Source: Dickeya dadantii NCPPB 898
Lineage (GTDB): Bacteria > Pseudomonadota > Gammaproteobacteria > Enterobacterales > Enterobacteriaceae
Length of the DNA: 32,000 nucleotides
Direction: 5' to 3'
Assembly (NCBI RefSeq): GCF_000406145.1
Contig: NZ_CM001976.1
Location: forward strand, 897,260 to 929,259
In this document: positions 1 to 32,000 of the stretch, piece by piece
Layout: each line of letters opens with the position of its first letter
Position numbering within the stretch: the first letter of the stretch is position 1
The notes under the pieces: model-generated
Told to the model about the DNA's origin: nothing
Database searches by the model: none
Seen by the model: only the letters and a program-made list of their open reading frames with translations
Translations under genes and position numbers: made by a program

Positions 1-79
1 GCTGCAGCATGCGCAAATTAACGGCTGGTTCGCCAACGTGCGCTAACGACATATAAAAACTATAATATCAATACGATAG

Positions 80-115
80 ACAACAAGGGGCCGGCTGGCC
101 CCTTGTTGTTTGTGG
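80..115. terminator. Bidirectional stem-loop terminator downstream of talA
   Basis: Perfect 13-bp stem ACAACAAGGGGCC (80-92) / GGCCCCTTGTTGT (97-109) with 4-nt loop GGCT, followed by TTTGTGG on the + strand. It lies 18 nt beyond the talA stop codon. Confidence 0.7.
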
Positions 116-126
116 CGGAACCGTGT

Positions 127-1077
127 TTACAACCGGGCGGCCAGCAGATCTTCCAGTTTTTGCTGGTCGGCGGCAAACAGACGGATGCCTTCGGACAGTT
201 TCTCCACCGCCATCGGATCCTGATTATGCTGCCAGCGGAATTCGGTTTCCGACAGCGGCGCCGGCTGATGGAAGCCTTCGGTTGACGGGCTGAGAATGCG
301 TTCCACTGGCGTGGTGCTGTTTTTCAACTGTTCCAGTAACGGCGGGGCAATAGTCAGGCGATCGCACCCGGCCAGCGCCAGAATCTGTTCCACCTTGCGG
401 AAGCTGGCGCCCATCACGATGGTGCGATAGCGATGCTGTTTGTAGTACTCGTAAATACGCCGCACCGACAGCACGCCCGGATCCTGTTCGGCATCGTAGT
501 CGGCGGAGGGTTGTCTGGCCTGATACCAGTCGTAGATGCGGCCGACAAACGGCGAAATCAGATAGACGCCGGCTTCGGCGCAGGCGCGGGCCTGTGCAAA
601 CGAAAACAGCAGCGTCAGGTTGCAGTTAATCCCTTCCTTTTCCAGTTCTTCGGCGGCGCGGATCCCTTCCCAGGTAGCCGCCAGCTTGATCAGAATTCGC
701 GAGCGATGTACGTCCTTTTCCTCGTACATCGTCACCAGTTTGCGCGCTTTAGCCACACACATTCCGCGATCGAACGACAAACGGGCGTCCACTTCGGTGG
801 AAATCCGTCCGGGAATACTTTTCAGCACTTCGGCGCCGATATTGACCGCCAGACGGTCGCCGGCGTTAATGAGCAGGGTTTCTCTGGACCCGCCCTGCTG
901 GTGGGCGTAAGCCAGCGCATCGGCAAACAGCGGCTGATAAACCGGCAGGCTGGCGGCTTTTAGAATCAGGGATGGGTTGGTGGTGGCGTCCTGCGGTGAA
1001 AAGTGGCGAATAGATTCGATATCGCCGCTGTCTGCCACTACCACGGTGAATTGTTTCAATGCGTCTAGTTGGTTCAT
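127..1077 (-). CDS. talA: Transaldolase A
   Basis: The 316-aa product from ATG 1077 (GGGAG 7 nt upstream) starts [26 protein letters not shown] and is colinear with E. coli TalA through the C-terminal KLEDLLAA-L. The ORF-track start at 1113 adds 12 non-conserved residues. It is divergent from maeB, as in E. coli. Confidence 0.93.
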
Positions 1078-1450
1078 GGTTTGGCTCCCAGAAGAGAAAA
1101 TTGGCGGAACCACCCTGCAGGATTCTGTGGCGCAATGACATGCGTTTTTTCTGATTGCAGTTATCAGCAGGGTGATCTCCGATGCCGTAACACAGGCTAA
1201 GCATAGTCAATTTGTGTTGGGCTCGGCTGGTGACAGGGGAGAGCACAGGGAGCGATATCATCGATATTTGGTGATGTTTGGCCAGGAAAACAGTCGTTAT
1301 GGTGAGTGATTTTCAATCTCATTAATTAACTATATTAAGCGGTATTCCGTTGCGGATTTTGTAATGCTTCATGGTTTCGAAAATCACAGACACGGTACAC
1401 TGAGCGACTCGCCACCCTACCCACAAAGCGATAAGACAAGGTAATAAACT

Positions 1451-3730
1451 ATGGATGAACAACTGAAGCAAAGCGCACTGGACTTCCATCAATATCCGGT
1501 GCCGGGAAAAATCCAGGTCTCCCCGACCAAACCGCTGGCCACGCAGCGCGACCTGGCGCTGGCCTATTCCCCGGGCGTTGCTGCGCCTTGTCTGGAAATA
1601 GCTGAAGACCCGCTGGCGGCTTACAAATATACCGCGCGCGGCAATCTGGTGGCGGTGATCTCCAACGGTACCGCGGTGCTGGGGCTGGGCAACATCGGCG
1701 CGCTGGCCGGCAAGCCGGTGATGGAAGGCAAAGGGGTGCTGTTCAAGAAGTTCTCCGGCGTCGATGTGTTCGATATCGAAGTGGACGAGCAGGATCCGGA
1801 CAAGCTGATCGACGTGATCGCGGCGCTGGAGCCCACTTTCGGCGGCATCAACCTGGAAGATATCAAGGCGCCCGAGTGCTTCTACATCGAGCAGAAGCTG
1901 CGTGAGCGCATGAAGATTCCGGTATTCCACGACGATCAGCACGGCACAGCTATCATCTGTACCGCGGCGGTGCTTAACGGCCTGCGCGTGGTGGAAAAAC
2001 AGATTTCCGACGTCCGGCTGGTGGTGTCCGGCGCGGGCGCGGCATCCATCGCCTGCCTGAACCTGCTGGTGGCGCTGGGTCTGAAACATGAAAACATTGT
2101 GGTGTGCGACTCTCGCGGCGTGATCTACAAAGGCCGTGAAGCCAACATGGCGGAAACCAAAGCGGCTTACGCTATCGATGATAACGGCAGTCGTTCGCTG
2201 GCCGATGCCATCCCGAACGCAGATATTTTCCTCGGCTGTTCCGGTCCGGGCGTGTTGACGCAGGATATGGTGAAAACCATGGCGCCGCGTCCGCTGATCA
2301 TGGCGCTGGCTAACCCGGAGCCGGAAATTCTGCCGCCGCTGGTGAAAGAAGTGCGCCCGGACGCCATCGTGTGCACCGGTCGTTCCGACTATCCGAACCA
2401 GGTCAACAACGTACTGTGTTTCCCGTTCATCTTCCGCGGCGCGCTGGATGTGGGCGCGACCACCATCAATGAAGAGATGAAGCTGGCCTGCGTGCACGCC
2501 ATTGCCGATCTGGCGCTGGCGGAGCAGAGCGAAGTGGTGGCGTCCGCCTACGGCGATCAGGATCTCTCCTTCGGGCCGGAATACCTGATTCCCAAACCGT
2601 TCGATCCGCGCTTGATCATCAAGATCGCGCCGGCGGTGGCGAAAGCGGCGATGGAGTCCGGCGTGGCGACCCGTCCGATTGAAAACTTCGACGATTACAT
2701 CGAGAAACTGACGCAGTTCGTCTATAAAACCAACCTGTTCATGAAGCCCATCTTCGCTCAGGCCCGCACCCAGCCGAAACGCGTGGTGCTGGCGGAAGGG
2801 GAAGACCCGCGCGTGCTGCATGCCACGCAGGAGCTGGTGTCGCTGGGGCTGGCGTTTCCGGTGCTGATCGGCCGTCCGGGCGTGATCGAAAAACGCATCC
2901 AGAAGCTGGGCTTGCAGATCGCCATCGGCAAGGATTTCGAGGTGGTGAACAACGAATCCGACCCGCGTTTCAAAGCCTACTGGACCGAATATTTCGAGAT
3001 GATGAAACGCCGCGGCGTGTCTCAGGAGCAGGCGCAGCGCGACATGCGCGGCAACCCGACGCTGATCGGTTCCATAATGGTTCATCGCGGCGAAGCGGAT
3101 GCGATGATCTGCGGTACGGTCGGTAACTATGAAGAGCACTTCGGCGTGGTGGAGAAGGTGTTCGGCTACCGTGACGGCGTGCATGTGGCGGGGGCGATGA
3201 ACGCGCTGCTGCTGCCGAGCGGCAACACCTTTATCGCCGATACCTACGTCAATCCGGACCCGACGCCGGAACAGCTGGCGGAAATCACCCTGATGGCGGC
3301 CCGCACCGTGCGCCGTTTCGGGATCGAACCGAAGGTGGCGCTGCTGTCGCATTCCAGCTTCGGCACCTCTGATTCGCCGACGGCGAAGAAAATGCGCGCC
3401 ACGCTGGCACTGGTGAACCAACTGGCGCCGGAACTGCAGATCGACGGCGAAATGCACGGCGACGCCGCGCTGGTGGAAGCCATCCGTCGTGAGCAGATGC
3501 CGAACAGCCCGCTGAAAGGCGCCGCCAACATCCTGATCATGCCGAACATGGAAGCCGCCCGCATCAGTTACAACCTGCTGCGCGTCTCTTCTTCTGAAGG
3601 CGTGACCGTCGGGCCGGTACTGATGGGCGTTGCCAAACCGGTGCACATCCTGACGCCGATCGCCTCCGTGCGCCGTATCGTCAACATGGTCGCGCTGGCG
3701 GTGGTGGAAGCGCAGACCGAATTGCTATAA
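1451..3730 (+). CDS. maeB: NADP-dependent malic enzyme (malic enzyme domain fused to a phosphotransacetylase-like domain)
   Basis: The product is 759 aa, the same length as E. coli MaeB. The N-terminus [21 protein letters not shown] and motifs such as [10 protein letters not shown] are typical. The C-terminal half is PTA-like. Confidence 0.95.
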
Positions 3731-3758
3731 TTCGGCGCGTTGTCGTAGCGAAAAGACC

Positions 3759-3784
3759 AAACCGGCAGGGTAACCTGCCGGTTT
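3759..3784 (+). terminator. Stem-loop directly after maeB (copy 1 of a duplicated hairpin)
   Basis: AAACCGGCAGG-GTAA-CCTGCCGGTTT forms an 11-bp stem 29 nt after the maeB stop. Only TTT follows the stem, so the U-tract is weak. Positions 3761-3784 are identical to 4136-4159. Confidence 0.55.
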
Positions 3785-4135
3785 AGATTGCTGACAAACC
3801 CTATAAGTGCAAAATGAAGGGTTTTCCCGGCGTTAAAACTGTGCTGAGGTGAGCGACTTCGCCGGGTGAGCGGCATGGATGCCGCGAAAGCCCGTGCCGC
3901 GTCTGGAACGCGTCGCGGGCGGCCCGAACAGCGAAGGCGAACGCCGAAGGGACCGCGTCAGCGGCACAGTTTAGCCACCAGCCAGAGGTCAAGGAGAGGT
4001 GGCCTTTGAACCTCTCCTTGTCGTGCGTGCGATGGAATGGCAGAGAAACGACACCGTTTATCCCGCACGAAACTATTCACTTACCAGACAAAATTCACCG
4101 TTCGTAAGACAACATGGCTGTTTGTCAACAGTCTC
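3785..4135. other. 351-bp non-coding structured segment bracketed by identical 24-nt direct repeats
   Basis: The segment contains hairpin AAACCCT/AGGGTTT (3796-3824). A GC-rich 137-bp module is bounded by inverted 9-mers AAACTGTGC (3836-3844) / GCACAGTTT (3964-3972) and has internal stems such as GCCCGTGCCGCG..CGCGTCGCGGGC. A perfect 11-bp stem CAAGGAGAGGT/ACCTCTCCTTG lies at 3990-4020. There is no convincing ORF. Confidence 0.5.
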
Positions 4136-4165
4136 ACCGGCAGGGTAACCTGCCGGTTTTTTTTT

Positions 4166-4167
<2 letters not shown>
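4136..4167 (+). terminator. Strong Rho-independent terminator (copy 2 of the duplicated hairpin)
   Basis: ACCGGCAGG-GTAA-CCTGCCGGT is followed by an 11-T run (4157-4167). The T-run overlaps the yaiI stop codon on the opposite strand. Confidence 0.8.
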
Positions 4168-5586
<1,419 letters not shown>

Positions 5587-5761
5587 TTATTCCCTGGTTT
5601 ACTAGTCTTAGTATATCGAAATTCGGCAGCTCGCCTATCACCGGTCATGCCGCCGGCGAGAATCGGCGTCATTGCTGAAAAGTGTATGACGGAGATATTG
5701 CGTCTGCGGTGAATCACGGGATAATCGGGTATCACCTATTGACTCTAGATGGCGAGCAGCG

Positions 5762-6187
5762 ATGGAAATCCGCATATTCAGGCAAGATGACTTTGAAGAA
5801 GTGATCACCCTCTGGGAACGTTGCGATTTGCTGCGCCCCTGGAATGATCCGGAAATGGATATTGAGCGCAAGCTCAACCATGATCCCGACCTGTTTCTGG
5901 TGGCGGAAGTGGGCGGTGAGGTGGTCGGCTCGGTGATGGGGGGCTATGACGGCCACCGTGGCTCGGCCTACTATCTGGGGGTGCATCCCGATTACCGTGG
6001 CCGCGGCATCGCCAACGCGCTGATTAGCCGTCTGGAGAAAAAACTGATCGCGCGTGGTTGCCCGAAGATCCACCTGATGGTGCGTCAAAGCAACACGGCC
6101 GTCATCAGCATGTATGAAAAGATGAATTACGATATGGTCGACAGTATCACGCTGGGCAAGCGCCTGATTGAAGACCAGGAGTATTGA
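5762..6187 (+). CDS. ypeA: GNAT family N-acetyltransferase YpeA
   Basis: The 141-aa product [37 protein letters not shown]...[10 protein letters not shown] is near-identical in layout to E. coli YpeA. Confidence 0.92.
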
Positions 6188-6398
6188 CCGTTCCCCTCTG
6201 ACCGTGTTTGCAATCCGTCGGTTGTTGACGGGGAGATGCCGCCTTATCTCCGTCTGACGCCGAGCGCTATCCTTAGCCCGTCGGCTGCATTTTTCCTTTC
6301 TTTTTCTGTTTCTGTTCGCGCATCCGCGCAATGTTCCCGCTAGCGGTTTTCTACCTGTCCTAAAGGTTAGGTTTGTGCTGGCGTAATGTAAAAATCAA

Positions 6399-6440
6399 TT
6401 GATAATGGGTATCATTTGTAAAATAATTCTCATTATTATA
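6399..6440 (+). promoter_or_regulatory. Sigma70-like promoter overlapped by two tandem Fur boxes
   Basis: GATAATGGGTATCATTTGT (6401-6419) and TAAAATAATTCTCATTATT (6419-6437) each match 13 of 19 positions of the Fur consensus GATAATGATAATCATTATC (hand count). TTGATA (6399-6404) is a plausible -35, with AATAAT/ATAATT about 17-18 nt downstream. The site lies about 110 nt upstream of the TonB-like gene. Confidence 0.6.
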
Positions 6441-6543
6441 AAAGGACGTTTCTGCTTGCTTTTGGGATGGGAAATCAGGGGGCGCCGCCGTTGTTCTGTC
6501 CATGATTTGATACTTATTTCTATAAATAAAACATGGTATTACG

Positions 6544-7413
6544 TTGAAATCTACGCATTCTCTTCTGTTGTCCGTTGGGGTACATCTGTCGCTGGTCTGG
6601 GCCTTGTTGTGGGGGTATGCGTCTCACGATCGACCGGTGCTGCAGGCCGGGCGCGCCGGAGAAAGCATGACCGGCATGCATGTTACGTCGTTCTCCGCCC
6701 ACGCCGTGCGGTTGCTTTCCGCCACCATCGCAACATCGCCCGCCGACGAACCGGTTACAACTTCCCGCGCAACGCCTGTTGCGGTAGCACCGACGGTGAT
6801 GCCGGTTAACGATCGCGCCGTGGTGACGGTCGCGTCTTCTAATTCCACCGCGACAACGCGTCCGCAAAAACCAACGGAGAAGACCCGCGAAATACCGCAC
6901 CCGCCAAAAGACCCTGCACCGGTGCGGGCGAAAGAAAAGGCGGACGTCAGGACAACCCCCGCTGAACCACGCAGTGAAACCCGTGATGCGCCGGCGCCTG
7001 TGGCGGGCGCAACAAGCCCGGCTGAGCCGGGAAATCACACCATGGCGTCAGCTAACGCCAGCGCCTCGGCAGGCGGGCAGGCCGCACCGGCGGGGGAAAG
7101 TACGCTGGGGCAGGCCAGTCAGGGCGCAGGCACCAGCCAAACCGGCGCGTTGAAAGCGCTGCAACGCCGGGTGAATTACCCCGTGCGGGCGCGTTCGATG
7201 GGCGTGGAAGGGCTGGTGAGGCTGCGGTTTGACGTCACGGCCAGCGGCACGGTCACCAACATTCGGGTGCTGTCGGAGAACCCTGACGGGATGTTTAGCA
7301 GCGACGTTATCAAAGACATGGCGCGCTGGCGTTATCAGGCCGGTTCAGCGGTTGCCGACCAGACGGTATCCGTCATTTTTCGGCTGAATGGCCATATCGA
7401 AATTCAGAATTGA
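6544..7413 (+). CDS. fusB: TonB-family energy transducer paralogue (FusB-like)
   Basis: The N-terminal anchor LLLSVGVHLSLVWALLW has the TonB SxxxH motif. A Pro/Lys/Glu-rich spacer (PQKPTEKTREIPHPPKDPAPVRAKEK) follows, then a C-terminal TonB domain (RRVNYPVRARSMGVEGLVRLRFDVTASGTVTNIRVL). The only in-frame start upstream of the TM helix is TTG 6544, with no clear SD. The symbol is assigned by operon context. Confidence 0.8.
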   Translation: MKSTHSLLLSVGVHLSLVWALLWGYASHDRPVLQAGRAGESMTGMHVTSFSAHAVRLLSATIATSPADEPVTTSRATPVAVAPTVMPVNDRAVVTVASSNSTATTRPQKPTEKTREIPHPPKDPAPVRAKEKADVRTTPAEPRSETRDAPAPVAGATSPAEPGNHTMASANASASAGGQAAPAGESTLGQASQGAGTSQTGALKALQRRVNYPVRARSMGVEGLVRLRFDVTASGTVTNIRVLSENPDGMFSSDVIKDMARWRYQAGSAVADQTVSVIFRLNGHIEIQN

Positions 7414-7455
7414 TTTTTTTGTTTTCAATATCATCAGGGGTACAGGAATAACGAC

Positions 7456-10026
7456 ATGAATAAGCATCTCTATTTGATGATGATACTCGGCGTATCATCA
7501 ACGGCCACGGCTGCCGAACAGACGGCTCAAACAGAAAATACCGCTACCGATAAACCGGTGGCGGCAGAAAAGAAAAATGCCGATGAAGATACTATTCTGG
7601 TGCGCTCCACTCCCACCAGTCAGAGCATGGGTACGCAGATTATCAACAGCGAGCAGATTCAGCGTCGGCCGACTCGTAACGGCAGCGTCACTGAATTATT
7701 GCGCTCCAACCCAAACGTGCGATTTTCCAATAGCCTTGACAGCAGCCAGACGCCCGGTGAACTGGCGCCGGAAAACGTGTCGTTTCATGGCGAGAAGTTT
7801 TACCAAAATAACTACATGATCGACGGGTTATCCAATAATAATGTCATCAACCCCGGCGCTAATAATGGCGAGCTGAGCAATACACCGGATGGATATTCGC
7901 CAACCGACCTGCCCGCCGGCGGTGCGCAATCATTCTGGGTTAATTCGGAGTTGATCGAGCAATTACAGGTATTCGACAGCAATATCTCCGCGAAATACGG
8001 CGACTTTACCGGCGGCGTGGTCGATGCCAAATTAAAAGACCCGAAACTAGACCGCGCTTCCGGCAAGGTTTCTTATCGTACTACTCGCGACAGCTGGGCC
8101 CGTTATCATATTGACGACGATATTGAGGGCGATTTTTATTCAGCCAGTCAGCTCTATTATCAGCCGAAATTCCGCAAGAATTTTTATTCCGCCACCTTTA
8201 ATCAGCCATTAAGCGACAAGGCCGGATTTATTTTTGCCTATAACCGCCAGCAATCGTCGATCCCGTTTTACAACAGCGTCATGGACGAATGGGTCACGCA
8301 GACGCGTGAGGCGGAAACCTATTTGCTTAAAGGCACCTATCTGGCGGATAACGGCGATATTTTCCGCCTGACCGGCATGTACGCGCCGCATGAGTCCGGC
8401 TATTACAAAAAAGACATCAAAAACGGCGGTTATACCAATACCGGCGGCGGCTATCGCGGCAATATTGAATGGGAACACCATGCGGACTGGGGGAAAGTGA
8501 GCAGTCTGGCGGGGTATCAGTTTGAGGAAAACCGCATTGAACATGAGGCCGATACCTATCAGACCTGGTATCGCTATAACCTGTCGTCCCGATTTGTGTC
8601 CAGAGTGGTGGACTGGGGAACGGGGGTTGCGGGAAATAACGCGCAGTTATCAGGGATCGGCGGTTATGGCAAATATGCCACGGAAAAACAGACCTTCACG
8701 TTCAAACAGGATTACGAGTTAAATCCGCTCGCGTTGTGGGGCACCAGCCATCAGATGGATATGGGCTGGCAGGTGGATTCTTACCGCGCGCAATATCGCC
8801 GTTTTAGCGATGTGTATACCAATCGTAATACACCCACCATCAGCACCAACGTGGTGTGCCAGGCCGGCGACGCCTTCTGTATCAATGGCGAGCAGTACTA
8901 CCGCAACCGCAATCTGTTCCCGGCGCGTCAGGTGGAAGGCAATTACGTCAACTATGCCGTGTATTTGCAGGACAGCGTCAGTTACAAGAATCTGGAAGTG
9001 ACGCCGGGCGTGCGTCTGCAGTATGACGACTATCTGAAAAACCTGAATATCGCCCCGCGTCTGGCGGCGTCTTACGATGTGTTCGGCGATCGCGCTACCC
9101 GCATTTTCGGCGGCGCCAACCGTTACTACGCCCAGAACATGCTGGCGTATAAACTGCGCGCCGGAATCAACGAGTCGGTAGTGCAGAGTCGTACCAGCGC
9201 CAGCAGCGCCTGGACCAGCGGCAATACCAGCTATGGCACTAATGACTACGATATTTCCGACCTGAAAACGCCGTACAGCGACGAGTTGTCGCTGGGGCTG
9301 TCGCAACGGGTGTACGACACCGTCTGGACGCTGAAATGGGTTAATCGTCAGGGGCGCGACCAGTTTGGCCGCAGCAATAGAACCGATGACAGCGGCCAAC
9401 GCTATTACTACCTGACCAATGACGCTCGTACCGAAGGCAATACGGTTTCGCTGACGGTAGAGCCTATCAGTCCGTATAAGCTGAAATACGCCGATATTCG
9501 CTGGGGACTTAGCGCCAGCATGGCGGATAACAAGACCAGCTCGCAGATTTACTACGACCAGGGCAACCTGGACGACCGCAAAGTGATTTTCAAAGGCCGC
9601 CTGACCGATCGTCGTGACATGGATGCGCTGGACTACAACACCCCCTGGTCGGTGGCGCTGAACATCAACACCTATTTCCCGGCCATTCGCCTTAACTGGG
9701 ATCATAACCTGGCCTATACCTCCGGTTACAAAGGCTACCGTACCTCCAGCGTGACCTGCTCCGGCAGCGCCAGCAGCGTCAGCGCCTGCGGCGATTACAC
9801 CGGTAGCGCCACGCTGTACACCGAGCGCCAGTATCAGGATTACGTCTCCTACGACTGGCGATTCAACTACTCCTTGCCCACCTATAAAAACCAGTCGCTG
9901 GACCTGACGCTGGACGTGATCAACGTATTCGACAACGTGATCGCCACCTCACAGGAATCCACCGGCGATACGGTGACCTACAAGCTGGGTCGTCAGTTCT
10001 GGCTGGGTGTGGCTTACAACTGGTAA
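7456..10026 (+). CDS. fusA: TonB-dependent outer-membrane receptor, YddB/FusA-like
   Basis: The 856-aa product has a signal peptide MNKHLYLMMILGVSSTATA-AE, a TonB-box-like EDTILVRS, a plug region followed by a long beta-barrel, and a C-terminal WLGVAYNW aromatic terminus. It sits between a tonB paralogue and an M16 protease. Confidence 0.85.
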   Translation: MNKHLYLMMILGVSSTATAAEQTAQTENTATDKPVAAEKKNADEDTILVRSTPTSQSMGTQIINSEQIQRRPTRNGSVTELLRSNPNVRFSNSLDSSQTPGELAPENVSFHGEKFYQNNYMIDGLSNNNVINPGANNGELSNTPDGYSPTDLPAGGAQSFWVNSELIEQLQVFDSNISAKYGDFTGGVVDAKLKDPKLDRASGKVSYRTTRDSWARYHIDDDIEGDFYSASQLYYQPKFRKNFYSATFNQPLSDKAGFIFAYNRQQSSIPFYNSVMDEWVTQTREAETYLLKGTYLADNGDIFRLTGMYAPHESGYYKKDIKNGGYTNTGGGYRGNIEWEHHADWGKVSSLAGYQFEENRIEHEADTYQTWYRYNLSSRFVSRVVDWGTGVAGNNAQLSGIGGYGKYATEKQTFTFKQDYELNPLALWGTSHQMDMGWQVDSYRAQYRRFSDVYTNRNTPTISTNVVCQAGDAFCINGEQYYRNRNLFPARQVEGNYVNYAVYLQDSVSYKNLEVTPGVRLQYDDYLKNLNIAPRLAASYDVFGDRATRIFGGANRYYAQNMLAYKLRAGINESVVQSRTSASSAWTSGNTSYGTNDYDISDLKTPYSDELSLGLSQRVYDTVWTLKWVNRQGRDQFGRSNRTDDSGQRYYYLTNDARTEGNTVSLTVEPISPYKLKYADIRWGLSASMADNKTSSQIYYDQGNLDDRKVIFKGRLTDRRDMDALDYNTPWSVALNINTYFPAIRLNWDHNLAYTSGYKGYRTSSVTCSGSASSVSACGDYTGSATLYTERQYQDYVSYDWRFNYSLPTYKNQSLDLTLDVINVFDNVIATSQESTGDTVTYKLGRQFWLGVAYNW

Positions 10027-10034
10027 TGGCCTGA

Positions 10035-10066
10035 CGCCGGGGCGCGGGTACGTCCCGCCCCCGGCG
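10035..10066 (+). other. GC-rich intercistronic stem-loop between the receptor and protease genes
   Basis: CGCCGGGGCG(C)GGG ... CCCGCCCCGGCG forms a stem of about 12 bp with one bulge, 9 nt after the receptor stop. No U-tract follows (ATAAAACAG). Confidence 0.55.
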
Positions 10067-10111
10067 ATAAAACAGTAACTTAATGAGATATCTCGTCGGT
10101 TTTACATACCT

Positions 10112-12901
10112 ATGATTGAGCGATTAATGAGAAAAATGACTTCCCGCTGGCCAGGCATAATTGGTTTTTGCCTGTTCAGTACGCTGGCCTCAGCGCAAAC
10201 CGTCACCAGCCCGCTGCCGGTGATTACTGAGGGGCAACTGGACAATGGCCTGCGTTACACCATTGTGCCGCTGGCCGGGCAGCAGCAACGGCTGGATATC
10301 CGGCTCAGCGTTGAGTCCGGTTCGCTGGATGAGCAAGACGGCGAGTCCGGCGTGGCGCATATGGTCGAACACATGGTGTTCCGCGCTACGCGGGATTACC
10401 CGGCCGGTCTGGCGCAAACGCTGGGCCAGCAGGGTTGGGTTCGCGCTCAGCACTACAATGCCATGACTAATTACGAGCGCACGGTGTACATGCTGAGCCC
10501 GCCTGCCGGCAAGCCATCTCTGGGGCTGGCGTTGAATGTGCTGGCGCAGATCGCCGGGCAGGCACGCTTCGAACCGGAGGACTGGCAGCGCGAGCGGCAG
10601 GTGATTCTGGAAGAGTGGCGCGGCAAGCTTGGTGTGGCGGAACGCATGAACCAACAGCGGGTGGCCGCTATCCGGCATGGTTCGCGCTATCCCGACCGTC
10701 CGGTTATCGGTTCTGAACACGCGATCCAGACCACGCCGGCGACGGTGCTGCGCAATTTTTATGCCCGCTGGTATCACCCCCGGAATATGCGCCTGCTCGT
10801 AATCGGCGACCTGGAGCCTGAACAGGTAAAACAGGCGATTACGCAGGCGATGGGGACGCTGCCGGACGGCAAAATACCGCAGCGTGATCAGTATGAACCG
10901 GCGTTGCGTCCGCAACTGCATGTGGTTCGCTTGCAGGACAGCCAGAGCAGCGTCAGCCAGGTGTCGTTGGTGTTCCGTTTTGACGATGCTGCGGCCAGAG
11001 CGACCGGCGAGCAGGGGCTGCGTCATCGTTTGATCAACCAGATCGCGCTGGACACCCTGAGCCGGCAGGTGCAGCGCCAGCCGATTTCATCGGCAGCGGC
11101 GGTCAGCAGCCTGGTGGTACGCAAGTCCGACATCGGGCGCACCACCGTGGCGCTGGGGCTGTTCGCCTCGGTGTTGCCGGACGGTCACCAGCAAGGGTTG
11201 AACGTGCTGCTGCAGGAGATTGCCCGGTTGCAGCGCTACCCGCTCTACGAGTCGGACATCGCGGCCGTCAAAGACGAGATTCGTCAGTCGGCGCAGAACA
11301 TGGCGGCGACGCCGGAACAGCGCGAGTTCTCCGACTGGGTGCAGCAACTGGTGGTGTCCTGGCAGCAAGAGCGCCCTTATACCGGCAAACAACAGCTGGG
11401 GCAACAGGCTCTGGCGGCGCTGAACAGCATCACCGCCGCCGACATCAACGCCTGCCTGCAACGCTGGCTGTCCTCGCCCGATCAACTGGTGCAGTTCAGC
11501 GTCCCCGGCAACCTGGCTTTTACCTTGCCGTCAGCGGCCGACGTTGAGCAACTGCGTCAGCAGGCGGCTCGCGGCGAGCTGTCGCCGTTGCAACAATCTG
11601 TTGTGCGGGTCGCGCCCACGCTACCGGCAGTCGACGGTCATGGCGCGGTCACCAGCGTGCGCTCGTTCCCGGAGCAGAAGGTGGAAGAGTGGCAACTGGG
11701 CAACGGCGATCGGCTGGTGTGGCTGCGCAGTGCTCAGGCAGGCAAAGCGGTATCGTTGACCGTACAGTCCCCCGCCGGCTTTATGACGCCGGGACGCGAG
11801 CCGTGGTTGTCCCAACTGGCTGGTCAGTTGATCAGTCAAAGCGGGCCTGCTGGCTGGAAAGGCCGCGATCTGACTGACTGGAAAAAAGAGCAGCGGCTAT
11901 CGCTCAGCCTGGATTACCAACCGGATGCGCTGCGCTGGAGCGGCAGCGTCAGCCCGGACAAGCTGGACGCGCTGCTGCATCTCTATCATGCGATGAACCG
12001 GTCGGCCGCTATTGATGAAAGCGATATGCGGGACAGCCTGTCGGTGCTGAAACGCCAGCAGGTCACCCGTGAACAGAGCGTCGGCTTCCGGCGGGAGCAG
12101 GAGATCGCCATGCTGCAGTTTGGCAAAACGACCACGCCTTTCCCGACGTCGGCACAGCTGGACACCGTGACTACCGAACAACTGGCACAGCAGTGGCGGC
12201 AGACGGTGGCGGCGCCGGTGACTTACTACCTGCTGGCCGATCTGCCGGCGGAGCGGTTGCGCCCGCTGGTGGAACGCTATCTGGCTTCATTGCCGCGTCA
12301 GGCCGGAGCTGAAAGCCCGCAGAACCTGACGTTGCCGGGGAAACGCGAGCGTGTCTCCGCCATCAATCTGGAGCCGAAAGCGGACATCTACCTGTGGAGT
12401 TTCTCGCCGCAGCCGTGGACGCCGCAGCAGGCGGTGCAGGTGAATATCGCCTCCCGGCTGGCGGCCCGTTATCTCAAGGCCAGCCTGCGGGATGACGCGC
12501 AGGGGATTTATAACCTGAAGATGGAAAGCCGTCTGAATGACAACAGTCAGCGTGTTGAGACGTTGCTGCGTTTCACCACCTCGCCGCAGCGGGCGCAAGA
12601 GTTAAGACGCAACGCGCAGCAGGTACTGGAAACGCTGGCGACGCGCATCACGCCGCAGGATGTGGAGCAGGAGCGCCAGCAGTTTATCCGTAGCGAGCGC
12701 GCCCGCCAGCAGGACAACAGCACCCTGATGTCGCGGCTGATGCTGAGTTATCGCAACTACCACGATCCCCGCTATCTGACCCAACTGGATAGCCTGGCGC
12801 CGGCCATTACCATCGAGGCGGTACGCGAAGCGGCGTCCCGGCTGTGGCATCCGCAAAATCAGGTGCTGTATATCACGCTGCCACGGGAGAAAAAATCGTG
12901 A
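10112..12901 (+). CDS. fusC: Periplasmic M16 (pitrilysin) family zinc protease, PqqL/FusC-like
   Basis: The 929-aa product has a signal peptide ending STLASA-QT and the inverted zinc motif HxxEH = HMVEH (nt 10358-10372). Its two-module M16 length matches E. coli PqqL (about 931 aa). The start could also be Met6 or Met9. Confidence 0.85.
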   Translation: MIERLMRKMTSRWPGIIGFCLFSTLASAQTVTSPLPVITEGQLDNGLRYTIVPLAGQQQRLDIRLSVESGSLDEQDGESGVAHMVEHMVFRATRDYPAGLAQTLGQQGWVRAQHYNAMTNYERTVYMLSPPAGKPSLGLALNVLAQIAGQARFEPEDWQRERQVILEEWRGKLGVAERMNQQRVAAIRHGSRYPDRPVIGSEHAIQTTPATVLRNFYARWYHPRNMRLLVIGDLEPEQVKQAITQAMGTLPDGKIPQRDQYEPALRPQLHVVRLQDSQSSVSQVSLVFRFDDAAARATGEQGLRHRLINQIALDTLSRQVQRQPISSAAAVSSLVVRKSDIGRTTVALGLFASVLPDGHQQGLNVLLQEIARLQRYPLYESDIAAVKDEIRQSAQNMAATPEQREFSDWVQQLVVSWQQERPYTGKQQLGQQALAALNSITAADINACLQRWLSSPDQLVQFSVPGNLAFTLPSAADVEQLRQQAARGELSPLQQSVVRVAPTLPAVDGHGAVTSVRSFPEQKVEEWQLGNGDRLVWLRSAQAGKAVSLTVQSPAGFMTPGREPWLSQLAGQLISQSGPAGWKGRDLTDWKKEQRLSLSLDYQPDALRWSGSVSPDKLDALLHLYHAMNRSAAIDESDMRDSLSVLKRQQVTREQSVGFRREQEIAMLQFGKTTTPFPTSAQLDTVTTEQLAQQWRQTVAAPVTYYLLADLPAERLRPLVERYLASLPRQAGAESPQNLTLPGKRERVSAINLEPKADIYLWSFSPQPWTPQQAVQVNIASRLAARYLKASLRDDAQGIYNLKMESRLNDNSQRVETLLRFTTSPQRAQELRRNAQQVLETLATRITPQDVEQERQQFIRSERARQQDNSTLMSRLMLSYRNYHDPRYLTQLDSLAPAITIEAVREAASRLWHPQNQVLYITLPREKKS

Positions 12902-14559
12902 AGCCGTTTCTGCGGGCTTTTGCCCTGTTATGCCGTCCGTTCTGGTTTAACCGGCGCTACTGGCAAAGCTGGTTGTTGCTGGCCGCTATCGTGGCGATGG
13001 GCGGCAGCATTGTGTATCTCAACGTCCGTATCAATGACTGGAGCAAAACCTTTTATGATGCGCTGGGGGCATTCGACAGTGGCCTGCTTTACCGCCTGAT
13101 CAAAGAATATTGCCTCTATATCCTGATTTATATCGGCGTCTTCGTGTATCAGGAGTGGCTGACCAAACTGCTGATTATTCGCTGGCGCGAACAGATGACG
13201 GCGGCGTTTATCGACAGCTGGTTGGCGAAACGCGCTTTCTACCGCCTGTCGCTGAGCGGCCGGGTGGATAACCCGGACCAGCGCATCGCGCAGGATGTCG
13301 ACCTGTTCGTTACCCAGACGGTGCGGCTGTCGGTGTCGTTTATCATCACCTTCGCCCAACTGTTATCGTTCCTGTTGATCCTGTGGGATCTTTCCGGCGT
13401 ACAGCAGTTCACGCTGTGGGGGCACAGCGTGACCGTCAGCGGCTATCTGGTTTGGGTCGCGGTGCTCTATACCCTGTTAGGCAGCCTGATTACCCAGTGG
13501 ATCGGCAAGCGATTGCACGGCATCAACTATCATAAGCAGCAGGCGGAAGCGGATTTCCGCGCCTCGCTGCTGCGCAAACACGACAGCGCGGAGCAGATTG
13601 CGCTGTACGGCGGTGAACGACAGGAAAAACGTCAACTGGGCGGCTATTTTGCGTCGATCGTCAGCAACTGGCGCTCACTGATGAACGCCGAGCGCAATCT
13701 GGGCCTGTTTACCGTCGGCTATACCCGCGTCAGCCTGATTGTGCCGGTATTCGCCACCTTGCCGGCGTTTCTCAGCAAGACCGTCACGCTTGGCGGGCTG
13801 ATGCAGATTCGCAGCGCGTTCGGGCAGGTACACAGCGCGCTGAGCTGGTTTATCCGGGTGTATTACTCGCTGGTGGAACTCTCCGCCAGCATGACGCGTC
13901 TGGATCAATTCCGGCGGGAAATCGCGGCGCATCAGAACACGACGATACCTATCGTACAAGGCGAACACCTGCAGGTAGAGCGGCTCAGTTTCTCCACGCC
14001 GCAGGGGCAACCGCTGCTGCGCAACGTAACATTCCAGTGCGCGCCCGGCAGTTGGAACCGGCTTTCCGGCCACAGCGGACTGGGGAAATCGACCCTGTTG
14101 CGCACGCTGGCCGGGCTGTGGCCCTATTACAACGGTGCCTGGCAGGCCGGGCGCGGCAATTCACTGCTGTTACCGCAGCAAAGCTATTTAGGGCAGGGGG
14201 CGCTGGCGGAGGTGATCTGCTATCCGCGTGCGCGGCTGGACGATGAAGCGGCGTTGCGTCAGGTGTTGGATCAGGTTGGGCTGGGCGACTGGGGCGACCG
14301 ATTACAGCAGCAGATGAACTGGGATCGGGTGTTCTCCGGCGGCGAGCGACAGCGGCTGGCGCTGGCGCGGGCGCTGGTCAATCGCCCGGATCACCTGTAT
14401 CTGGACGAGGCCACCAGCCATCTCGACCCGCAGGCGGCCCGACATCTGCTGGGGGTGATCCGACAGGCATTGCCGGATTGCACCGTGATTGCGGTCACTC
14501 ACCAGCAGGAACTGGCCGATCTGTTCCATTACCACATCGATCTGGCCGCTTTCCGCTAA
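12898..14559 (+). CDS. fusD: Fused permease/ATPase ABC transporter, YddA/SbmA-BacA type (FusD-like)
   Basis: The GTG start overlaps the protease stop (GTGA at 12898-12901). The N-terminal half is multi-TM. Walker A is GHSGLGKST (14068-14094), the signature is FSGGERQRLALARAL, and Walker B is HLYLDEATSHLD. The product is 553 aa versus about 561 aa for E. coli YddA. Confidence 0.85.
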   Translation: MKPFLRAFALLCRPFWFNRRYWQSWLLLAAIVAMGGSIVYLNVRINDWSKTFYDALGAFDSGLLYRLIKEYCLYILIYIGVFVYQEWLTKLLIIRWREQMTAAFIDSWLAKRAFYRLSLSGRVDNPDQRIAQDVDLFVTQTVRLSVSFIITFAQLLSFLLILWDLSGVQQFTLWGHSVTVSGYLVWVAVLYTLLGSLITQWIGKRLHGINYHKQQAEADFRASLLRKHDSAEQIALYGGERQEKRQLGGYFASIVSNWRSLMNAERNLGLFTVGYTRVSLIVPVFATLPAFLSKTVTLGGLMQIRSAFGQVHSALSWFIRVYYSLVELSASMTRLDQFRREIAAHQNTTIPIVQGEHLQVERLSFSTPQGQPLLRNVTFQCAPGSWNRLSGHSGLGKSTLLRTLAGLWPYYNGAWQAGRGNSLLLPQQSYLGQGALAEVICYPRARLDDEAALRQVLDQVGLGDWGDRLQQQMNWDRVFSGGERQRLALARALVNRPDHLYLDEATSHLDPQAARHLLGVIRQALPDCTVIAVTHQQELADLFHYHIDLAAFR

Positions 14560-14690
14560 CTTCTTTCCCTTCGGCCGGGTGAAGTTTTCCCCGGCCCGTC
14601 TGAACAATGGTAATCTTGGCGGCATGTGCGCGCCGTGGATCAACCGGCGCGAATTTTACGGCACTTTCTGCCGGCGGCGGACTCAAAGAG

Positions 14691-14745
14691 CCAGCGCTAT
14701 GGCAGGGCCGGCTCTTTGAGTCGGCGCCGTTTTATGTTGAGGAGT
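14691..14745 (+). terminator. Candidate terminator of the fus-like operon
   Basis: A 12-bp stem ACTCAAAGAGCC (14691-14702) / GGCTCTTTGAGT (14720-14731) has a 17-nt loop. GTTTTATGTT follows after 8 nt, immediately before the yfeY SD GAGGAG. Confidence 0.5.
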
Positions 14746-14750
14746 CGAGA

Positions 14751-15341
14751 GTGACAAAAGTGCGTCCGTTGTTTCTGGCTTTCCCACTGTTGCTGGCGGG
14801 GTGCAGCACACTATCCGGTTTTTCCTGGTCCAGTTTGTCGCCGTTTAACTGGTTCGGTCATCGTCTGGCGGTATCGGACGCCGGCGTTGGTGACATTAAT
14901 GCCAGGACGCCGATGCTGGAGTCGGTATTGAACGACGCGTTGAACGGCGATTATCGCCTGCGCGGCGGTATGGAAACCCGCAACGGCAAGCTGGTATCGA
15001 TCTATGAAGCGCTTAAGGATGACAGCGTCAGGCTGGAAATCAGCGGCGCGCCGAAAGGCCAGGTCACGCAGGTGGCGGTGATGGACAAGGCGATCGCCAG
15101 CGAGTGGGGTGTGAAAATCGGTGATGAATTCAGTTCGCTTTACAGCAAGGCGTTTGGCCTCTGTCAGCCGGGACAGGGCGCGGATGCTCGCAGCGTAGAA
15201 TGCGTGGCGCCGCAGGGTAAACACGTCAGCTACCTGTTCTCCGGCAACTGGAGCGGACCGGAAGGCTTGATGCCATCCGACGATATTCTCAAAAGCTGGA
15301 AGGTCAGCAAGATCGTCTGGCACGCGCAGGGACGAGAATAA
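14751..15341 (+). CDS. yfeY: RpoE-regulated lipoprotein YfeY (DUF1131)
   Basis: The start is GTG 14751, preceded by GAGGAG. The lipobox is LLLAGC. The blocks NWFG, DYRLRGGM, GVKIGDEFSSLYSKAFG.C and FSGNWSGPEGLMPSDDILKSWKVSKIVW match E. coli YfeY. The ORF-track start at 14607 is an upstream extension. Confidence 0.85.
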   Translation: MTKVRPLFLAFPLLLAGCSTLSGFSWSSLSPFNWFGHRLAVSDAGVGDINARTPMLESVLNDALNGDYRLRGGMETRNGKLVSIYEALKDDSVRLEISGAPKGQVTQVAVMDKAIASEWGVKIGDEFSSLYSKAFGLCQPGQGADARSVECVAPQGKHVSYLFSGNWSGPEGLMPSDDILKSWKVSKIVWHAQGRE

Positions 15342-15711
15342 TTCATCAGTATAGTTTATGAATTCATGCGCCGGGATGACGCTGTCCCGGTTCATATCGC
15401 CGCCGTGTTTTACGTCGTAATGTCATTTTCATCAGATTTATTGTTTAATTTTGTTAAAGTATTTGGTGCTTATTCTGTGCTGAATTACTGAAAAATCCCC
15501 TGATGACTCACTGCCTTTATTGCCTTTCATCATCGCTTTATCTGCGTCTTACCCTGCTGATTTATCATTTCTTCTGAATATGATCCGGACCGCATCCGGT
15601 GCTGTATCCGCACTCGCCTGACGCTAACATATAAATCTGCATACAGATTGCTGACACCATGCGCTGTGTGTGACCGGCAGCCGATAGTGGTTCCGTTGGC
15701 TGCGACTATCA

Positions 15712-15721
15712 CCTGTACAGG
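15712..15721. promoter_or_regulatory. Perfect 10-bp palindrome CCTGTACAGG upstream of the glycosyltransferase gene
   Basis: The palindrome is read directly from the sequence, 68 nt upstream of ATG 15789. Its half-sites resemble lux-box arms (CTGTA/TACAG) but lack the central spacer. Confidence 0.3.
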
Positions 15722-15788
15722 AAGTCTGATGTGCGTATTCGCATCGCGTTTGGATCCGCACACCGATAATGCTCAATAAGGAGTTTTG

Positions 15789-17063
15789 ATGTCCCACATC
15801 CTGATGGCCGCGGTGGCAACGCCGGGGCATGTTTATCCTATGCTGACCATCGCCCGTCATCTGCTGACCAAAGGGCACCGGGTAACCCTGTTCAGCGGTG
15901 CGCTGTTTCGTGAGCAGGCGCAGGCCGCCGGCGTCGGGTTTATCGCGTTCGATGAAGCGATCGATTTTGACTACCGTTATCTGGAGCGCCATTTTCCCAG
16001 GCGCGCCACTCTGCCGCCCGGCAACGCGCAGATGGCGCTGGCGCTGCGCGAATTCTTCTCCGCGCCTATTCCGTTGATCGACCGCCAGTTGCGCGCGGTG
16101 CTGGCGCAAACCGAGGCGGACGTGGTGATGGCGGAAAACTGTTTCTACGGCATTCTGCCGTTGCTGGCCAGCGAGGATCGCCCGCCGGTGATTGGCATTG
16201 GCGTGACGCCGCTGTCCTTTTCTTCCCGCGATTCGATCTTCTACGGGCCGCGTATCCCGCCCGCGCTGTTGCCGCCGGATTTGACCCGCGAACAACTGAT
16301 CGACGACGAAACCCGCGAACTGATCGCCGGCGTGAAAGAGGCGTTCGATACGGTGATGGTGCAGTCGGGACAACAGCCGCTAACCGCACCCTTTGCCGAC
16401 GCGCTGATCAGCGGCTGCGACCGTTTCCTGCAATTGTCCACCACCGAACTGGAATATCACCGCGATGATTTGCCGTCGTGCGTACGCTTTGTGGGGCCGT
16501 TGCCGTTGAAGGTGACAGAGGAGGATGCGGAACAGGCGCTGTGGCCGCCGCAGGACACCCGGCCGCTGGTGATTGTGTCGCAGGGAACGCTGGCGAATGT
16601 GGATTTGCAGCAATTGATTGGCCCGACGTTACGCGCGCTGGCCGACCTGCCCGTCCGGGTGCTGGCGACCACCGGCGGCCGGCCGGTGGAAGCGCTGGCC
16701 GCTTCGGTGCCGGAAAACGCACGGGTGTGCCGTTTTGTCTCGCTGGAGCACTGGCTGCCGCGGGCGGCGCTGTTGATTACCAACGGGGGATACGGTTCGC
16801 TTAACGCGGCGTTGTCTCACGGCGTGCCGTTGATTGTGGCCGGTACGGGAGAAGACAAACTGGAAACCGCGGCGAGGGTGGTGTTTGCCGGCTGTGGGCT
16901 GAATCTCGGCACCAGCACGCCGGGCGAGCAGCAGATTGCCGACGCGGTGACGCGCATCCTCGAACAACCCGGTTATACCCAGCGGGCGCGTTGGGTTCAG
17001 GCGGATTGCGCGCGTCATCACGCGCTGGAGGCGATTGCGGAAGAGGTGGCGGCAATCGGGTAA
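15789..17063 (+). CDS. GT1-family (MGT/UDP-glycosyltransferase-like) glycosyltransferase
   Basis: AAGGAG lies 5 nt upstream of ATG 15789. The N-terminal motif ATPGHVYPMLTIARHLLTKGHRVTLF (acceptor-domain G-H loop) and the C-terminal donor motif ITNGGYGSLNAALSHGVPLIVAGTGEDKLETAARV are typical of GT-B/GT1 enzymes such as OleD, MGT and CrtX. Confidence 0.8.
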   Translation: MSHILMAAVATPGHVYPMLTIARHLLTKGHRVTLFSGALFREQAQAAGVGFIAFDEAIDFDYRYLERHFPRRATLPPGNAQMALALREFFSAPIPLIDRQLRAVLAQTEADVVMAENCFYGILPLLASEDRPPVIGIGVTPLSFSSRDSIFYGPRIPPALLPPDLTREQLIDDETRELIAGVKEAFDTVMVQSGQQPLTAPFADALISGCDRFLQLSTTELEYHRDDLPSCVRFVGPLPLKVTEEDAEQALWPPQDTRPLVIVSQGTLANVDLQQLIGPTLRALADLPVRVLATTGGRPVEALAASVPENARVCRFVSLEHWLPRAALLITNGGYGSLNAALSHGVPLIVAGTGEDKLETAARVVFAGCGLNLGTSTPGEQQIADAVTRILEQPGYTQRARWVQADCARHHALEAIAEEVAAIG

Positions 17064-17103
17064 GCGTTTTACGTCGCTTATATCTAAAGCACGTTGTCTG
17101 GAT

Positions 17104-17135
17104 AAACCACTGTCATTTGTACGGTGGTTTTTTTT
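17104..17135. terminator. Rho-independent terminator shared by the convergent GT and ner-like genes
   Basis: AAACCACTG ... CGGTGGTTT forms a 9-bp stem including one G:U pair, with a 9-nt loop, followed by a T-run to 17135. Confidence 0.7.
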
Positions 17136-17183
17136 CACCTGTGGGTGAGGCGGTACGTTTCCCTGTTGCGTGTTGGCGAATAT

Positions 17184-17471
17184 TCAGACTGATGCCTGGG
17201 ATTTATTAGCGGTATTTCGCATCAGTTTTTTACGATCAACCCAGGTATGGGTCTGAGGGTCATAATAACGGCTCGGCCATATTTCTTCCGGCTTAACGCC
17301 TAATGCGTTGGCAATCAGCAATTCCCCTTTCGGCCAGGGGCGATATAAGGCGTTTGCCAATGTACTTGAACTTAATCCTGCTTCTCGTGAGACCGCTGAG
17401 AGTGATGTTCCTTTCTTCCTCAATGCAGCAATGATATCGGCGGAATGCCAGTCCATTCTCCTTGCGCGCAT
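17184..17471 (-). CDS. Ner/Nlp (SfsB)-like HTH DNA-binding protein
   Basis: The 95-aa product contains DWHSADIIAALRKKGTSLSAVSREAGLSSSTLANALYRPWPKGELLIANALGVKPEEIWPSRYYDPQTH, colinear with E. coli Nlp/SfsB and phage Mu Ner. GAGGA lies 6 nt upstream of the ATG. Confidence 0.85.
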   Translation of the reverse strand: MRARRMDWHSADIIAALRKKGTSLSAVSREAGLSSSTLANALYRPWPKGELLIANALGVKPEEIWPSRYYDPQTHTWVDRKKLMRNTANKSQASV

Positions 17472-17560
17472 GACTTATCCTCGATGCTTGTGGCTGGTTG
17501 TTATTTTGGTTGTGACAGACTTTTACTATTACACACTTTTATAGGTAAAAAATACTCTTG

Positions 17561-17574
17561 AATTAAATTTAATT
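17561..17574. promoter_or_regulatory. Perfect 14-bp AT palindrome in the divergent ner-like/luxR-type promoter region
   Basis: AATTAAATTTAATT is its own reverse complement. It sits in a 361-bp spacer (17472-17832) that is visibly much more AT-rich than the flanking DNA. Confidence 0.3.
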
Positions 17575-17832
17575 TAATAAAATTAGGGATATCATGTGCC
17601 ATGAATCTGATGAAAGCAGGTATTTGTTTGGTTACATGAAGGATAAGGCAAGGAAGTGTTTGATATAGTTAATGAATGGAAACGTGTTGGATGTTGCGGT
17701 TGTGAAAGTATGATGGATGAAATAAATTCAATGGAATATATTTAAATTAAAACTAATTATCTGGTTAATAATTGGTGATGCTGAATACCAAATACCATCC
17801 TAAAATTTGGCGAAAGATATTTAATAAACAGG

Positions 17833-18522
17833 ATGTCGCTTGTAATGACCGTTAACCACGATTATTTGCGCTCGTTTATTCCCTTGCTGGATGGGATGAA
17901 TGAGCCATGGGGAATCAAGGATCTGGCGTCTCGCCATGTGTATATGAACACGCCAGCATACAGTTACACTAATACGCCGGTACGTTTTGATATTGAGGGA
18001 AAATCCGACGAAGAATTTCCGATCGCCTGGGCGGAATTATCGGGTGATTTTATTGAACACGATCGTCGAACGGAGATCCGTGCTGAACGGGTTACTGTTA
18101 TTGAAACCCATTACTGGTTTGGCAAAGCAGAACTGTCGCCGTATATCAGTGAAAAAATTCCTCTTTTTAATCAGGCAAAAGAATGCGTGGGCATTTTGTG
18201 GAATGCCCGGCCGATGACCACATTATCGCCGCTGATTCATATTGATCAGCGTAAGCCAACCGTATTGAAAGCCGAAATAACCACCGATCTTTTTACTCGC
18301 GCTGAACTGGATACACTCTTTCTGGTGTTGCGGCGTTTTTCCAGCAAAGAAATCGCAAAGCGGTTCAACCTGTCCAACAGAACGATCGAAAACAGAATAC
18401 AAAACATGTACCAAAAAGCCGGTGTGCATTCGTTCAATCAGTTTGAAGAGTTTTGTTATCAACAGGGGCTGGACGGCTTTATACCTCACTCATTGCTGAC
18501 CAAAGGTATTTTATTTATCTAG
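17833..18522 (+). CDS. LuxR-family transcriptional regulator with an N-terminal PAS-like sensor domain
   Basis: The C-terminal GerE/LuxR HTH is TRAELDTLFLVLRRFSSKEIAKRFNLSNRTIENRIQNMYQKAGV. The N-terminal 150 aa or so have a PAS-like pattern and no autoinducer-binding signature. The gene is visibly AT-richer than its neighbours. The start is ambiguous (ATG 17833 or 17845). Confidence 0.75.
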   Translation: MSLVMTVNHDYLRSFIPLLDGMNEPWGIKDLASRHVYMNTPAYSYTNTPVRFDIEGKSDEEFPIAWAELSGDFIEHDRRTEIRAERVTVIETHYWFGKAELSPYISEKIPLFNQAKECVGILWNARPMTTLSPLIHIDQRKPTVLKAEITTDLFTRAELDTLFLVLRRFSSKEIAKRFNLSNRTIENRIQNMYQKAGVHSFNQFEEFCYQQGLDGFIPHSLLTKGILFI

Positions 18523-18536
18523 CAAGGATGGGTGAA

Positions 18537-19832
18537 ATGGAAAACATTGATGATTATCCGGTGAGCCGGGTTCCGGCGTCGGTCCGGTTGCCATTTTTCA
18601 ATGTGGCTTTGGTTCATATCGGCATGCTCACCGCGCTGGACCAGTTTATGCTGGGGGCGGTGCTGGGGAATTCGATGACGCTCGGCGAGGCGTTTCTGGC
18701 GATCGCCATCGGCAGCGCGATTTTCGGCGTCGTCACGCTGGGGCTGGGTTACGCGGGCATGAAGGAGGGATTGTCCGGCAGTTTGCTGGCGCGCTGGTGC
18801 GGTTTTGGCCGGATGGGGGCGGTGTTTATCGGCGCGATTATCGCCGTCAGCCTGTTGGGCTGGTTTGGCGTACAAAACGCGGTGTTTGCCAAATCGCTTA
18901 ATTTTGCGTTAGGCGATCAATTAGGGTTTGGCTGGTCGGCGGCGCTTTCCGGTTGTGTACTGACGTTACTGGTTACCTTCGGCTTCAGTGCGTTACGCTA
19001 CACCGCCAGAATTGCGGTGCCGTTGTTTATCATGGTAGTCGGCTATATTTCGACCATGACATTGACCGGGCATAACATTACCGAGTTGCTGCAAAAAAGC
19101 GTATCTGGCGAGGCTATTTCGGTGAGCGCCGGTGCGACCATGGTGGTCGGCGGTTGTATTGTGGCAAGTCTGATCACCCCTGACATGACGCGCTATTCTC
19201 GTCGCGGGCGGCATGTTTTCTGGATCACCATATTGTCGATCATTATCGGCGAATTTATCGTCAACGGACTGGCGATCCTGATTGCCCGCGCGCTCAATAC
19301 CGCCGACATCGTGACCATCATGTCGCAGACGGCGGGCGGTATCGGGCTGATTACGGTAATTTTTTCTACCTTGCGCATCAACGACATCAATCTGTATTCA
19401 TCGTCACTGGGTATTGCCAATGCGGTGGAAGGCATCACCGGCAGAAAGCTGAGTTACAAGGCCATCACGTTGTTGATCGGTTTTATCGGCACCTTTCTGT
19501 CGGTGATCGGCATTCTGGACCGGTTCGTGGATTTCCTGACATTGCTGGGGGTGTTCTTCCCGCCGGTTATCGGGGTGATGCTGGTGGATTACTATATTCT
19601 GCGTACCAGCCGGCGGTTGCTGGACGAAAGCCGTCGGCGCGGCGAACTACCGGATGCGGGCAGCACGCCCTACGTCGGCTGGCCGGCGATTATCGCCAGT
19701 CTGATGGGGAGCGCCGTTGGGTTGTTTACCGCATGGGGGATTCCGGCGCTGAATTCGCTGCTGGCGGCCAGTGTGCTGTACTGGATGATCAAGGCGACGT
19801 TACCGACGGCGAAATCCATCCGGGGTAGGTAA
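18537..19832 (+). CDS. NCS1-family nucleobase-type permease, CodB (cytosine permease)-like
   Basis: The polytopic product of about 431 aa is colinear with E. coli CodB (LARW.FG, GWFGVQ, TPDMTRY, INDINLYSSSLG.AN, PPVIGVMLVDYY). AAGGA lies 8 nt upstream of ATG 18537, with an alternative ATG at 18528. It starts 6-15 nt after the luxR-type stop. Confidence 0.85.
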   Translation: MENIDDYPVSRVPASVRLPFFNVALVHIGMLTALDQFMLGAVLGNSMTLGEAFLAIAIGSAIFGVVTLGLGYAGMKEGLSGSLLARWCGFGRMGAVFIGAIIAVSLLGWFGVQNAVFAKSLNFALGDQLGFGWSAALSGCVLTLLVTFGFSALRYTARIAVPLFIMVVGYISTMTLTGHNITELLQKSVSGEAISVSAGATMVVGGCIVASLITPDMTRYSRRGRHVFWITILSIIIGEFIVNGLAILIARALNTADIVTIMSQTAGGIGLITVIFSTLRINDINLYSSSLGIANAVEGITGRKLSYKAITLLIGFIGTFLSVIGILDRFVDFLTLLGVFFPPVIGVMLVDYYILRTSRRLLDESRRRGELPDAGSTPYVGWPAIIASLMGSAVGLFTAWGIPALNSLLAASVLYWMIKATLPTAKSIRGR

Positions 19833-19942
19833 TGCGACCGCTACGTTGATCATCCTTGCGAAAACAGTCACCTACGCTTTCCACCTTTATCGGTAAGGTT
19901 ATCCTGTTATCGTCAACATCGTCTGATATCATGTGAACAGAT

Positions 19943-19975
19943 TGAGGCGTGGTGGTCACGCCTCGCGTCTTTTAT
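19943..19975 (+). terminator. Terminator after the permease gene
   Basis: GAGGCGTG-GTGGT-CACGCCTC forms an 8-bp stem, followed by GCGTCTTTTATT. Confidence 0.6.
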
Positions 19976-20058
19976 TGATATAGCAGCATTGAGATAGCAG
20001 CCCGGCATGGTTTGCCGGCGCGCGCGAAACTGCACCGAGTAATGTGAGGAAGCAACAG

Positions 20059-20958
20059 ATGACACAAATTCAAAGCGGTATTTTGCTGGAGCATCGCCGT
20101 TTTGCCATCTTCATGGAGGCTATGGTACAGGGTGAATTTGATGCCATCCGCCAGGGGTGTAAGAAGTTTTGTCAGGCGCTGACCGAGTTGCAGCAACGTT
20201 TCCCTGACGCGGGTCTTGGCGCGGTGATCGCCTTTGGCTACGACGTCTGGCGCGAACTGGATAGCGACAACAGCGCGCAGGAACTCAAACCCTTCACGCC
20301 GCTGGGTAACGGACTGGCGCCGGCCACTCAGCGCGACATGCTGATTCACATCCAGTCGTTGCGTCATGACGTCAACTTTTCGCTGGCGCAGGCGGTGCTG
20401 GCGGCATTCGGCAACACCATCAACATCGAAGAGGAAACCCACGGCTTTCGCTGGGTGGAAGACCGCGATCTGAGCGGTTTTGTCGACGGCACCGAAAATC
20501 CGCAGGGCGACGCCCGGCGTGACGTCGCCATCGTGCCGGACGGTCAGGCGGGTGAAGGCGGCAGCTACGTGTTTGTCCAGCGCTGGGAACACAATCTGCG
20601 CCAGTTGAATCGCATGAGCGTGGAACAGCAGGAACAGATGATCGGCCGCACCAAACACGATAACGAAGAGCTGTCGTCCGAGTCGCGGCCAGTGACCTCG
20701 CACCTGAGCCGCGTCGACCTCAAGGAAGACGGCAAAGGGCTGAAAATCCTGCGTCAGAGCCTGCCTTACGGCACCGCCAGCGGCAAGCACGGCCTGTATT
20801 TCACGGCTTACTGCGCCCGTCTCTACAACATTGAGCAGCAACTGCTGAGCATGTTCGGCGACCGCGACGGCAAACGCGACGATATGCTGCGCTTTACCCG
20901 CGCGGTCAGCGGCAGTTACTTCTTTGCCCCTTCTATTGATCGTCTATTGTCGCTATAA
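20059..20958 (+). CDS. yfeX: Dye-decolorizing (DyP-type) peroxidase / porphyrinogen oxidase YfeX
   Basis: The product is 299 aa from ATG 20059 (GAGGA 8 nt upstream), the same length as E. coli YfeX. It starts [12 protein letters not shown], contains the DyP motif GFVDGTENP, and ends FFAPS. Confidence 0.9.
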
Positions 20959-20980
20959 CAGAATCCGGTTTTGCTACAGT

Positions 20981-21010
20981 CAGGCACTGCACCGCGGTGC
21001 CTGTTTTTTT
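20981..21010 (+). terminator. Rho-independent terminator after yfeX
   Basis: The CAGGCAC ... GTGCCTG stem is followed by an 8-T run ending at 21010. Only 33 nt separate it from the cysM start. Confidence 0.75.
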
Positions 21011-21043
21011 GGCGCCGCCTGACGCCCCCCCCGGAGAGAAAAT

Positions 21044-21925
21044 GTGACCACGCTTGAACACTGCGTCGGCAATACGCCGCTGATTAAATTACAACGTTTG
21101 GCTCAGCACACCGGCAGCGAAATCTGGCTGAAGCTGGAGGGCAATAATCCGGCCGGTTCGGTGAAGGATCGGGCGGCGTTGTCGATGATCCGGCAGGCGG
21201 AGCATCGGGGCGAGATTACGCCGGGCGACACGTTGATTGAGGCCACCAGCGGCAACACCGGTATCGCGCTGGCGATGGTGGCGGCGATGAAAGGCTACCG
21301 GCTGCGTCTGCTGATGCCGGAAAACATGAGCCTGGAACGGCAGGCCGCGATGCGCGCCTACGGTGCGGAACTGTTGCTGGTCAGCCAGCAACAGGGAATG
21401 GAGGGCGCGCGCGATCTGGCCCGGCAGATGGCGCAGGCGGGTGAAGGCAAGCTGCTCGACCAGTTCAACAACCCGGACAACCCGCTGGCGCACTTCACCA
21501 CCACCGGCCCGGAAATCTGGCGGCAAACGCAGGGGCGCCTCACCCATTTCGTTTCCTGCATGGGCACCACCGGCACCATCACCGGCGTGAGTCGTTACCT
21601 GAAAAGCCAGAGCGAAACGGTGTGTACCGTCGGGCTACAGCCGCAGGACGGTAGTCAGATCCCCGGGATCCGTCGCTGGTCGCCGGACTATATGCCGGGT
21701 ATCTTTCAGCCACAGCTAGTGGACCGGATTATGGATATGTCGCAGCAGGAGGCGGAAACCACCATGCAACAACTGGCGCGGGTGGAAGGGGTGTTCTGCG
21801 GCGTCAGCTCCGGCGGCGCGGTGGCGGGCGCGCTGCGTATCGCCGCCGAACAGCCCGGCAGCCTGATCGTCACCGTGGTGTGCGACCGCGGCGATCGTTA
21901 CTTGTCTACCGGTGTGTTTGGCTGA
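21044..21925 (+). CDS. cysM: Cysteine synthase B (O-acetylserine sulfhydrylase B)
   Basis: The start is GTG, with GGAGAG upstream. TTLEHCVGNTPLIKLQRL...LKLEGNNPAGSVKDRAALSMI (PLP lysine motif) ...SGNTGIALAM...CDRGDRYLSTGVF is colinear with E. coli CysM. The product is 293 aa and lacks the last 10 or so residues of the E. coli protein. Confidence 0.92.
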   Translation: MTTLEHCVGNTPLIKLQRLAQHTGSEIWLKLEGNNPAGSVKDRAALSMIRQAEHRGEITPGDTLIEATSGNTGIALAMVAAMKGYRLRLLMPENMSLERQAAMRAYGAELLLVSQQQGMEGARDLARQMAQAGEGKLLDQFNNPDNPLAHFTTTGPEIWRQTQGRLTHFVSCMGTTGTITGVSRYLKSQSETVCTVGLQPQDGSQIPGIRRWSPDYMPGIFQPQLVDRIMDMSQQEAETTMQQLARVEGVFCGVSSGGAVAGALRIAAEQPGSLIVTVVCDRGDRYLSTGVFG

Positions 21926-21960
21926 CGGATAGACGCCAGCCATCACCGCTATCCCGGCGG

Positions 21961-23907
21961 TTATTCCCGTTCCAGCGCGTGAATCGGTTGCAACTGGGCC
22001 GCACGGCGCGCCGGGAAGAAGCCGAAAATCACGCCAATCAGGCTGGAACAGAGAAACGCCGCCACCATTGAGGTGGGAGAGTAAAGGAACGCCACGCTGC
22101 TGACGCGGCTGGCGATGGCGCCCGCCAGCAACGATAGCATTACGCCCAATACCCCGCCGCACAGGCACACCAGCACCGCCTCAATCAGAAACTGCTGCAT
22201 GATGTCGCCGGTACGCGCGCCGACCGCCATGCGTACGCCTATCTCCCGCGTGCGCTCGGTCACTGACACCAGCATGATGTTCATCACGCCGATGCCGCCG
22301 ACAATCAGCGAAATCAGCGCGATGGCGGACACCAGCAGCGTCATGGTGGCGGTGGTCTGCCGGATGGTTTGACGGATGCTGTCGGTGTTCATGACGAAGA
22401 AATCCTTGTTGCCGTGCTGGCGGGTCAAAATCTGGGTGATGCCCTGTTGCACCACGCTCAGGTCGATGTTGTCTTTAACCCTTACGGTAATGCTGCGCAG
22501 GTACGACTGGCCGACCATGCGACGCATCACGGTGGTGTAGGGCACCCAGATATTCAGGTTTTCATCGCTGCCGAAGCCAGACTGTTTACGGGTGGCGACG
22601 CCGATAATGCGACAGGGCAACGTGCCGAGAAAAATCACCTGTCCAAGCGGGTTCTCGCCGTTGGGGAATAATTTATTGCGGGTGTTCTGATCGATCACCG
22701 CCTCCTGCGTCAGGCGTTCAACGCTGAGCGACGAGAAACCGTTGCCTTGCGACAGAACATAACCGCGCACGGTGAAGAACTGCTCGCCCACGCCGCTGAC
22801 GCTGACCGATACCGCTTTACTGGCGTAACGCAGCGTTACCGAGGTGGAGACGGTGGGCGTGACGCTGTGGATATAGGGTTGCTGTTCCAGCGGCCGCAAG
22901 TCGTTGACGCGCAGCGTCTGAATAGCGGCGGAGCGCATATCGCCGAAATCCTTGCCGGGAAAGATCTCCAGCGTACTGGTGCCCATGGCGTTGATGTGTT
23001 CCAGCACCTGCTGCTGCGAGCCTTTGCCGAGCGCCACCACCGACACCACCGAGGCGATGCCGATAATAATTCCCAGCATGGTCAGGAAGGTGCGCATCCG
23101 CTGGGCGTTCATGGCGCGCAGCGCCATCCTGAAGGCATTCTGCAGCCGGTCGTACCCGCTGGTCAGCGTTCTGGCCGGTAGCGGCGCCGGGGGAGTCGGG
23201 GGCGCCGGCGTCATGTCGTCGGCCGTTTTGCGGTCGGCCACGATTTCACCGTCGTGAATCTCGATGATGCGGCCGGCCATCCGGGCGATGCGCATATCGT
23301 GGGTGACCAGCACGATGGTATGCCCTTGCTGATGCAGCTCGTGAAGAATCGACAGCACTTCCTCGCCGCTGGCGCTGTCGAGCGCGCCGGTGGGTTCGTC
23401 CGCCAGAATCACCTGGCCGCCGTTGATCAGCGCGCGGGCGATGCTGACGCGCTGTTGTTGCCCGCCCGATAGCTGGCTGGGCGAGTCCCGCAGGCGACCG
23501 GCGAGGCCGAGTCTCGCCAGCAGGGCGGCGGCGCGCTGGCGGCGTTCGTGGCGAGACTGACCGGCATACACCGCTGGCATTTCTACGTTGTCGCCGACGT
23601 TCAGGTCATTAAGCAGGTGATAACGCTGGAAGATGAACCCGAAGTGCTCGCGGCGCAACGCGGCAAGCTGGTCGTCATTGAGCGTCAGGGTGGAAACGCC
23701 GGCAACCTGATAATCCCCCTGCGTCGGTTTATCCAGACAACCGAGAATATTCATCAGCGTGGATTTGCCGGAGCCGGATGCGCCGACAATCGCCACCATT
23801 TCACCGGCATGAATCGTCAGATTGATGTTTTTCAGCACATCGACGCGTTGTTCACCGTTGATAAAGCGGCGGTGGAGCCGGCGCAGCGCTAACAGAGGCG
23901 TGCTCAT
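21961..23907 (-). CDS. macB: Macrolide/peptide export ABC transporter MacB (fused N-terminal ATPase and FtsX-type permease)
   Basis: The product is 648 aa, the same length as E. coli MacB. Matching blocks are [60 protein letters not shown] and a C-terminal 4-TM FtsX domain ending in ALERE. Confidence 0.93.
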
Positions 23908-23910
23908 GGC

Positions 23911-25128
23911 TTAAAACCCCATCGGCGGCGGCGGTGCAGACGACGCGCCGCTACTGTCGCTTGCCGTCTGTTGGCTGATCACCACCTCCTCGCCGGGCTG
24001 CACGCCGGAGAGCAGTTGGATATACGCGTTGTCGCTGATGCCGGTGGTCACTTCGCGTAGTTCCGGCCGGCCTTGCGGCTGGGTCACCTGGACAAACAGT
24101 TTTCCCTGGCGGTTAATCAGCGCGCTGACCGGCGCCACGATGGCGCGTTTGGCTTCCGATAGCAGAATATAAACCTGTGCGGTCATGGAAATGCGCAGGG
24201 TTTCGTCCGGGTTGTCGACATCGAACAGGCCGTTGTAGTAGATGGCGGAGCTGGAGGAGCTGCTGCTGGTACTGCTGGTGGTGGTACCACTGCCGCTGGT
24301 GCTGCTGCTGTCGCTGCTGATGGATTCCGGCGCCGGTTCGATGGCGCGCAGCACCGCCTGATAGCGCTTGTTCGGATTGCCGAGAATAGTGAACCACACC
24401 GGCATGCCGGTCCTGACGTTGATAACGTCCGCTTCCGAAATTTTGGCTTCAATCGTCATGGTGTCGAGGTTGGCGACCTTGGCGATGGTCGGCGCGCTCT
24501 GCACCGCGTTGACGGTTTGTCCCTGTTCGACCGGCAACGCCACCACGGTGCCGTTCATCGGCGAGACAATCTTGGTGTAACCCAGATTGACCTGCGCGGT
24601 GTTGACGGCGATTTTCGCTCGTACAATCTGGGCGTCCAACGCGTCGATATCGGCCTGCGTGGCGTCCAGCGTGGCTTTGGCGCTGTCGTAATCCGCCTGC
24701 GCGCCGACGCCTTTCTGCATCAGACTGTGCTGGCGTTGCCAACTGAGCTGGTTATTGCGCAGCGTGGCCTGTCTGGAGGCACGTTGCGCCTGAATGTTAT
24801 CCAGCGCCGCCTTGCTGTCCCGCAGCGTGTTCTGCTGGGTTAAATCGTCGATTTCGGCCAGCAACTGCCCCTGTTTCACCTTATCGCCCAGCGAGACATG
24901 CAATGCTTTGATTTGCCCAGAAACCTGCGCGCCGACGCTCACCAGTTTACGCGCGTTGACGGTACCGTCGGCCAGCACGGTCTGTTGCAGATCGCGGACA
25001 TCCACCGTGGCCGTAATATAATTCGGCGGGGGCGCCGGTCGGGACAGGCGAAAGGCGACGAACAGGGTAAGCGCGGCAAGGCCGGTCAGAATCCACCAGA
25101 AACGGCTGGAGCGGGGTCGGTATCTCAT
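23911..25128 (-). CDS. macA: MacA periplasmic adaptor (membrane fusion protein) with a Ser/Thr-rich insertion
   Basis: This is an HlyD/MFP-type protein located 3 nt upstream of macB. I prefer the start at MRYRPRSSRFWWIL (ATG 25128), because a basic N-terminus followed by a TM segment resembles E. coli MacA. The ORF-track start at 25176 is the alternative, and neither has a good SD. The protein contains a coiled-coil hairpin, a lipoyl domain and a beta-barrel. Confidence 0.85.
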   Translation of the reverse strand: MRYRPRSSRFWWILTGLAALTLFVAFRLSRPAPPPNYITATVDVRDLQQTVLADGTVNARKLVSVGAQVSGQIKALHVSLGDKVKQGQLLAEIDDLTQQNTLRDSKAALDNIQAQRASRQATLRNNQLSWQRQHSLMQKGVGAQADYDSAKATLDATQADIDALDAQIVRAKIAVNTAQVNLGYTKIVSPMNGTVVALPVEQGQTVNAVQSAPTIAKVANLDTMTIEAKISEADVINVRTGMPVWFTILGNPNKRYQAVLRAIEPAPESISSDSSSTSGSGTTTSSTSSSSSSSAIYYNGLFDVDNPDETLRISMTAQVYILLSEAKRAIVAPVSALINRQGKLFVQVTQPQGRPELREVTTGISDNAYIQLLSGVQPGEEVVISQQTASDSSGASSAPPPPMGF

Positions 25129-25275
25129 CAAAACAGAAGCATCCTTGGCTGAGTAAAACGCCGAAACGAAGAACATAGACAGAACACGCGGCGTGTCCCT
25201 GAATCAGGGAACACGGGCTACGTATAATTTACCCGTCATCCCGCTTCGGATGCGTTATGTTTTGAACAATGAAAG

Positions 25276-25291
25276 GTAAGGATTCCGTAAA
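25276..25291. promoter_or_regulatory. Direct repeat GTAAG-N6-GTAAA (CpxR-box-like) in the macA / response-regulator intergenic region
   Basis: The sequence reads GTAAGGATTCCGTAAA. The CpxR consensus is GTAAA-N5-GTAAA, so this site has one mismatch and one extra spacer nucleotide. It lies 65 nt upstream of the response-regulator ATG. Confidence 0.3.
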
Positions 25292-25355
25292 TGGTGCTGC
25301 GCGGATTGCAACCAGCCCTGACAATAGGAGCGGTAACAATGCATGGGAATGAAAT

Positions 25356-26036
25356 ATGAAAATTTTACTGGTAGACGATGACGCTGAACTGGGGCACATG
25401 CTGTGTGAATACCTCACGGCGGAAGGGTTCAGCACTTCACAGGTGATGACCGGCAAGGAAGGGGTGGACGGCGCCATGTCCGATCAGTATACCGCGATGA
25501 TTTTGGACATCATGCTGCCGGATATGAGCGGAATTGACGTACTGCGGCAGGTGCGTCGCAACCGCTCGATTCCCATCATTATGCTGACGGCCAAGGGCGA
25601 TAATATCGATCGCGTGATCGGGCTGGAAATGGGGGCAGATGATTATGTGCCGAAGCCCTGCTATCCGCGAGAGTTGGTGGCGCGTCTGCGCGCGGTGCTG
25701 CGCCGTTATGAAGACAAGGCGGAAAAAAGCGAAGACACCGGGACGTTGAACTATGGCGAGCTGGCGATCTGCCCTTCCACCCGCAGCAGCGAGTGGCGCG
25801 GCAAGGCGTTTGATCTTACCGCTTCGGAATTCAACCTGCTGGAGCTGCTGATGCGCTCGTCCGAGCGGGTGGTGACCAAGGATGAGCTGTCGGAGAAATG
25901 CCTGGGACGCCGTCGGGAAGCTTATGACCGCAGCGTGGATGTGCACATCAGCAATATTCGTCAAAAGCTGGCGGCGCTGGATGGGTGTAACCTGACCATC
26001 GAGACGGTGCGCAGCGTCGGATACCGGATTCGTTAA
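25356..26036 (+). CDS. OmpR-family response regulator, CpxR-like
   Basis: The receiver domain reads MKILLVDDD...ILDIMLPDMSGIDVL...IIMLTAKGDNIDRVIGLEMGADDYVPKP, and the winged-helix output reads YDRSVDVHISNIRQKL...VRSVGYRI. By eye it is about half identical to E. coli CpxR. Confidence 0.88.
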   Translation: MKILLVDDDAELGHMLCEYLTAEGFSTSQVMTGKEGVDGAMSDQYTAMILDIMLPDMSGIDVLRQVRRNRSIPIIMLTAKGDNIDRVIGLEMGADDYVPKPCYPRELVARLRAVLRRYEDKAEKSEDTGTLNYGELAICPSTRSSEWRGKAFDLTASEFNLLELLMRSSERVVTKDELSEKCLGRRREAYDRSVDVHISNIRQKLAALDGCNLTIETVRSVGYRIR

Positions 26037-26038
26037 TT

Positions 26039-27442
26039 ATGCATGGAAGGCTGTTCTGGAAGATCCTGCTTGGCTTGTGGCTGACGTTCTTCGTCATTTC
26101 ACAACTGCTGTGGGTAGGGTTCTCATTTTACGGCGAGCGCCCCGAGCCGCCGGAAGTGCGTCAGGGAAAACATACCATGTCGTTGCAAATGGCGCTGGCG
26201 GCGCAGGCGCTGCGTCAGGGGGGGATGGCTGAGCTGGGTCGTACCCTGGCCGACTGGCCGAAGAACGAACGTGTCTATATCAACGTTTCGGTTATCGGCG
26301 ATAACGAAGATATGGCTGGGAATACCTCGCTGCCGGGAATGGGGATACCGGGTGGGCCACTTGGGCGACCCGAGCTGCCGGGGTTTGGGCCGGGGCCGGA
26401 TGGGTTACTGGATCAATTTGAGAAGATGTCGAAGCAGGTGGTGGACGGCCCCGATGGGCAGCGTTACCGGATTAGCTTCGATACCACTCGCTGGCGGAAT
26501 GATGTCATACCGAAGGACATCCCTGCGCCGTTGCCGTTTTTCCTGCATTTGCCGCCGCCGATGATCTGGATTGGCGCGCTGGGCGGCCTGTTGTTCAGCG
26601 GCATGCTGGCCTGGAATCTGGCGCGTCCGCTGAGCCGGTTGCGGGCCAGTTTTGAGCGGGTCGCACAGGGAGACCTGTCGGTACGGCTTTATCCGTCGAT
26701 GCGTCGCCGCCACGATGAGATCGGCGATGTAGCGCGCGATTTTGACGCGATGGTTGGCCGCCTGTCGGTGCTGGTCGGCGCGCGCGAGCAACTGCTGCAC
26801 GATGTCTCCCACGAGTTGCGATCGCCGCTGGCCCGGCTGCAACTGGCGATAGGGCTGGCGCGGCAGAATCCCGACAACGTGGAAAATGCGTTGCAGCGCA
26901 TCGAGCGTGAAGCGGAACGGATGGACAAGATGATCGGCGAAGTGCTTACGCTGTCCCGTGCCGAAAACAACGCGGTCAACAACGAAGAGTATTTCGACCT
27001 GCTCGGGCTGGTGAATGCGGTAGTCAACGATGCCCGTTACGAAGCGCAGGTGCCGGGGGTGGATATCGCGCTCAGCATCAGCGATTACGACGATTACACC
27101 GTCAAGGGTTCGGCGGAGCTGATGCGGCATGCGCTGGATAATATTATCCGCAATGCGTTGCGTTTCTCTTCGCGCGGTCAGCAGGTGTTGGTCACGCTGT
27201 CACGGGATGAGAAAGAGTGGTGTATCGGCGTAGCGGATCGCGGGCCGGGCGTGGAAGAAAGCAAGCTCTCCAGCATTTTCGATCCCTTCATGCGCATTGA
27301 TTCGCCGCAGTCGGGCAAAGGTTACGGACTCGGGCTGGCTATCGCCCGCAAGGCGGTGGTGGCGCACGGCGGCCGCATCGAAGCGGAGAATCGCGACCAG
27401 GGCGGGTTGCAGATCCGTATCTGCATTCCTCGCTGGCAGTAG
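26039..27442 (+). CDS. Sensor histidine kinase, CpxA-like (2 TM, periplasmic loop, HAMP, HisKA, HATPase)
   Basis: It starts 2 nt after the response-regulator stop. The H-box is LLHDVSHELRSPLARL, the N-box is IIRNALRFS, G1 is DRGPGV and G2 is GYGLGLAIA. The periplasmic loop contains a Gly/Pro-rich stretch. Confidence 0.88.
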   Translation: MHGRLFWKILLGLWLTFFVISQLLWVGFSFYGERPEPPEVRQGKHTMSLQMALAAQALRQGGMAELGRTLADWPKNERVYINVSVIGDNEDMAGNTSLPGMGIPGGPLGRPELPGFGPGPDGLLDQFEKMSKQVVDGPDGQRYRISFDTTRWRNDVIPKDIPAPLPFFLHLPPPMIWIGALGGLLFSGMLAWNLARPLSRLRASFERVAQGDLSVRLYPSMRRRHDEIGDVARDFDAMVGRLSVLVGAREQLLHDVSHELRSPLARLQLAIGLARQNPDNVENALQRIEREAERMDKMIGEVLTLSRAENNAVNNEEYFDLLGLVNAVVNDARYEAQVPGVDIALSISDYDDYTVKGSAELMRHALDNIIRNALRFSSRGQQVLVTLSRDEKEWCIGVADRGPGVEESKLSSIFDPFMRIDSPQSGKGYGLGLAIARKAVVAHGGRIEAENRDQGGLQIRICIPRWQ

Positions 27443-27470
27443 CCTGGCTTACTGATTCCTGTAGCAAGTT

Positions 27471-27509
27471 GACGCCAAAACAGCCACTGCCCTGTGGTGA
27501 TTTGGCGTC
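27471..27509. terminator. Stem-loop between the convergent kinase and crotonase genes
   Basis: A 9-bp stem GACGCCAAA / TTTGGCGTC encloses an inner CCAC..GTGG pairing. Neither side has a clear U-tract. Confidence 0.45.
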
Positions 27510-27545
27510 CTGAATCATTTGTCGGTGGCGATACTCGCCGCCTGA

Positions 27546-28511
27546 TTAATGACCATGAAATACGGGGGGGCGGTCTTCGGCTTGTGCAGCCATACCTTCG
27601 ATAAAATCCTTGGTGCGATAAAGCGCGCTGTACTGTGTGCCGAGTTGGGAGAAGGCTATGGCGTCACTGGAATCGACGGCCAGGTGCGCCGATGCCAGCG
27701 TGGTTTGCACGCCGATTGGGCCGCATGCCGCGATTTTGTTGGCGATAGCTATGGCTCTGTCTAGCGTTGCCTGAGGCGTCTCGGCGATCTCTTGCAATAT
27801 TCCCATGCGATATGCATCCTCCGCTCCCCAATGGTCCCCTGTCAGCATGAATCGCATGGCGTTACCCCATCCCGCTTCGCGCACGAACCGAACGGTTGAG
27901 CCGCCTCCGGGGAAACGTCCGTGGGAGTTTTCATCCTGACCGAACCTCGTATTTTCTGCCGCTACCCGGATATCCGCTGACAAGAATAGCTCATGAGCCA
28001 TATTCCAAGTGTCGCCGTGCACGGCGGCGATGAGCGGTTTGGAACGCCGGGTCGGACCATAGTTAAGCGGACTGATGACATGATTCAGGCCCGCCAGAAT
28101 ATTTCCGTTGTTATTGACGGTTGCTTTATAGGCATCCACATCAATACCCCGAGAAAAATTGTCCCCGTGACCGAATAAGATAGCCGCTCGCAGAGAAGGA
28201 TCATGATCGTAGTCGTATATGGCTCTTGCCAGTGCCTGGAATGTTTCAGGATCGATACGGTTTTGGACGACAGGGCGATTGAGCCCCAGTAACACCACTT
28301 GCCCCCGGCGTTCGATCGATAATTTTGTGTTTGGCCCTGGAGGAACGTCAACGAGGGTTGTTGGTTGCGTCGCTGTTTCTGTCGCGGGGGATGGTGTCTG
28401 TTCTGCACCAAGTGCTGCGGATGTCGCCATCGCTATTGTCGGTACGGCGGCGGCGAGGGTGGCTGTTGCCTTAATCAATGTACGGCGCGTTAGATCAAGT
28501 TTTTCTTCCAC
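27546..28511 (-). CDS. Crotonase-fold (enoyl-CoA hydratase/isomerase superfamily) protein with an N-terminal twin-arginine (Tat) signal peptide
   Basis: The start is GTG 28511, with GGAG 8 nt upstream. The Tat motif is T-R-R-T-L-I-K (nt 28470-28490), followed by the hydrophobic region ATATLAAAVPTIAMATSAALGA and then a Thr/Pro linker. The crotonase blocks are VVLLGLNRP, ILFGHGDNFSRGIDV, KPLIAAVHGDTWNMAHELFLSADIRVAA, RFGQDENSHGRFPGGGSTVRF and MLTGDHWGAEDAYRMGILQE. Confidence 0.8.
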   Translation of the reverse strand: MEEKLDLTRRTLIKATATLAAAVPTIAMATSAALGAEQTPSPATETATQPTTLVDVPPGPNTKLSIERRGQVVLLGLNRPVVQNRIDPETFQALARAIYDYDHDPSLRAAILFGHGDNFSRGIDVDAYKATVNNNGNILAGLNHVISPLNYGPTRRSKPLIAAVHGDTWNMAHELFLSADIRVAAENTRFGQDENSHGRFPGGGSTVRFVREAGWGNAMRFMLTGDHWGAEDAYRMGILQEIAETPQATLDRAIAIANKIAACGPIGVQTTLASAHLAVDSSDAIAFSQLGTQYSALYRTKDFIEGMAAQAEDRPPVFHGH

Positions 28512-28867
28512 TTATTACGCTCCAGTTTGGGTAGTCTAGCCTGCTGTGCTCGGTCAACATCACACTGAAAAAACCACCGATGCCCAGATTCAGCCCATCC
28601 GCTCGATGAAGTGCTGACTTGTGACCCGGTGAACATCGTCAGACGGTCGATGAGTCGTATGACGCTTACAGATAAACCCGAGTATTAAAAAGCCCTGGTG
28701 TATGGCAAAGAATCACCAGGCAGCCTTGAGACTGACGCTGGTGGGGGAATGACGTTGGTTGTCTTGTGCGACAGCAAGTGTGAACGCCTCTGTCTGGGGC
28801 GTTGCCGTGATCATGGTGAGACAGGATCACCTTGTGACGTCAACCTGCCGAAGCATCAGTACGTATA

Positions 28868-28890
28868 GTTAATCTTATAATAAGAGTAAC
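28868..28890. promoter_or_regulatory. 23-bp near-perfect palindrome, candidate operator between the crotonase and hxlR-type genes
   Basis: GTTAATCTTAT-A-ATAAGAGTAAC has arms matching at 10 of 11 positions. It lies 158 nt upstream of the hxlR-type ATG and 357 nt upstream of the crotonase GTG. Confidence 0.4.
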
Positions 28891-29047
28891 TTGCCACGCA
28901 AGCGCCCGACCGAATGCTGGATCTGCGGGGATCACTCCCTGAGTGGCCTGAGCTCATCGGCTACCGCATGCCTAAATAAGGCTTTGCGGTTGATGGGGGG
29001 ATTTCTATAATTAATGGTTTATCCAAGGGGCTGGCTTGGGGTGATCA

Positions 29048-29602
29048 ATGCGATCGAAAGGTTTTGATGGAATGGTGTGTTCAATTGCCGGCGTGATGGC
29101 CGCAATTGGCGATCGCTGGGGGTTGTTGATTATTCGTGATCTTGTCTTTGGCATCAGCCGATATGACGAGTTACGTCAATCATCCGGCGTAACCAATGCG
29201 ACGCTAAGCAACCGACTTAAACATCTTGAGGCCAATGGTCTTGTTGAGCGGCGCCGCTATCAAGTGAATCCTGAACGATTTGAATACCTATTAACTCCGC
29301 ATGGTCAGCAGCTTGCCCCGGTCATGGTGGTGCTCTCCCAGATTGGGGATGGTTTAGGCCTATCCGGCGCTTCAGTTCCGCCACTAAAATTTGTGAATCG
29401 AAAAACGGGTGCCGATGTGCGGTGGAGCTTCATCGATCAGAAAACAGGGGAGCCGTTAGGCAGCGAGGATATTGCCTTTGCGGAAGGGCCTGGTGCGGAC
29501 GATTTGGTGCGCTGGCGACTTTCTCATACTAATCGACGTTATGAAGGCGACACCACGACTCTCTTGAGCGAGAACTCAATCTCAGAGCCTAAGACTAAAT
29601 GA
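29048..29602 (+). CDS. HxlR-family winged-helix transcriptional regulator with a C-terminal extension of about 80 aa
   Basis: CSIAGVMAAIGDRWGLLIIRDLVFGISRYDELRQSSGVTNATLSNRLKHLEANGLVERRRYQVNPERFEYLLTPHG is the canonical HxlR/DUF24 core. The product is 184 aa, versus about 110-130 aa for typical members. Met9 (29072) is an alternative start. Confidence 0.82.
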   Translation: MRSKGFDGMVCSIAGVMAAIGDRWGLLIIRDLVFGISRYDELRQSSGVTNATLSNRLKHLEANGLVERRRYQVNPERFEYLLTPHGQQLAPVMVVLSQIGDGLGLSGASVPPLKFVNRKTGADVRWSFIDQKTGEPLGSEDIAFAEGPGADDLVRWRLSHTNRRYEGDTTTLLSENSISEPKTK

Positions 29603-29750
29603 GCAAAAACGGGATGTTACCAGCGATGACGACGTTCTTTATGACGTCATTCCGGTTCTACACAACGACGCTTTAAATCGGTATGACGTTATTACCCGTG
29701 TGGCGAATAATTGATGTGATATGAGGCGGTGACGGCAAGTCCCATACAAT

Positions 29751-29786
29751 CGGTCCGGCAATAACTATCGGCCCGGCAATAACTAT
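29751..29786. repeat. Two tandem 18-bp units
   Basis: CGGTCCGGCAATAACTAT (29751-29768) and CGGCCCGGCAATAACTAT (29769-29786) match at 17 of 18 positions. Confidence 0.8.
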
Positions 29787-29802
29787 ATTGTTTTGGCGCG
29801 CT

Positions 29803-29836
29803 AAAAAAAGAAGCCGCAACAGTTAGCTGTTGCGGC
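29803..29836 (-). terminator. Rho-independent terminator of crr
   Basis: A 10-bp stem GCCGCAACAG / CTGTTGCGGC has loop TTAG. On the minus strand it is followed by TTCTTTTTTT. It lies 56 nt downstream of the crr stop. Confidence 0.85.
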
Positions 29837-29891
29837 GTTCTTAAAGAATTAACGCGTTATACATTGCACCTACAGGTACATGGAGATTCGC

Positions 29892-30401
29892 TTACTTCTT
29901 GATGCGAATAACCGGGGTTTCCCCAACGACAACGGTGCCGCTCAGTTTGATCAGCTCTTTGATCTCATCCATGTTGGAGATCACGACCGGGGTCAGGGTA
30001 GACTTGGCTTTCTCTTCCAGCAACGGCAGATCAAACTCGATGACCACGTCGCCTTTTTTGACGCGCTGCCCTTCTTCCGCGATACGTTTAAAGCCTTCGC
30101 CTTTCAGTTCAACGGTATCAATACCAAAGTGAACGAACAGTTCGATGCCATTGTCTGATTCGATGGAAAAAGCATGGTTAGTTTCGAAGATCTTACCAAT
30201 GGTGCCGTCCACCGGCGCGACCATTTTGTTACCGCTAGGTTTGATAGCGATGCCATCGCCGACGATTTTCTCTGCGAATACCACATCAGGCACGTCTTCG
30301 ATGTTGACGATTTCACCGGATAACGGGGCAATGATTTCGATGCTGCCGGTTTCTTTCTTGTCGTCAGAAACCAGAGATTTCAGTTTATCGAACAAACCCA
30401 T
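29892..30401 (-). CDS. crr: PTS glucose-specific enzyme IIA component
   Basis: The 169-aa product [16 protein letters not shown]...[27 protein letters not shown]...[40 protein letters not shown] is essentially E. coli Crr. Confidence 0.97.
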
Positions 30402-30442
30402 GATTTTCTCCTAAGCATTAATATTGGGTCAGCACAGCGGTA

Positions 30443-32000
30443 TCAGCAAAGCGTCTTTTCTTTAATGAACCGGCTTACCAGACTGCTTAACTCTTCTGCT
30501 GTCGGCTGGGCTAATGCCTGCTCCGCCAGCGCTTTCGCATCTTCGTAGTTGGCATTGCGAATAATTTTCTTGATGCGAGGAATCGAGATGGCACTCATGC
30601 TGAATTCATCCAGACCCATCCCCAGCAGCAGTAGTGTAGCACGTTCGTCACCCGCGAGTTCACCGCACATGCCTGTCCACTTGCCTTCGGCGTGCGAGGC
30701 GTCGATCACCTGCTTGATCAGGGTCAACACGGCCGGAGACATCGGGTTATAGAGATGAGAAATCAGCTCGTTCCCACGATCTACCGCCAGAGTATACTGG
30801 GTTAAGTCATTTGTCCCAATACTAAAGAAGTCAACTTCCTTCGCCAGATGATGGGCGATGGCCGCTGCGGCCGGGGTTTCCACCATCACGCCGACTTCGA
30901 TTGTTTCGTCGAACACTTTGCCTTCCGCACGCAACTGGCCTTTGAGCATCTCCAGTTCGGCTTTCAGCGTACGCACTTCTTCCACCGAAATGATCATCGG
31001 GAACATGATGCGCAGTTTGCCGAACGCGGACGCACGCAGAATAGCGCGCAACTGCGAATGCAGAATTTCCTTGCGATCAAGGCAGATACGAATCGCACGC
31101 CAGCCAAGGAACGGGTTCTCTTCCTTCGGCAGGTCCATGTACGGCAGGTCTTTGTCGCCGCCGATGTCCATGGTGCGCACGATCACCGCCTGCTCGCCCA
31201 CCGCTTCCGCGACGGCTTTGTAGGCCTGGAACTGCTCTTCTTCGGTCGGCAGGGCATCGCGATCCATGAACAGGAATTCGGTGCGATACAGGCCCACGCC
31301 TTCCGCGCCGTTACGCTCAGCGCCGGCGACGTCGCGCACGGTACCGATGTTGGCGCACACTTCCACCTGATGACCGTCCAGCGAGATGGCCGGCAGATCT
31401 TTCAGTTTGGCGAGTTCATATTTCTCGGTGTTGTACTGTTCCTGAACGGCCTTGAGCTGGTCAATGGTAGCCTGATCAGGATTCTGGTAAATCTTGTTGT
31501 TTACCCCGTCCAGAATGATGAAATCGCCATTCTTGATTTTCTGGGTGGCATCGGTGGTGCCCACGATAGCGGGCAGTTCCAGCGAACGCGCCATGATTGA
31601 GGTATGGGACGTACGGCCGCCGATATCGGTAATAAAACCCAGCACCTTGTCCAGGTTCAACTGCGCGGTTTCGGACGGGGTCAGATCTTTGGCAATCAGA
31701 ATCACTTCGTCCTGGATGTCGCCCAGGTCGACGATGTGCAGGCCCAGAATGTTTTTCAGCAGGCGCTTGCCGATGTCGCGCATATCCGCGGCGCGCTCTT
31801 TCAGGTATTCGTCATCCAGTTCTTCCAGCGCTTTCGCCTGGGTCTCGATGACGGAAAACGCCGCCGCGTCCGCGGACGCGTGGTCGTCTTTAATCAGGGA
31901 GATGATTTCCTGCTCGAATTCCTCATCTTCCAGCAGCATGATATGCCCTTCGAAGATGGCTTCTTTCTCTGGCCCCAGCGTTTCAGCCGCTTTTTGCTTG
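30443..32000 (-). CDS. ptsI: PTS enzyme I (phosphoenolpyruvate-protein phosphotransferase), 5'-truncated by the window edge
   Basis: The C-terminal 498 aa or so match E. coli PtsI ([21 protein letters not shown] phospho-His region, [16 protein letters not shown]-terminal KEKTLC). The reading frame stays open upstream of Met 31939 (..[25 protein letters not shown]) to the end of the window. Confidence 0.95.

Follow-up and report, generated by a model that had tools for sequence, protein, structure and literature searches.

The crotonase superfamily is known from textbooks as a group of cytoplasmic CoA-thioester enzymes, with Glu144/Glu164 as the catalytic pair of rat enoyl-CoA hydratase. We know of no periplasmic pool of CoA thioesters. 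The 6-oxocamphor hydrolase and the Anabaena beta-diketone hydrolase are CoA-independent members of the superfamily, using its oxyanion hole on free ketones instead of thioesters, by means of His together with Asp/Glu residues, and these enzymes are cytoplasmic. Thiol-based regulators of the HxlR/DUF24 type, such as YodB and HypR of B. subtilis, QorR of the C. glutamicum QorR-QorA pair and YtfH of the E. coli YtfH-QorB pair, are found together with reductases; they are short, at about 105–130 aa compared with 184 aa for the regulator described below, and to our knowledge none of them controls an exported enzyme. With regard to residue roles, Lys59 of the M. sedula 3-hydroxypropionyl-CoA dehydratase (Ms3HPCD) binds the CoA diphosphate and Glu113/Glu133 are catalytic, and complete conservation of the oxyanion-hole Ala and Gly among ECH enzymes has been reported (PMC6048173). 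For the HxlR-family protein PA1607, an N-terminal Cys was proposed as an oxidative-stress sensor (PMC9611778).

Within the window, i.e. the whole stretch of 32 000 nucleotides of Dickeya dadantii DNA that was analysed, two divergently transcribed genes separated by 536 bp were found as follows:

27546..28511 (-): crotonase-fold precursor, predicted to be exported; 321 aa, GTG start; based on the ORF and an ECH_1 match (1.3e-33)
29048..29602 (+): long HxlR-family regulator; 184 aa, ADM97143.1; based on the ORF and a PF01638 match (2.8e-22)

The ORF list thus agreed with the preliminary description with regard to the size and divergent orientation of both reading frames, and the neighbouring ORFs confirmed the site it had given, between a two-component system and crr, the two genes being flanked by a response regulator with its sensor kinase on one side and by crr-ptsI on the other. 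In strain 3937 the crotonase gene product is ADM97142.1 (UniProt E0SB44), 99% identical to the window protein. The arrangement in D. dianthicola is identical to that in D. dadantii, and the pair is found at another locus in D. undicola, thereby occupying two different chromosomal sites within the genus. The Dickeya version of the module consists of two genes only. In databases the crotonase-fold protein is called plain enoyl-CoA hydratase, a generic label carried by every family member seen.

That the reading frame at 27546-28511 (-) encodes a crotonase-fold protein, as had been claimed, was borne out by the Pfam search, in which ECH_1 (PF00378) matched residues 69-320 at 116.8 bits (cut-off 27; 1.3e-33) over profile positions 3-250 of 251. 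The best-scoring NCBIfam model, PRK06563, gave 255.6 bits over residues 62-320, just below its cut-off of 261, and the equivalog cut-offs were clearly missed (EchA19, 201 against 400 bits; PaaF, 122 against 371). By sequence, the closest solved structures were 3SWX (2.5e-52, residues 63-309) and 3LAO (7.9e-46), at about 40% identity. In a Foldseek search with the AF2 model the top matches were all crotonases, led by 3SWX (3.4e-20) and 3LAO; structure prediction thereby supported the fold, but with a low-confidence model (pLDDT 66) and TM-scores, normalised to the target, of 0.66-0.76. Among 31 aligned homologues from several phyla column identity averaged 67%, and it was densest at the active-site motifs. 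The domain was delimited as follows:

27552..28328 (-): crotonase-fold catalytic domain, residues 62-320; from PRK06563, the 3SWX alignment and Foldseek

Upstream of this domain the protein begins with TRRTLIK, a hydrophobic stretch and then small residues, and these elements were assigned:

28520..28523 (-): Shine-Dalgarno sequence GGAG, 8 nt 5' of the GTG; read from the sequence
28404..28511 (-): predicted twin-arginine signal peptide, residues 1 to ~36, MEEKLDLTRRTLIKATATLAAAVPTIAMATSAALGA; assigned from RR conservation, with a putative cleavage site
28482-28487 (-): codons of R9 and R10
28329..28403 (-): Thr/Pro/Gln-rich linker, residues 37-61, varying in length and sequence among homologues in the alignment

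The twin-arginine signal proposed earlier held up well: R9 and R10 were invariant across the 31 aligned homologues, and an (A/T)RRxLIK consensus was present in about 103-104 of 120 family proteins, with Lys at +5 of the motif in 88 of the 103 Tat-type proteins. Mean h-region hydropathy was 1.72 in Tat-type as against 1.99 in Sec-type members. The Pfam TAT_signal model (PF10518) scored 13.6 bits, under its cut-off of 22.7. In nine of 120 relatives a Sec-type signal was found instead, as in Pseudomonas and Bradyrhizobium jicamae, and members of cluster P0250 carry a lipobox; in some Bradyrhizobium and Actinomycetes members a signal peptide was absent altogether. Homologues did not, in other words, all lack the N-terminal 40 residues, though some do. 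The start region M/V-E-x-K-L-D-L-T-R-R was kept in other Dickeya, and pLDDT was below 50 for residues 1-47, i.e. the signal and part of the linker. All exported sequences formed one clade (bootstrap 100), separate from cytoplasmic sisters that include acyl-CoA-synthetase fusions. Since the RR pair is invariant and the Tat signal is exchanged for Sec or lipoprotein signals in relatives, export itself appears to be under selection, and the sequences support a genuine, conserved export signal; hitch-hiker export, suggested as an alternative, becomes unnecessary because the crotonase-fold protein bears its own signal. The Dickeya protein would presumably be exported by Tat and its signal cleaved.

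The active site was compared with that of enoyl-CoA hydratases (EC 4.2.1.17), for which the following segments are of importance:

28140..28157 (-): FSRGID, residues 119-124, replacing F-x-A-G-A-D; F119, S120, G122 and D124 invariant, R121 nearly so
27987..28019 (-): HGDTWNMAHEL, residues 165-175; H165, G166, T168, W169, N170 and E174 invariant
27927..27938 (-): QDEN, residues 192-195, with the second predicted catalytic Glu, Glu194; Q192, D193, E194 and N195 all invariant

The earlier claim that these motifs had diverged was correct insofar as FSRGID and HGDTWNMAHEL are real and near-invariant, but both catalytic glutamates have been kept: E174 aligns with the Glu of GGTE and E194 with the Glu of ISE in EchA19, and the two invariant residues provide the glutamate pair of an enoyl-CoA hydratase. 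The oxyanion-hole Ala and Gly of such an enzyme are not found; judging by motif offset, Ile123 would take the position of the Ala, with Arg121 at the Ala two residues earlier (Ala63), and Met171 that of the Gly. The backbone NH groups at Ile123 and Met171 could still work as an oxyanion hole. The same type of offset would put Asp117 at the position of the CoA-diphosphate-binding Lys59 of Ms3HPCD, where aligned homologues always have Asp or Glu; 3SWX, 3LAO and EchA19 have an NRPxx(K/R)NA loop, whose basic residue(s) give way to V/I-Q-N-R in the window protein and its homologues. A Glu at the Lys59 position is also found in the cytoplasmic 3LAO, and several cytoplasmic sisters have a residue other than Ala ahead of the Gly; since these changes are shared with cytoplasmic relatives they do not prove that CoA binding was lost. 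Specific to the exported clade were instead H173, present in 8/8 exported sequences with Ile/Leu there in 8/8 cytoplasmic sisters, W228 (8/8 compared with 0/8) and R85. Judging from the conserved motifs, the active site is thus remodelled rather than lost.

For the regulator, the following parts were distinguished:

29078..29080 (+): codon of Cys11, candidate thiol sensor and the only invariant cysteine
29105..29350 (+): winged helix-turn-helix (HxlR) domain, residues 20-101; PF01638
29360..29542 (+): conserved C-terminal extension, residues ~105-165; from the alignment, and covered by 4GCV and PA1607
29543-29599 (+): variable tail, residues 166-184; from the alignment

PF01638 matched residues 20-101 at 78.8 bits (cut-off 20.8), followed by 83 C-terminal residues, of which about 60 are conserved and about 20 make up the variable tail. 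An extra domain of about 80 aa had been noted correctly, but it can hardly be called unusual, as the regulator family is large, with 1137 matches and at least 519 metagenome loci, and two structures that cover the extension are solved: 4GCV, aligning to residues 2-164 (3.7e-16), and PA1607/BosR (2F2E), aligning to residues 10-142 (6.2e-13). The subfamily is tightly conserved, at 75-80% identity across classes. Cys11 was invariant in 19 sequences, including relatives at only 28-35% identity, and its counterpart in the alignments is the N-terminal Cys of PA1607, 4GCV, B. subtilis HxlR (7BZE) and YodB-family structures; 5HS7 and 4A5M, of the YodB/HypR type, were among the PDB structures aligned to the regulator. 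The protein may act as a repressor, with Cys11 as its putative thiol sensor.

The intergenic region contained the following elements:

28867..28891 (no strand): predicted operator O1, a 25-bp palindrome AGTTAATCTTAT-A-ATAAGAGTAACT; the sole inverted repeat found in 28400-29100
28984-28989 and 29006-29011 (+): putative hxlR promoter, -35-like TTGCGG and -10 TATAAT with a 16-nt spacer; read from the sequence
29002..29017 (+): degenerate second operator copy TTTCTATAATTAATGG, around the hxlR -10 and conserved among Dickeya species
28512..28866 (no strand): leader/spacer from operator to crotonase start, ~355 bp, of which ~270 bp are absent from D. dianthicola

O1 overlaps a TATAAG/TATTAT -10-like element of the crotonase-facing promoter, and binding of the regulator there would therefore repress the crotonase gene. 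Its core CTCTTATAATAAGAG was matched with one mismatch, against 0.26 matches expected by chance. Palindromes of the O1 type were present in 10/10 of the intergenic regions examined next to long HxlR genes, and exact copies were confined to loci with the long regulator, being absent from regulator-less loci; at the position of the degenerate second copy other taxa have CTCTTATAATCAGAG. The assignment of the hxlR promoter is tentative, and a promoter scan did not detect it. In the spacer at 28512-28866 we found no protein remnant, Rfam family or plasmid match. The lineage-specific ~270 bp hold a promoter-like site of their own, and control of the crotonase gene by HxlR may therefore be partial.

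The linkage of regulator, operator and enzyme is conserved, and the divergent long HxlR gene adjoins the crotonase gene in six of the eight closest loci (L002, L003, L011, L012, L013 and L091). A crotonase was found in only about 10% of loci with the long regulator. The commonest partner of the regulator is an NmrA-like protein, and in the wider crotonase family a long HxlR neighbour is missing for most members. Further components of the module elsewhere are an NmrA-like protein, membrane proteins or an exported MetX-like alpha/beta hydrolase, the last of these taking the place of the crotonase in sister cassettes. NmrA-like, SDR, aldo-keto reductase and quinone-oxidoreductase-like genes recurred as neighbours, as did genes for a 4-OT tautomerase, a DUF417 protein and MarR, TetR and LysR regulators, a setting of the stress type, and in 10 loci the tautomerase was immediately upstream of the crotonase. 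In the species-representative genome collection at least 553 stretches gave a match to the crotonase clade, and soil- and plant-associated bacteria (Acidobacteriota, Bradyrhizobium, Rhizobium, Burkholderiales and Dickeya) are where the family is concentrated. With both synteny and operator conserved, the pairing of enzyme and regulator is likely to be functional, and the conserved palindrome beside the regulator would link the two as a mobile module.

We therefore propose, at a probability of about 0.5, that the two genes constitute a self-contained and horizontally mobile stress or detoxification module, thiol-sensed and having a CoA-free periplasmic enzyme. A regulator dimer would bind the palindrome at 28867-28891 until an electrophile or oxidant, being quinone-, enone- or aldehyde-like, modifies or oxidises Cys11 and releases the repressor. 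The crotonase-fold precursor would then reach its folded state, probably trimeric or hexameric, in the cytoplasm, and TatABC would export the folded enzyme by way of the TRRTLIK signal. In the periplasm the backbone oxyanion hole could polarise a carbonyl without CoA, whereupon Glu174/Glu194, aided by His173, Trp228 and Arg85/Arg121, may carry out water addition, isomerisation or hydrolytic cleavage. The substrate can be guessed to be an enolisable carbonyl, for instance an alpha,beta-unsaturated compound or a beta-dicarbonyl. With a crotonase at about 10% of the regulator loci and no regulator at most crotonase loci, the electrophile-stress part of this proposal rests on one sub-clade.

A non-CoA substrate, as already suggested in the preliminary description, is supported as the most economical reading, because the exported clade has its own active-site signature and the cytoplasmic sisters include acyl-CoA-synthetase fusions; family members without a signal peptide do exist, so that the chemistry would not be limited to the periplasm and the substrate must occur in the cytoplasm too. 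The enzyme would in that case be CoA-independent. For this widespread, monophyletic clade at large, with members in Acidobacteriota, in Alpha-, Beta- and Gammaproteobacteria and in further soil bacteria, we regard it as an even bet that CoA chemistry has been left behind and that a His173-Glu174/Glu194 centre hydrates, isomerises or cleaves free carbonyl electrophiles outside the cytoplasm, in Dickeya and relatives under a thiol-sensing long-HxlR repressor acting through the 25-bp operator. Consistent with the earlier statement that no function had been described for such a pair, literature searches, extended to TATFIND and to Dickeya with HxlR, turned up no exported crotonase.

Of the other explanations considered, a nutritional role is the one that deserves most attention, though we find it doubtful: the enzyme would catalyse a periplasmic step on a specific plant or soil compound (a cyclic beta-diketone, an enoate or a lactone- or phenolic-derived compound), followed by uptake of the product, and HxlR would be a ligand-responsive pathway regulator. 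The concentration of the family in soil and plant-associated bacteria would fit, as would the tautomerase upstream in 10 loci and the co-travelling membrane proteins and cytoplasmic NmrA-like protein, which is what a transporter and a downstream enzyme would be expected to do. Among the neighbourhoods surveyed there was, however, no fixed catabolic operon or recognisable transporter family, the neighbours vary widely, the Dickeya module has only its two genes, and the sole invariant Cys of the regulator occupies the position that serves for sensing in thiol-based HxlR-family regulators. It seems unlikely, in turn, that the exported enzyme acts on pantetheine-, glutathione- or protein-bound acyl thioesters by classical hydratase/isomerase chemistry. 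The intact glutamates and overall ECH architecture would allow this, and the MetX-like hydrolase that substitutes for the crotonase in sister cassettes belongs to a family normally using acyl-CoA, but the periplasm has no known CoA-thioester pool, the window protein has acidic or neutral residues where Ms3HPCD contacts the CoA phosphates, and the His, Trp and Arg that mark the clade suggest another substrate handle.

Equally improbable in our view is an exported but hydratase-inert protein, serving in binding or as a scaffold, or being anchored in the membrane by an uncleaved Tat signal, for which Dickeya PnlH provides a precedent. The Dickeya sequence has no good AxA site right after the h-region (AALGA-EQ) and a long flexible linker follows the signal; in homologues, on the other hand, clear cleavage sites of the ALA type are present, or else Sec signals with AxA, and the very high conservation (mean column identity 67%), being concentrated on active-site motifs, argues for catalysis. 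An ordinary enoyl-CoA hydratase of the cytoplasm with a mis-called start, translated from e.g. Met28 with the RR untranslated or fortuitous, would agree with the database annotation, the sub-threshold TAT_signal score and the homologues without an N-terminal extension. We consider it highly improbable, as the RR/RRxLIK motif is invariant across Proteobacteria, Acidobacteriota and others while the linker downstream varies, a Shine-Dalgarno sequence precedes the GTG, relatives have independent Sec and lipoprotein signals at the equivalent position, and every NCBIfam hydratase equivalog cut-off was missed.

If Tat, Sec or lipoprotein signals do take a conserved crotonase clade across the membrane, this implies substrates other than CoA esters, in a compartment where one would not look for such enzymes, and the superfamily would gain a new functional class working outside the cytoplasm. 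The clade is particularly frequent in soil groups that are abundant yet little understood (Acidobacteriota, Bradyrhizobium) and in the plant pathogen Dickeya. The Dickeya copy offers an unusually clean entry point, since the module comprises just two genes (ADM97142 and ADM97143 in strain 3937) of a genetically tractable organism, with a predicted operator, one candidate sensor Cys and two candidate catalytic Glu. The inducer of the regulator, once found, would hint at the substrate of the enzyme and would also illuminate the larger HxlR/NmrA-like regulon family of Burkholderia and Pseudomonas.

Compared with known systems, the window protein is closest to the structural-genomics crotonases of NCBIfam subfamily PRK06563, 3SWX of Mycobacterium abscessus and 3LAO of Pseudomonas aeruginosa, with which it shares the fold, both catalytic Glu and a GWGNAMR motif; they are, however, cytoplasmic proteins of about 260 aa without signal peptides, in which FTAGLD and G-I-E-L correspond to the FSRGID and A-H-E-L of the window protein. 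With rat/human ECHS1, M. tuberculosis EchA19 and Ms3HPCD it has in common the spiral fold, the Glu pair and a backbone oxyanion hole, but these canonical hydratases have the oxyanion Ala/Gly and a CoA-diphosphate Lys in place of Ile123, Met171 and Asp/Glu, and the window protein is predicted to be exported to a compartment for which no CoA pool is known. Enzymes of the 6-oxocamphor hydrolase type may serve as a functional analogy, with no such entry among the 60 PDB sequence matches or 50 Foldseek matches listed. As for the regulator, its winged helix-turn-helix, C-terminal extension of about 60 residues and N-terminal Cys place it, through a distant match judged by eye from alignments, in the PA1607/BosR-4GCV class of long HxlR proteins, of which BosR has a known regulatory role in biofilm fitness only; unlike these, it belongs to a separate, tightly conserved subfamily with its own palindromic operator. 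The YodB/HypR/QorR/YtfH type resembles the window pair in its divergent arrangement of regulator and target and its N-terminal sensing Cys, for which Cys11 is the candidate here, but its targets are quinone or electrophile reductases, whereas the commonest target of the window regulator family is an NmrA-like protein.

The genes studied here encode a 321-aa crotonase-fold protein (ADM97142) and a 184-aa HxlR-family regulator (ADM97143, the long HxlR), which are divergent with 536 bp between them. The window corresponds to Dickeya dadantii DNA. Both products showed 99% identity to cluster representatives (P0001 and P0121, respectively), with ADM97142.1 and ADM97143.1 of strain 3937 among their accessions, and both ORFs were as given in the preliminary description. 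The features of the locus are as follows.

25356-27442: OmpR-type response regulator and sensor kinase, one flank of the pair
27546-28511, minus strand: crotonase ORF, 321 aa
28867-28891: first operator copy (O1), the only inverted repeat found in the window's intergenic region
29048-29602, plus strand: long HxlR ORF, 184 aa
29892-31939: crr and ptsI, the other flank of the pair
Operator copy of the regulator: CTCTTATAATAAGAG

Among the surrounding genes, the predicted periplasmic part of the sensor kinase next to the crotonase gene (26039-27442, plus strand) contains the Pro/Gly-rich sequence GIPGGPLGRPELPGFGPGPDG, and a MacA/HlyD-like efflux adaptor ORF (23911-25176, minus strand) has a Ser/Thr-rich low-complexity insert of 25 residues.

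The window crotonase starts with a GTG codon having GGAG 8 nt on its 5' side, and its N-terminal sequence is MEEKLDLTRRTLIKATATLAAAVPTIAMATSAALGA, after which comes a linker rich in Thr, Pro and Gln. That this is a Tat signal, as had been proposed, was borne out by its conservation. Aligning 31 homologues from Dickeya, Rhizobium, Bradyrhizobium, Inquilinus, Pandoraea, Methylosinus, Paraburkholderia and metagenomes, we found R9 and R10 to be invariant and the linker variable, and an RR motif with a hydrophobic stretch was present in 103 of the 120 best database relatives, with the consensus (A/T)-R-R-x-L-I-K-A-T; about 11 further ones among these 120 escaped the first regular expression only. 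A classical Sec signal replaced the Tat signal in nine of the 120, the remainder being truncated gene calls. The Pfam TAT_signal profile by itself scored below its threshold (13.6 versus 22.7 bits), and the case for Tat thus rests on conservation and not on that profile. At the level of genome loci, Sec signals were found in Pseudomonas and Bradyrhizobium jicamae members, and one 50%-identity cluster (P0250) has a lipobox. As Tat, Sec and lipoprotein signals occur at the same position, extracytoplasmic location appears to be the selected trait, and from these sequence patterns we regard the window crotonase as very probably exported. Hitch-hiker export was rejected because the protein has its own signal.

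The crotonase fold itself, spanning residues 62-320, was confirmed by several approaches. Pfam ECH_1 matched with an E-value of 1.3e-33 and NCBIfam PRK06563 ("crotonase/enoyl-CoA hydratase family protein") scored 255.6 bits, just below its cut-off of 261; the closest solved structures were 3SWX and 3LAO, both structural-genomics proteins of unknown function. The AF2 model built with the 31-sequence alignment reached a pLDDT of 66 (40-66 over five models), which is adequate for fold assignment and inadequate for inspection of the CoA pocket, and Foldseek with this low-confidence model returned crotonases exclusively.

The diverged active-site motifs pointed out in the preliminary description proved to be real and near-invariant in the family (GHG(D/E)xFSRGIDV, HGDTWNMAHEL and FGQDENxHGRFPGGGST), but the implied loss of the catalytic loop did not hold, E174 and E194 being invariant and aligning with both catalytic glutamates of EchA19. 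Judged from the alignment, the active site is remodelled rather than lost. In enoyl-CoA hydratases, Ala65, Gly110, Glu113 and Glu133 are completely conserved according to work on a M. sedula dehydratase, where Lys24, Lys59 and Lys251 are ligands of the CoA phosphates (PMC6048173). By motif offset, the window crotonase would have Ile123 in place of Ala65 and Met171 in place of Gly110, and likewise Asp/Glu117 for Lys59 and Arg121 for Ala63; position 117 was acidic in 31 of 31 aligned sequences. Furthermore, the NRPxx(K/R)NA loop of 3SWX, 3LAO and EchA19 carries basic residues, whereas the window-crotonase family instead has V/I-Q-N-R.

We searched for relatives among 1.84 billion cluster representatives, and found the near ones to be a few exported clusters with either Tat signals (P0241, P0243, P0246 and P0249) or a lipobox (P0250), with cytoplasmic proteins about 260 aa long lying further out. 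Another three relatives were acyl-CoA-synthetase::crotonase fusions of 519-895 aa (P0257, P0265 and P0269), all within the cytoplasmic sister clade. A neighbour-joining tree built from 16 sequences placed the eight exported ones in one clade (bootstrap 100%). All eight have His173 immediately ahead of the catalytic Glu, where the eight cytoplasmic sisters have Ile/Leu, and Trp228 was likewise found in 8/8 against mostly Phe; Arg85 (in seven of the eight exported) and Gly202 followed a similar pattern. Arg121-for-Ala was weakened as a marker of the exported clade, since the cytoplasmic sisters vary at that position too and it is hence no clean discriminator. Taken together, the clade and residue data favour a change of substrate class having accompanied export, without thereby proving a loss of CoA binding.

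In the regulator, the HxlR domain (PF01638) covers residues 20-101, and of the 83 residues beyond it, roughly 60 make up a conserved segment and roughly 20 a tail that varies. This C-terminal domain had been called unusual, which it is not, as the same architecture is found in PDB 4GCV, aligning with residues 2-164 (3.7e-16), and in PA1607 (2F2E), aligning with residues 10-142. PA1607, also named BosR, regulates biofilm fitness in P. aeruginosa, and its N-terminal cysteine was proposed as oxidative-stress sensor (PMC9611778). The regulator subfamily is tightly conserved, with 75-80% identity across Burkholderia, Paraburkholderia, Pseudomonas, Bradyrhizobium and Rhizobium, and its sole invariant cysteine, Cys11, is kept even in relatives of 28-35% identity. 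An alternative database gene call has 176 aa starting from Met9, leaving window positions 29048-29071 as the extra N-terminus; conservation of the N-terminal MRSKGFDG across classes supports the 184-aa start. Distant long-HxlR relatives also adjoin crotonase genes in a Binatus MAG (L024:5353-5865) and an actinomycete MAG (L028:7304-7741), with cysteines in their C-terminal extensions, e.g. HKLCGKMFDPVTTCSECGQPL, and their sequences suggest that the extension may be of zinc-ribbon-like origin, lost in the Dickeya subfamily.

A divergent long HxlR adjoined the crotonase gene in six of the eight loci where the crotonase was at least 69% identical to that of the window (Bradyrhizobium, L002; Pandoraea, L003; D. 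undicola; Rhizobium sp. BK251; a Rhizobiales genome; and D. dianthicola), and the two genes also stand side by side in Paraburkholderia solisilvae (L054), with a crotonase of 56% identity. The proposed pairing was thus real in the closest loci but does not extend to a general rule, as the long HxlR is absent from the wider crotonase family, e.g. in Acidobacteriota. In D. dianthicola the pair lies at the crr locus, as in the window, and in D. undicola at an unrelated locus without kinase or crr; the two genes therefore move together, and a functional tie of the pair to the two-component system or crr was rejected because of the D. undicola locus. All ten compared intergenic regions adjoining a long HxlR contained the palindrome (T/A)AACTCTTATAATAAGAGTTA, with a second, weaker copy surrounding the regulator's own TATAAT. 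In the window, the core of O1 matched with one mismatch, versus 0.26 expected by chance, and exact core copies were confined to loci carrying the regulator. Since the outward promoter has its -10-like hexamer inside the palindrome, the simplest reading would be a regulator that represses by occluding the promoter at O1, and we consider a regulatory link between the HxlR protein and the crotonase highly likely.

The intergenic region is longer in D. dadantii, where about 270 bp between operator and crotonase start (within 28512-28866) are absent from D. dianthicola and partial in D. undicola. It holds a sigma-70-like site on the minus strand (28708-28681) and a weak hairpin (about 28696-28722) that does not exceed shuffled sequence in stability (z -0.74). 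It showed neither a Rfam family nor a plasmid match, nor any trace of the genes described below for the NmrA-like protein, the membrane proteins or the hydrolase. This segment may give the crotonase gene an HxlR-independent promoter or a long leader.

Seen from the regulator side, the genes downstream of the operator were combinations of five families. An NmrA-like cytoplasmic protein of 364 aa was the commonest partner, found in about 24 of 36 close loci, with the Tat crotonase in three of about 30 evaluable loci; other partners were two multi-pass membrane-protein families and an exported alpha/beta hydrolase resembling MetX (NCBIfam PRK06489, 'hypothetical protein'). The four families other than the crotonase had no informative Pfam, NCBIfam or PDB names. 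The membrane proteins, of about 300 and 200 aa (L002:7041-7943 and L005:4004-4606, with homologues in L012, L013, L054 and L093-L122), share the motif AG(T/W)GD(V/L)I(T/A)GLMA, lack a Pfam or NCBIfam match and travel with the long-HxlR regulon beside the gene for the NmrA-like protein, the crotonase or the hydrolase. The hydrolase, of homoserine-acetyltransferase type with an N-terminal signal (L005:2725-3933 in Burkholderia, also L010 and L093-L121), occupies the place of the crotonase in sister cassettes. It is the second case, after the crotonase, of a normally acyl-CoA-linked fold being exported under this regulator. Crotonase and exported hydrolase never occurred together in the complete loci examined, and may be alternative periplasmic activities; the Dickeya cassette is reduced to regulator and crotonase.

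In the wider crotonase family, recurrent neighbours were SDR, aldo-keto reductase and quinone-oxidoreductase-like genes, a DUF417 protein, a secreted protein of about 200 aa and MarR/TetR/LysR regulators. A 4-OT-type tautomerase (Pro1; Pfam Tautomerase/Tautomerase_2) lay directly upstream of and co-directional with the crotonase gene in ten loci (L033:7532-7861; L016, L029, L031, L037, L056, L059, L065, L081 and L089), mainly of Acidobacteriota but including Burkholderia and Paraburkholderia (L056, L059), an alphaproteobacterial MAG (L037) and a Binatus MAG (L081); downstream, some loci also had another small protein of Pro1 type together with a membrane protein of the DUF417 family. Clustering of ORFs within 5 kb on either side of the crotonase in about 85 loci, disregarding many spurious antisense ORFs from high-GC genomes, gave no conserved pathway, only stress-type genes and regulators.

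The preliminary description was accurate in its observations, and its central proposal of a non-CoA substrate for an exported crotonase was found reasonable. We give a probability of roughly 0.5 to the whole chain of a derepressible two-gene module, in which a Cys11-based long HxlR repressor would control the crotonase gene, and Tat would export a crotonase-fold enzyme that would hydrate, isomerise or cleave (C-C/C-O) an enolisable carbonyl compound without using CoA. CoA independence of this enzyme is likely; the thought that the module probably answers electrophile or quinone-type stress is put forward tentatively. An enzyme serving a nutritional processing step in the periplasm appears rather unlikely, there being no fixed catabolic operon around the wider family. 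It is improbable that the exported enzyme is still thioester-dependent, and equally so that the protein is non-catalytic or membrane-anchored. An ordinary hydratase with a mis-called start is hardly credible: a minority of the family indeed lacks a signal while keeping the same active-site motifs (a Bradyrhizobium paralogue group, several Actinomycetes and one Paraburkholderia), and the window crotonase, with its invariant arginine pair, fell far under the cut-off of every named hydratase equivalog in NCBIfam.

With regard to earlier knowledge, databases label all members of this crotonase family generically. Literature searches on Tat or periplasmic crotonases or enoyl-CoA hydratases, on TATFIND, on Dickeya HxlR and on HxlR with NmrA and quinone gave no account of an exported crotonase or of this regulon. 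Taken one by one, the crotonase fold, the Tat signal and this class of regulator are known, and it is the monophyletic clade of exported crotonases, with an active-site signature of its own, and its operator-defined coupling to a long HxlR that appear to be undescribed.
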